Source: an uncultured Bacteroidota bacterium (lineage in GTDB: Bacteria; Bacteroidota; Bacteroidia; Chitinophagales; Chitinophagaceae). Taken from it: a stretch of DNA of 64,000 nt. Location: the NCBI GenBank assembly GCA_903927975.1, contig CAIYPC010000520.1, positions 8,588 through 72,587 of the forward strand, in the 5' to 3' direction. The notes beneath the pieces were generated by a model, which saw only the letters and a program-made list of their open reading frames with translations, made no database searches and had not been told where the DNA came from. Below, one piece after another: positions 1-64,000 of the stretch. Numbering within the stretch: position 1 is the first letter of the stretch; each line of letters opens with the position of its first letter. The translations under genes were made by a program, and so were the position numbers.

Positions 1-656
1 TTTGCATCAGTGGTTACCGTATTACTACCAATTATGGTTCCTGTTCCACTTACAATTGTAAATGTAACCGTCGAGTCAGCTATTGCATTTCCATTATCGT
101 CGGTAATATGAGCCTTTAAGCTATTTGTTGCGGTACCGTTTGCTATTGCTCCGGTTGTAACAACAGTCAGCAAGCTGGCAACAGGATCTGGAGCATCGGG
201 AATGAAAACAACCTGTGCGGGGCTACCAAAAACAATTGGCAAGCCAATTACTTTAGCAGTTATGCTTGCTATGCCCGCTATTGTGCTTGTCAGCGTAATA
301 ACAGCATATCCATTTGCATCAGTGTTAGCGCCTACCCCACCAGAAGCTCCATTTATTGTGAAAACTACCTGTTGATTTGTTACTGGGTTTCCCAATATGT
401 CCACAACGTGCGCCTCTACACTATTTGTTGCAGATCCATTTGCAACGGCACTATCCGTTATGATGATAAGCTTTGTGTTGGGGTTTGTAACGTCAGGAAT
501 TCCTGCAAAAGTTTCATGATGAAATGCTTTGTTTGGAGAGGCAATGCTTTGTTTAGAAAGGCCCAGAACAAACAAAAATATTCCCAGTAGCAAAGCGTAA
601 AAATTTACGTGCAGCAGCGGGCGCATTAGTTTTGATAAAAATTTTTTATTGGGCAT
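1..656 (-). CDS. Invasin/intimin-like Ig-repeat (Big_1) surface protein, N-terminal part; runs off the left edge of the window
   Basis: Not in the ORF track; translated by hand from ATG at 656: MPNKKFLSKLMRPLLHVNFYALLLGIFLFVLGLSKQSIA (signal-like) then DSAVANGSATNSVEAHVVDILGNPVTNQQVVFTI and a second repeat AIANGTATNSLKAHITDDNGNAIADSTVTFTI, which match the Big_1 pattern. Confidence 0.8.
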   Translation of the reverse strand, partial: MPNKKFLSKLMRPLLHVNFYALLLGIFLFVLGLSKQSIASPNKAFHHETFAGIPDVTNPNTKLIIITDSAVANGSATNSVEAHVVDILGNPVTNQQVVFTINGASGGVGANTDANGYAVITLTSTIAGIASITAKVIGLPIVFGSPAQVVFIPDAPDPVASLLTVVTTGAIANGTATNSLKAHITDDNGNAIADSTVTFTIVSGTGTIIGSNTVTTDA

Positions 657-1309
657 AGAGAAAAACATTGGATACGGAAAATTGATTTGTCGCATATTTT
701 CTAATCATTATTCTGAGCACTCCACTAACAAATCCTAAAATAGATTCACAGACAATAAACAAGTGAAAAATAAATTTGCACAAGAGTATATTGATCGCTT
801 GTATCATCCGTAAATTGTTAGAAATCTTTGATGTTGATTGTTGTCTGGTTGACCTACAAAAAATAGCAGGCCATTGGAGGGTGTAGAGTGGGGGCTCATG
901 AAATGGATTTTAAAATTTTTTTGCTTTATTCATCAATTCTATCACACAATTTTTTAAAAACCCGTATGCGCATTGACTCTTAAAGCAAGGTTAAAGATAT
1001 ATTTTTTATAAAGACTTTAATAATAAACTGACATTTTTTTGATAATCGGGCCTTCGTTCTTTTTGTCGGGCGAAACTTTCACCATCAGTTCATTTTCAAA
1101 CATATATTAACTGATTTTGATCACTTTTAGTGTGTAAAAACCTAAAATTCAACAATAAATCTTAAATATAACCGATTACCCGAAAACGACAATTCTTACA
1201 AATAAACAAGGTTTTAATCGCTTTTCTGATAAAGAGTTATAAGCCCTTTCATGGGTTGCGTTCAAAAAACATTACTTTATTTACTCATTTGACTTCGTTT
1301 TTTTAAAAT

Positions 1310-1732
1310 TTGATTGGCGATGCATTATTTGCAGGAATCTTTTGTGCAAGCAACCAAACCGGGCTTCAGCCGCAAATGCAAAAAGAATTACACATCACCC
1401 AACTGATTTTTATTAATTCAGATACCATCGATATCAGCTTCCGGAATGATGAAAAAAAGTTTGATGTGGAAGGTGCTTATAATATCCGCTATCAATTGAT
1501 CAAAAAAAGAATTGATAAAGTGCATGTGAAAGATACGGGTGAAAGGCTAACGCAGCCCAATAAGATTGCGCTGATTTATTTCAACAGTAGGGACGCAAAA
1601 GAATATAAAGATTATATCCAATACTTGCAGGAACAAGATGTTTTTACAAATGAAATGGAAGAACTGGAACTGGAAGAGCTGCAGGGCGTAAACGGATTGA
1701 AAGCGCTGCGCGTTACAGTAAGTGCCGATTAA
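1310..1732 (+). CDS. Stand-alone fragment resembling the C-terminal domain of long Bacteroidota GAF-domain proteins; possibly a remnant
   Basis: Motifs IDISFRNDEKKFDVEGAYNIRYQLIKKRIDK, ERLTQPNKIALIY and ELEELQGVNGLKALRV are recalled from the C-terminus of much longer proteins; the upstream DNA is AT-rich with no ORF in the track. Confidence 0.55.
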   Translation: MIGDALFAGIFCASNQTGLQPQMQKELHITQLIFINSDTIDISFRNDEKKFDVEGAYNIRYQLIKKRIDKVHVKDTGERLTQPNKIALIYFNSRDAKEYKDYIQYLQEQDVFTNEMEELELEELQGVNGLKALRVTVSAD

Positions 1733-1825
1733 AATAAAAATTTGAAAGCAGGAAAAAATATAGATTAAAAAAACAGATTTTATTTAGCACCCTTGTTTTT
1801 ATCTTTTTAATTCACAAAAATCTCA

Positions 1826-4000
1826 TCAACAAAAAAGCCAGCCCATATCCTCTTCTTTTTTTCTTGGTTTTTTGTCTTTAGGGTCTGGAGGTTTAATAAA
1901 CTGTGGTGGAAGTTTCCCCATTGGCTCAACGATTACTTTCACGAATTTCAAATCAGTTGGTTTGAACTTACAATCATAAGAAATCAGGTAATTTGATTTT
2001 CTCAGGGTGTCTTGTGTTGGGGACACTTGATAAAGCAATCTCAAATTTTTAGAATCAGTTCCGCCCATAATACGAATGCTTTTAGGCTTGAACGCCAACG
2101 AACCAACATCCACCAATGAACTCACTGAAATATTTTGAGCCATTACAGGTTTTTTAAAAACAAGCATACACTCCAGATTTTCTTTTCTGAAGCCAATCCA
2201 TTTTCCATCTCCAAAATCTGTATTTCCTTTCACCAAATCATTTAATGTTTTTCCTCCTTTGCCTTTAAAAAGCGAATCTGTTGGTTTTAGAAGGATAACT
2301 GTATCAGCTTTATACTTGGCCTTATAAAATTGAAACATTACCACATCGCTTCCATGCCAGCCTTCCTTAAATGCTCTTGCTTTCATGATCGCAGTAGTGT
2401 CGATAAATGTTTTATTGCTATAAACAAATGAGTGGATGCTGTCTGGCTCAGTACTGTCTAATGTATATCTTATCGATATTCCCGGCACATAATGTTTCAG
2501 CTTTAACTGCATCGGCGTGTCGCTGATAACCTGCGCATCATTTTGAATAATCGGAGGATTTATTTTCAAGAACATTGTATCTGTTCGCATGCCCGTTTCA
2601 ACATCCAGTGCAGGATATCTTTTTCTTATTGCCTCTGCATCCGCAACACTCACCTCGCTGTTCCATATAAAAACATGGCGAAGCTCTTTAAGCGAAGCAA
2701 GTTTTTGTATATCATCTTTTTTTACTGATGTGTTTGCAAGAGAAATATTTCTTAGATGATTTAAAGAAGCCAGAGATGACAATCCAGCGCCTGTGACCTT
2801 GCTGAAAGAAATATTAAGATTGCGAAGACTGGTCAATTGCCCGATTATCTGCAGATCATTGTCTGTAACTGGCATTTTATCAAGGTTCAAAGAAACAAGC
2901 TGTTTTTTTATCTCGATCAAATCTTTTAACTGATCCGATTTATAAAAAGATGCACCATAAAAATCAACAGCAATTGCCGGAGAATTTTTTGCGATAGGAT
3001 AGACGGAACGATAATTTGTATTTAATTTCTGAATGGTTTTTTCGCTCGCTGCACTAAAATCATAATTCTCTTGCTCGTCTGAAGAAGACTTGAAAATATT
3101 TTCTGCAATTGATCGAAGTGTATCGGTCGGCTCCAGTTCAGTCACCTTCAATTTGAAATTAGCTCCGCGTCTTATCCAGTTATACAAAATAGCCATTTCC
3201 TGCTCTGTCATCTGTGGCTTTCCGCTTGGCGGCATGTGTTTTTTTTCTTCTTCCGGCAAATGGATGCGCTGCAATATCAGGCTCATATTTGCATCGGTCG
3301 TATCCCACAATGCTCCATTTTTTCCGCCCTTCATCAACAGTTGCTGGGTTTCCATTACCAATTCACCCTTTGCTTTTTTGCTATTGTGGCAGCTCATGCA
3401 CTTCGCTTCCAGTATGGGTTTCACCATATCAGTATAAATAACAGCTTCATCGAGAGAAACTTTTTTGTCGCTATTTCCAGCAATGGGGGCAAGCAAAAAA
3501 TTATCTCCGTGGGTAATGCTTGCACCCTGATGCCCTGCAATGATCCATATAAAAGTGCTCAGCAAACTTGATACAGCTAATGAAATTTTTGTTTTATTGA
3601 CTTGCTCATAAAAAATATACCATACAAAAGTCAGTAAAGAAATCAATGCTCCACTCCACTTATGCAAGGTCAATGAATCTTCATTATAGCTCGGCTCTTT
3701 AGATAGAAATACGCCCATCAATGCAGTGAGCGATGCAGTGAATGCAGTGGTGAGCAATAACCATTTGCTGATATCCTGAAATAATTCGGGAGAATGAAAT
3801 TGTTTTTTCGGCGCGAGCCATACCCAACAAATGAACAATGCAAACAGCACTATTGGAAAATGAAGAAACAACGGATGGGCACGGCCCAAAACCTGAAGCA
3901 ATGAAGGAACGTAAAGCCTTCCATAAAAAATTAACAGAAAGCAAAGCAGACAGTTTGCAAAAATTGTGGCACTGAATAAAATATTTTTCAATCTAATCAT
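1826..4000 (-). CDS. DUF2231-like membrane domain + planctomycete cytochrome c (PSCyt1) + LRR + FN3/CHB_HEX-like C-terminal domains
   Basis: N-terminal TM helices with GRAHPLFLHFP; heme motif CMSCH and MPPSGKPQ; LRR-like LxxLxLxxxxV repeats; IRYTLDSTEP motif; the last residues appear frameshifted (see findings). Confidence 0.8.
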   Translation of the reverse strand: MIRLKNILFSATIFANCLLCFLLIFYGRLYVPSLLQVLGRAHPLFLHFPIVLFALFICWVWLAPKKQFHSPELFQDISKWLLLTTAFTASLTALMGVFLSKEPSYNEDSLTLHKWSGALISLLTFVWYIFYEQVNKTKISLAVSSLLSTFIWIIAGHQGASITHGDNFLLAPIAGNSDKKVSLDEAVIYTDMVKPILEAKCMSCHNSKKAKGELVMETQQLLMKGGKNGALWDTTDANMSLILQRIHLPEEEKKHMPPSGKPQMTEQEMAILYNWIRRGANFKLKVTELEPTDTLRSIAENIFKSSSDEQENYDFSAASEKTIQKLNTNYRSVYPIAKNSPAIAVDFYGASFYKSDQLKDLIEIKKQLVSLNLDKMPVTDNDLQIIGQLTSLRNLNISFSKVTGAGLSSLASLNHLRNISLANTSVKKDDIQKLASLKELRHVFIWNSEVSVADAEAIRKRYPALDVETGMRTDTMFLKINPPIIQNDAQVISDTPMQLKLKHYVPGISIRYTLDSTEPDSIHSFVYSNKTFIDTTAIMKARAFKEGWHGSDVVMFQFYKAKYKADTVILLKPTDSLFKGKGGKTLNDLVKGNTDFGDGKWIGFRKENLECMLVFKKPVMAQNISVSSLVDVGSLAFKPKSIRIMGGTDSKNLRLLYQVSPTQDTLRKSNYLISYDCKFKPTDLKFVKVIVEPMGKLPPQFIKPPDPKDKKPRKKEEDMGWLFC

Positions 4001-4018
4001 CTATGGCAAGGTGTAGGA

Positions 4019-4100
4019 GTGAATGGTGAATGGTCAATAGTGAATTGTGAGTGATGAATAATAAGTTGTCCTTATTGACAATTCACTATTCACCATTCAC
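4019..4100. repeat. Inverted pair of heptamer tandem arrays
   Basis: gtgaatg gtgaatg gtcaata gtgaatt gtga ... tgacaat tcactat tcaccat tcac; arms 4026-4050 and 4076-4100 pair at 23/25. Confidence 0.8.
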
Positions 4101-5137
4101 TACACCACTGGTTCTAATTTGTATGGATAAACATGACCTGAATTCCATTGGGCCACATACATGTTTTGATCATCGTCAATGCAAACATCATGTGGATATT
4201 GAAATGCTTTCACGGTTTGATGCATTTCTTCAGGAATGCTTCCGGAATAAGTTGGATCATTTCCCGCAAGGTTTGAAACTACTTTAAAATTTTTATCAAG
4301 TATGGTAACGAAGCCAGATGGTTCATCTGCATGAGAACTACTTTTCAAAACCGCGCTGTATAAATAATCGCCATTTATTACCGGTCTGCAAACCCAAGCA
4401 CCGGGAAGTGATATAGTATTGATGAATTTGCCATCGAGTGTAAAACGCTTGAACGCATTTTGCTGGCGCGATGTAATGATGAGCGTTGGATTATTTTTTT
4501 CTCTGTGATCAACACAAATGCCGTGTGCATTCAATAAATTTTCTTCCTTATCTCCTCTTCCACCAAAATGGCGGATATAATTTCCTTTGTAATCATATTG
4601 AATGATAAAATCTTTTCCATAGCCATCTGCAACATAAATATCGCCATTGGCTGTTATCGCAGTTTCAGTCGGAACGTATTCATCGGCCTTTATGTATTGA
4701 CCAGTTTCTTTCGGATAATCCAATGTCATCAACACTTTTCCATCAAGCGTTGTTTTAATAACCTGATGGCGGTTGTTATCACAAATGAACAATACCTCAT
4801 GACCATTTTCATTGAACAGAGTAAGACCATGCGCACCAGGATATTCATGACCCCATGTGTTCACAAGCTTTCCTTTTTTATCGTAGAAGATGACGTTGTT
4901 TTTTGTTTCGTTCGTCAACAAAATAATTCTGCCTTTGCTATCCTGCACCATTTCATGGCAATCTTTCACTGGATACTTTGCAACATCCAACTGGCTCCAT
5001 GCAGTGTTGATGCGATATTTTTTATTATTATGCCCAAGAATGATATCATCTTTTTTTGTTGAGCTGAACAAAGAAGGCAGATAAAGAAAACCAGAAGTTG
5101 CCAATGATGTTTGCTGAACGAATTTTCTACGGTTCAT
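4100..5137 (-). CDS. Tat-exported NHL-repeat 6-bladed beta-propeller (PAL/peptidylglycine amidating lyase-like)
   Basis: MNRRKFVQQ Tat signal; NHL repeats GDIYVADGYG, LNAHGICVD, FQYPHDVCIDDDQNMYVAQW. Confidence 0.8.
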   Translation of the reverse strand: MNRRKFVQQTSLATSGFLYLPSLFSSTKKDDIILGHNNKKYRINTAWSQLDVAKYPVKDCHEMVQDSKGRIILLTNETKNNVIFYDKKGKLVNTWGHEYPGAHGLTLFNENGHEVLFICDNNRHQVIKTTLDGKVLMTLDYPKETGQYIKADEYVPTETAITANGDIYVADGYGKDFIIQYDYKGNYIRHFGGRGDKEENLLNAHGICVDHREKNNPTLIITSRQQNAFKRFTLDGKFINTISLPGAWVCRPVINGDYLYSAVLKSSSHADEPSGFVTILDKNFKVVSNLAGNDPTYSGSIPEEMHQTVKAFQYPHDVCIDDDQNMYVAQWNSGHVYPYKLEPVV

Positions 5138-5171
5138 TTTATAATAATTATTAGGAAGGAGAAATTATATT

Positions 5172-6620
5172 TTAAGCAATTAATCCATTTACCACTTTGC
5201 CTGCAACGTCAGTGAGCCGATAGCGGCGTCCCTGATGTTTGAACGTGAGTTTTTCATGATCCAATCCCATCAGATAAAGAATCGTTGCATGGAAATCGTG
5301 AACATGCACAGGGTTCTTCGCAATATTATAACCGAAGTCATCTGTTTCGCCATATACGCCGGGCTTCACGCCGCCACCAGCCATCCAAACAGTGAAACAA
5401 CGTGGATGATGATCGCGTCCATAATTATCAACTAACAGTTTTCCCTGACAATAATTTGTTCTACCAAATTCGCCACCCCAAATCACCAACGTTTCATCGA
5501 GCAACCCTCTTTGTTTAAGATCGGTGATCAAAGCTGCAGATGACTGATCAACATCTTTGCTTTGCCATTTTATTTGATTCGGCAAATCGCCGTGAGTATC
5601 CCAACCCTGATGATATAATTGAACAAAGCGCACACCGCTCTCTGATAATTTTCTAGCCAGCAAACAGTTTGCAGCAAAAGTGCCTGGCACCAAACACTCA
5701 GGACCATATAATTTTACGGTGTCCTCAGGTTCTTTTGACACATCGGTAATTTCAGGCACTATGGTTTGCATACGGTATGCCATTTCATATTGCTGAATTT
5801 TTGTGGCAATCTCAGGATCACCAAATTCTTTATATGAATCTTCATTGAGTTCCGCAAGCTTATCAATCATCTTTCTTCTATCCTGCCTTGTCATTGATTC
5901 TGGATCGTTCAAATACAAAACAGGGTTTTCACCACTGCTAAATTGCACGCCTTGATAAACAGAATCAAGAAACCCATTCGACCACAATTTTGAATAAACG
6001 CCTTGCCCGTTTCCTTTTCCTTTTGAAAGAAGCACACAAAAAGATGGCAAATTTTTATTTTCGCTGCCAAGGCCATAGCTTAGCCAAGAGCCCATGCTCG
6101 GGCGATTTCCCTGCTGTGCGCCTGTCTGAAAAAAAGTGAGCGCGGGATCATGGTTGATTGCTTCGGTGTATATGCTTTTTACAAAACAAATATCATCTAC
6201 CACTTTTGATGTATAAGGCAAAAGTTCGCTTAACCATGCCCGTGACTGACCATATTGGTTGAATTTAAAATAGGTTCCTGCCAATGGAAATTTTGTCTGA
6301 TCAGCAGTCATTCCAGTAAGCCGCTGAGTACCTCGAACGGATGGCGGCAAATCTTCACCTTGCATTTTTTGCAGCAAGGGCTTATAATCAAACAAATCAA
6401 GCTGGGAAGGTGCACCATTTTGAAATAAATAAATAATCCGTTTTGCACGAGGTGCGAAATGTGGCATTCCAATTATAGGAGATTCTTCTTCACTGCTACC
6501 TTTAAATAAATCAGGTATCAACAGCGAGCCAAGTGCAACGCTTCCCAAGCCGAGGCTCATTCTTGACAAAAACTTACGCCTGTTGATCTGAAGGCTGTGC
6601 TCAAGTATTTCTTTTTCCAT
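5172..6620 (-). CDS. DUF1501 family protein (alkaline-phosphatase/sulfatase-like fold), copy 1
   Basis: RRKFL Tat motif; AKRIIYLFQNGAPSQLDLFDYKP, GWDTHG, WGGEFGRT, GRDHH, RLTDVAG. Confidence 0.9.
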   Translation of the reverse strand: MEKEILEHSLQINRRKFLSRMSLGLGSVALGSLLIPDLFKGSSEEESPIIGMPHFAPRAKRIIYLFQNGAPSQLDLFDYKPLLQKMQGEDLPPSVRGTQRLTGMTADQTKFPLAGTYFKFNQYGQSRAWLSELLPYTSKVVDDICFVKSIYTEAINHDPALTFFQTGAQQGNRPSMGSWLSYGLGSENKNLPSFCVLLSKGKGNGQGVYSKLWSNGFLDSVYQGVQFSSGENPVLYLNDPESMTRQDRRKMIDKLAELNEDSYKEFGDPEIATKIQQYEMAYRMQTIVPEITDVSKEPEDTVKLYGPECLVPGTFAANCLLARKLSESGVRFVQLYHQGWDTHGDLPNQIKWQSKDVDQSSAALITDLKQRGLLDETLVIWGGEFGRTNYCQGKLLVDNYGRDHHPRCFTVWMAGGGVKPGVYGETDDFGYNIAKNPVHVHDFHATILYLMGLDHEKLTFKHQGRRYRLTDVAGKVVNGLIA

Positions 6621-6637
6621 TTGCTTAAAATTTTAAA

Positions 6638-6713
6638 GTGAATGGTCAATTGGGAATGGTGAAAAAAGCTCTCTTAAATTGCCTATTCACAACTCAGAAC
6701 TCACAACTCACCA
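6638..6713. repeat. Inverted pair of heptamer tandem arrays
   Basis: gtgaatg gtcaatt gggaatg gtgaaaa ... ttgccta ttcacaa ctcagaa ctcacaa ctcacca. Confidence 0.7.
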
Positions 6714-9035
6714 CTACGTTTTCGTAATCGTTTCTTCCAAATTATAAATGGTTGTTATTATTTTCATCAGTGCAGCCGTGCTCATAATGTCCGAATTTTT
6801 CATTGTAGAATATTCCCCTGCGTCCAATGTTTTATCTGCGTTCAATTTTTTTTGCTGGAACTCCTGCAACTGATCATTGTAATAATCCTGCAAAGTTTTT
6901 AATTCCTTGTCCGAAGGCTTTCTGCAAACAATCAAGCGAAATGCTTTTGTTATTTTTTCTGCTGATGAGCTTTGCTCGGCAGAAAGTTTCTGCGCCAACA
7001 CACGCGAAGCTTCAAGCACCGTTGGATCGTTCATCATTATCAATGCCTGCAAGGGTGTATTTGTTCTCGATCTTTTCACTTCGCATTGATCTCTGTTGCT
7101 CGCATCAAACATAACCATGGAGGGCGGAGGAACCGTTAGCTTGATAAATGTGTACATGCCGCGCCTATATAAGGAATCCCCATGATCTTGAATGTATGTG
7201 GCAAGTGTGCCGCGACCTGAAGTAGCACTTTCCCAAAGGCCGTGAGGCTGATATGGTTTAACGCTCGCGCCTCCTATTTTTTTGTTCAACAACCCACTGC
7301 TCGACAATACAATATCTCTAATAAACTCAGCCTGTAAGCGATTTCTTGGACCTCTTGATAAATAAATATTGTCCGGATCTTTGCTCTGTTTATCGGGAGT
7401 TGTTTTTGCGGATTGTCTATAAGTTGCAGACATTACAATTTGCTTCATTAATCTTTTTATGTCCCAACCATGATCCATAAAATCCACGGCCAGCCAATCG
7501 AGCAATTCTGGATGTGTTGGCAAATCGCCCTGCTTACCAAAGTCGCTGGATGATTTTACAATGCCCCTGCCAAAAATTTCCTGCCACATCTGATTTACAA
7601 AAACCCTTGCCGTAAGTGGGTTATTTTTGTTCACCGTCCATGCAGCTAAGCCCAGCCTATTACGTGGCAATTGTGTGGTATCGTATTTCATCACAGCAGG
7701 TAAGGAATGTGCTTGAACTTCTTTTCCATGCTGGTCATACACCCCGCGATTAAGTACATAGCTTTTTCGGGGAGTATCCAATTCGCCCATTACAGATACC
7801 ATCACCCTGGCAGTGTCTTTTGTATTGATATAAGACATCAAAAAATGCCTATCGGAATCTGTTATAGCTAACCTAGGTGTTTTGGATGGTCCAGATCCAA
7901 CAAGGCCTTCCAATCCTAGTTCTTTACTATTATTAAAAAATGCAAACAATGAATAATAATCCTTTTGCGAAAATGGATCATATTTGTGGTCATGGCATTG
8001 GGCACACTCGATGGTGACACCGATAATTCCCCTGCCGTATGTTTTGGTTTTATCAATACTGTACTCTACCCTATACTCTTCAGGTATTACGCCGCCCTCT
8101 TCTGTTATTTTATGGTTTCTAAGAAAGGCGGTTGCTAATGCTTGTTCTTTGGTTGCATTTGGCAACATATCGCCTGCCAATTGCCAAGTAATAAATTTAT
8201 CATAAGGCATGTTTTCGTTAAATGCATGAATAACCCAATCTCTCCAAGGCCATTGTGTGCGAATATCATCATCTTGATAGCCATAACTATCTGCATAACG
8301 TGCAACATCCAACCAATGCAAAGCCATCTTTTCACCATATTGCGGCGTTGCCATCAATTGATCCACCATTTTTTCATACGCCCCATCGCTGTTGTCTTTT
8401 AAAAAATTATCCATCATTTCTAATGTGGGGGGCAAACCGGTAATATCAAGACAAACTCTTTTTAGCACGCGCTCTTTGTCGGCCTGTTCGTTGGGAGCAA
8501 GTCCTTGTTGCCCCATTTTATCAAGAATGAAATTATCAATTTCATTCTTAGGCCATGAAGTATTGGCAACAGAAGGCGGAGTCGTTTTTGCAGGCGGTAC
8601 AAAAGCCCAATGTTTTTCATATTTGGCACCTTGCTCAATCCATTTCTCGAACATCTTCTTTTCACGATCAGTGAGCATGCCCAGATGAGCATCAGGCGGC
8701 GGCATCATGAATGTGATATCGGTGGAATTTATTCTCTTCAACAGTTCAGACTGACCGGGTTTTCCGGGAACGATGGCATGAGCTCCCTTCGTTTCAGTGA
8801 GTGCTGCATAAGCACTATCGGCAATGTCTAACCGAAGATGGGCTTCGCGATGAGCTGCATCAGGTCCATGGCACTTGAAACATTTATCTGATAAGATGGG
8901 CATGATATTAAAATTGAAGCTCACTTTATCAGGCAGCTTTTCTGAATGCACGCTTTTGTCGTTGTGCAGACAGGAAGAAGTGATAAGAACGGCTCCAAAA
9001 ATAATCGCTATTATGGCAAGACTTTTAACTGACAT
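6714..9035 (-). CDS. PSCyt1-PSCyt2(DUF1549)-PSD1(DUF1553) c-type cytochrome lipoprotein, copy 1
   Basis: Lipobox-like ITSSC; heme motifs CFKCH and CAQCH; WLDVARYADSYG, NPLTARVFVNQMWQEIFGRGIV, TNTPLQAL. Confidence 0.9.
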   Translation of the reverse strand: MSVKSLAIIAIIFGAVLITSSCLHNDKSVHSEKLPDKVSFNFNIMPILSDKCFKCHGPDAAHREAHLRLDIADSAYAALTETKGAHAIVPGKPGQSELLKRINSTDITFMMPPPDAHLGMLTDREKKMFEKWIEQGAKYEKHWAFVPPAKTTPPSVANTSWPKNEIDNFILDKMGQQGLAPNEQADKERVLKRVCLDITGLPPTLEMMDNFLKDNSDGAYEKMVDQLMATPQYGEKMALHWLDVARYADSYGYQDDDIRTQWPWRDWVIHAFNENMPYDKFITWQLAGDMLPNATKEQALATAFLRNHKITEEGGVIPEEYRVEYSIDKTKTYGRGIIGVTIECAQCHDHKYDPFSQKDYYSLFAFFNNSKELGLEGLVGSGPSKTPRLAITDSDRHFLMSYINTKDTARVMVSVMGELDTPRKSYVLNRGVYDQHGKEVQAHSLPAVMKYDTTQLPRNRLGLAAWTVNKNNPLTARVFVNQMWQEIFGRGIVKSSSDFGKQGDLPTHPELLDWLAVDFMDHGWDIKRLMKQIVMSATYRQSAKTTPDKQSKDPDNIYLSRGPRNRLQAEFIRDIVLSSSGLLNKKIGGASVKPYQPHGLWESATSGRGTLATYIQDHGDSLYRRGMYTFIKLTVPPPSMVMFDASNRDQCEVKRSRTNTPLQALIMMNDPTVLEASRVLAQKLSAEQSSSAEKITKAFRLIVCRKPSDKELKTLQDYYNDQLQEFQQKKLNADKTLDAGEYSTMKNSDIMSTAALMKIITTIYNLEETITKT

Positions 9036-9215
9036 CGGCGTATAAATATAAACAAAAATTCAGTTTATGCATTTTCACTCTGTAACCCTAGTTTCATGAT
9101 GAAGCATTTCATTATAGAAAACCGTGTTCCACTGCAAGAATACAATTAGCAAAGTACTAATGAATTATTACAAAAAAATTGCTAACAACGCAATCGTTTT
9201 CGTAACCTTTAAAAA

Positions 9216-9252
9216 TTAAAACCAGACAAGCTCGAAACCTGTCTGGTTTTAA
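9216..9252. terminator. 13-bp perfect inverted repeat; terminator or REP-like element downstream of the efflux/PepSY operon
   Basis: ttaaaaccagaca (9216-9228) pairs with tgtctggttttaa (9240-9252); 11-nt loop. Confidence 0.55.
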
Positions 9253-9416
9253 TAAATAATATCTCACAATTGACTATTCACTACTCACAACTAATCATTA
9301 ACTGCAAAACTAAATACAAAAAATTTTAGGGCATCTCTAAAATCCAAATCCTATCAAACCAAATTTGATATCAAAAAAAATAACACGCAAAGATTTCAGA
9401 GACGCCCTCAATCAAA

Positions 9417-9899
9417 TTAATTTTCTACTTCAACTTTTTTTATTAGCTCTCCGCTCTCAGAAAAATAAAGCATAAAATATTGTGTGAATGCATCATGATG
9501 ATCTGAATCCAATGTATTTCCATCATTTATATGAACCACATATAAAGTGCTTTCTGCTGTTTCACTTTTTTTCATATCCATTACAGTCCAGGCCAAAAAT
9601 CCCTTTTTGCCCATCTCATCTTGTACTGCCGCAGGCAAATTTTTTATCCATTTGATTTTCGTTTCAGTTTTTTTCCATTTACCATCTAATGAATAATAGG
9701 CAATGGATTTTTTGTTATTGTCATTGAAGGCAACAAAATAGTTGCTATCATTTTGTTTCCATTTTCCTGAAATGGCATTTGGATATTTTGCTGAGAACAC
9801 ATGCTGCACATTTTGCAAATCATTTGTTTTGTTTGCTGCCTGCGCAAAAAGAACATTTGCAAGAACAATTGCAACTGACATAAAAATTATTTTTTTCAT
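9417..9899 (-). CDS. Secreted PepSY-like (BLIP-like/DUF2874) protein
   Basis: Signal MKKIIFMSVAIVLANVLFAQA (ATG 9899 preferred to 9959); VQHVFSAKYPNA..W, YYSLDGKW, LPAAVQ repeats; FSESGELIK. Confidence 0.7.
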   Translation of the reverse strand: MKKIIFMSVAIVLANVLFAQAANKTNDLQNVQHVFSAKYPNAISGKWKQNDSNYFVAFNDNNKKSIAYYSLDGKWKKTETKIKWIKNLPAAVQDEMGKKGFLAWTVMDMKKSETAESTLYVVHINDGNTLDSDHHDAFTQYFMLYFSESGELIKKVEVEN

Positions 9900-9958
9900 T
9901 TTTTGTCGAATTAATTTTTTAAAAAATTGTTTACAAAAACATAGAAATCTTTTCGGCA

Positions 9959-11041
9959 TTAATTAATTGAAATGCCATCTTTCATTTCATCATTCGGGTG
10001 AAGCATCAGCTTCTCTCCTGATTTTAATAAGCCTGTGATCTCAACCTTATCAGTCGTTTCATTACCTGTTGCCACATCTACTTTACAGATCTTACCTTCT
10101 CTTATTACAATCACATATTTTCTTTCTGTAGAAGTAATAACAGCAGAACGAGGAACAGTCAATGCTTCCACATTTCCCTTTGAATACAGCTTCACATTTG
10201 CATACATGCCGGGAGAAAGTCTTCCGTTCTTATTCATCACATCCATTTCTATTCTTTCAGATCTGTATTGCGCATTGATGTTGGAAGATTTGCGGGCGAT
10301 ATTCGCTATCATCTTTTTTCCGGGCAATGCGCTCAGGTAAAAAGAAACAGTATCATTAATATTTAAGTTGATTGCAATGGCTTCTGGAATATCAGCCTGC
10401 AACCTCAATTTGTCTTCCTGTTTCAATTCAAGCATGGGCTTTCCGTTTTTATCAGAAGAGCTCACCAATGCACCGGGATGAATATTTCTTTCAGTGATGA
10501 TCCCATCAAACGGTGAGCTTACTCTTAAATAAGCAAGCATCGTTTGCTCTATTTGCCAATTTGCTTTTTCTGCATTGCATAAAGAACTATCAGAAAGCAT
10601 TTTTGATTTTGCTGTGGCAAGACTTAGCGGCGCAATGGCTCCGGCTGTTTGTGAAGCTTGTTTGAGACGCTCATAATTTTCTTTACCAATTGCATAATCA
10701 GCATTTGCGCGTTCATATTTTTCTTTCGCCTGCAACATAGTTTGAATCAGTTCAGGTGCTTCCAATTCCATTAATAACTGTCCGCGTTTCACATGCGAAC
10801 CGATATCAACCATCACTGATTTTACATAGCCATTTACCTTTGGAAAAATGCTCACTTCCTGATAAGCCGCCAACTGAGCAGGTAGATTTATATATTGTCC
10901 CACTCCTGCAGATTGCGCCTCCACCAATTCATAATGCGGCTTTTCGGCTACTGCTGTTTTATTTTCCGGGGCTTTTTCATTTGAGCAAGCACTGATGAGC
11001 ACTGCAGATAAAATAAAAATGCTTATTGATTTTTTGTTCAT
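9959..11041 (-). CDS. RND efflux periplasmic adaptor (MFP) lipoprotein
   Basis: Lipobox LISAC; VSIFPKVNGYVKSVMVDIGSHVKRGQLL, SPFDGIITERNIHPG, LSPGMYA. Confidence 0.93.
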   Translation of the reverse strand: MNKKSISIFILSAVLISACSNEKAPENKTAVAEKPHYELVEAQSAGVGQYINLPAQLAAYQEVSIFPKVNGYVKSVMVDIGSHVKRGQLLMELEAPELIQTMLQAKEKYERANADYAIGKENYERLKQASQTAGAIAPLSLATAKSKMLSDSSLCNAEKANWQIEQTMLAYLRVSSPFDGIITERNIHPGALVSSSDKNGKPMLELKQEDKLRLQADIPEAIAINLNINDTVSFYLSALPGKKMIANIARKSSNINAQYRSERIEMDVMNKNGRLSPGMYANVKLYSKGNVEALTVPRSAVITSTERKYVIVIREGKICKVDVATGNETTDKVEITGLLKSGEKLMLHPNDEMKDGISIN

Positions 11042-11049
11042 GTTCTTTT

Positions 11050-14000
11050 TTATTTAGTTGAATCTTCAGGCATTAATGAAACTGATTTGAACGATGATTT
11101 TTGTTTTACCCAACCATAAACCAATGGAACGATAAAAAGTGCAGCGAGCGTTGATGCAGCAAGACCACCAATCACAGCGCGTCCCAATGGCGCTGATTGA
11201 TCGCCTGCTTCTCCCATGCCAACTGCCATTGGGATCATGCCCGCGATCATAGCGAGGCTCGTCATTAATATTGGGCGAAGGCGCACACTCGCCGCAACAG
11301 ATGCGGCTTTAAAAGGATCTTTATATTCCAATCGCAACGCTTCTGCATTTGTAACAATTAAAATTGCGTTGGCAACTGATACACCGACTGCCATAATAAG
11401 TCCCATGTAAGATTGCAGATTGAGCGTGGCACCTGTTGCAAGTAGCATGATCAGCGAACCAAGCAATACCGCAGGAATGGTAGAGAGCACGGCAACAGAT
11501 AATGCGACAGATTGATAATTTGCAGCTAACAATAATAGGATCACAATAATGGCTGCTAACAATCCGCTTTGCAATGAGCCAAGTGTTTCAGTTAATAAAG
11601 ATGAAAGCCCTTTTATTTCAGCAACAAGCCCTTTTGGGGGCGCTCCCATTGCATCCATTTCTTTTTGCACTGCAGTTGTTGCAGTGCCCAAATCTTTCTT
11701 ATAAATATTTGCATTGATGGTAAGAAAACGGCGTGGCCCAGCGCGATCAAATTCACCCGGAAAAGAGTCAATGGAAATATCTGCAACATCAGAAAGAACA
11801 GGGCGCATTTTCCCCTGCATCACCGGAATATTTTTTAACTGATCCAACGAGTTCATCATGTATTCCGGAATCTGCACCTGTGTATTATAAGTGTATTGCT
11901 TATTATCATCGAGCCAGAGATTTTTTAATGTGAAGCGGCTCGATGCAGTTGCATCCGAAATGCTTTGCGATACGTTATCAATGCTCAATCCCATCTGTGC
12001 CATTTTCTGTCTGTCCATTTTAATAACAAGCGTAGGAAATTTCAATGGCTGTGCAACTTGAACATCTCTTAAAAAAGAAATGGTTTTCAATCTTGCCATT
12101 AATTTTTCCGAATAATTCTCGGCATCATTTATATTTTTTGATGCCACTCTTATTTCGATTGGTGTTGAAGCACCTTGTGCCATCAATTTTTCGGTAAGCT
12201 CGATTGGCTCAAAACATAAATTGACCGTTGGATATTTTTGCAGGATATTTTTTCTTAGCCTGTCTTTAAAATCATCCATGTTCACTTTATAGTTTTCCTC
12301 AAGTTGAGCTTGCAACACGGCTTCATGTGATCCACTGTTGAACACATACAAATTGCTATGTCCATAATTCGGAGAAACTGTTCCTACAAAAGCTGAAGTA
12401 ATTGAAATATGTCCTTCCGCAGTAGAGTCAATCACATCCAGCACATCTTTCACCGTTCGTTCTGTTATTTCCAAACGTGTGCCGTTTGGTTCCCGAATGC
12501 GAAGTTGCAACTGTCCTGCGTTAGATTTCGGCAGCATATCTTTTCCAATAGAAACAAAACAGAACCCTGCTAAAACAAGCGCCAGAACAACATAACTCAT
12601 CACAATCCATTTTCGGTTAGGCATCCACGTTTCCAGTCGTTTCATCAAACCCACTTTAAGCTTTTGAAAAAAACTATCTTCTTTTTCGCGCTCAACATCT
12701 TCTTTATTATGTGTTTTGATCTCTTCCACTTCTGTTGCATCGAGCGCCAATCCAGCATGTGCATGAAAGCCTGTATGATGGTATTGAAACATTTCTTCTT
12801 TCAATAACCAATTTGAAATAACAGGCACCAGTGTTTGTGCTGCCACATAAGAAATGATCATGGCAAAACCTATCGACAATGATAATGGAAGAAACATGGC
12901 TTTGGGAATACCGCTCATTACCAGTGATGGAGCGAATACTGCCAATATGCATAATAATATCAGCACCAACGGAAATGATATTTCAGTGCAGGCATCGAGT
13001 ATCGCCTGCCTTTTTGTTTTGTTCATTTCCAAATGCTGATGGATATTTTCAATGGTGACCGTTGCCTGATCCACCAGAATGCCGATAGCTAATGCAAGAC
13101 CGCTAAGTGTCATGATGTTGATGGTTTGCCCTGCAAGGTTCAACATCAATACCGCACCCAACACCGCTACAGGAATGGTGATGATTACTACAAGACTGCT
13201 TCGCCAGTCGCGCAAAAAAAGCAATACCATTAATCCGGTAAGCACTGCACCAAGAATCCCTTCCGTCATTAGGCTTTTGGCAGCGTTCATTACAAATATG
13301 CTTTGATCAAATTCATAACTGATATGAACATCATCAGGCAACAAGCTTTGCATTTCAGGCATTTCTTTGCGAAGGCCCTGAACAACATCCCAAGTTGATG
13401 CGCTTGATGTTTTTACAATTGGGAAATAAACCGAGCGCTTGCCATTCACCAAAGCATAATCCGCAACAATATCAGAAGCATCTTCAATCTTTGCGATATC
13501 TTTTGCAGTTATGGTTGTGACGCCATTTGTAGCGATTGGAATATCGCCGAAGTCTTTCACTTTTTCTTCCTGCGAATTCATTGCGGACACATACATGATG
13601 CTGTCGATTCGCACGTTTCCTGATGGAGCTACAGAATTATTTTTCCCCAACGCTTGCACCACTTGCTCTGGAGATAAATTAAATTCTCTCAATTTTTCCG
13701 GATCAACTTTTATGATTACCGATCGTGCATTGGAACCGAAAGGCGGTGGCGCAGATAATCCTGAAACCTTGCCAAACAGCGGCCGCACAAGGATTGCAGC
13801 CATATCAAATATTTCGTTGAGCGATTTTGTATTGCTGCTAAACACCAATTCACCAACGGGCAATGAAGATGCATCGAACCGAACTACTTCAGGCGGCAAT
13901 GTGCCTGTGGGAAAAAAAGCCTGACATCGATTTACTTGTATGGCTACTTCCGCAGAAGCTTCTGCCATATCTGTTCCTTCATAAAAATTCAATTTGATCA

Positions 14001-14262
14001 ATGTGAGACCTTGTATGTTTTTGCTCTCGATATTTTTTAATCCATCGATATACAAAAAATTATCCTGCATGCGCGTTGAAAAAAAACCTTCCATTTGTTT
14101 TGCAGACATGCCGCCATATTGTTGTATCACATAAATAACCGGAAGGTTCAACTTCGGAAAAATATCAATCGGTATTGTTCTAACTGCCATAATGGAAAAA
14201 AGCAGCAGACCGGTAAACAAAACCATGATAGCAACTGGTTTTTTTAAAGCTGTTTTTACCAT
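11050..14262 (-). CDS. RND efflux permease (AcrB/CusA-CzcA superfamily)
   Basis: 1070 aa; IPIDIFP, TINIMTLSGLALAIGILVD, RLRPILMTSLAMIAGMIPMA. Confidence 0.95.
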   Translation of the reverse strand: MVKTALKKPVAIMVLFTGLLLFSIMAVRTIPIDIFPKLNLPVIYVIQQYGGMSAKQMEGFFSTRMQDNFLYIDGLKNIESKNIQGLTLIKLNFYEGTDMAEASAEVAIQVNRCQAFFPTGTLPPEVVRFDASSLPVGELVFSSNTKSLNEIFDMAAILVRPLFGKVSGLSAPPPFGSNARSVIIKVDPEKLREFNLSPEQVVQALGKNNSVAPSGNVRIDSIMYVSAMNSQEEKVKDFGDIPIATNGVTTITAKDIAKIEDASDIVADYALVNGKRSVYFPIVKTSSASTWDVVQGLRKEMPEMQSLLPDDVHISYEFDQSIFVMNAAKSLMTEGILGAVLTGLMVLLFLRDWRSSLVVIITIPVAVLGAVLMLNLAGQTINIMTLSGLALAIGILVDQATVTIENIHQHLEMNKTKRQAILDACTEISFPLVLILLCILAVFAPSLVMSGIPKAMFLPLSLSIGFAMIISYVAAQTLVPVISNWLLKEEMFQYHHTGFHAHAGLALDATEVEEIKTHNKEDVEREKEDSFFQKLKVGLMKRLETWMPNRKWIVMSYVVLALVLAGFCFVSIGKDMLPKSNAGQLQLRIREPNGTRLEITERTVKDVLDVIDSTAEGHISITSAFVGTVSPNYGHSNLYVFNSGSHEAVLQAQLEENYKVNMDDFKDRLRKNILQKYPTVNLCFEPIELTEKLMAQGASTPIEIRVASKNINDAENYSEKLMARLKTISFLRDVQVAQPLKFPTLVIKMDRQKMAQMGLSIDNVSQSISDATASSRFTLKNLWLDDNKQYTYNTQVQIPEYMMNSLDQLKNIPVMQGKMRPVLSDVADISIDSFPGEFDRAGPRRFLTINANIYKKDLGTATTAVQKEMDAMGAPPKGLVAEIKGLSSLLTETLGSLQSGLLAAIIVILLLLAANYQSVALSVAVLSTIPAVLLGSLIMLLATGATLNLQSYMGLIMAVGVSVANAILIVTNAEALRLEYKDPFKAASVAASVRLRPILMTSLAMIAGMIPMAVGMGEAGDQSAPLGRAVIGGLAASTLAALFIVPLVYGWVKQKSSFKSVSLMPEDSTK

Positions 14263-14265
14263 TTA

Positions 14266-15666
14266 TTATCTTTTTATAGATTGAATGAAAAAATCAAGAT
14301 TGCCGGTTGCAGCCGCTTTATTAAGGTTCGCAACAAACCATTCATTTAATGTTTGTACATAATCTGATTGAGAAGTGTACAACACAAAAGATGCATTGGT
14401 GAGGTCAACAAGATTGATAATGCCTGCTTTGTACTGCGCTACTTTTTGCTCAAATGCATCTGATGCAGCTTGCAATTGCACGGGAAGCTCAAGCAGGTTT
14501 TTTTCAGCAACTTTCACTGAAGCATCTGCCTGCAATGCCGCAGTGCTTAATGTGAGTTTTTGTTGTTGCGTTTCATAAGCTGCAGCTTCAGTTTGATAAT
14601 GCGTTACTGCAAGCCTGTCTTTTTTGCGAATGCCATTCAACAAATCATAGGTAACTGCAATGCCTATCGCATAACTAAATCTTTGATAACCCAACCCTGT
14701 TGCGAAATCTTTGTATTCATTATTATAAGCGATACTAGAGCCGCGACCCCAACCTGCCGCTGCCAACATTATTTTAGGCAGGTACAATTTCTTCACCAAT
14801 GTTTCGGTTGATTTGAATAATGATTCCTGTTGCAGATAATAATCCGTCAATGGATTTTGCAGCGTATCCCTTATTGAATTAAAAGCAGCAGCATTTGCAG
14901 AAACATCTTTCTTCGCAGAAGTATCAATATTGATCTGTCCGGATATACCTGTGAAATAAGAAAGCTGTTGTTGCAATTGTATTATATCGCCAAGCCGCCT
15001 GTTGTAACTGATTTTTGTTTTTGATAATTCAGCTTTTGCCAAAGAAGAATCAACGCCAGCATTAATACCGCTTGTTGTGAGCGCATTGATAACATTATAA
15101 ATAGATTCATATCTTTTTATGTTCTGTTTATCAACGTCCAACTGATATTTATTTTTCAGCAGATCGAAATAGAGTTTTCCAATTTGCCATTTTATCAAAT
15201 ACACTTCTTTATCAAAATCTGCCTGCTGTAATCCAGCGAAAGCTTCAGCATTTTTGCTTCTGGCATTTTTCAACCCAAAATTTACCAGCTCATATTCTGC
15301 GTATAACGATGCTATATTCCCAGAGGCGACGCTGCTGTTATTTTGTGCATTGATGGAACCAGAAACAGAAGGGATAACGCCAAGTGGCAGATAAGAACCG
15401 GGCAATGAATTTGCAGATCCTGCCGAAAGCTCATCAGTGATTGCAAATTTTGGGATGTATGCGTGCTTTGCTTCTGTAACTCCTGCTTTCGCGCTGTTTG
15501 CCAAAGCTTCCTTTTGTAGCAAAGATGGAAAATAATGTTTCGCCGAATCAACCAAATCCAATAATGAATATAACTTATCAGTTTGCGCAAAAACAGAAGT
15601 TGCACAAACAGAAAGTAACCATATTGCGATAGCGGACTTGGTTGCTTTTTTTACAAAAACAACCAT
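14266..15666 (-). CDS. TolC-family outer membrane efflux protein
   Basis: Signal peptide; helical repeats; QYKAGIINLVDL motif; first gene of the TolC-RND-MFP operon. Confidence 0.88.
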   Translation of the reverse strand: MVVFVKKATKSAIAIWLLSVCATSVFAQTDKLYSLLDLVDSAKHYFPSLLQKEALANSAKAGVTEAKHAYIPKFAITDELSAGSANSLPGSYLPLGVIPSVSGSINAQNNSSVASGNIASLYAEYELVNFGLKNARSKNAEAFAGLQQADFDKEVYLIKWQIGKLYFDLLKNKYQLDVDKQNIKRYESIYNVINALTTSGINAGVDSSLAKAELSKTKISYNRRLGDIIQLQQQLSYFTGISGQINIDTSAKKDVSANAAAFNSIRDTLQNPLTDYYLQQESLFKSTETLVKKLYLPKIMLAAAGWGRGSSIAYNNEYKDFATGLGYQRFSYAIGIAVTYDLLNGIRKKDRLAVTHYQTEAAAYETQQQKLTLSTAALQADASVKVAEKNLLELPVQLQAASDAFEQKVAQYKAGIINLVDLTNASFVLYTSQSDYVQTLNEWFVANLNKAAATGNLDFFIQSIKR

Positions 15667-15720
15667 AAATGAATTTAATTGGAAAAAATAATGAATGTTT
15701 AACCTATCTAACGTGTATGG

Positions 15721-16125
15721 TTAAACGAAGGGCGGTCCTCTAGGAGAAAAAATATCGAAAGAGTGTGTAGCAAGAGCTGAGACAATTGTGAAAAATTCCG
15801 TGCTGGCTTCAACAGTCAACGGCACAGTTATCACAACGCGATAAAAATCGCCATCGCTTTTGCCTTTATGGTGGTAGCGCTTGTCAAGACTTAAATGTGA
15901 AGGATCATAATAACTCCCAGCGTAAGTTTTTTGCTTTTCAATTTTATTAAACTCAGATACCTGTTGAACCTTTGCGGTGATATATGCTTGATGGTGAAGG
16001 AAGAAATAGAAGTTGGCAACTACATAAAATTTGTAGCTAAATTGAATAATGAGGAAAGGCAAATATGCGAAAAGAAGCGCAAGCTTAAAGCCAATCCTCT
16101 TATACCTGTTTCTTCCAGAATGCAT
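15721..16125 (-). CDS. Small membrane-targeted ORF ending in SPRGPPFV; candidate RAPP-type arrest leader peptide
   Basis: ATG at 16125 (ORF track starts at 16137); hydrophobic KLALLFAYLPFLIIQFSY; 3' end cct aga gga ccg ccc ttc gtt taa; stop 54 nt before the tolC start. Confidence 0.65.
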   Translation of the reverse strand: MHSGRNRYKRIGFKLALLFAYLPFLIIQFSYKFYVVANFYFFLHHQAYITAKVQQVSEFNKIEKQKTYAGSYYDPSHLSLDKRYHHKGKSDGDFYRVVITVPLTVEASTEFFTIVSALATHSFDIFSPRGPPFV

Positions 16126-16175
16126 TGTAAAAAACAAAGGGGTTAATTATGCAGTTAAAATCACTGCTCAATTTT

Positions 16176-16183
16176 CAAATATA
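16176..16183 (-). promoter_or_regulatory. Bacteroidota -7 promoter element for the leader/efflux operon
   Basis: TATATTTG on the minus strand matches TAnnTTTG; no clear -33 element at canonical spacing. Confidence 0.4.
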
Positions 16184-16289
16184 CAAAACCATGGGAACTA
16201 TAATATTTTTGCGCAAAAAAAAACGTGTTGAGACTAAACACTACTAAAACCTATATTGTTGCCGAATCTATTTCATTCTTAACTATCGA

Positions 16290-19200
16290 CTATTGGTCAC
16301 TACTTTTTTTATCGTCCTTTCCTTTGTGCTTTTCTTTCTTTTTTTCAGTGCCGTTTCCATTTTTTAAATTAAAAAGAGAAGATATTAGTGGAATGACTGT
16401 ACAAAGCGTGGTTAATATCCCGGTTATTTTTTGATAGGTCTCTTGTTGGCTGATGAAAATGAAAATGCCAATGCCAGTCAACAACAGCAGTAGCGGCGTT
16501 TTGATCATTTTCCAATAATCTTGTTTCTTTGCTCTTTCCATATTTTGCACGACATCTTTATCATCGGACATTTGGAGAATATATTCGCGAAAACTTGGTG
16601 TCATCAAGCAAAGGCGCTGATCGTCAAATTTTATTATCCCCTGATTCAAAAGACGAAGTAAGATATAGTCGGCTTTGTAGTTGGTGAAACCATCTTCAGC
16701 AAAATCATATAGAATAAATTTCTGCGTTTTATCAAGCCCATTCCATATTTGTTCATAAAAAATTTTCATCAGGTCTTTCATATAAAAAACCTTTTCGTCA
16801 TTATACTTTATTAAGGCTTCTGTCTCGTATTTATAAACCGCGTTTAAATCAAGAGGCGAAGGCAATATTAAAATTGATTGAAGCGCTTTATCATTTGCAT
16901 AACGTTCTGTGATTTGCCGGAAAAAGTAATTTTTATCTAAAGTGATATTATTAGGATTCTTCTTCGTTGAATAGATCAGCCATAGATCTCTCAGGAAAAG
17001 CCGCTCCGCCAAGGAACGGCTTAAATAATAACAACCAATAGATATCAGCACAAAGACCGATAATGCAAACGCTAAAAACAAACCGGGGCTGGGTGTAAGA
17101 CAGGCAATGTCTGCTTCTAACAAATGAACGGAATTATAATTTGCCATATCATCCAAATTCAATTTAATAAAATGTGACGTATATCCATCTTGCAAGTTTT
17201 TATAAAGCAGCCTCGGCTCGTTCTGATCATCTTTTTCTGTTTGCCTAAAATACCAGGAACCATCACTTGCGGTGTATTGTGATCTCTGCCCGGTTAATGT
17301 AACGCTGTCCTCTGGAAAAAATAAACTATGCAGCCGAGTATAAGCCGGAGCAATTGATAAGGTATCCAGATCATTTTTATCGGGAGTTCGATAAACCACT
17401 GAAATGCCGTTAAGACTGTAAATGCCAAGTTGGAATTTCAAAAAATCCAGTTGGCCGCTATTGAATGCCTGCCTACCGCCATATTTATATTTAGCAGCGC
17501 GTTTATTTATTTCCAAGCCTCTTAATTGAATGCAGCGGGCAAGATAAAGTTGTTCATTATTCAATTCCAGGCTATGCTCCTGTCTGTAAATAAGGCAAAA
17601 TATTCCTACGGCAGGAATAATGCTGATCATAAAAACGCCAATCAATATAGCCCATACATATTGCCTTAGAAAAGAGGCTTCATCATTACCAGATGATTTT
17701 TTTGTAAATGAATGATAAGACCAATAGTTCAATCCTCCTGAAATAATCTGGAAGAAAAGCAGTAGCAAAAAATTTTTATGAAAATCTGGCTGGCTAAATA
17801 AGTACAGAAAGTTAAGCGTCGCTATCATCATCAATAAATACGACAGGAGTGCTTTAAACTGAAAATTGTTTGATGTAGTGCCGAGTTCTTTAAGCTCTTC
17901 GTCTGAATATTTTTTCCTGATAAGAAAGTAAAGAAGAGCTATGCTGAAGGGAAATATAAGCGTTATAAAAAACATGATAAACTCCATCTTTGGGTAACAA
18001 AATGCTGCAACTACCCAGGCTAAAATGTAGAGAAAAAACGACATCAACATAAATCTGATCAAATGCTGGTAATAATATTTTTTTTTCTGTAAAGGATAAA
18101 GCCAATCAAAGTTTAAAGAAGGCGCCTGAAGCAGGCTTCGTCTTTTCTTAAAACATTGATTCATGATACTCGAGCCAAGTACCAAGATCAAAGAAAAAAA
18201 AGTGCAGAATGCCGTTAAGCTTATCAGGTGTTCTTCATAGCTATCCGAATCGGCATTTTTATAATAAATAAGAAGCGTATATGGGAAATCTTTTATCGGG
18301 CTCGACAGAAGCGATACCTCCCTGCCCCGCAAAGTGAGGTGATCGAGAAATATAGAGCTTCTATATTTTATGCTCTGATAAAGCTTCGATGGGTTTTCGA
18401 TCCCATTGAGAAAGTTTGATAATAGCGCTCTTCCTGATTTTGAATCGTAAAGTATTTGCCCATCTCCATTTACAATACTGAAATTATAGCCTGGTGGCAA
18501 TACCGGGTTGCATACCGAATGCATTTTTGATGAAAGGCCAATTAACTTAACAGGCATATACGGGCCTGGCACCATACATTTTTGATGAAATACATATTGC
18601 CAGACATCATTATTTTGGGGGTCGCTGCGCATAATAACATTGATGATATATTCACCATCTAACTTATCTAATGTTGGCTGAATAGTAAATGTGTCTGTTG
18701 CTTTGCTAAAAGTATCGTCAATGGTCAGAAAGCGCTTTTGTACAAAATCTGTAAAATATTCCCTGCCTCTCACATCCACGAGGGGCGTTTTTCCATAATT
18801 CTTTTTATATGCGCGGGTAGCTTTTGCAATTCCTAAGGAGTCAATCCAGAATAGCTGATCCAGATAAGGGTATAATACAGGATTAAAAACATCGTCAAGT
18901 TCTGAATCGTGGAGATGTCTTTCTTTGCATGTATCGGCCTCGTATGATACGAGGCCATTTAATGGGTTATCCTCGTTTTTATAATGTCTAAAATTAGGAA
19001 CGCTTTGATCAAAAGATTTTAATTGCCTGCACATGGCCAAAATTTCTGATCTGAAATTGTCATTTACTTTTTCTGAAAGAATCTCAAGATTTGTTTTGTT
19101 TTTGTGAGTCTGGTTTTTGTCGAGAAATAATTTGAAGAGCAGAAAGAACAGCACAAAAGCGCCTATAAAATAAGTTGCTATCAGCAGCCTGATATCCATT

Positions 19201-20144
19201 GCTGTAGTTCTTTCAAGCTTGCCAAGTTTAAAAATTTTTACGATTGGAAGATATATGATGAACAGCAGCACAAGCACCGCCATAAATGTTGTGTAGCCCA
19301 AAGGGATTTCTTTATATGCTGCCGAATAATTGCTGAGGCTTATAAGTCCCGAAAGAATGATCCTTTCTTTGCCCAGTTGAAATGGATAAAGAAACAATTT
19401 ATAGGGGTTGCCTTCAATCGTTACATTTTGCACATTCAGAAGGCTGAACCCACCTTTATTTTTAAAAAGGCTATCAGTTTTCACCTGATAATCTAAAGGC
19501 AGGTTAGCCGAATTATAAATAATAATATCCTGGTTCAATTTGCCATTGTTCTTTGCATCTTTTTGATCATCCGTTTTAAGATTGATATTAAGACGACAAC
19601 TATCATATAACGATAGTCCGGAATTGTCAACTAATTTTCCGCGTATAAGAATAAAATCATTAAAAATATCTTTATAGTTAGATATCAGTTGATCAAGAAT
19701 GGAATCAAGATTTTTTGAGAGCCCAACAATTTTTGAACAGTCTTTTTTAGTGATGGAATGTACCATATAAGTCAACTGCCACTTTCTAGTCAGTTCATCT
19801 TGGGTAAGTATGGGCTGATCTACTTTATACGAATCTTTCGAGCTGGATCCTTTCCCCATGCCAGTAAACCCATTATTTGCAAAAAAATCTGTGAGCGACT
19901 CTAAATTAATTTGTTTCCCATCCTTAGCATAGTTGCTTATCGCTTGAATATAGCCTTCGTTCCTGACCGTCAAAGCTTGCTGAATTTGTGCTAGTTCACG
20001 AAATGCACTGTGATGATATTCATTTTGTTTTTCGGGAAGAAATTTTAGATAATACAAGCTTAAAACTCCCACAATACAACCCGTGATGATAGCAAAGGAT
20101 GTCAATTTAAGACGCAGAAGTTTTTTCTCAGATAGATCACTCAT
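16290..20144 (-). CDS. Large polytopic membrane protein (1284 aa) with two extracytoplasmic Cache-like regions; function unknown
   Basis: Alternating TM clusters and two long soluble regions (YNFSIVNGDGQILYDS is PAS/Cache-like); C-terminal FYEQIWNGLDKTQKFILYDFAEDG..LLRLLNQGII; no kinase or cyclase motif seen. Confidence 0.55.
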   Translation of the reverse strand: MSDLSEKKLLRLKLTSFAIITGCIVGVLSLYYLKFLPEKQNEYHHSAFRELAQIQQALTVRNEGYIQAISNYAKDGKQINLESLTDFFANNGFTGMGKGSSSKDSYKVDQPILTQDELTRKWQLTYMVHSITKKDCSKIVGLSKNLDSILDQLISNYKDIFNDFILIRGKLVDNSGLSLYDSCRLNINLKTDDQKDAKNNGKLNQDIIIYNSANLPLDYQVKTDSLFKNKGGFSLLNVQNVTIEGNPYKLFLYPFQLGKERIILSGLISLSNYSAAYKEIPLGYTTFMAVLVLLFIIYLPIVKIFKLGKLERTTAMDIRLLIATYFIGAFVLFFLLFKLFLDKNQTHKNKTNLEILSEKVNDNFRSEILAMCRQLKSFDQSVPNFRHYKNEDNPLNGLVSYEADTCKERHLHDSELDDVFNPVLYPYLDQLFWIDSLGIAKATRAYKKNYGKTPLVDVRGREYFTDFVQKRFLTIDDTFSKATDTFTIQPTLDKLDGEYIINVIMRSDPQNNDVWQYVFHQKCMVPGPYMPVKLIGLSSKMHSVCNPVLPPGYNFSIVNGDGQILYDSKSGRALLSNFLNGIENPSKLYQSIKYRSSIFLDHLTLRGREVSLLSSPIKDFPYTLLIYYKNADSDSYEEHLISLTAFCTFFSLILVLGSSIMNQCFKKRRSLLQAPSLNFDWLYPLQKKKYYYQHLIRFMLMSFFLYILAWVVAAFCYPKMEFIMFFITLIFPFSIALLYFLIRKKYSDEELKELGTTSNNFQFKALLSYLLMMIATLNFLYLFSQPDFHKNFLLLLFFQIISGGLNYWSYHSFTKKSSGNDEASFLRQYVWAILIGVFMISIIPAVGIFCLIYRQEHSLELNNEQLYLARCIQLRGLEINKRAAKYKYGGRQAFNSGQLDFLKFQLGIYSLNGISVVYRTPDKNDLDTLSIAPAYTRLHSLFFPEDSVTLTGQRSQYTASDGSWYFRQTEKDDQNEPRLLYKNLQDGYTSHFIKLNLDDMANYNSVHLLEADIACLTPSPGLFLAFALSVFVLISIGCYYLSRSLAERLFLRDLWLIYSTKKNPNNITLDKNYFFRQITERYANDKALQSILILPSPLDLNAVYKYETEALIKYNDEKVFYMKDLMKIFYEQIWNGLDKTQKFILYDFAEDGFTNYKADYILLRLLNQGIIKFDDQRLCLMTPSFREYILQMSDDKDVVQNMERAKKQDYWKMIKTPLLLLLTGIGIFIFISQQETYQKITGILTTLCTVIPLISSLFNLKNGNGTEKKKEKHKGKDDKKSSDQ

Positions 20145-20347
20145 TGCAATAACGGCTTTAGTTCAGTAGAAATTTCGCATTTAAGTTCCTACATAATCCT
20201 CATCTCAACAATACCCTTTTAGGGGTATATGGTAAGCAAAAAAATGAATGAATATTAAATTAGAATTTTGAGAGAATGACAGCGATTTATTTTAGGAGAA
20301 AGCTTTACATATTTTATCGAAGCAAATGTTCTATTAAAGAACATTTT

Positions 20348-20378
20348 TTTGTTTTATTATTAAACATTTTTAATTTTG
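20348..20378 (+). promoter_or_regulatory. Bacteroidota sigma-A promoter (-33/-7) of the antitoxin-toxin operon
   Basis: TTTG (20348-51), a 19-nt spacer, then TAATTTTG (20371-78), 20 nt upstream of ATG 20399. Confidence 0.65.
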
Positions 20379-20398
20379 TGTAAAACTCAATCTAAAAC

Positions 20399-21199
20399 AT
20401 GTCAACATCTGTTTCACAAAAAGAAATAGGCAAAAGAATCATGGAAATGCGCAAAGCAAAAGGATGGTCGCAGGAAGAGCTTGCGCAAAACCTCGACATT
20501 CCCAGAACAGCCATTGTTCAGATTGAACAGGGCAATCGGTTTATGGATGTTCAGGAGCTGTATAGGCTTTCGATCATCCTACAATTTTCAATGGATGAAT
20601 TTTTATCGAAAGAATTTCAGCCAGCACACAAAGAAGAACTAAAAGAAACAAAAGCAACGAAGCAAAAACAAGAAGAACGCATTGTTGTGCCGGAAATGAA
20701 CTTGACAAAATTCAAAAATGTGCTGTTGTATATTTTGGAAAAATGCGCGGGCAAGCCCAATGTGGGCGAGACAGTTTTGTATAAGCTGCTTTATTTTTCC
20801 GATTTCAATTATTATGAATTGTATGAAGAGCATCTCTCCGGCGCTCGTTACCGCAAGCTACCATTCGGTCCGGTACCGCGTCGATTTGAGAGCATCGTGA
20901 ATTCAATGATTGAAAAAGAAGAATTGAAAAAAATTAAAACGGAATATTTTGATAAAACACAAACCCGTTACATTCCGTTGGTGAAACCTGATTTAACGAA
21001 ATTCCAGGCAAGCGAAAAAGAAGTGATTGATCGGGTGATTGAACAAATGAGCGACTGGAGCGCTTCGGGCATCAGCAATTATTCGCACAACGACATGCCA
21101 TGGAAAGCCTCGAAGGAAGGTGATGAAATAAGTTACGAGCTTGCTTTCTACCGCAGGCCGCCCTATTCTGTAAGAGCTTATAAAGAAGACGATGAATGA
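20399..21199 (+). CDS. Xre HTH + Panacea (DUF4065/SocA-like) antitoxin
   Basis: IGKRIMEMRKAKGWSQEELAQNLDIPRTAIVQIEQGNR (Xre HTH); LYKLLYFSDF, KLPFGPVP, ISNYSHNDMPW (Panacea motifs). Confidence 0.88.
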   Translation: MSTSVSQKEIGKRIMEMRKAKGWSQEELAQNLDIPRTAIVQIEQGNRFMDVQELYRLSIILQFSMDEFLSKEFQPAHKEELKETKATKQKQEERIVVPEMNLTKFKNVLLYILEKCAGKPNVGETVLYKLLYFSDFNYYELYEEHLSGARYRKLPFGPVPRRFESIVNSMIEKEELKKIKTEYFDKTQTRYIPLVKPDLTKFQASEKEVIDRVIEQMSDWSASGISNYSHNDMPWKASKEGDEISYELAFYRRPPYSVRAYKEDDE

Positions 21200-21545
21200 G
21201 ATAACCTTTGAAGAATTGGCAGAGTATAGTAAAGACCTGAAACAGTTGCTGAAGAAATTCAGGAGCCTCTCCGATGACATTGCTGAATTGAAAAAAGTTT
21301 TAACGGTAGAGCCAGACGCTGTGCCACCATTCAGTTTTCACATTGATGGGCTCGGCATAACAACTTGTGTTATTAAAGTGAAAAAGATTGCCTGCCGCTC
21401 ATTAAAAGGTCGTGGCGTGAACAGCGGACTCCGATTGATTTATGCTTGGTTTGAAACAGAGCGAAGAATTGTGATGGTGGAGATTTATCATAAGAATGAA
21501 AAGGAAGTAGAGGATAGGGTGAGGATAAAGAGATATTTTAAATGA
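21192..21545 (+). CDS. RelE/HigB-like toxin
   Basis: 117 aa; overlaps the antitoxin 3' end by 8 nt; KVKKIACRSLKGRGVNSGLRLIY...VEIYHKNEKE resembles the RelE-family GKSGGxRVIY...IYxK pattern. Confidence 0.75.
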   Translation: MNEITFEELAEYSKDLKQLLKKFRSLSDDIAELKKVLTVEPDAVPPFSFHIDGLGITTCVIKVKKIACRSLKGRGVNSGLRLIYAWFETERRIVMVEIYHKNEKEVEDRVRIKRYFK

Positions 21546-22524
21546 AGGGAACGTAAACGGCCAGGCTATATACCACTCAACGATACTAAATTATTTAGTA
21601 GCGTTGAGAAATTCTATATATTTATGTATTAAAAACTCAGCTATGAAAAAAGAATTGATATCAGAATTATTTACAAAGTTTGAACAAGCCTGCTATGATT
21701 ATAAAGGCGTTGAATGTTGGAGCGCAAGAGAGTTGCAGGAAATTTTTGGCTATTCAGAATGGCGCAATTTTTTGAAAGTTCTAGATAAGGCAAAAGAAGC
21801 GTGCAGCAATGCCGGAGAAAAGGTAGCTAACCATTTTGTTGATATCAACAAAATGGTACGTTTAGGAAGCGGCGCTGACAGAGAAATTGAAGATATCGCA
21901 CTCACACGATATGCCTGTTATCTAGTAGCACAAAATGGTGATGCTGCAAAATCGTCAATAGCTTTTGCGCAGACTTATTTTGCTGTGCAAACGCGTAAGC
22001 AAGAAATTATTGAGCAGCGTTTACTTGATGTGGCAAGAGTTGCTGCAAGAGAAAAGCTTTCAAAAGCGGAGAAAAAATTATCGGGAATTATTTATGAACG
22101 TGGCGTGGATGATAAAGGCTTTGCCATTATCCGTTCAAAGGGTGACCAAGCCTTATTTGGTGGCTTTAGCACAAATGATATGAAACGAAACCTGGGTGTG
22201 CCAAGCAGCAAGGCATTAGCAGATTTTTTGCCAACGCTCACCATCAAAGCAAAAGATTTTGCAACAGAGCTCACCAGTCATAATGTGCTTGAAAAAGATT
22301 TAAAAGGTGATGATGCGATCAGCAAAGAACATGTTGATAATAATCTTGCGGTGCGCAAAATGCTGAAGGAGCGTGGTGTGCAACCGGAAGCACTGCCTGC
22401 TGTTGAAGATGTAAAGAAAATTCAGCGAAGATTAGAAGGTGAAGAGAAGAAGATTTTGAAAGGGAAGAAATCATAAGAAGAAAGAAGATGGAAGATAGAG
22501 TGAGGATAAAGAAATATTTTAAAT
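21510..22524 (+). repeat. 34-bp imperfect direct repeat (21510-21543 and 22491-22524) flanking dinD
   Basis: gaggatagggtgaggataaagagatattttaaat vs gaagatagagtgaggataaagaaatattttaaat, 31/34 identical. Confidence 0.85.
21643..22476 (+). CDS. dinD: DNA damage-inducible protein D (Bro-N + DinD domain)
   Basis: MKKELISE start (ATG 21643); WSARELQEIFGYSEWRNF, LTRYACYLVAQNGD, FAQTYFAVQTRKQE, EHVDNNLAVRKML. Confidence 0.9.
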   Translation: MKKELISELFTKFEQACYDYKGVECWSARELQEIFGYSEWRNFLKVLDKAKEACSNAGEKVANHFVDINKMVRLGSGADREIEDIALTRYACYLVAQNGDAAKSSIAFAQTYFAVQTRKQEIIEQRLLDVARVAAREKLSKAEKKLSGIIYERGVDDKGFAIIRSKGDQALFGGFSTNDMKRNLGVPSSKALADFLPTLTIKAKDFATELTSHNVLEKDLKGDDAISKEHVDNNLAVRKMLKERGVQPEALPAVEDVKKIQRRLEGEEKKILKGKKS

Positions 22525-22566
22525 AATTTAGATAAACATTTACTCCATTAAACCAATTCTTTCTTT

Positions 22567-24678
22567 ATGAGTATTGAAAAAGGAATTTCAAATAGCCAAC
22601 AGAATAATAAAAAATCTGAAACTCAGCAATGGTTTAAAAAACTTATTCAAGCTGAAGAATATGTTGGCGAACTTTATTCAATAAACTATGAAACTGCAAG
22701 AGTAATTATTCACGATAGTGAAAGAAGAAAAGTTGGTGGTATTCCAAGCTTAAGTTTTTTGATTGCATCAAGAATTGACCCAGCAAATTCTAACGATATG
22801 GATTTTAAATCGGAAGATGCATCATTCATTTTGTTGCGTGTTATGGATAGTGCACCATTGCCTCAAGACAAAGAAGCCGAAAGAATAAGAGTTGAAACAG
22901 CGCAGCGAGTAAGTGGCGAAATTGAAAGGCATTGGGATGGGGACGGAGCAATGGATGCAAAGACTCGTGTCTTACTGGGATATGCTGGTGTAGAGTGTAG
23001 GATAATTGGGACTTTTTTCTTAGAGGAAAAAGCAGGAAATTCGGAGGCGCCATTAGCATTAAAGTTTGGCAGCGACATTGCAAATTATTATCCGAACAGA
23101 GGATTAAAAGTTTTCAAACCAAATGCAGCAGCACTTGAAGAAATTGTCAACTATTGCGATCCTTCAAACAAACAAGAACACCGAGACAAATACAAGAACA
23201 CTGAAACAGTAAAACTTGGTTTTGTTCGCTACGCTTCAACAAACAGAAAGTATCAGCAAATAGATGATGTTCCAGTTTTTATTTATCCAGCTGACTTGTT
23301 AAGTCAAAAATCTGCATTGTTCGGAATGACACGAACAGGTAAATCTAACACAACTAAAATAATTGCTAAGTCAGTTTTTGAATTGCGAACTCCTACAAAG
23401 CGAGAGGACACGCCTTTACGAATCGGGCAAATTATTTTTGACCCAAATGGAGAATACGCCAATGAAAATGTTCAGGACAATAACTCTGCATTAAAAAATA
23501 TTTGGCAACTAATTCCAAATGCAGTTAGACAAAATGAAGTGATTACATATGGCATTACCCCACACCCAAGCGACCCGAACAGAATTTTAATGTTGCTCAA
23601 CTTTTATTTAGATGACAATCTTCAAATTGGCAAAGAAATTATTGATAACATACTTTCAGAAGACAGTACTACCTATATTAAGAACTTTGTACAAGTTGGC
23701 TTTGAAGCACCTGATCCAGATGACAGAAGTGCAACAACAAGACACAACAGACGAGTTATAGCTTATCGTTCTGTCTTAGCAAGAGCAGGTTTTTCAGTTC
23801 CTGCCAACCTTAGAGCAACAACCCGTGGACTTTTTAATCAGCAGCTAATTACTGCGATGCAAACAAGTACAAGCAACAATGCTCCAGAATATCAATCGGC
23901 AGCACAAATATTCTCAACCGCAAATCCAGCATGGGGACAACTTGCAAATGCTTTTGAATCATTAGATAAGTTTATGAGAGACCGTGATAGTGGATATCAA
24001 GCATTTGAATCTGCATATGTTACAAGAGCAGGTGGTTCAGGTGACAGATGGGCTGATGAAGATTTAAAAAAAATAATTGGAATATTTCAATACGCTAATG
24101 GGACAAGAAAAATTGGTAAGGCTGCCGAACAACATAGTGCAGATACAAACAATGATTATGCTCAAGACATTTACGCTCATCTTGTAGCAGGCAAACTTGT
24201 AATCATTGACCAATCAAGTGGAGAACCCGAATTGAATAAATCATCCGCTAACAGAATCATGACAAAAATTTTCAGAGAAAATCAAAGACAATTCATTCAA
24301 GGTTCGACAAGCATCCCTGAAATTTTAGTTTACATAGAAGAAGCACACAATATTTTACCTGCTGGAAATGATTTGGACCTTCTAGAAATTTGGGTGCGAA
24401 CAGCAAAGGAAGGTGCAAAGTATCGTATTGGAATGGTTTACGCGACACAAGAAGTTAGCAGTATTCAAAAAAATATATTACGCAATACTTCAAACTGGTT
24501 TATTGCTCATTTGAATAACACTGATGAAACAAAAGAATTGTGCAAGTATTACGACTTTGCTGACTTTGAACCATCCATCAGACGAGCACAAGACAAAGGG
24601 TTTTTAAGAGTGAAAACTTTAAGCAACCCATTTGTAATTCCAGTTCAAGTAGATAAATTTCAAGTAGGAAAATCATGA
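22567..24678 (+). CDS. herA: HerA/FtsK-superfamily ATPase (HAS barrel + DUF87)
   Basis: N-terminal HAS-barrel-like region; Walker [22 protein letters not shown], Walker [14 protein letters not shown] motif. Confidence 0.88.
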
Positions 24679-26042
24679 GCTTTGAAGGAGAATTTGCAAG
24701 CTACGAACCGCTAAGACGAGTTCTTGACAGTGCTAAAGTAAAAGCCTTGCAAGACCGTTTGCGTATTCGCAAACCTGAGGAGCAAGTAGAAAACATTGAA
24801 GGTTTGTTGACACAGAAAAGTGATTTAACACAAAGTGATTTACAACCCGATTTAGTTCTTGCAATTGACGGAAGTAATCTTGCAGCGAAAGCCGTAAACG
24901 GTTTCCCTGGGGCAGAGTTCGGTTACATTACAATTGCATCCGTTTTGATTGATTTAAATCTTGTAAGAGACCTTGAAAAAAATGATTTCATTAGTCCAAA
25001 AAAATTTCGTGAGACGGAGAAAGCATCTACAATCGAAAGTGTCTTCCCAGGTTGCAATGTAATACTTGATTCGGAAAAAACCGCGAAGGCATCTTTGCGG
25101 AGAGCATTATTTGAAGAATTGAAAAGTAACACAGTTTTCACGGATGGTGAAACGTTGCTTGACACATACGAACATTTATTTCGGATTAAGAGAGGTTCAA
25201 CTGAACGCCATTTACCTAAGAGCCCGATTGAAGGCTTTGAAGATGAATTTATGACTTATGATTATGGTGAATATATATGTCCGCATTCGAGCCACTCGCT
25301 ATTTTCTACTGATGCACTTCGCTTACATGAGTTAATGAATTCAGGCGGCAGCAATGGAGAAATGTTTGGACAGATAATGTCAACACTTGAAAAGCTTTGG
25401 CTCATTCATATTCTAAGAGCATTTGAAAGGAAAGGTTGGTTGGCAACTCTCCGCAGAGTTGCTTTTGTAATGGATGGACCTTTAGCAGTATTCAGTACTT
25501 CCTCATGGTTGACAAAAGTTATTGAAGTTGAACTGAAACGAATTAATGATTTACAAAAGCAAATTAATGGAGAAGATTTGCTGATAATTGGGATTGAAAA
25601 GTGAGGAACTTTCTTCAATCACTTTTTGGAAATTGACACAACACAAGACGGAATCAAAGATAAGTTTCCAAGACAATCTGCTTTGCTTCTCAATGATGAA
25701 TACATAAAACAAAACATAATCTTTTCCGAAAGCACAAAGCCATACGGGCAAGACACTTATTTTGGAAGAAAATTTTTTTACAAAGCAGCATCAGGACAAA
25801 AGATTGTTCCAGTAGTTGCATATTTTAATGACCACCAAAAAAACTTAGACACAGCAAGACCCGATCAATTCACACGACTTGCTGATGTCATGAATTTACT
25901 TGACCAACTTGCATCAAGCAGACATCCAAATTCTGTTTCGCCACTTATTTCTGCTCATGCAGAAGCATCTATTCCATTGAACTTAGGCAAAAGAATTTTT
26001 GAGGATATTGCGAGAGAAATCAGAGGGAGAACTAACGCATGA
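24675..26042 (+). pseudogene. nurA: NurA-family nuclease interrupted by one in-frame TGA (ORFs 24675-25604 and 25626-26042 share a frame)
   Basis: LAIDGS, FVMDGPL, IIGIEK*GTFFNHF and the C-terminal PLISAHAE motif; 455 aa if read through; ATGA overlaps with herA and with the MTase. Confidence 0.8.
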
Positions 26043-27166
26043 TAGAAACACAAAAAATATTGAAAGGTTTTACAATTGCCGAAGCAAGATGGGCAAGGTT
26101 TGGACCCTACTATGCGATGTTTCCGCTTGAATTTGCGTTTGATGTTGTAGAGAAATTTTCAAAAGAAGGCGACTACATCCTTGACCCATTTGCGGGAAGG
26201 TGCAGCAGTATTTTCGCAGGAGGAGTTTTAGGAAGAAACAGTTTAGGCATTGAAATCAATCCTGTTGGTTGGCTTTACGGCTCAGTTAAACTCGAACCTG
26301 CAGATAAAGAAGAAGTGACAGACCGTTTACTTGAAATTTACGGTAAGCGAAATTATTACAGCAGAGCTGTTGAACGAATGCCAGAATTTTTCAGAATATG
26401 TTATTGCGACGAGGTTCTCAAATTTTTATTAGCGGCGCGAACACACCTTGACTGGAAAAAAAATAATGTTGATGCGACCCTCATTTCAATCATCCTGATT
26501 TACCTACACGCAAAACTTGGTGAAGGTTTATCAAATCAAATGAGAATGACAAAATCAATGGGCATGAACTACTCTGTTAAGTGGTGGAAGAAAAATAAAA
26601 TGAAGACACCACCAGAGATAAACCCTTGCGATTTCATTCTTAAAAAAATTGATTGGCGTTATGAGAAAGGTAAGCCGACAATTACAGAAAGTGCCGTTGT
26701 GTTTGGTGATAGTGCAAATGAACTCAAAACCATTTCTGAAAGAGCAATTAAAAACGATATAAAATTTTCTCTGCTTTTTACTTCGCCGCCTTATTGCTCT
26801 ATCACTGACTATCATGCTGATCAGTGGCTACGACTTTGGCTCTTAGGGGGAGAAGCAAATGGAAATTCGCTGAAAGAAAAATACAAGGGAAGATTTATAA
26901 ACAAACAAGAGTATCACGACTTGCTTGACAATGTATTTGGGCTTTGCTCAAAGGTGATGAAGCGTAAAAGCACAGTCTATGTTCGGACAGACAAGAGAGA
27001 ATTTACTTTTAATACAACTTTAGATATTTTGAAAAAATATTTTCCAAAACACAATGTCCAAGTCATCGACAAACCATTGAAGAAAGACACTAAAACACAG
27101 ACAAAACTTTATGGTGACAAATCAATGAAGCCGGGGGAAGTTGATATAATTCTCACGAGAGAATAA
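26039..27166 (+). CDS. Amino-DNA methyltransferase, probably N4-cytosine, alpha motif order
   Basis: FGPYYAMFP, motif I ILDPFAGR..GIEINP in the N-terminal part, catalytic motif IV FTSPPY in the C-terminal part. Confidence 0.85.
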   Translation: MIETQKILKGFTIAEARWARFGPYYAMFPLEFAFDVVEKFSKEGDYILDPFAGRCSSIFAGGVLGRNSLGIEINPVGWLYGSVKLEPADKEEVTDRLLEIYGKRNYYSRAVERMPEFFRICYCDEVLKFLLAARTHLDWKKNNVDATLISIILIYLHAKLGEGLSNQMRMTKSMGMNYSVKWWKKNKMKTPPEINPCDFILKKIDWRYEKGKPTITESAVVFGDSANELKTISERAIKNDIKFSLLFTSPPYCSITDYHADQWLRLWLLGGEANGNSLKEKYKGRFINKQEYHDLLDNVFGLCSKVMKRKSTVYVRTDKREFTFNTTLDILKKYFPKHNVQVIDKPLKKDTKTQTKLYGDKSMKPGEVDIILTRE

Positions 27167-27214
27167 TCCTTTTGCTTAAGACATAATTGAAAAATTAAAT
27201 ACCTGCCCTACCTC

Positions 27215-28018
27215 TCACCTCAACACCCCCTCCACCCCCACCAACTGAATTCCCTGATTGAACTTCATCATCTCGTTTAATAATGCTGTATGACCAGCTC
27301 CGAAAATCACAACTATTTTTTTCTCGCTGCCGTTGAGGTTTTTGAGGATGTTTTCATAGATGATCATATTTCTGCGCCACCACTCGCTCACAAGATATGA
27401 GCCGACATGATTGCCGAGTTTTCCTGCAGGCAATAACCTGAAATAAAAATCAACACCTGCAAAATTTGCTTGCGCAGAATTTTGCCAGATCAGCATTTCA
27501 CTGATTGTTGATTTTTGTATGTGTTCATTGAAAACCGTTTGCACACTATCAATCGTCTTTTGCACAAACGATAATAACGATGTTTGTCCTGCTTCATTTG
27601 CAGATTTCATCAAACTGTCAAAAGGGAAATCGGCATCGCGATAATCAACACCGTACAATGTTGATAGGTTCAAATCTTTTGCCAGCCTGAAGCCGAGCTG
27701 TTGTGTTTCATTTGCAGTAAGTGCAAGTTTTCCGGCTTTGTATTGTACAATCTGAGAATCAATTTTCGCTTGACTTTCAGGCGCGGCTTCGATAAATATT
27801 TTATCGGGAGCAAACGCTTTTAATTTGTTTACTACATCCATTACTTCTTTCTGTCGTTCTGCAGAGAGGATATCCGCATTCTTAAATTTCGCAACATCAA
27901 GACCGGGATTATCAAAATGGAAAACACCAAGCAATAAAACCTTTACTGGCTGTTTGTTTTGCGCAATGGATAAAGAAAGGGACGATAGTGCGATGAAAGT
28001 GAAAAATAATTTTCTCAT
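27215..28018 (-). CDS. DUF5694 family secreted protein
   Basis: Signal peptide; VLLLGVFHFDNPGLD, EWWRRNMIIYEN, VIFGAGH. Confidence 0.75.
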   Translation of the reverse strand: MRKLFFTFIALSSLSLSIAQNKQPVKVLLLGVFHFDNPGLDVAKFKNADILSAERQKEVMDVVNKLKAFAPDKIFIEAAPESQAKIDSQIVQYKAGKLALTANETQQLGFRLAKDLNLSTLYGVDYRDADFPFDSLMKSANEAGQTSLLSFVQKTIDSVQTVFNEHIQKSTISEMLIWQNSAQANFAGVDFYFRLLPAGKLGNHVGSYLVSEWWRRNMIIYENILKNLNGSEKKIVVIFGAGHTALLNEMMKFNQGIQLVGVEGVLR

Positions 28019-28223
28019 AAATATTTATTTTAGGTGGGGTGAGGCTATGACGACGCATTATCAAGGTTTGTTACATGCTTATGAAGTTTTCCTGATTTTC
28101 TCTTCATTCTCTTTGTTTCACCATATTTTTTTGTCAATATAGTTTTTGTCCAAGCCTTAAATATTTTATTGGCATTTTCCTTGCATAATAAAAGCAGTCT
28201 CAAAAACCTCTAAAACTATTGTC

Positions 28224-28601
28224 ATGAAAAAAGCCCTTTCAATTTGTTTATTCTTGCTCATTGCTTTGAGCCCGATGGCTCAGTCCATCGGTCACATCGA
28301 TAAAAAGACAAAAGAATTTTATATCCATCCCGATCTGAAGACAGATTATCAGGTGTTTGGTTATCAGGTCGCCAACAACAGTAGCAAAAAAATGATCTGT
28401 TTTTCTTCGCATATTGGCGATGTGAAGGACAATTACAACAGATGTCCACTCGGATCTTATTTAGACACAGGCAAAATGAGAGTAGGTGATAAAATCCTTT
28501 ACCTAAGTGTAGTAGGTAATTTTGCCAAAATGGTTTTTGTTTCAGAGAACGGTAAAAAGACAATCTTCTATCTTCCTAAATCAAGCTTTTCTTTAAAATG
28601 A
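28224..28601 (+). CDS. Secreted hypothetical protein
   Basis: Signal MKKALSICLFLLIALSPMA; 125 aa; no family recognised. Confidence 0.6.
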   Translation: MKKALSICLFLLIALSPMAQSIGHIDKKTKEFYIHPDLKTDYQVFGYQVANNSSKKMICFSSHIGDVKDNYNRCPLGSYLDTGKMRVGDKILYLSVVGNFAKMVFVSENGKKTIFYLPKSSFSLK

Positions 28602-28821
28602 TTTTTTGGTAGCCTTAAAGGCTAATTGAAAAACACTAACAGTCTGGCATAACCGAAAACAGGTTCTTCCAAATAGGATTGCCATAAATAAAAAAAATAT
28701 TTTGTTTATGCTGAGCGAATCAGCAAAGCGTTGTACCTTAATATCCTGTTGCTAATAAAAATTGTGGCGCATTATACCAGCTCAAGCGTCCAGCGGTTTT
28801 TTGAATCATAAGCAAGTGAAC

Positions 28822-30195
28822 ATGAAAAAAATATTATGGCTTCTTTTTGTATGCTTGGTCATTTCAAGTAATGGCCGTGCACAATTTGGTAAAATGTCAA
28901 CTGCTGATAGTTTGCATTGGGATAGCATCAGACGGCTCACCGATCAGGATTATAAAAAAATGCTGGACCTGCTGCACATCGATTCTACTCGACCTGGTCC
29001 ATCCGGAAACCCACAAGCACCAAATGCAGCAAATACCGATGAGTCAAAGGCATCAGATTACAAAACGCTCCCCGATCCTTTGATACTAAAAAATGGCACG
29101 CAGGTCACCAGCAAAAAAATGTGGTGGGATCAGCGGCGACCTGAAATTGTAGAGGACTTTGACAGAGAAATTTATGGCAGGGTGCCTGATAATATTCCCA
29201 AAGTAACTTGGGAAGTTGTGAGCATTACAAATGATACAAGCAATCATGTTGCAGCAATTACAAAAAAACTGATTGGCCATGTAGATAATTCTTCATGGCC
29301 TTCGATCAGTGTGAATATAGATCTCACATTAAGCACTCCAGCGAATGCAAAAGGACCGGTGCCAGTAATCATGGAATTTAGTTTTGTTTTCCCTCCGGGG
29401 TTTAAGTTTCCCCCTCCTCCGCCAGGAACGCCAATTCAACCGGGATGGCAGCAACAGCTTCTTGAAAAAGGCTGGGGATATGCTATCATAATCCCAGCTA
29501 GCTATCAAACTGATAACGGTGCCGGATTGACACAAGGCGTTATTGGTCTGTGCAACAAAGGAGCATCACGCAAGCCTGATGACTGGGGCACATTGCGGGC
29601 ATGGGCATGGGGCGCCAGCCGCGCCATTGATTATTTTGAGACTGACAAATCAGTGGATGCAAAACAAATAGGCATTGAAGGTTTATCGCGTTATGGCAAG
29701 GCAACTGTTGTCACGATGGCGTATGAACCTCGCCTTGCCATAGCATTTGTCGGATCTTCCGGCGCAGGCGGCACTAAAATACTCAGGCGCGTTTTTGGTG
29801 AGCAGGTGGAGAATCTTGCTTCATCGGGCGAGTACCATTGGTTCGCTGGAAATTTTATTAAATATGCTGGTCCGTTAAAGCCAACCGATATGCCAGTTGA
29901 TGCGCACGAGCTAATTGCACTATGCGCACCACGACCAGTTTTTATCAGTTCTGGTTCGCCTAAAGTAGAAGGTCAGTGGGTGGATGCTAAGGGCATGTTC
30001 CTTGGTGGCGTTTACGCAGGGCCGGTGTACAAGCTCTTGGGAAAAAAAGATTTAGGGCAAACTGAATTTCCGCCAATTGAAACGCCGTTGACAGATGGAG
30101 AAATCGCTTTTCGCCAGCATAGCGGTGGTCACACAACAGGACCAAACTGGCCGACATTTTTAAGTTGGGCCGATCGATATATAAAAACAAAATAA
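28822..30195 (+). CDS. CE15 glucuronoyl esterase-like alpha/beta hydrolase
   Basis: MKKILWLL start (ATG 28822); LRAWAWGASRAIDY, nucleophile elbow IEGLSRYGKA, DAHELIALCAPRP. Confidence 0.85.
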   Translation: MKKILWLLFVCLVISSNGRAQFGKMSTADSLHWDSIRRLTDQDYKKMLDLLHIDSTRPGPSGNPQAPNAANTDESKASDYKTLPDPLILKNGTQVTSKKMWWDQRRPEIVEDFDREIYGRVPDNIPKVTWEVVSITNDTSNHVAAITKKLIGHVDNSSWPSISVNIDLTLSTPANAKGPVPVIMEFSFVFPPGFKFPPPPPGTPIQPGWQQQLLEKGWGYAIIIPASYQTDNGAGLTQGVIGLCNKGASRKPDDWGTLRAWAWGASRAIDYFETDKSVDAKQIGIEGLSRYGKATVVTMAYEPRLAIAFVGSSGAGGTKILRRVFGEQVENLASSGEYHWFAGNFIKYAGPLKPTDMPVDAHELIALCAPRPVFISSGSPKVEGQWVDAKGMFLGGVYAGPVYKLLGKKDLGQTEFPPIETPLTDGEIAFRQHSGGHTTGPNWPTFLSWADRYIKTK

Positions 30196-30352
30196 CTAAA
30201 GGATAAGGAAAATGTCACAGGCTAACAAATAAGAGATTTATCAAAACAAATATATTTCGCTTCCTAACGTGAATGCATAACCGATTAAACTTTTACTTAC
30301 AGTTAAATGCACAAAGACTTTAAACGATTATGTTGCTCTAATTTCTATAAAT

Positions 30353-31171
30353 ATGAAACAAGTTTTTTCTATTCTATTGCTGTTAATGTTGGCATCGATG
30401 ATCCCAAATCTACTGATGGCTCAGATACCGGCAGATTATCCCGCTAGTTATGCAAGCAAACCACGTTTCAAAGCATTGATCTATTTTACCACGCATGCCG
30501 AAGGCCAACACGTGGATTTTGCAAAACAAGCAATTACTTTTTTTCAAAAGCTCAAATTCGGCGACGGGTTTATATTGGACACAACGCAGGATCTCTCTTT
30601 ATACCCCTACGAAAAACTGAAAGAGTATCAGTTGCTGATTATGCTGGATGGTTCTCCTAATACCGACTCTGAAAGAAAAGTATTTGAACAATACATGGAG
30701 AACGGCGGTGGCTGGATGGGCTTTCATGTATCGGGATACAACGATAAAACAACCAACTGGCCGTGGTTTTTGCAGTTCCTGGGAGGCGGTGTATTTTATT
30801 GCAACAACTGGCCGCCGCAACCGGCCAAGCTCGTTATTGATCACCCCGGTCATCCTGTTACCCAAAATTTGCCAGCCACTTATATCGCGCCAGCCAGTGA
30901 ATGGTACCAATGGAATCCTAGTCCGCGAAAAAATAAAGATGTAGATGTATTAATATCCCTCTCACCCGACAACTATCCTTTTGGCATCAAGGACGTTATT
31001 TATTCCGGCGATTTCCCCGTTGTATGGACGAACAAAAAATACAGAATGATTTATTTGAACATGGGTCATGGCGATGATGTTCTGAGTGATGCCACACAAA
31101 AGTTGATGATCATTAATGCGTTTAAATGGGTATTGAGCACTGACAAAAAAGGGAATCCGTTTAAGAAATAA
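30353..31171 (+). CDS. ThuA-domain (class I GATase-like) secreted protein
   Basis: Signal peptide; YMENGGGWMGFH, HPVTQNLP, SEWY, FPVVW, YLNMGH. Confidence 0.8.
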   Translation: MKQVFSILLLLMLASMIPNLLMAQIPADYPASYASKPRFKALIYFTTHAEGQHVDFAKQAITFFQKLKFGDGFILDTTQDLSLYPYEKLKEYQLLIMLDGSPNTDSERKVFEQYMENGGGWMGFHVSGYNDKTTNWPWFLQFLGGGVFYCNNWPPQPAKLVIDHPGHPVTQNLPATYIAPASEWYQWNPSPRKNKDVDVLISLSPDNYPFGIKDVIYSGDFPVVWTNKKYRMIYLNMGHGDDVLSDATQKLMIINAFKWVLSTDKKGNPFKK

Positions 31172-31333
31172 AGGACCGAGATTATGGATGGTGATTTCTT
31201 TCAAGCAAAAATAAATATGAAAACCCTTTCTATTTTTCTATTCTTAGATTATAAAAATTAAATTCACGTTCATGCACAACCGAATACATAGCTTGTGAAT
31301 AATCGGTCCGAATCAAAACCCTGAAATATAATA

Positions 31334-32851
31334 TCAGCTTAAAATTTCTGTCAATACCTTACCACTCACATCAGTCAATCTGAACGGTCTTCCTTGTGAT
31401 TCGTAAGTAAATTTTTTATGGTCAAAACCAAGCTGGTTAAGAATCGTTGCTTGTATATCAAAAGCCTCTGTTTTACCACTAACAATGCTGTAGCCAATCT
31501 GATCGGTTTCTCCATAAGATGTGCCGCCTTTGATCCCTCCTCCAGCCATCCACATGTTAAAAGCCTCGCCATGGTGATCCCGGCCTTTGAATGGCATTTG
31601 CATACCGTTCCTGTTTTCCTGCATTGGCGTGCGGCCGAATTCTGCGCCCCATACCACCAAGGTTTCATCTAACAATCCTCTTTGCTTCAAATCGAGCAAT
31701 AGTGCGGTAATTGGTTTATCGACCGTTCTGCATTTATTCACCAGCCCGATGTTCACAGAGTTTGTAGCGGAATCACCATGCGCATCCCAGCCCCAATCGA
31801 ACAGTTGCACGAAGCGTACACCTTTCTCCACCAATTTTCTGGCGAGCAGCACGTTGTTGGCGAAGCGCGGCTCACCGGGTTTTGTGCCATACATCTCATG
31901 GATATATGCAGGCTCGTTGCTAATGTCCATTACCTCCGGTACGGAAATCTGCATCTTATATGCCATCTCATATTGCGCAATGCGCGAAAGGATCTCTGGA
32001 TCCCCGCATTCATCAAATTGTTGTTTATTTATTTTATCGATTGCATCGATTGATGCTTTGCGCAAGTCACGATCCATACCCTGCGGATCTTTTAGAAACA
32101 AAACAGGATCACCAACGCTGCGACATTGTACGCCTTGAAAAACACTTGGCAGAAAGCCGCTGCCCCAAACACTTTTACCCGCATCAGGATTATTGCCGCC
32201 TGATGTGAGCACAACAAAACCTGGTAGATTTTTATTCTCTGACCCAAGACCATACGTTGCCCAGGATCCAATGCTGGGCCTGCCTTGGCGTGCAGTACCT
32301 GTATGCATCAGCAACTGCGCTGGTGCATGATTGAACTGATCAGTGGTAACCGCATTGAGCATCGCAATCTCATCGGCAACTGTTGATAGATGAGGCAGAT
32401 TATCAGAAAGCCAAAGACCACTCTGGCCACGTTGTTTAAATGCTGCCTGAGGTCCCAACATTTTCGGTACACCCCGGATGAATGCAAATTGTTTGCCTTG
32501 CAATAACGATTGCGGACAATCCTGTCCATCAAGCTTTGCAAGCTCTGGTTTGTAGCTGAATAATTCCAACTGGGAAGGAGCACCCGCCATGTGTATATAA
32601 ATAACAGACTTTGCTTTTCCCGGGAACATTGGGGCGCGAGCGTGCATTGGGTCAGCGGGATCAAAAGCAATTTCGTTGCCTGTTAAATCCCCGCCGGCAT
32701 TGGTATTGCAGCCGTATAATAAACTACCTAACGCCAAGGCACCGAGACCCATGGCACTTTCTTTTATGAAATGCCTGCGCGTTGTTTGATGCAGCATTTT
32801 ATATTCTGCTTCTTTTCGCAAGCGATCATTATGAAGTTCTTTTTGTGTCAT
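31334..32851 (-). CDS. DUF1501 family protein, copy 2
   Basis: Start MTQKEL (ATG 32851 preferred); TRRHFIKES Tat motif; HMAGAPSQLELF, GWDAHG, WGAEFGRTP, GRDHH. Confidence 0.9.
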   Translation of the reverse strand: MTQKELHNDRLRKEAEYKMLHQTTRRHFIKESAMGLGALALGSLLYGCNTNAGGDLTGNEIAFDPADPMHARAPMFPGKAKSVIYIHMAGAPSQLELFSYKPELAKLDGQDCPQSLLQGKQFAFIRGVPKMLGPQAAFKQRGQSGLWLSDNLPHLSTVADEIAMLNAVTTDQFNHAPAQLLMHTGTARQGRPSIGSWATYGLGSENKNLPGFVVLTSGGNNPDAGKSVWGSGFLPSVFQGVQCRSVGDPVLFLKDPQGMDRDLRKASIDAIDKINKQQFDECGDPEILSRIAQYEMAYKMQISVPEVMDISNEPAYIHEMYGTKPGEPRFANNVLLARKLVEKGVRFVQLFDWGWDAHGDSATNSVNIGLVNKCRTVDKPITALLLDLKQRGLLDETLVVWGAEFGRTPMQENRNGMQMPFKGRDHHGEAFNMWMAGGGIKGGTSYGETDQIGYSIVSGKTEAFDIQATILNQLGFDHKKFTYESQGRPFRLTDVSGKVLTEILS

Positions 32852-32901
32852 TGTAGATATAATTATTGACAACAATTTTTTTAAATTATCAATTTCGCAC
32901 C

Positions 32902-35628
32902 TTAATTCTTATTCAACCATTCATCTAGGTTGAGCATTGCGTTAGCAACTACCGCCAATGCCGCAGTCTCGGGCGCAACGGGTTTTTCATTCTCTCCTAA
33001 AATTTCTTTTGCAGCTTTTTGATCAGTCTTGAATTTATCCAAAGATGCATTGTACAATTCCATTAACACATCCAATTTATTTTCAGGAATATTTTTGTAC
33101 ATCATCGCTTCATAACCATTTTTTATTTCAGACTTCACGTCGCTTTTGCTCGAACGTTGCATCTGCTCTGCAAAATGTCTTGACATCACCAAATATGCAG
33201 AATCATTCAATGTTGTCAAAGCCTGTAACGGTGTATTGGTTCGGATGCGGCGTATCACGCATACTTCCCTCGAAGCGCCATCGAATGTAATCATAGAAGG
33301 ATATGGGGCAGACCTTTTCCAAAAAGTGTACAATGCACGCCGGTATTGGTCTTCGCCTTTGCTCAGTTCCCACTTATCATCGTTGTAAGGCGAGCGCCAA
33401 ATGCCATCGGGCTGAAAGGGCATCACACTTTTGCCAAACATTTTTTTGCTCAATAAACCGCTCACAAAAAGACCCTGATCGCGCAACTGCTCACCACTCA
33501 ATCGAACACGCGAACTACGGGCATAAAATAAATTGTTCGGATCTTTTTTTACCAGATCTTTTGTTGCGGTCGACTGCTGTTTATAAGTGGCAGATAGTGC
33601 CATCATCCTCAACATTTTTTTAATGCTCCAATTATCATCGTTCATGAATTGCCATGAAAGATGATCGAGCAGTTGCTGATGTGTTGGTGAGATTCCCTGT
33701 GTTCCAAAATCTTCTAAACTTTCTACGATGCCATGCCCGAAAAGTTGTTCCCACAATCGGTTAACCATCGTGCGAGATGTTAGGGGATTGCTTTTATCCG
33801 TAAGCCACATTGCAAGACCCAATCGATTCTTAGGAGCATTTGCTGGCATGGGGTTCATAATTTTAGGCACGTCGGGTGTCACCACTTTTCCCTTCACACG
33901 CCAGTTGCCGCGTTCAAAAACGTATGATGTTCTATACAGATCGCTATTGTCTTCTATCATGATCGGCGTGGTTTCTACCTTAGCTTTTATAAGTTCATTG
34001 AAATGCTGCAACGCTGTGTCATACCCTGGCTTTCCTTTGCCCGGAAAACTGTTGCCAAATTGAAACCAATCGAACGTTACACCTACTTCATTGGAATCTT
34101 TTATTATGGGATTATGAAAAGAAAAATACAAATGATGTTTGCCAACTATTGCCGGAAGTGCTGTCACACCTATTTCCCAAGATCCCTTTGTACTTTTTAA
34201 TGGAATGGCTGCAAGCAATTTTCCATTCAAACTGTCCTGATAAATTTTCCATTCACCATCTTTTTTATTGGTGGAATAGCGGAAAATTATTTGGTCTTTA
34301 TTGCTCAATGCAACATCGGGTAAACGGCATGAACCGTTGTTGCGGAGCATAGTCATAGATGAGGTCATGAATCCATCTTTGAATTCATCGCAAAGCCACG
34401 CATTGATCGCTGGTTGACCAGTTCTTAAAAAAGTATAAATGTCTTTTGTTCGATCAATTGGTGCATTTTTTTTCAGCCAATCCATCAGACTCAAAAGTTT
34501 TTTATTTTCAACGGAATCGTAGTCTCGCAAAAATGGATATTCCTCATTCGTATCCTCATCACGCGTGTTGTTGAAAAAAGCCAGGAAGCTATAATATTCA
34601 TCGTGCCTGAAAGGATCATAAGGATGGCTATGACATTGCACGCAGTTAAAAGTTGTGCCCATCAATGCACTCCATGTGGTGTTGACGCGGTCCAAAACCG
34701 CAGCCGTTCTGAATTCTTCGTTATCAGTACCGCCTTCATCATTGGTCATCGAGTTTCGATGGAATGCGGTCGCAATATATTTCGTATCGTCAGGATCCGG
34801 CATCAGATCCCCAGCTAATTGCTCAGTCAGAAATTCGTTGTAGGGCTTGTCCTTATTGAATGCATTAATCAACCAATCACGATATTTCCAGATGTTGCGA
34901 CCACGGTCGGCCTCATATCCTTTTGTGTCGGCATAGCGCGACAAATCCATCCAGAGAAGCGCCCATTTTTCACCGTAAGCGGGCGACGCGAGAAGGCTGT
35001 CCACAAGATTTTCATAGGCATTCGGCGAGTTATCGCTCAAATATTTTTTTGCAATATTTTCTGTTGGTGGCAGCCCCGTAAGATCGAGTGAAACCCTGCG
35101 CAATAAAGTGGCTTTATCTGCTTCTGGTGAAGGTTTTAATTTTTGCTCATCCAGTTTTTGAAGAATGAATTTATCAATATCGTTCACAGCCCATTCATTG
35201 TTGACATCAGGCACCGCAATGTTCTTCACTGGAATATATGCCCAGTGTGTTCCCCATTCAGCACCTTGGTTGATCCATTTTTTTAAGATGCTAATTTCTT
35301 CTTTGGATAAAGGCTCGTGCTGATAAGGCATGCGCTCTTCGGGATCTTTCGAGGAAATTCTTTTTATTAATTCGCTGCCGTTCGCGTCACCGGGAATGAT
35401 GGCCTTCTTGCCAGATTTTGTTTTCCCAAGCGCTTCTTCCCTAAACAACAAACTGAAGCCAGACTGCTGTTTCACACCACCATGGCAAGTAATACATTTT
35501 TTATTGAAAATCGGCTTTATCTGTGTATTGTAATCAATCCTTGAAGAATGCGATGAAATAAAAAACACAGCAAGCGCAGCAGCAACAACAATTACGGAGA
35601 GAAATAATATTTTTTTTGAAAAAAACAT
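32902..35628 (-). CDS. PSCyt1-PSCyt2-CBM6-like-PSD1 c-type cytochrome, copy 2
   Basis: N-terminal TM/signal; CITCH and CVQCH; LSRYADTKGYE; CBM6-like insert ending TFDWFQF; RTNTPLQAL. Confidence 0.9.
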   Translation of the reverse strand: MFFSKKILFLSVIVVAAALAVFFISSHSSRIDYNTQIKPIFNKKCITCHGGVKQQSGFSLLFREEALGKTKSGKKAIIPGDANGSELIKRISSKDPEERMPYQHEPLSKEEISILKKWINQGAEWGTHWAYIPVKNIAVPDVNNEWAVNDIDKFILQKLDEQKLKPSPEADKATLLRRVSLDLTGLPPTENIAKKYLSDNSPNAYENLVDSLLASPAYGEKWALLWMDLSRYADTKGYEADRGRNIWKYRDWLINAFNKDKPYNEFLTEQLAGDLMPDPDDTKYIATAFHRNSMTNDEGGTDNEEFRTAAVLDRVNTTWSALMGTTFNCVQCHSHPYDPFRHDEYYSFLAFFNNTRDEDTNEEYPFLRDYDSVENKKLLSLMDWLKKNAPIDRTKDIYTFLRTGQPAINAWLCDEFKDGFMTSSMTMLRNNGSCRLPDVALSNKDQIIFRYSTNKKDGEWKIYQDSLNGKLLAAIPLKSTKGSWEIGVTALPAIVGKHHLYFSFHNPIIKDSNEVGVTFDWFQFGNSFPGKGKPGYDTALQHFNELIKAKVETTPIMIEDNSDLYRTSYVFERGNWRVKGKVVTPDVPKIMNPMPANAPKNRLGLAMWLTDKSNPLTSRTMVNRLWEQLFGHGIVESLEDFGTQGISPTHQQLLDHLSWQFMNDDNWSIKKMLRMMALSATYKQQSTATKDLVKKDPNNLFYARSSRVRLSGEQLRDQGLFVSGLLSKKMFGKSVMPFQPDGIWRSPYNDDKWELSKGEDQYRRALYTFWKRSAPYPSMITFDGASREVCVIRRIRTNTPLQALTTLNDSAYLVMSRHFAEQMQRSSKSDVKSEIKNGYEAMMYKNIPENKLDVLMELYNASLDKFKTDQKAAKEILGENEKPVAPETAALAVVANAMLNLDEWLNKN

Positions 35629-35862
35629 AGCACAAACTTTCGGTATAAGGAATCCTTTAACGAACTAATATACGGATTATAATAAGATTGGGAAATGAAA
35701 TGACAGAATCAAACATTCGAAAAAATAAAATCGCAACCGAATGGTGGTCTATATAAATTTTGACTGAAAATATTATTAGATGTTCTGACTATAACTTTTC
35801 TTGTTTTAGGAAAGAATAGGACAGTCAACCAAGGGTATTAAAAATTCGGTTGTGCATTTACG

Positions 35863-37299
35863 TTAGAATGACTCATTTAAGTTTAGAAAAAAACCTTTAT
35901 TGCCAAACCTTCCAAAAGCATAATCAAGGCAAAGATTGGTGCGGGTAGCTTTGTTAAAGAGAACACGGAGCCCGCCGCCATAGCCTGGCTGGAAAACCTG
36001 AAATAGTTGCGTGCCATGTTCATCATTGCCAGATTGGAGACTACCAAAAATAACGCCACTCAGAAATTTATTGGCAAGAATGGGAAAGCGCAGTTCAAGC
36101 TCAGTATCGTTGAACATTGTCCCTTTGAAATATTGTGTGGTATATCCCCTTCCGCTGCGAAAAGATCCGTCTCGGGCTGTGCCGGGGAGCTCAAGATAAG
36201 GTATTGTGCCACTGAGCAGGTAAGATCCCCAATTCCAGAAAGCAAGAACTGTCTCAGGGCTCATGCTTGAAAGACTAAAATATTTCCTGAAATCTGTGGT
36301 AAGCTGCAGGGAATTTTTTGTGCTTCCAATCCACGTTTGATTAGCCCGAAAACCTGCATCAAAATAAATGCCTTTGTAAGCTCGGTTGGGATTATCGCGT
36401 GTGATATATTCTACATTAAGAAGTAACCCATTGGCAGAATAGCGATTTTGTGCAAACCCATGCTCGTTGTTATAAACTCCTGATGGAGTTAAGGTGCCCG
36501 AAGAGTCTTTATTATCAATATTTCTCCTAATCTCAAACGAAACCCCAGCCCCGACAAAAAGATCAGGGGCTATGTTTTTGTACACTTTTTCACGAAAATT
36601 AAAATAAACCGAATGAATAGGATAAACCTTTCGGGTAGGGTTGGCAAGCACAGAATCAAGACTTTTTGTACCGTTATAAGTATTCCCAATCCCAAGGCCA
36701 AAATCAGGTGACAGTGTTTTCGATATAACAAGATTGCCCTGAAAATTCAACTTATTGCCCGGTGTGAACACATTGTGGTTCAGATAAAAATAAACAATGC
36801 CCTTGGTGGTAATAGAAGCTGATGTGGCTGCAACTGAAAACAATGTATTGGGATCGCTGCCTAGCTTTTTTCCGGCAACAGCTTTTATGCCACCTTGAAG
36901 CCCAATGGTAGGGTTAGCTGCGATATTAGGCACAACGGTGATGCCCGATTTGCTGTGCGTGGAGTTGGCTTTTTTGCTTGGATGGAAAATAGCGTCCATT
37001 AGATTACCGAAATCATATTGATTTGAAAGGTTTTCGCCAGACTGTATTTGTTTTCGCTCAATAAGACGCAAAGAATCTGTTTTGAGAGAATCAACTGGTG
37101 GACCAACTTGACTATACGAGACTACAGAAACAAAAAGGAAGAAGAAAAAAAATAGGCTTCCTTTCGCTGCTATAAAGTTTTTGAGGTATAGCACGATATC
37201 ATTGTCAATCCTAGAAAGTATCTGCATGCTTCGGGATTTCAGGATGCTGCGAAAATAATCCATACATCTGTCTTTAAAAAAGCATGCCACTAATAGCAA
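35863..37299 (-). CDS. BamA/TamA (Omp85) family outer membrane protein; start uncertain
   Basis: NRAYKGIY, FRSGRGYTTQYFKG, C-terminal GYGGGLRVLFNK...LDYAFG...FLNLNESF. Confidence 0.75.
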   Translation of the reverse strand: MLLVACFFKDRCMDYFRSILKSRSMQILSRIDNDIVLYLKNFIAAKGSLFFFFFLFVSVVSYSQVGPPVDSLKTDSLRLIERKQIQSGENLSNQYDFGNLMDAIFHPSKKANSTHSKSGITVVPNIAANPTIGLQGGIKAVAGKKLGSDPNTLFSVAATSASITTKGIVYFYLNHNVFTPGNKLNFQGNLVISKTLSPDFGLGIGNTYNGTKSLDSVLANPTRKVYPIHSVYFNFREKVYKNIAPDLFVGAGVSFEIRRNIDNKDSSGTLTPSGVYNNEHGFAQNRYSANGLLLNVEYITRDNPNRAYKGIYFDAGFRANQTWIGSTKNSLQLTTDFRKYFSLSSMSPETVLAFWNWGSYLLSGTIPYLELPGTARDGSFRSGRGYTTQYFKGTMFNDTELELRFPILANKFLSGVIFGSLQSGNDEHGTQLFQVFQPGYGGGLRVLFNKATRTNLCLDYAFGRFGNKGFFLNLNESF

Positions 37300-37440
37300 T
37301 TTGATATGTAGGTTATTGCCAGCACTCGGCTGGGCAAACCATTGATTGCATTATAGCTCTCAGATGAAGCTCGTTGATGGAGACAGACTGGGCAAATTAT
37401 TTCCCGCTTTTCAAAGTGACATATTTGCATATAATCTAAA

Positions 37441-37470
37441 AAGCAAAAAGCCCGCATTTTGCAGGCTTTC
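37441..37470 (-). terminator. Intrinsic terminator after tRNA-Ser
   Basis: Minus strand gaaagcctgc-aaaat-gcgggcttttt, ending in a U-rich run. Confidence 0.65.
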
Positions 37471-37504
37471 TTTATAAAAGCTTATCTTAAATGATTGATT
37501 TCAG

Positions 37505-37591
37505 CGGAGGGGAAGGGATTCGAACCCTTGATAGGATTTCTCCTATACACACTTTCCAGGCGTGCCAGTTCAACCACTCCTGCACCCCTCC
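37505..37591 (-). tRNA. tRNA-Ser (GGA)
   Basis: GGAGGGGTGCAGGAGTGGTTGAACTGGCACGCCTGGAAAGTGTG...GGTTCGAATCCCTTCCCCTCCG; long variable arm; CCA not encoded. Confidence 0.95.
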
Positions 37592-37601
37592 TGAAGGGCT
37601 G

Positions 37602-37609
37602 CAAAAATA
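37602..37609 (-). promoter_or_regulatory. -7 promoter element for tRNA-Ser
   Basis: TATTTTTG on the minus strand, 10 nt before the tRNA 5' end. Confidence 0.55.
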
Positions 37610-37620
37610 CATGTTAGAAA

Positions 37621-38388
37621 TCAGTTCGCGAATATTTTTTGGGCATTGGCAGTAGTGATGATAGCTACTTCTTCAACGCTGACAGACTTTAATTCTGCCA
37701 GCTTCTGAGCGATGTATATAAGATAGCTGCTCTCATTTCTTTTACCACGAAATGGAACTGGCGGCAGATATGGCGCATCTGTTTCGAGAACAATGTTCTC
37801 AAGACTAATATCTTTCAATGCTTCTGGCAAAGTAGATTTCTTATAAGTTATTACCCCGCCAATCCCCAGATAAAATCCCAATTCAACGATTTCCTTAGCA
37901 GATTCACCATCACCAGAAAAACAATGAAAAATGCCTTTCAATTTTCCGTTCTGATGTTGGCGCACTACCTGAGTACTTTCGGTTATTGATTCTCGTGAAT
38001 GGATGACGATTGGCAAATCATAATGCAATGCCCATTCAATCTGTTTATGAAAAGCTTCATATTGATTTTCATCAAAGTTTCTGCCCCAATAAAAATCAAG
38101 CCCAATCTCTCCAATTGCTGCAAATTTTCTTTTTTGCAAAAGATCTTCTATCAAATTCAATTCTTCTTTAAAATTTTCTTTTACAGAACATGGATGAAGT
38201 CCAGCCATGGCAATGCATTTGCCTGGAAATTTTTTTTCGAGTGCAAGCATCGCATCGAGTGTGGAACTATCTATAGCTGGCAAATAAAATTTTTCAACGC
38301 CGGCTGCTTTGCCTCTTTGTATCACTTCGTTAATATCCTGTTCGAATTCCTTCGAGTATAAATGGCAATGGGTGTCTATAAGTTTCAT
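37621..38388 (-). CDS. tatD: TatD family hydrolase/DNase
   Basis: [40 protein letters not shown]. Confidence 0.93.
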
Positions 38389-38586
38389 TGTTGTTTTCTG
38401 AAAAAAAGTTAACCAAAATCAATTCATTTCTTAAAATGGTTATATCGTGTTATTTCGCACCGATAACCGTAAAATTCACATCAAAAAATCTGGCTGGCGA
38501 AATAAAAACCTTTCGGTTTTATAAATTACTTTTTTATTAATTAAAAAAAGTTCTACCTTTAAATCAGTTTTCATAGGGTACGGATT

Positions 38587-38616
38587 AAAAACGGGCCAGG
38601 GTGTCTACCCAGGCCC
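38587..38616 (-). terminator. Intrinsic terminator after the deacetylase gene
   Basis: Minus strand gggcctgggtagacaccctggccc followed by gttttt. Confidence 0.6.
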
Positions 38617-38675
38617 AATTCATTTAAAGTACAGAACGTTACAAATTTCTTCTCCATTTTTTCTCAAAAAAGAAA

Positions 38676-39293
38676 TCATTTTACCATCTCAAAATTATAG
38701 CCTTTCTCCACAAAAAACTGTAAAGCTTTCGATAGTGCAATGCTCATTCTGCTGAATGCTTTTTCACTGTCATGAAAAACAATAATCGATCCTTGCTTTG
38801 CATTTCCAATCACATTCAATGTGCATTGATCTGGTGAAATGCTCTCATCAAAATCTCCACTCAACACATCCCACATAATAATTTTAAATCCTTTTTTTTT
38901 CAAGCATGAAATCTGAAAACTATTTATCCTTCCATAAGGCGGCCGAAAAAGATTTGAGTCAATATATTTTTCTGCTTGTTCAATATTTCTGAGATATTCC
39001 TTGTCATTTGTTTTCCATCCGTTGACATGATTTTGAGTATGGTTAGCTGTGCAATGCCCCTCTAATAAAATCCTTTTATAAATCTCTGGGTATGCCACAA
39101 CATTTTTTCCAATACAAAAAAAAGTTGCCCTTGCATTGTGTTTTTTCAATTCATCCAAAACAAAAGGAGTTGCAACAGGATGCGGGCCATCATCAAACGT
39201 GATATAAATTTTTTTTTCTTCCGACGGAATATCCCAGATGCATGAAGGATACATTTTCTTTAAAAACCACGGAGTTTTTACGAGATAAAACAT
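38676..39293 (-). CDS. Polysaccharide deacetylase (NodB/CE4)
   Basis: YITFDDGP, ANHTQNH, FRPPYG, WDVLSGD, IIVFHD. Confidence 0.92.
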   Translation of the reverse strand: MFYLVKTPWFLKKMYPSCIWDIPSEEKKIYITFDDGPHPVATPFVLDELKKHNARATFFCIGKNVVAYPEIYKRILLEGHCTANHTQNHVNGWKTNDKEYLRNIEQAEKYIDSNLFRPPYGRINSFQISCLKKKGFKIIMWDVLSGDFDESISPDQCTLNVIGNAKQGSIIVFHDSEKAFSRMSIALSKALQFFVEKGYNFEMVK

Positions 39294-39323
39294 ATTGCAA
39301 ATTACAGAACATTATCTGGCAAA

Positions 39324-40283
39324 TCAGAACGTGTTAATATGGATCACTTTCTTATTATCTCGAAATATTTTACCATGCTTGCTCACAAATTCTTGCTGAC
39401 TTTTTTCATCCGTCAATATTTTGTCCATGTATTTTCTCACCTCATCATTAGGGAGAGAAACAGGATTACCAAACAACAATGCTTCATCAATATACCCTCG
39501 CAGCAACGGTTCCAATTGTCCATTGAATAAATTTACACCCGCATAAATATCGCTGCCGATTATTGTATTGCCCGACACACAAACAAACCCAACAACTGAA
39601 GTATCTGTACTTTTAAATTTTTGAAGAAAGAAATTAAAGTAGTCATCGCCTAAAAGAAAATGCTCCTTCGTTTTTTTCTTTTTCTTGCCATCCGTTTGAG
39701 GCTCACGTTCTGATAAGTATGCAAGCGTTTTATTGTTCACATTTCCTTTTTCTAATTGGCTGCCGATTTCTCTCCAAATCTGCACTTGATTTTTTGCACT
39801 ATCTAGTGTTTTGCGCAAATGTGTGTTTGCAAATCCGCTGTAAATAAATTCTTTTTCTTTGTCGCTCCAGCGATCTTCTTCCACGCACATCACTGGAATA
39901 TACTGATCTCTTTTTGTGGACTTTAAAATGGTATCTCGCATCACCATCCTATCTTGCCTGCCACCTGCAATCAATTCGCCGGAGTTAACATAAATTGAAC
40001 TGTCAGAGTTATTATTGATGCGGAGCCAATGAACATTTTCTGTGGAAGCAGTGCCACGTTCTGTTATTGTTGCAATGCCATTTCTTATCGCGTCGCTTAA
40101 CGAAATCACTTTTAATGCACCCCTCATTCCACCACTACCATTATCTTTCTGCCTGATGGGAATTATTTTAAGATTCTTGTAGGTGTAAGCACTGTCATAA
40201 TCCACAAAAACTGTTTCGTAAGTGATCTGTGCGCGAACTGCGGTAGCACTTAATATCAGCAATATTGAAAATAGAAATTTCAT
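39324..40283 (-). CDS. Secreted ARPP-1 (DUF6569)-like protein
   Basis: Signal peptide; NLKIIPI, LRINNNSDSSIYVNSGELIAGGRQDR, IPVMCVEEDRW. Confidence 0.6.
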   Translation of the reverse strand: MKFLFSILLILSATAVRAQITYETVFVDYDSAYTYKNLKIIPIRQKDNGSGGMRGALKVISLSDAIRNGIATITERGTASTENVHWLRINNNSDSSIYVNSGELIAGGRQDRMVMRDTILKSTKRDQYIPVMCVEEDRWSDKEKEFIYSGFANTHLRKTLDSAKNQVQIWREIGSQLEKGNVNNKTLAYLSEREPQTDGKKKKKTKEHFLLGDDYFNFFLQKFKSTDTSVVGFVCVSGNTIIGSDIYAGVNLFNGQLEPLLRGYIDEALLFGNPVSLPNDEVRKYMDKILTDEKSQQEFVSKHGKIFRDNKKVIHINTF

Positions 40284-40351
40284 CAATGATTGGTATCAAA
40301 TGTAAAAAATAAAGACGAGATACCTACTATCGCGCAGCTTTTCAAATCTTG

Positions 40352-40359
40352 TATATTTG
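40352..40359 (+). promoter_or_regulatory. -7 promoter element 4 nt before the gltX ATG
   Basis: TATATTTG c ggc ATG. Confidence 0.6.
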
Positions 40360-40363
40360 CGGC

Positions 40364-41878
40364 ATGAGCAAAAAAATTAGAGTGCGTTTTGCGCCAAGCC
40401 CAACTGGTGGCTTACATATTGGAGGCGTTCGCACCGTGCTGTATAATTATTTGTTTGCAAAGCAGCATGGCGGCGATTTTATTTTAAGGATTGAAGACAC
40501 TGACCAAACGCGTTTTGTTTCCGGTGCTGAAGAATATATTTATGAAACGCTTAGCTGGTGCGGGCTTGAGCCAGATGAAAGTCCTAAAAAAGGAGGTGCT
40601 TTCGGACCATATAGGCAGAGCGAAAGAAAAGATAGCTATCGAAAATATGCCGAGCAATTAGTGAATGAAGGCAAAGCATATTATGCATTTGATACATCAG
40701 AAGAATTAGAAACGAAAAGGAAAAACGTTGCCAATTTTCAATACAATATTGCATCAAGAATTGAGATGAAAAATTCTTTGACGCTTGATCAAGATAATGT
40801 TAAAAAATTGCTGAGTGAAAATGTTCCGCATGTAATAAGGATCAAAATGCCAACGGATGAAGAAATAAAATTCACTGACATGATCCGCGGTGAAGTTGCT
40901 TTCAATTCTTCTCAGGTTGATGACAAGGTTTTATTGAAAGCAGATGGAATGCCAACTTATCACTTGGCTGTTGTCGTGGATGATCATCTTATGCAGATCT
41001 CTCATGCTTTCCGTGGGGAAGAATGGCTACCGAGTGCACCAGTGCATATTTTATTATGGCGATATTTATTTGGTGAAGAAAACATGCCGCAATGGGCGCA
41101 TCTTCCGCTGATATTAAAACCGGATGGCAATGGGAAACTCAGCAAGCGCGACGGAGACAGACTCGGTTTTCCTGTTTTTGCGATGGATTGGACGGACCCA
41201 AAATCAAATGAAAAAACAACTGGCTTTAAAGAAAGAGGTTTTCTGCCTGAAGCATTTATTAATATGCTCGCATTGCTCGGTTGGAATGAGGGCAGTGAAC
41301 AGGAAATTTTTTCTTTGAAGGAATTGATTGAAAAATTTTCGATGGAGCGCGTTCATAAAGGCGGTGCAAAATTCAATTATGATAAAGCTAAATGGTTTAA
41401 TCATGAATGGATAAAGAAGTTTCCGGTTGCCAGTTTTCAGTTGCCAGTTGAAATCCTATTAAAAGATAATGGAATTAATATCGACGACCCAAAAAAGTTT
41501 GAAAAAGTTTTGGAGCTTGTAAAAGACAGATGCACGTTGCTAACTGATTTTGTTCCGCAATCTTCTTTCTTTTTTCAATCTCCTGAAAGCATTGATGTAT
41601 CTGCCATTCAGCCGAAATGGGATGAAAAGAAAAATCGGTTTTTTATTGAATTGATTCGTGCTTATGAATTCATTAATCCATGGCAACATGATGATCTGGA
41701 AAAAGAATTCAAAGAAATAGCCGCGGCAAGCCAGATAAAACCAGGTGATGTTCTATTGCCATTTCGCATAATGTTAGTTGGTGGAAAATTTGGTCCGGGC
41801 GTTTTTGATATCGCTGCAATTATTGGCAAAGAAGAAACCATCAAAAGAATTACGCATACACTTCAATTGTTGAAATGA
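40364..41878 (+). CDS. gltX: Glutamate--tRNA ligase
   Basis: RVRFAPSPTG, HIGG, LRIEDTDQTR, KLSKRDG; ATG 40364 preferred. Confidence 0.97.
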   Translation: MSKKIRVRFAPSPTGGLHIGGVRTVLYNYLFAKQHGGDFILRIEDTDQTRFVSGAEEYIYETLSWCGLEPDESPKKGGAFGPYRQSERKDSYRKYAEQLVNEGKAYYAFDTSEELETKRKNVANFQYNIASRIEMKNSLTLDQDNVKKLLSENVPHVIRIKMPTDEEIKFTDMIRGEVAFNSSQVDDKVLLKADGMPTYHLAVVVDDHLMQISHAFRGEEWLPSAPVHILLWRYLFGEENMPQWAHLPLILKPDGNGKLSKRDGDRLGFPVFAMDWTDPKSNEKTTGFKERGFLPEAFINMLALLGWNEGSEQEIFSLKELIEKFSMERVHKGGAKFNYDKAKWFNHEWIKKFPVASFQLPVEILLKDNGINIDDPKKFEKVLELVKDRCTLLTDFVPQSSFFFQSPESIDVSAIQPKWDEKKNRFFIELIRAYEFINPWQHDDLEKEFKEIAAASQIKPGDVLLPFRIMLVGGKFGPGVFDIAAIIGKEETIKRITHTLQLLK

Positions 41879-41954
41879 TATTAAACCTGTCGGGTTTTAG
41901 AAACCTACCAGATTTTTTAAAAAGCCTGTTGTATCTTTCTGTAAATAAACTGCT

Positions 41955-43496
41955 ATGCAGAAGCACAACAGGCTTTTATATTTTTTTGCACTCATAAAAT
42001 TCGCGCTTCCATTCTTTTTGCAAAATTCAGTTTACGAACCTCACCGCGATGAGTTTTTATATCTCGCAGAAGGTCGCCACATGGCATGGGGCTTTATGGA
42101 AGTGCCGCCATTGCTTTCTGTTTTTGCATGGCTCACCAATTTATTTGGCGGCAGCATGTTCTGGATAAAATTCTGGCCTTCCCTATTTGGTGCGCTCACA
42201 CTTATTATTGTCGGAAAAATAACTCTTTCATTGGGCGGCAAATCATTTGCTCTTTTGCTTGTATTTTTTTCATTCATTTTTGGTGCTTATCTGCGCGTTC
42301 ATTATTTATTTCAGCCAAATTTTCTGGAGATTTTTTTCTGGACGATGATTGCGTATAGCCTTGTCCGTTATATTCAAACAAAAAATAATAATTGGATCTA
42401 TATTTTTGGGATAAGTGTTGGTTTGGGAATGCTTAGTAAATATTCTGTTGCATTTTTTGTTGTCAGCATTTTTCTTGGATTGCTATTGACCAAAGAGAGA
42501 AAAATATTTTCTAATAAACATTTCTATTTCGCTTCACTGATTGCCTTTATCATTTTTTTGCCAAATATTATATGGCAATACACGCACAACTTTCCAGTTG
42601 TTCACCACATGAAAGAATTACAAGAAACGCAATTGCAATATATCAGCCCTGTTGGCTTTTTGACAGACCAGCTCATGATGAATTTGGGTTGTTTTTTTGT
42701 ATGGATTGCAGGATTATTATTTGTGATCTTCTCACCGAAAGCAAAACAATATAGGTTCATTGCGTGGGCTTATTTTTTTGTGATTGTGTTGTTGTTAATT
42801 GGGCATGGGAAAGGCTATTATTCGCTTGGCGCATATCCTGTTCTTTTCGCATTCGGCGCTTATCAATTGGAACAATTGACAATGACCCGTTTTAAAATAG
42901 TGCGATATGTTTGTATTGCCTTTACGCTGTTCATTGCATATTATTCTATACCGATTTTATTACCAATTTTTGAACCTGCTAAACTTGCTGGTTTCTATAA
43001 AGAAAGACATCTCGAAAAAACAGGCGCACTGAAATGGGAAGATTTAAAAAATCATCCGTTGCCTCAGGATTTTGCAGATATGCTGGGTTGGAAAACAATG
43101 GCAGAAAAAACTGCAAAAGTTTATAATAGTTTATCCCAAGAAGAAAAAAACAAGACCATTATCAAGAGTGATAATTACGGCCTGTGCGGTGCGCTGAGTT
43201 TGTATGGACCTAAAATGGGCTTACCGGAAGTATATGGTTATGATGCTTCTTTTTTATTGTGGATACCTGATACATTTAACGTAGCAAATGTTATTACTGT
43301 CGGAGAGGACATGCCAGATTCAACAAAAGACATCTTAAAATATTTCAGCAACGTTTCGGTGAAAGATGAGTTGAGTGATTCTTTTGCAAGAGAAGATGGC
43401 AGCAAAATCATTCTGTGGTTTCATTGCAATGCAGATACATTAAGCAAGTTTTTGAAAGATGAAATTGCAGAAAAGAAAAAACTTTTTAAACGATAG
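41955..43496 (+). CDS. GT39/ArnT-like (PMT_2) membrane glycosyltransferase
   Basis: HRDEFLY near the N-terminus, many TM helices, GMLSKYS, FLPNIIWQ. Confidence 0.85.
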   Translation: MQKHNRLLYFFALIKFALPFFLQNSVYEPHRDEFLYLAEGRHMAWGFMEVPPLLSVFAWLTNLFGGSMFWIKFWPSLFGALTLIIVGKITLSLGGKSFALLLVFFSFIFGAYLRVHYLFQPNFLEIFFWTMIAYSLVRYIQTKNNNWIYIFGISVGLGMLSKYSVAFFVVSIFLGLLLTKERKIFSNKHFYFASLIAFIIFLPNIIWQYTHNFPVVHHMKELQETQLQYISPVGFLTDQLMMNLGCFFVWIAGLLFVIFSPKAKQYRFIAWAYFFVIVLLLIGHGKGYYSLGAYPVLFAFGAYQLEQLTMTRFKIVRYVCIAFTLFIAYYSIPILLPIFEPAKLAGFYKERHLEKTGALKWEDLKNHPLPQDFADMLGWKTMAEKTAKVYNSLSQEEKNKTIIKSDNYGLCGALSLYGPKMGLPEVYGYDASFLLWIPDTFNVANVITVGEDMPDSTKDILKYFSNVSVKDELSDSFAREDGSKIILWFHCNADTLSKFLKDEIAEKKKLFKR

Positions 43497-43516
43497 ATGA
43501 ATTACAAATCTTCATC

Positions 43517-43524
43517 TACTTTTG
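43517..43524 (+). promoter_or_regulatory. -7 promoter element
   Basis: TACTTTTG, 28 nt upstream of ATG 43553. Confidence 0.4.
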
Positions 43525-43552
43525 ATATAGATTGTTTGCTCAATTATTTTTT

Positions 43553-43960
43553 ATGAACAGACCTATTCGTGTGCTTGTTGCAAAAGTTGGTTTAGATGGT
43601 CACGATCGCGGCGCAAAAGTGATCGCTACTTCGCTGCGTGATGCGGGCATGGAAGTGATTTATACGGGTCTGCGCCAAACACCGGAAATGGTGGTGAACG
43701 CGGCATTGCAGGAAGATGTTGATGCGATCGGCATCAGCATTTTAAGTGGTGCGCACATGACGGTGTTCCCGAAAATAATGCAATTGATGAAAGAAAAAGA
43801 AATGGATGATGTGCTGGTGACGGGTGGCGGAATCATTCCTGCTGATGATATGAAAACTTTGAATGAAATGGGCGTTGGGAAATTATTTGCACCGGGCGCA
43901 ACAACAAACGAAATTTCGGAGTACATTAAAAATTGGGTGAGGGAGCATAGAAATTTTTGA
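43553..43960 (+). CDS. Cobalamin-binding domain protein (stand-alone methylmalonyl-CoA mutase C-terminal subunit)
   Basis: [26 protein letters not shown]; ATG 43553. Confidence 0.93.
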
Positions 43961-43977
43961 TTTCTCTAAAAATAAAT

Positions 43978-44580
43978 TCAAATTTCAGGTAGGCGCAACC
44001 GTTTTAGTTTAGAAACAATTCTTATTGCAACAATAACAACCACACAAATTATCAAATCTGTTTCACGCTCTGCGCCCGCTTTCAATAGCAGCACATAAAT
44101 AATCGCTCCAATCAAGCAAGCTGTTGCGTACAATTCTCCGCGTTTTAATAAATCCGGGACTGTATTGCTTATTATATCAGCCAGCAATCCACCAAAAGTT
44201 GCGGAAATAACGCCCATCAAAACTGCATATACGCTGTTCAATCCATGTTCCAAACTTCTTTCAATTCCACCCGCAGTGAACATTCCTATACCAATTGCAT
44301 CGGTAATAAATATGGTGCGCCTGAAACGAGATAAATTTTTCTTCGCTAAAGAAACTATTATCACAGCGCTCAGCACCAGCGTTAACGCGATATAATCATT
44401 AATCCAGTTAACCGGTCTTATTCCAATCAGCACATCTCTTATTGTTCCGCCACCATAAGCAGTTACAAATGCAAGAATGGTAGCGCCAAAAATATCCAGG
44501 TGAAAAGTTCTTGCTTTCAATGCGCCTGTTATAGCGAACACAAAAGTTCCTATGTAAAGTATTATATCAACCAGCTTCAT
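43978..44580 (-). CDS. UPF0126/TRIC channel family membrane protein
   Basis: FAITGAL, TAYGGGTIRD, DAIGIGMF, SATFGGLLAD, ELYA. Confidence 0.88.
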   Translation of the reverse strand: MKLVDIILYIGTFVFAITGALKARTFHLDIFGATILAFVTAYGGGTIRDVLIGIRPVNWINDYIALTLVLSAVIIVSLAKKNLSRFRRTIFITDAIGIGMFTAGGIERSLEHGLNSVYAVLMGVISATFGGLLADIISNTVPDLLKRGELYATACLIGAIIYVLLLKAGAERETDLIICVVVIVAIRIVSKLKRLRLPEI

Positions 44581-44641
44581 GATTGAAAGTTACTCAAAAG
44601 AACATTTGCCTGCTTTATCTTCGCTCAATAAAATTCTTTCT

Positions 44642-45424
44642 ATGCCATACCAAACATTATTGACAGAGCTTGCTGATAATATTTTCACCATCACCATCAA
44701 TCGCCCTGATAAATTAAATGCGCTCAACAAAATAGTGATTGAAGAATTGAGCGAAGCAATCAATGAAATTTATACCAACACTGAAATAAAATCTGCCATC
44801 CTCACTGGCAGCGGAGCAAAAGCATTTGTTGCTGGCGCTGATATCAGTGAGTTTTTAACTCTTGATAGCAAAGGAGGTAAAGCACTTGCACAAAAAGGTC
44901 AGGAAAATGTTTTTGATAAAATTGAAAATTCTCCGAAACCAATTATTGCTGCCGTAAATGGCTTTGCACTTGGCGGTGGTTGCGAACTCGCAATGGCTTG
45001 TCATTTTCGTTTGGCGAGCGACAATGCAAAATTTGGACAGCCGGAAGTAAATCTGGGATTGATTCCCGGCTATGGCGGAACACAACGCTTAACACAATTA
45101 ATTGGCAAAGGCAAAGCAATGGAATTGATCTTAACAGGGAATATGATCGATGCAAATGAAGCATTTAGATTAGGCTTGGTGAATCATGTAACAACTCCTG
45201 TAAACCTATTAGCCGAAACAAAAAAAATATTGCAAACAATCAGCAGCAAAGCACCTCTCGCCATTGCAGAAGCAATTTCGCTTATCAACCATGCTGCTTA
45301 TGGAAATGAAAATGGCTTGCAGAAAGAGATCGAATCATTCGGGAAATTATTTGATACTAGTGACGCTAAAGAAGGTGCTACGGCTTTTCTTGAAAAACGA
45401 AAAGCAAGTTTTACCGGAAAATAA
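44642..45424 (+). CDS. Enoyl-CoA hydratase/crotonase
   Basis: INRPDKLNAL, AFVAGADI, ALGGGCELAM, PEVNLGLIPGYGGTQRL; ATG 44642. Confidence 0.93.
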   Translation: MPYQTLLTELADNIFTITINRPDKLNALNKIVIEELSEAINEIYTNTEIKSAILTGSGAKAFVAGADISEFLTLDSKGGKALAQKGQENVFDKIENSPKPIIAAVNGFALGGGCELAMACHFRLASDNAKFGQPEVNLGLIPGYGGTQRLTQLIGKGKAMELILTGNMIDANEAFRLGLVNHVTTPVNLLAETKKILQTISSKAPLAIAEAISLINHAAYGNENGLQKEIESFGKLFDTSDAKEGATAFLEKRKASFTGK

Positions 45425-45464
45425 AAGTTGAGGATCGGAGCAGTTCAACCGTAAAAAAATATTG

Positions 45465-46979
45465 ATGAAAAATATTCTTTTGATATTTACGCTGTGCATA
45501 GCCGTTAGTGCAAATGCAAATATTATTTTAAAAGGATCTGGCAAAGGATCAGTTTCAGTCACTTCGATGAAGGGCATCAAAGCCGGTGATACCATCGGCA
45601 TCAGGGCTGGATCATATTCCGGTGGTGGCCAATTCGGCGGCCTGAACAATATTACTATCATCAACTATGGCGGTGTCGTTACATTCACAGCTCCTGTTGA
45701 TTTTGGCGCACATGATGCCGACATGAACAATATTAAATGGTGCGGCACTGGCTTTAGTGGAAATGAATATGGTTTTGTTTTCGATGCGAGCGGTACCTAT
45801 GGGCTTGGTCTCGTTGGTTATACAACTAATGGTGGCTTTATCTTTACAGCACGGCATTATTCATACATCAGGTTCAACCATATTTGGTTCAAAGGGATTA
45901 CAGCCAATGCTTTTGATCTAAGCGGCAATCTTCCCACATACGATGGCACCACGGTTTCGCTGGGTCTGTATAAAGCCACTTTCAGTTATTGTAGAACAGA
46001 CAATACAGGCGAGTTCTATCAAGGCCCTTATAAAACTCCAAACTTTGGGTTCGCCGACAGCATAGACATCAGCAATAATGTGTTCAACCAAACTTCAGGT
46101 AATGGAATGACGGTGAACAGCGAGATGACAAATTTTAATATCCATGATAATCAAATATTGTATAGCGGCTACAATGCACAGCCAAATGATGTTGGGGTGT
46201 TCTCCCTCACTGGTTTTGGACAAATCCACCACAACTATATGAAAGGGGGCAGAGGATGGCTTGCGCGTATATCTGGCTGTTCCTTTAAGCCCAACATCAG
46301 CACATTTTGGGGATACAACAATATCAAGATTGGCTCCACAACTTATGGCATGTTCGACATGCGCACAGATACTTCATGGTTTGCGCCAACCAGCAATTAT
46401 TTTCAGCATTGCAATTTCAATGTAGTGAACAATACATTCGGCAACCTGACCGCCAATGATGGGAACGGGACAGGCACCGGCAATAATTATAACACGCCAG
46501 CGGCATTGTTCTATATACTTGATGGTGGCGCAACTGCTACCGTGAAAAATAATTTGGGCTTTAATTCTATCGCCGGAAACTCTGGCGGCTATGTTTGTGT
46601 AAGCTTTGCCCCAACTGGTTTTTCTCAGATAGACACGTCGAACAATATTTATTTCCCGGCATCAGATATATTGGATGTACTCAGCGATACGAACGCGAAC
46701 TGTGAGGTGAAATCAGAATCACCAATCATCAGCGCTGGCATCGCCTTATCAAACATCACAACAGATTATTCAGCCAGGGCGAGGGCAAATCCGCCTGACA
46801 TCGGGGCGCAGGAATATACTGGAAAGCGATCGGGCATACCGCCAATTAGGGCTATAAAAAAAACGAAGATTGAAATAAACAAGAAATTATTTTTCATTAT
46901 TGTGTCTGCGCTATGTCTTTTGATTGCCTTCTTTATTCGCTCAGCAAAAATAGCAAGGAACACAAGCAGAAGTAGTTAA
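45465..46979 (+). CDS. Secreted right-handed beta-helix protein with choice-of-anchor-Q-like motif and C-terminal TM tail
   Basis: Signal peptide; GDTIGIRAG; Asn-ladder repeats; PPDIGAQEY; LFFIIVSALCLLIAFFI followed by basic residues. Confidence 0.6.
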   Translation: MKNILLIFTLCIAVSANANIILKGSGKGSVSVTSMKGIKAGDTIGIRAGSYSGGGQFGGLNNITIINYGGVVTFTAPVDFGAHDADMNNIKWCGTGFSGNEYGFVFDASGTYGLGLVGYTTNGGFIFTARHYSYIRFNHIWFKGITANAFDLSGNLPTYDGTTVSLGLYKATFSYCRTDNTGEFYQGPYKTPNFGFADSIDISNNVFNQTSGNGMTVNSEMTNFNIHDNQILYSGYNAQPNDVGVFSLTGFGQIHHNYMKGGRGWLARISGCSFKPNISTFWGYNNIKIGSTTYGMFDMRTDTSWFAPTSNYFQHCNFNVVNNTFGNLTANDGNGTGTGNNYNTPAALFYILDGGATATVKNNLGFNSIAGNSGGYVCVSFAPTGFSQIDTSNNIYFPASDILDVLSDTNANCEVKSESPIISAGIALSNITTDYSARARANPPDIGAQEYTGKRSGIPPIRAIKKTKIEINKKLFFIIVSALCLLIAFFIRSAKIARNTSRSS

Positions 46980-47065
46980 TAATTGAACTATGAATCTTGA
47001 ATCTTTGCGAGAAAATAATAGATTCAACAATGAGTGAAATTGACATGAAAGTTCGCTGTTGTTCA

Positions 47066-49330
47066 CTACTCATAACCATTTACAAAAACAATCGACTGTC
47101 CTTTCAGTGTTTTCATTTCTGCAAGATTTCCATTTATGAAGATAGAAGAGCGATCTATTCCTTTCACAACCCAAGTTTTGAATGGCAATTTTATTTTTAG
47201 TTTTCCGCCTTGTTCTGAAAATATTTTCACTTCCGTTGCAACTCCGTTTTCTTTTTTTGCACTAATCAAAAATGCGCCTTCTGCCCTTAATGTTTTGAAT
47301 GAAATATTTTTCCAATCATCCGGAACGGAAGGAAAAATTTCAATCACATCATCATGGTTTTGCAAAAGCAATTCATGAACTCCTTGTGCAAAAGCAAAAT
47401 TTCCTTCCAGCGTAAACGGACGATATGTGAATGATGAATACTGTCCGCCTTTCTGATCGCCATTCAAATGAAAACTATTTGATGAACAAAAATTGCTCGC
47501 GAAGATTTGCAATTGTTTTACGGCGCTATCGGCTTCTTTCGCTCTTGCATATAATGAAGCCATCCAACTAAATGAATAACCGCACCATTGGCTGGTTCCA
47601 TGGCTTTCAATATTGTGCAAAGATTTTTTGATAACGGATGTATCTTCCACATTATTTATATCGAGCAGGCACAAAGGATAGATTGCCATGAATGGCGACA
47701 TGTGCCTGTGAGAAACATTCATATTTTGACTAGCTGAAACAGTCAGGCCAGTTTCGTTAATATTGAAATAAGGGAGAGCATCAATTAATAAATGCACCTT
47801 TTTATGTATTTCCACAGTTGTATCAATATCATTTAATTCATTCTGTGTTTTAAAAACATATCGGCATAGAGCAAGATCATAATTTGTGTAAGTCGGAAAC
47901 CATGCTTTAATGTTATTGTCGTTAAACTCCGGGCTTGAGCTCAGCGGCAATTGATGTGTTTTTTTATCCATGATGTTGAACAAATATTCAGTCACATCAT
48001 TATAATATGGTTTTAGTTTTTCATAAAAAAAATGCTTGTCCATACTATATTTCCATTGCCAATAAAAATGTTGCGCAAGCCAACATACTGTTGTCGGGCT
48101 CATGGAATATTGGATCCACCCTCCCATTTCCTTACCAGAAATAGATGTCACGCCCGGCACATTCAATCCATCAACCCCAAAATAACTTTTTGTCCATCGC
48201 TTATTTACTGCTTTGGTTTTCCATAAAAAATTTGTGTAGGATTCGGTGAGATCAAGATGATTACTTTCATAGCCGGGCCAATAGCTTAACTGTGTGTTCA
48301 GGTCATTATGAATATCCCCTTTCCATGGCGGAAGATTTCCATTGTCAGCAGTCCAGATTGCCTGTAATGAAATAGGTGGCGTGTTGCTTCTCGCAACACA
48401 ACCGAACTTATACATTTCGAGATAATATTGTTTCTCCAATAATTTATCAGGGATTGAAACAGAAGAACGATCCCAGAAATTTTTCCACCATGCAATATGA
48501 GATGGCCAGCCAGTGGGGTTTTTTGAAGAAGGATTCAATTCGGGCAGCGTTGCATGTTTATTAACGGTTATTGTCCATTCGCCAATAAAATTTGTTGCAG
48601 AAAATTTTTTCCATTTTATCAGCACTTCATAATAATTTCCATTCCATGTTGGCTGATGATATAAAATGCTATTTGCTGTTTTTGTGATTGTCCCATTTGA
48701 ATATCCCAATTGTTCAAGCCCTTGCCCTTCTACACTATTTCCCGTTGAATTATTTTTTTCGGAACGATATGCAGGAATTCTTAACACTGGAATAATATCA
48801 TCAAAAGAAAAATCTTTTTGGGGAAGATTTTCAAAACCAAAATAACCAACCTGATTTGTTGCGTGAACATAATTGTGAAACAACACGCCGTTTTCAAACT
48901 TCACAGTTCCTAATGCTTGTTGAATATCCAATCCGCTCGAAACTATCTTACCAAATTTTCTCAAATCAAATTCCAATGCAGCTCCGGGAATTTTTGTAGG
49001 GGCGGGATATTTCTCATAAGGTTCATCACCTAATTTTTGAACAGTGTCGTATTGGTTTTTCTTCACCTGTTCAACCACCCATGAAAATTTTAGCTTATTG
49101 ATTTCAGGCATTGGTCTATCATCCCAAAGATCTACCCTGTCGAGCGAAAGTCTTACCATATCTCCTTTTTGCCAGACCAACACACCAAGCCAGCCATTGC
49201 CCAATGGAATGCCTTCGTCCCATCTTTTTGCAAGAGAATCAAAAACAAGATTGTGTTCTGGTTTCGGTTGTGCGAAACCGTTTGAAAGTAAAAAAGAAAA
49301 AATAGCTAGAAAAAGAAATTTTCTCGCCAT
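47066..49330 (-). CDS. GH95-like glycoside hydrolase (alpha-L-fucosidase/galactosidase family)
   Basis: WDEGIPLGNG, SLQAIW, DIHNDLNTQLSYW, SSSPE, SHRHMSP, TLEGNF. Confidence 0.82.
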   Translation of the reverse strand: MARKFLFLAIFSFLLSNGFAQPKPEHNLVFDSLAKRWDEGIPLGNGWLGVLVWQKGDMVRLSLDRVDLWDDRPMPEINKLKFSWVVEQVKKNQYDTVQKLGDEPYEKYPAPTKIPGAALEFDLRKFGKIVSSGLDIQQALGTVKFENGVLFHNYVHATNQVGYFGFENLPQKDFSFDDIIPVLRIPAYRSEKNNSTGNSVEGQGLEQLGYSNGTITKTANSILYHQPTWNGNYYEVLIKWKKFSATNFIGEWTITVNKHATLPELNPSSKNPTGWPSHIAWWKNFWDRSSVSIPDKLLEKQYYLEMYKFGCVARSNTPPISLQAIWTADNGNLPPWKGDIHNDLNTQLSYWPGYESNHLDLTESYTNFLWKTKAVNKRWTKSYFGVDGLNVPGVTSISGKEMGGWIQYSMSPTTVCWLAQHFYWQWKYSMDKHFFYEKLKPYYNDVTEYLFNIMDKKTHQLPLSSSPEFNDNNIKAWFPTYTNYDLALCRYVFKTQNELNDIDTTVEIHKKVHLLIDALPYFNINETGLTVSASQNMNVSHRHMSPFMAIYPLCLLDINNVEDTSVIKKSLHNIESHGTSQWCGYSFSWMASLYARAKEADSAVKQLQIFASNFCSSNSFHLNGDQKGGQYSSFTYRPFTLEGNFAFAQGVHELLLQNHDDVIEIFPSVPDDWKNISFKTLRAEGAFLISAKKENGVATEVKIFSEQGGKLKIKLPFKTWVVKGIDRSSIFINGNLAEMKTLKGQSIVFVNGYE

Positions 49331-49337
49331 AATAAAA

Positions 49338-50747
49338 TTATTTTTTAACAGGAGGTGCTTTTAATATCACTGTGTCATCCGGCAAAAAAGGCATAGTATA
49401 TCCGCCTGAATCAATGGCTGTTTTTGGAAAAGTTTTCTTTAATTCAATCCAATTGTCTTTATTAATATTTGTTTGGAAAAGATAAAGCGATTGGAGGCTT
49501 TTCAAATCCTTTAACTGCATTATTCCTGCGGCTGTAATTTTTGTACCAACTACATTTAATGAACGCAACTGTTTCAAATCTTTCAGATAAGCCAACCCTT
49601 TATCTGTAATATTTGTATGGGCTAATTCCAGTTTAATAAGATTATTGCATTGACCTAAAATAGCAAGACCTGAATCAGTGATTTTTATATCATTTAAATT
49701 CAACCAAATCAGTTGCTTTTTTATCGGCAATAGCAATGAAAAATCTTTGTCAGAAATATTTGTGGCTGTCACAAAATTTGCAAACAGATAATTATTTTTT
49801 TGTGCTATCGGTGCTATTACTATCCCTTTATCTTTAAGCTTCTGCAATGCAGATTCATCTGCTTTTTCAACAGGTGTTTGTGGCACATCCAGATCTGGTT
49901 TTTTTTCTATTGACTCCTTTTGCAAAGCCACTAACGCAGATTTAATTTTTTCAGGTTGTGAAATTTCTTTTACTTTTTTTGAAAAGCTGGTGCCATTATC
50001 AACCCACCATTTTAATAATGCAATCTCCGCTTCGCTCAGTTGAGGTTTTTCTTTTGGGGCCATGTGGTGCTCATCTTCTGCAGGAAGACTAATCCGTTTT
50101 ATCAATTCGCTTTCTGTAGGTTTATTTGGGATAATCACCACACCATCTTTGCCGCCCTTCAAAATACCCACGGAGTCGTCTAACCGAAGTTTTCCTTTTT
50201 GTTTTGTCGAGCCATGACATGAATAACATTTCACCTGAAAGATTGGCTTCACTACGTCATTATAAATCAAAGCTTCCTGTACGTTCGCAATAGGTTTTCT
50301 TTTAAACACGACTGTTGTATCACTGCTAAAAACATTTTGCAGTGGCTGCGTTAAGTAATCACTTCCATGTGTTAATGAACCGCCAAGATGACCTGTTATG
50401 AATATGAGCACAAACATCAAAAACGTGAGTGGCAATTGCCATTTTAGCAAAGAAGTTTTTTTGTGCAAATAATAAGTAACTATAGAAACAACCGCAACGC
50501 TGATCCCCATCCATTGGTGGAAGTTCACAGCATCTTCATCATAATCTCCAGTTTGAGACAATATATAACCTGTGATGCATGCAACAACCGCGCTGATTGC
50601 GCCCAGCAACAAAGTAATATTGATTGCAGGTTGAAGATGCGCATATTTTTCTTTTCTGGACTGCCACAAAAACAAACACGCAAGCAATAAAATACCTATA
50701 GGTAGATGAACTAAAACAGGATGAAGATGGCCAAGGAGTTGAAGCAT
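49338..50747 (-). CDS. DUF2231-like membrane domain + PSCyt1 cytochrome c + LRR, copy 2
   Basis: LGHLHPVLVHLP, CYSCH, HMAPKEKPQ, LRR repeats. Confidence 0.82.
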   Translation of the reverse strand: MLQLLGHLHPVLVHLPIGILLLACLFLWQSRKEKYAHLQPAINITLLLGAISAVVACITGYILSQTGDYDEDAVNFHQWMGISVAVVSIVTYYLHKKTSLLKWQLPLTFLMFVLIFITGHLGGSLTHGSDYLTQPLQNVFSSDTTVVFKRKPIANVQEALIYNDVVKPIFQVKCYSCHGSTKQKGKLRLDDSVGILKGGKDGVVIIPNKPTESELIKRISLPAEDEHHMAPKEKPQLSEAEIALLKWWVDNGTSFSKKVKEISQPEKIKSALVALQKESIEKKPDLDVPQTPVEKADESALQKLKDKGIVIAPIAQKNNYLFANFVTATNISDKDFSLLLPIKKQLIWLNLNDIKITDSGLAILGQCNNLIKLELAHTNITDKGLAYLKDLKQLRSLNVVGTKITAAGIMQLKDLKSLQSLYLFQTNINKDNWIELKKTFPKTAIDSGGYTMPFLPDDTVILKAPPVKK

Positions 50748-50753
50748 AAGAAA

Positions 50754-50886
50754 GCTGTGAGTTTTGAGCTGTGAGCTACGAGCAAAACATTATTATTTAT
50801 TTAATTTATTCATAAAATGTAAGCCCTAAAAAATGATTTTATTATTTGTACATCTCGTATCCAATATCCCGCATCTCTTATCCAAT
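50754..50886. repeat. Two heptamer tandem arrays in one intergenic spacer
   Basis: gctgtga gttttga gctgtga gctacga (50754-81); atctcgt atccaat atcccgc atctctt atccaat (50852-86). Confidence 0.7.
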
Positions 50887-50887
50887 T

Positions 50888-51811
50888 CTACAAATATCTC
50901 TTCCTCAACAACTGCATCATGTGTACATTGATCGCCCACTGATCGGCAACAGGCTGAATGGTATAAGGCAATGCGGGCATATAATGCGGCGGACCAAATT
51001 CAGTCAATACTGTAAGTCTCTCACCATTTTTCTTTTTTTGTTCTACTACTTTGTCCCACCAAGTGAAATGTGCCTTCAATGCATCATCCCATTCGGGCGC
51101 ACGAGGATCGTTTACTTGTGGTCCTTCGGGATGTCCGATGCGGGCATGAATATGATCTACTCTTTGCAAAACCATATCAACAGTTTCCTGTTGATCATGC
51201 AGTAAGCTTTCATGCACATTGCACCAATGAGAAATATCAAGTGTAATGCGCAAGCCTGGAATCTTTTCTATAAAATTTCTTGCAATGGGCGCAGCATATA
51301 ACATTCTTGAACGATGCGTTTCATGGCAAATTTTAATGCCTGTTTCTTTTGCCAATTGCATCGTGTAGTCAATCAGCTTTCTATTATCATCAAAAGAAAA
51401 ATAATCTCTACCGGAATGACAGTTGATGTACAAAGGTTTTTGAATATCATTCTTCGCAGCCGCATCAATCATTTTTTTGAAAGCTTCAAAATGCTCTTTA
51501 AAATCCGATTGATATCCCGCGCATAAAAAACCAACTTCAAGCTGATATTTTTTTAATGCTGCAAATAATTCATCATGATCTTTTTGTTCGCTCTGCCACC
51601 AAATCTCAATGCCATCGTAGCCATCATGTTTTACCTTGGCGCAATACTCATCAATGGTTCCAGGAAAGCCCCAATTGGTAGCCATGATTTTAAGATCAAA
51701 ATTGCTGCTCATAAAAGTTGGTTTATTTGTTGATGCGAATATATCCAATGAAGATAATAATAGTGCAGTGCTTGTGGTTGCTGATGCCTGAATAAAATTT
51801 CTTCTTTTCAT
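50888..51811 (-). CDS. Tat-exported xylose-isomerase-like TIM barrel (sugar phosphate isomerase/epimerase family)
   Basis: MKRRNFIQ (ATG 51811); GYDGIE, HETHR, TLDISHW, HIHARIG, TEFGP. Confidence 0.8.
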   Translation of the reverse strand: MKRRNFIQASATTSTALLLSSLDIFASTNKPTFMSSNFDLKIMATNWGFPGTIDEYCAKVKHDGYDGIEIWWQSEQKDHDELFAALKKYQLEVGFLCAGYQSDFKEHFEAFKKMIDAAAKNDIQKPLYINCHSGRDYFSFDDNRKLIDYTMQLAKETGIKICHETHRSRMLYAAPIARNFIEKIPGLRITLDISHWCNVHESLLHDQQETVDMVLQRVDHIHARIGHPEGPQVNDPRAPEWDDALKAHFTWWDKVVEQKKKNGERLTVLTEFGPPHYMPALPYTIQPVADQWAINVHMMQLLRKRYL

Positions 51812-51911
51812 ATTTTTGTTTTCTATGTTCTCCGTGCTGAAGCACGGAGCTAGTAAGCAGTCCTTGTCAACCGAGGCAGACAATTCCTACAGCTAAGTAC
51901 ATAATTATATT

Positions 51912-53579
51912 TTAACTCCAATCGAAATCCACTTCTTGTCCGTCAAGTTTCCATTTTGATGGCAACAAATTTGTTAACCAATCAAGTGGTTCTGCATTAG
52001 GTTGTGGCTTTGCTGCTTCAGCAAAACTTTTTTTGATGAATTGTTTTTGCTCTTCGCCAATTGCATCTGGCTGTGCCGAAATAAATAATGGCGCACTGCT
52101 CTCAGCAAGTAATTGCATCCACTGCTTATTTTTTTCCCATGGTACTTTATTGGTGATGCCCACACAATCTCCATCGGCTTCATAAAAAGTTTTATGTTGA
52201 ATCATGCGAAAGCCCAACGTGTTCACGCCCATCTTTCTGGTGCGATCCCATTCATTGCCACTTGTGTCATCGCCAATGCGATTAAGCTCAAACAAACCTG
52301 CGGATAAATGGCTTACCGTGTTGCAGCCGATAATATAAGTTTCGCCTGCGGCTTCGCGGATTGATCTGTACAAATTCAAAATAATTTCTGCATTCGTTTT
52401 AGTAACATCATTAAAATGCCAGTTCGATTCTGTGATATCATCCGTCATCTCAAAGCCCCAGCGAGCAAGTATGTCATACGTTGTAAAATCATGTTTCACC
52501 ATTTCATAACCCCAATCCTTATACGTAATTAAATAATTTTTTACGCGATGGAGATTTTCTTCAATCGTTGGATCAAGAAAAGTATTTTTTGGATCATCAC
52601 GACCTTTGATTACTGGCATTAATAAATTCGGCTTTTCATCATGCCTTGCACACAGCGGGCGTGTCCATAATCCAGGCCGCATGCCGAGCTTTTTTATTTG
52701 ATCAGCTAGCTTGCCCATATCAGCAAACTTGCTGTTTGATTTTGCAAAATCATCGCCCCAGCAACAATCATCGGGCATAAGCGGCGACTTGATTGCCCAG
52801 CCGGCATCAATAACAGAAAAAGGTTTATTAGATGAATCAGTAACAAGCGAAGACATTAATGAGGTATGCTGAAGAATTAGATCGGCGGAATTATTTCCGT
52901 AAGCAAAATACCAATCGTTGATGCCGTAAACAGGTTGAGAAACTGTTCGCGGTTTATCGCACATCATTTTGCAAAAACGCCGTGCGGTTGCAAACACATT
53001 TTCATTCGCTTCATCTTTTGTAGTGATGATATCTGCACAACGCAATTTTCTTTGACCAAGTTGCACACCATTGCCTCCCGTTTTTGTATCTAATGACAAA
53101 CTCAATTTATCTTCATTTGCCTGCCAATAACAAATAGTGTTGCAACCTGTTTTTACGCCAAAACAATTTGTGCGGTTATCATCATGTTCAATAACATACC
53201 AAGGCATTTTTGCCGTTGCGTCAACTGACTTCCATTGAAGATCTCCATAACTCCGCTCCCAATGATCGCCGAGCAATTGTGCCGTTTTAGCAAATTCATG
53301 CTGCCATGAAATTTTGATTGTTTTTAATGCAATGGTTGGAGATTGAACATGCACTGAAATAATATCAGCCATTGGTTTCAATTCAACAACAACATCTTTA
53401 TATGCCCATTTATTTTTATCAGATGATTGCAAATCAAACCAACCAATATCCGTTTGAACAGATACCGAATCAGGTAATTTTATTAAATGATTTTTTTTGC
53501 CTTCTGCTTTTGTGTAAGAAGAAATTATTAATCCCCCGAATGATGCCCCCGATAAACGAATGAAATTTCTGCGATGCAC
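51912..53579 (-). CDS. Tat-exported GH36/GH27-like TIM-barrel glycosidase
   Basis: MHRRNFIR; GINDWY, VIDAGW, GLWTRP, VKHDF, RIGDD. Confidence 0.7.
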   Translation of the reverse strand: MHRRNFIRLSGASFGGLIISSYTKAEGKKNHLIKLPDSVSVQTDIGWFDLQSSDKNKWAYKDVVVELKPMADIISVHVQSPTIALKTIKISWQHEFAKTAQLLGDHWERSYGDLQWKSVDATAKMPWYVIEHDDNRTNCFGVKTGCNTICYWQANEDKLSLSLDTKTGGNGVQLGQRKLRCADIITTKDEANENVFATARRFCKMMCDKPRTVSQPVYGINDWYFAYGNNSADLILQHTSLMSSLVTDSSNKPFSVIDAGWAIKSPLMPDDCCWGDDFAKSNSKFADMGKLADQIKKLGMRPGLWTRPLCARHDEKPNLLMPVIKGRDDPKNTFLDPTIEENLHRVKNYLITYKDWGYEMVKHDFTTYDILARWGFEMTDDITESNWHFNDVTKTNAEIILNLYRSIREAAGETYIIGCNTVSHLSAGLFELNRIGDDTSGNEWDRTRKMGVNTLGFRMIQHKTFYEADGDCVGITNKVPWEKNKQWMQLLAESSAPLFISAQPDAIGEEQKQFIKKSFAEAAKPQPNAEPLDWLTNLLPSKWKLDGQEVDFDWS

Positions 53580-53605
53580 TAAAAATATTTTATAGTATGA
53601 AGTTC

Positions 53606-55117
53606 TTATGCAACAATTTCATTTATCACTCTTCCGCTCACATCTGTTAATCTAAATGGACGGCCCTGAAATTGGTACGTGAATTTTTCATGATTAAACC
53701 CAAGCTGATTAAGAATTGTGGCTTGAATATCAAAAGGAACCACTTTCCCACTGATGCCTGTGTAGCCAATTTCGTCCGTTTGGCCATAGCTTGTGCCTTT
53801 TTTAATTCCGCCGCCCGCCATCCACATCGTGAATGCTTCCGTGTGATGATCTCTTCCTTTAAAAGGCAGTTGTGTACCGTCTCGGTTTTCCTGCATGGGT
53901 GTTCTTCCAAATTCGCCGCCCCATAGCACCAATGTTTGTTCGAGTAATCCTCTTTGTTTTAAATCGAGTATCAATGCTGTGATTGATTTGTCGATGGTTC
54001 TGCATTTATTGATCAAACCAATATCAACTGCATTTGCGGGATCAGTTCCATGGCTGTCCCAACCCCAATCGAACAACTGCACAAAGCGAACACCTTTCTC
54101 CACCAATTTTCTTGCAAGCAAAATATTATTTGCAAAGCAAGCCTGATTTGGTTTTGTGCCATACATATCGTGAATGTATTGCGGCTCATCATTAATGTTC
54201 ATCACTTCAGGAACTGAGATCTGCATCTTATATGCCATTTCATATTGCGATATTCTCGAAAGAATTTCTGGATCTTTAAACTCTTTATATTCTTCCTGAT
54301 TCACTTCATTAATCGCATCAATAGATGCTTTTCTTAAATCACGATCCATCCCTTCCGGATCTTTTATGAATAAAACAGGATCGCCTTCTGAACGACATTG
54401 AACACCTTGATACACGCTCGGCAGAAAGCCGCTGCCCCACACGCTTTTGCCGGCATCAGGAAATCTTCCGCCGCTTGTCAGCACCACAAATCCCGGCAGG
54501 TTTTGGTTCTCTGTTCCCAATCCATAAGTCGCCCACGAACCGATACTTGGTCTCCCTAAACGTGGAGTGCCCGTATGCATTAAAAGCTGTGCTGGCGCAT
54601 GATTGAACTGATCTGTGGAACATGCTTTCAAAAAACTGATTTCGTCTGCAATGCTAGCGAGATGCGGCATGTAATCAGAAATCCATGCACCTGATTCACC
54701 GCGTTGTTTGAAATTTGCCTGCGGTCCCAACATTTTTGGGACACCCCGTATGAACGCAAATTTTTTGCCTTCTAATAATGATTGCGGACAAAGCTGTCCG
54801 TCTAATTTCATTAGGTCTGGCTTAAAATCAAATAATTCTAATTGTGATGGAGCTCCTGCCATGTGCAGATAAATAATCGACTTTGCTTTGCCAGGGAACA
54901 TGGGCATCTTTGGCATTAGGGGATGTGCGGGATCAAAAAGCGTTTGTGCATAGTCGTTAGAAGAGCCAAGCCCGCATCCACCAAGCAAAGAACCCAACGC
55001 AAGAGCGCCGAAGCCCATTGCGCTTTCTTTTAAAAAATGCCGGCGCGAAAAAAAATGAGCCGTCTTTTCCTGCGCCTCTTTTAGCAACCGCTGATTATTT
55101 AATTCTTCTGTTGTCAT
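53606..55117 (-). CDS. DUF1501 family protein, copy 3
   Basis: SRRHFLKES; HMAGAPSQLELF, GWDSHG, WGGEFGRTP, GRDHH. Confidence 0.9.
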   Translation of the reverse strand: MTTEELNNQRLLKEAQEKTAHFFSRRHFLKESAMGFGALALGSLLGGCGLGSSNDYAQTLFDPAHPLMPKMPMFPGKAKSIIYLHMAGAPSQLELFDFKPDLMKLDGQLCPQSLLEGKKFAFIRGVPKMLGPQANFKQRGESGAWISDYMPHLASIADEISFLKACSTDQFNHAPAQLLMHTGTPRLGRPSIGSWATYGLGTENQNLPGFVVLTSGGRFPDAGKSVWGSGFLPSVYQGVQCRSEGDPVLFIKDPEGMDRDLRKASIDAINEVNQEEYKEFKDPEILSRISQYEMAYKMQISVPEVMNINDEPQYIHDMYGTKPNQACFANNILLARKLVEKGVRFVQLFDWGWDSHGTDPANAVDIGLINKCRTIDKSITALILDLKQRGLLEQTLVLWGGEFGRTPMQENRDGTQLPFKGRDHHTEAFTMWMAGGGIKKGTSYGQTDEIGYTGISGKVVPFDIQATILNQLGFNHEKFTYQFQGRPFRLTDVSGRVINEIVA

Positions 55118-55133
55118 GAATATTTCCTTTGTC

Positions 55134-55225
55134 TGAACCTTGATTTTAACCTGATTTATCTGATTCTGCTGATATGAAATTTTAAATCAGATTAATAAGT
55201 CTAATAAGGTTAAAATCGTGGTTCA
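55134..55225. repeat. Long intergenic inverted repeat (REP/MITE-like)
   Basis: tgaaccttgattttaacct (55134-52) pairs with aggttaaaatcgtggttca (55207-25), 17/19, plus inner atctgatt/aatcagat. Confidence 0.75.

Positions 55226-64000: not shown

Follow-up and report, generated by a model that had tools for sequence, protein, structure and literature searches.

The window analysed here, a 64,000-nucleotide stretch of a contig from an uncultured member of the Chitinophagaceae (Bacteroidota), carries on its minus strand a run of five genes, in the order leader, tolC, RND pump, membrane-fusion protein and P180 (Table 1). The start of P180 overlaps the stop of the adaptor gene. The leader is an open reading frame that begins with an ATG at 16125 and ends with a TAA at 15723-15721, its product closing with F-S-P-R-G-P-P-F-V-stop. 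The first-pass annotation had picked out this ending and the hydrophobic segment near the other end of the peptide, omitting the strand (minus), and had put the ORF 54 nt upstream of tolC on the same strand; all of this is as described, with the tolC start at 15666. The sequence TAtaTTTG upstream of the leader fits TAnnTTTG, which we take to be the Bacteroidota -7 consensus.

Table 1. Features of the leader and of the operon that follows it (positions in the window; residues numbered in the leader peptide)
Feature	Position	Strand	Basis or remark
Candidate Bacteroidota -7 promoter element, TAtaTTTG	16176..16183	minus	Sequence reading; 51 nt upstream of leader ATG
Leader ORF, 134 aa and TAA stop, ending SPRGPPFV-stop	15721..16125	minus	Sequence reading
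N-terminal signal-anchor or export signal, residues about 11-33	16027..16095	minus	Hydropathy, AlphaFold2, conserved pattern
Mid motif S-H-L-S-L-D-K-R-Y, residues 76-84 (family consensus L-[D/N]-K-R-[F/Y])	15874..15900	minus	D81, K82, R83 invariant
Putative arrest motif, codons AGA GGA CCG CCC (R129 G130 P131 P132)	15730..15741	minus	R, P, P invariant in 19 representatives
Predicted hairpin H1: GUUUAACC (15727-15720; Val134, TAA stop, CC) pairs with GGUUAAAC (15705-15698)	15698..15727	minus	Folding prediction
Single-stranded, A/U-rich, G-poor spacer with recurrent box (U-U-C-A-U-U-U-U-A-A-A-like)	15667..15697	minus	Box seen by eye across loci
Predicted hairpin H2: 11-bp stem, 15665-15655 paired with 15649-15639	15639..15665	minus	Starts at U of tolC AUG (+2)
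TolC-like outer-membrane factor, 466 aa	14266..15666	minus	Pfam OEP 9e-24; TIGR01844
RND permease, 1070 aa, multidrug-type by best matches	11050..14262	minus	ACR_tran 2e-186
RND periplasmic adaptor, 360 aa	9959..11041	minus	HlyD_D23 7e-26; TIGR01730 1e-58
P180, 180-aa exported PepSY-like protein	9417..9959	minus	Weak PepSY_like match, 0.0037

The leader and tolC happen to share a reading frame, with one TAA and 18 sense codons between them. Read-through of the leader stop, fusing the leader to TolC, was considered and rejected, since only five of 21 homologous gaps are multiples of three; for the same reason the shared frame is taken to be a coincidence.

No Pfam or NCBIfam family was matched by the leader (a Pfam scan at E up to 1 gave a sub-threshold YfhO hit only), nor was any Rfam family matched by the leader or the spacer at E up to 1. 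The hydrophobic segment (Kyte-Doolittle 19-residue mean of 1.93 at residues 11-29) is preceded by four basic residues, R5, R7, K9 and R10, and in an alignment of 19 representatives of the family it keeps the pattern Q-F-x-Y-[KR]-F-Y-x-x-A-N-F. In some relatives the N-terminal segment resembles a cleavable signal peptide (FFFVQA/Q). The exported part of the leader was examined for a folded domain, and the idea was set aside: an AlphaFold2 model built from the 19 sequences (mean pLDDT 60, pTM 0.25) is confident for the membrane helix only (pLDDT 85-95).

The most conserved feature of the family lies at the other end of the peptide. The motif R-[G/A/P]-P-P is present in every one of 73 non-redundant syntenic relatives, all from Chitinophagaceae/Chitinophagales and otherwise 25-30% identical or less; 65 of them have RGPP, seven RAPP and one RPPP, with the stop two to eight residues later. 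The tail after PP is conserved across the 73 in neither length nor sequence (here it is two residues long). Among the 19 representatives, which are mutually less than 50% identical, the invariant residues are D81, K82, R83, R129, P131 and P132. The codons of the motif vary freely across homologues, all six for arginine, all four for glycine and all four for proline being in use, so selection evidently acts on the peptide. The first-pass annotation had staked its reading on the conservation of RGPP upstream of orthologous tolC genes, and these 73 relatives bear it out.

How far the family extends depends on how one looks for it. A word-indexed protein search found only two relatives, and a profile search of 301 genomes of the family matched 18 leaders; the leader was nonetheless present wherever the orthologous pump was examined. 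That pump (58-82% identity at the level of the RND protein) occurs in roughly 60 of the 301 genomes, and in all 19 of the orthologous-pump genomes that the leader profile missed, an RGPP-ending ORF lies 28-182 nt upstream of TolC; these are counted among the 73. Synteny with TolC-RND-MFP is kept in about 45 loci, where the distance from the predicted P-site codon to the tolC AUG clusters at 56-80 nt. Within the genome itself, the motif is rare. Over 5487 ORFs with lengths of 80 aa or more (1.40 M residues in all), RGPP occurs twice, RAPP once and RPPP never, and both copies of RGPP are the C-termini of two paralogous leaders, each before paralogous TolC/pump genes, a placement that exceeds chance.

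Leaders of this kind are also found before other genes. The homologue of P180 in other genomes has an RGPP-ending leader of its own, and paralogous leaders precede unrelated genes, one for a PepSY-like protein and one for an OmpR-type regulator. In the latter case the gene after the regulator belongs to no family and is followed by a 2.5-kb stretch without long ORFs, and this neighbourhood gave no clue to the signal.

Small proteins ending in such motifs have been described as a class. Fujiwara, Tsuji, Sakiyama, Niki and Chiba (EMBO J 2025; PMC12992588) found small exported RAPP/RGPP proteins upstream of diverse genes, and reported that RAPP and RGPP cause robust arrest in many sequence contexts, not relieved by EF-P, that the motifs are depleted from proteomes and enriched at the C-termini of small exported proteins, and that seven of seven such proteins from Streptomyces lividans stalled. 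The leader in the window resembles these proteins in size (134 aa, where the class lies below 300 aa), in its export segment, and in carrying RGPP a few residues before the stop with no conservation beyond it. It also resembles their TolC class, in that a TolC gene lies downstream on the same strand and the motif is avoided elsewhere in the genome. Since the main text of that work is silent on efflux, TolC and RND (its experiments concern the Streptomyces lividans proteins and CruR), the TolC class is confined to the supplementary tables, in which "TolC family protein" is enriched downstream (RGPP 415 vs AGPP 79, 9.5-fold; PMC12992588). The same supplement lists Niastella koreensis NIAKO_RS20395 (...Y-N-K-R-Y...SSLRGPPAA), upstream of TolC and with the layout of the present family. 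Cu-related leaders are lacking in Bacteroidota according to PMC12992588, and the family described here is not Cu-related.

The first-pass annotation had called the leader an arrest peptide "of a different type", and this is overstated: it is a known kind of switch, of a published class with one Niastella member already in a supplement, within a leader family that had no earlier description as such. What goes beyond the published class is a second motif at fixed spacing, two hairpins, and a near-universal link to one orthologous Chitinophagaceae pump. The central proposal, that an RGPP arrest leader heads the TolC-RND-MFP operon, fares better. The motif is conserved, its codons are free and its tail is not conserved, and since an RGPP-type ending is kept in all 73 of these fast-diverging relatives, a built-in stalling switch for the pump is very probable. 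The ORF as a whole is probably a RAPP/RGPP-class leader that arrests ribosomes in cis and heads the TolC-RND-MFP-P180 operon, the stall itself being predicted from the peptide sequence.

Two characterised parallels are leaders of copper genes. CruR of Bordetella pertussis (Bp2923, DUF2946) needs its C-terminal R-A-P-P for regulation and links arrest with Rho-dependent termination (Roy et al. mBio 2022; PMC9426467); in vitro it arrests while the two Pro codons occupy the P and A sites (PMC12992588). Like CruR, the leader in the window is an exported ORF that heads an operon and is followed by a gene for an outer-membrane protein, and its G-poor spacer would suit a Rho-based coupling of the same sort. 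The two share no sequence homology, however, the present leader having no DUF2946, no CXXC and no conserved metal ligand. Moreover, CruR precedes a TonB-dependent importer rather than an efflux pump, and no motif held at a constant distance beyond the exit tunnel has been reported for it.

CutF of Rhodobacter capsulatus (cutFOG) couples arrest to a stem-loop (Ozturk et al. mBio 2023; PMC9973294). It too has an export signal, being exported co-translationally, and a C-terminal proline-rich motif that resembles a stalling sequence. When the CutF stem-loop opens, translation of the next gene is favored, and H1 and H2 could act in the same way here. CutF, however, senses periplasmic Cu through a Cu-binding motif that the present leader lacks, and its stem-loop shields a Shine-Dalgarno site, while the strong hairpin here lies downstream of the AUG, and stalling is not predicted to open it.

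A third comparison is with ApdA, ApdP and the RQH family, which monitor Sec/YidC (Sakiyama 2021, PMC7897499; Fujiwara 2024, PMC10987492; Morici 2024, PMC10951233) and whose Bacteroidota members, as leaders, stall B. subtilis ribosomes in vitro (PMC10987492). They share with the leader an R-A/G-P-P core whose Arg is irreplaceable, an N-terminal export signal and a variable region beside the core, and no homology outside those four residues. They precede secA, secDF or yidC and report export capacity, whereas the present leader precedes an efflux pump: the genes downstream encode an OEP, an ACR_tran protein, an HlyD-type adaptor and a PepSY-like protein, which sets it apart from the Sec/YidC monitors (SecM, MifM, VemP, ApdA, ApdP).

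The proposed course of events is as follows. The basic N-terminus and hydrophobic segment would direct the growing peptide to the membrane, to be exported as it is translated. Once R129-G130-P131 had been made and the P132 codon had entered the A site, peptide-bond formation would fail and the ribosome would stall. That step is inferred from the RGPP motif and from the RAPP/RGPP peptides that have been tested, and the assignment of P131 and P132 to the P and A sites, respectively, is taken from the toeprints of ApdA, ApdP and CruR (PMC12992588).

The RNA around such a stall is predicted to contain two hairpins. H1 is weak here (8 bp, AU-rich, 14-nt loop); a hairpin over the leader stop codon recurs in many homologues, with differing sequences (mean z of -0.94 over 25 loci and -1.29 over 19 further loci). 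The possibility that H1 is an intrinsic terminator was rejected, as the consensus scan flags none on the minus strand; besides the long loop, it has only two G-C pairs and a U run that stands apart from the stem. H2 is of another order. The tolC start region that holds it (-3..+36), at -12.5 kcal/mol, is the second most stable of 1491 in the genome (mean -2.58, sd 2.13), and a hairpin here too recurs with other sequences and registers (mean z of -2.09 over 25 loci and -1.47 over 19 further loci). Because the register of H2 differs among subgroups, one consensus structure cannot be scored family-wide, and because the registers of the hairpins differ, composition (U-rich codons followed by Lys/Arg codons) could explain part of the signal. 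In the closest subgroup, column-wise covariation of H2 is weak: a single compensatory pair is seen, and 37 of 500 shuffles match or exceed the observed score. Between the hairpins lies the spacer, whose recurrent box sits just upstream of the tolC AUG and whose C/(C+G) is 0.65-0.70, as against 0.51 in 268 same-strand spacers of the genome. It may be a landing region for the 30S subunit, a rut-like stretch, or both.

If the predicted P-site codon is numbered from +1 at its first base (15735), the 5' arm of H1 occupies +9 to +16 and would thus lie inside or at the edge of the stalled ribosome. A stall footprint placed there lowers the calculated cost of opening tolC -35..-1 by a mean of 2.15 kcal/mol, compared with 0.27 for a mock footprint. 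The drop exceeds 1 kcal/mol in 18 of 38 loci (in the window the cost falls from 3.4 to 1.9), so that a clear effect through H1 is seen in only about half of the loci. Over the narrow initiation region of tolC (-18..+12), the footprint gives a mean of 0.54 kcal/mol, mock footprints 0.44 and -0.09, and in the window there is no effect (12.8 vs 12.7). The simple form of SecM-type unmasking of the tolC start was rejected for want of any gain over mock footprints in this region; nor is stalling predicted to open H2, the main lock. Initiation in Bacteroidota generally proceeds without Shine-Dalgarno pairing, and no Shine-Dalgarno sequence is expected before tolC, so coupling through the RNA would have to differ from that of SecM and CutF.

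The stalled ribosome would cover the 5' arm of H1, including the stop codon, and hold the hairpin open, leaving a longer single-stranded A/U-rich landing region before a tolC start that would otherwise have H1 at its flank and be locked by H2, a hairpin of unusual strength. Perhaps H1 opening raises tolC initiation, much as with CutF; this translational unmasking is the coupling to which we incline, at somewhat less than an even chance. Or perhaps the coupling is that of CruR, the stalled ribosome keeping Rho from terminating transcription in the G-poor spacer; this is plausible to a lesser degree. What is left of the probability goes to some other coupling or to both of these together.

The second motif of the leader may bear on how long a stall would last. 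L-[D/N]-K-R-[F/Y] is found 45-52 aa before the motif Arg in 67 of the 73 leaders, and 46-48 aa before it in 60. The sequence between the two motifs is unconserved (AlphaFold2 pLDDT 44-63), and the distance to the same Arg from the signal-anchor Q-x3-[KR]-F-Y (residue 28) varies from 75 to 139 aa. During a stall, L-D-K-R-Y (residues 80-84) would be 47-51 residues behind P131, hence just outside the ribosome exit, presumably at the junction of ribosome and translocon. The fixed spacing suggests that the mid motif may set the duration of the stall, for example through a pulling force transmitted or withheld. One can go further and imagine the family as a two-point "ruler" arrest sensor, in which the mid motif is the regulatory handle at the exit/translocon junction, the stall is timed by the state of the envelope (membrane potential, export capacity, or the action of a pump substrate on the exported part), and stalling frees tolC from a double lock of H1 and H2. 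Taken whole, this is a tentative proposal, which we think possible and would not call likely. Were it true, a non-metal nascent-chain sensor, unrelated to Sec genes, would control a multidrug-type RND pump, and in Bacteroidota the same sensor would sometimes control a PepSY-like protein or a two-component regulator. The signal is probably not a metal; that it belongs to the class of envelope, export or pump-substrate state is the likeliest guess.

A conserved motif held at ruler-like spacing might instead belong to a small periplasmic domain that folds and has its own function, a point that counts against arrest. Small accessory proteins of RND pumps exist, AcrZ being one, and the leader might likewise be a working membrane or periplasmic protein (an accessory subunit of the pump or a substrate-binding partner), with RGPP and L-D-K-R-Y serving structure or binding and any pausing incidental and unregulated. 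Its gene is always linked to the pump, its N-terminal helix keeps polar residues (Q, N, Y, K/R) beyond what a plain signal needs, and a compact fold could underlie the fixed spacing of about 47 residues. Yet the 45-residue stretch separating the motifs is unconserved, with pLDDT of 44-63, and divergence is fast enough for a profile to miss most orthologues, while RGPP persists in 19 of 19. Only G is seen to be replaced in the motif, by A or P, while R and both P are constant, as described for arrest motifs (PMC12992588), and what follows PP is free to vary in both length and sequence. Nor would a pump subunit account readily for a motif that the genome otherwise avoids, or for paralogous leaders before a PepSY-like protein and an OmpR-type regulator. 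All told, a working protein is an unlikely explanation of the locus.

Still more unlikely, in our estimate, is a stall that is real and regulates nothing, serving instead the biogenesis of the leader or holding the polycistronic mRNA at the membrane so that TolC, RND and adaptor are made beside the translocon. In pause-and-target systems of the XBP1u type a motif lies just outside the tunnel at the pause, which is where the spacing would put the conserved motif of the leader; all of the downstream products are exported or membrane-inserted, and the footprint test of the narrow initiation region was negative. Against this, leaders of the family also stand before a cytoplasmic response regulator of the OmpR type, the hairpin at the tolC start is exceptional and points to controlled initiation, and the characterised RAPP leaders are all regulatory (PMC9426467, PMC9973294).

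The first-pass annotation had also suggested metal monitoring, noting several His in a peptide without CxxC. The composition is as it said (seven His, no Cys), but neither Cys nor His is conserved in any column of the family, and no CXXC or other Cu-binding motif was found. The DUF2946 model (PF11162) did not match the leader in the Pfam scan at E up to 1, and NCBIfam gave none. The RND pump is closer to multidrug-type proteins than to CusA/CzcA (NCBIfam RND_permease_2 527 bits vs 327), its best solved relatives being unnamed "Efflux pump membrane transporter" chains, MdtB, MdtF and AcrB; the CusB/CzcB-type matches of the adaptor are weak, so a metal substrate is possible and unlikely. A leader of the CruR/CutF type, whose nascent-chain His bind a metal that tunes arrest and that the pump exports, is therefore the least likely of the alternatives, for although H77 and the H85-H86 pair stand beside the mid motif, the adaptor matches barrel-sandwich models of CusB/CzcB type and many TolC-linked RAPP leaders of other phyla are rich in His or Cys (PMC12992588 supplement), the L-N-K-R-F subgroup has I, F, W or K in place of H77, DUF2946 does not match and the pump scores higher with multidrug models.

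To return to the arrest leader, the pump lineage that it accompanies is present in roughly a fifth of the sampled genomes, often in two copies. Regulation of RND efflux pumps is usually ascribed to transcription factors of the TetR type or to two-component systems. If the leader works as proposed, one whole orthologous lineage of pumps in the Chitinophagaceae would instead be switched by a nascent peptide, and control by RAPP/RGPP arrest would extend to drug-type efflux and to Bacteroidota. The fixed spacing of 47 residues between the external motif and the stall site suggests how such an arrest may be timed or released. There is also a practical rule for annotation, in that an unannotated ORF of about 130 aa ending in L-R-G-P-P-x-x just upstream of TolC is to be read as a leader of this family, and profile searches miss such genes.

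The leader is present as an open reading frame at the coordinates that the first-pass annotation had given it; the strand, which that annotation left unstated, is minus. An in-frame TTG at 16137 is a possible start and would add four residues. The product, MHSGRNRYKRIGFKLALLFAYLPFLIIQFSYKFYVVANFYFFLHH...SHLSLDKRYHH...THSFDIFSPRGPPFV, matches no family in Pfam or NCBIfam. Four basic residues lie ahead of a hydrophobic N-terminal segment (19-residue Kyte-Doolittle mean of 1.93 at residues 11-29) that, judged by its sequence, is hydrophobic enough for a signal-anchor. A candidate TAtaTTTG element, spotted by eye, lies 51 nt 5' of the ATG. Directly upstream of the leader is an ORF of 1284 aa (16290-20144, minus) that contains multiple hydrophobic stretches and matches nothing in Pfam at E up to 0.01; right past its stop is the palindrome TTTTTGCGCAAAAA (about 16222-16209, minus). 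The leader and tolC share one reading frame, with 18 sense codons and just one stop, a TAA, between them (15666-15723, minus). This is probably a coincidence, since it is not conserved: the gap is a multiple of three in only 5 of 21 homologous gaps.

Features of the leader and the operon that follows it
Feature	Position	Strand	Remarks
Leader ORF	ATG 16125; TAA 15723-15721	minus	134 aa
H1, predicted RNA hairpin	GUUUAACC (15727-15720) paired with GGUUAAAC (15705-15698)	minus	5' arm is the last codon, TAA and CC
TolC-type outer-membrane factor	15666-14266	minus	Pfam OEP, 9e-24; starts 54 nt past the leader stop
H2, predicted RNA hairpin	15665-15655 paired with 15649-15639	minus	11-bp stem from the U of the tolC AUG
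RND permease	14262-11050	minus	ACR_tran, 2e-186
Periplasmic adaptor	11041-9959	minus	
P180	9959-9417	minus	Exported PepSY-like protein, 180 aa

The C-terminal RGPP had been taken for a ribosome-arrest motif governing the pump genes, a reading for which the comparative evidence is good. Just two relatives of the leader turned up in a word-indexed protein search, one of them (53% identity, syntenic) ending in SPRAPPCA. When 1.84 billion representatives were searched with a profile, 18 true relatives came to light, less than 50% identical to one another, in whose alignment only D81, K82, R83, R129, P131 and P132 are invariant. Searches of genomes provided further loci from Puia and other Chitinophagales, and all of these leaders end in R-[G/A]-P-P (RPPP in one) and then a short tail. 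Of 301 genomes from the taxonomic family, about 60 have a clear orthologue of the RND permease (58-82% identity), yet only 18 gave a hit with the leader profile. The region upstream of the pump was therefore fetched from 20 genomes lacking a match, and TolC was located in 19. In all 19, an ORF ending in RGPP plus 2-8 residues sits 28-182 nt (usually about 40 nt) upstream of TolC, and so the leader accompanies the orthologous pump in every genome inspected. Two of the RND orthologues (G154:C11:2408-5617 and G206:C1:1709307-1712513) contain one in-frame TAA each but otherwise match over their full length; the genes may have been inactivated recently, or the stops may be artefacts of assembly.

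The motif is kept in 73 of 73 non-redundant leaders, those 19 included (RGPP in 65, RAPP in 7, RPPP in 1). Leu (54) or Pro (9) precedes the Arg in most of them, and the 2-8 residues after PP are unconserved in sequence. A stall with the codon of the second Pro in the A site predicts that conservation should end exactly at the second Pro, as is seen. Across 25 loci, R-G-P-P is encoded by all six Arg, four Gly and four Pro codons, and it is the leader peptide that is under selection. That peptide evolves very fast, little persisting in the alignments beyond the export signal, a motif in mid-chain (see below) and RGPP. RGPP is also rare in the organism's own genome. The 5.06-Mb assembly has 5487 ATG-to-stop ORFs of 80 aa or more, with 1.40 M residues in total; these contain two instances of RGPP, one of RAPP and none of RPPP. 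The two copies of RGPP are the C-termini of the window's leader and of a paralogous leader on another contig (130 aa, ending in TLLRGPPSLS), which heads a second operon (locus L035, C451:440-6761, minus) whose TolC, RND and adaptor are 55%, 72% and 61% identical to those of the window. Four independent counts, then, make the ending more than chance: its rarity, its conservation in detectable relatives, its conservation where the profile fails, and selection at the level of the peptide.

RAPP and RGPP stall ribosomes robustly in many contexts, without relief from EF-P; proteomes are depleted of both motifs, yet they are enriched close to the C-terminal end of small exported proteins whose genes precede a variety of others, and stalling was found in 7 of 7 such Streptomyces proteins and in CruR (Fujiwara et al. 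2025, PMC12992588). The main text of that work names as classes TonB receptors, YcnI, PCuAC, PepSY and DsbA, with no mention of efflux, TolC or RND, but its supplementary tables give 'TolC family protein' as enriched downstream (RGPP 415 vs AGPP 79, 9.5-fold), along with RND adaptors and CusA/CzcA, and Niastella koreensis NIAKO_RS20395, from the same supplement, has the layout of the family described here. Ribosomes of B. subtilis were stalled by Bacteroidota leaders that precede sec genes (PMC10987492). We consider it likely, though well short of certain, that the leader stalls ribosomes in a motif-dependent manner and acts in cis on the operon.

Of the 73 leaders, 67 have the mid-chain motif L-[D/N]-K-R-[F/Y]; in the window's leader it reads SHLSLDKRY and spans residues 76-84. 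Three of the six lacking it are of the paralogous type that precedes a PepSY-like gene. The motif starts 45-52 positions ahead of the Arg (46-48 in 60 leaders), and the intervening stretch is unconserved and modelled at low confidence (pLDDT 44-63). In contrast, the distance to the Arg from the Q-x3-[KR]-F-Y motif of the signal-anchor (residue 28) varies from 75 to 139 residues. The leader of locus L018 (G153:C14, 1438-1902, minus), which ends in SSPRPPPVA, with RPPP replacing RGPP/RAPP, has the mid motif 52 residues before the Arg and precedes the closest orthologues of TolC (72%) and RND (82%). The ribosome exit tunnel holds about 30-40 residues. When P131 occupies the P site, L-D-K-R-Y trails it by 47-51 residues, so a ribosome stalled at RGPP would have the motif just past the exit port, which during export is where ribosome and translocon meet. 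We read the spacing as a ruler, in which what would count is the place of the motif when the ribosome reaches RGPP. The role of the motif there might be to pass on or hold back a pulling force, to bind a partner or to touch the ribosome surface.

How might a stall be coupled to the pump genes? The hairpins H1 and H2 are predicted when the RNA that runs from the leader's 3' end into the start of tolC is folded, and two observations suggest that both are real. Because of H2, the tolC start region (-3 to +36, -12.5 kcal/mol) ranks second in stability among 1491 such regions of long ORFs in its own genome (mean -2.58, sd 2.13). Homologues have hairpins again at both places, with different sequences. 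Against dinucleotide shuffles, the mean z is -2.09 for H2 and -0.94 for H1 over 25 loci, and -1.47 and -1.29 over 19 further loci outside the discovery set. The register of H2 varies between subgroups, and its column-wise covariation is weak in the closest one (88.6% of cells paired, one compensatory pair, 37 of 500 shuffles as high). The spacer between the hairpins is A/U-rich and G-poor, with a recurrent UUCAUUUUAAA-like box; C/(C+G) from leader to tolC is 0.65-0.70, compared with 0.51 in 268 comparable spacers of the same genome. No Rfam family matches the leader-tolC region, and no terminator-like site was found there on the minus strand.

If the P-site codon (15735) begins at +1, the 5' arm of H1 occupies +9 to +16 and would be covered by a ribosome stalled at P131/P132. 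The footprint was masked in partition-function folding and compared with mock footprints. Over a narrow region of tolC (-18 to +12), the cost of opening is unchanged (mean gain of 0.54 kcal/mol vs 0.44 and -0.09 for mocks; 12.8 to 12.7 at the window's locus, where H2 stays closed). Over the upstream landing region (-35 to -1), the footprint cuts the cost moderately, by a mean of 2.15 kcal/mol vs 0.27 for the mock; 18 of 38 loci gain more than 1 kcal/mol, and several as much as 5-10 (3.4 to 1.9 at the window's locus). In one published precedent, CutF, a stem-loop hiding the ribosome-binding site of the next gene is opened (PMC9973294); about half of the loci show an H1 result that would fit coupling of this type. 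A second precedent, CruR, in which arrest is coupled to Rho-dependent termination (PMC9426467), would fit the poorly accessible tolC start and the G-poor spacer.

As for the signal, the earlier suggestion of metal monitoring is unsupported: no Cys or His column is conserved across the relatives, the leader has no DUF2946 match, and the permease gets a higher score from multidrug models (527 bits) than from CusA/CzcA (327), its best solved relatives being unnamed efflux transporters, MdtB, MdtF and AcrB. Paralogous leaders of the same build are also found ahead of genes for a PepSY-like exported protein and, in two genomes, for an OmpR-type response regulator, so the device is modular, not bound to one substrate. 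Several Puia/Chitinophagales genomes have a second kind of RGPP-ending leader, with the same type of N-terminal helix but without L-D-K-R-F, before a P180 homologue (L003/L011 511-882, L012 4859-5275, L013 4996-5331), in the order leader-A, P180, leader-B, TolC, RND, MFP; in the window, unlike these, P180 ends the operon and has no leader of its own. The family leaders before the OmpR-type regulator lie 48-60 nt upstream of it, where others have a pump (L006 1438-1866, L007 1414-1851, L038 2319-3458), with the endings YSLRGPPIYT and PTQRGPPSRV; at L038, the gene past the regulator belongs to no family and is followed by about 2.5 kb without long ORFs.

Our best guess is that the signal depends on the envelope, export or substrate and acts on the exported part of the leader or on the exit-port motif, but confidence in any one signal or coupling mechanism is low. 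The leader family is new and undescribed, within the published RAPP/RGPP class. What it adds, a motif at a fixed distance near the exit port and an exceptional hairpin at the start codon, makes the mechanism testable.
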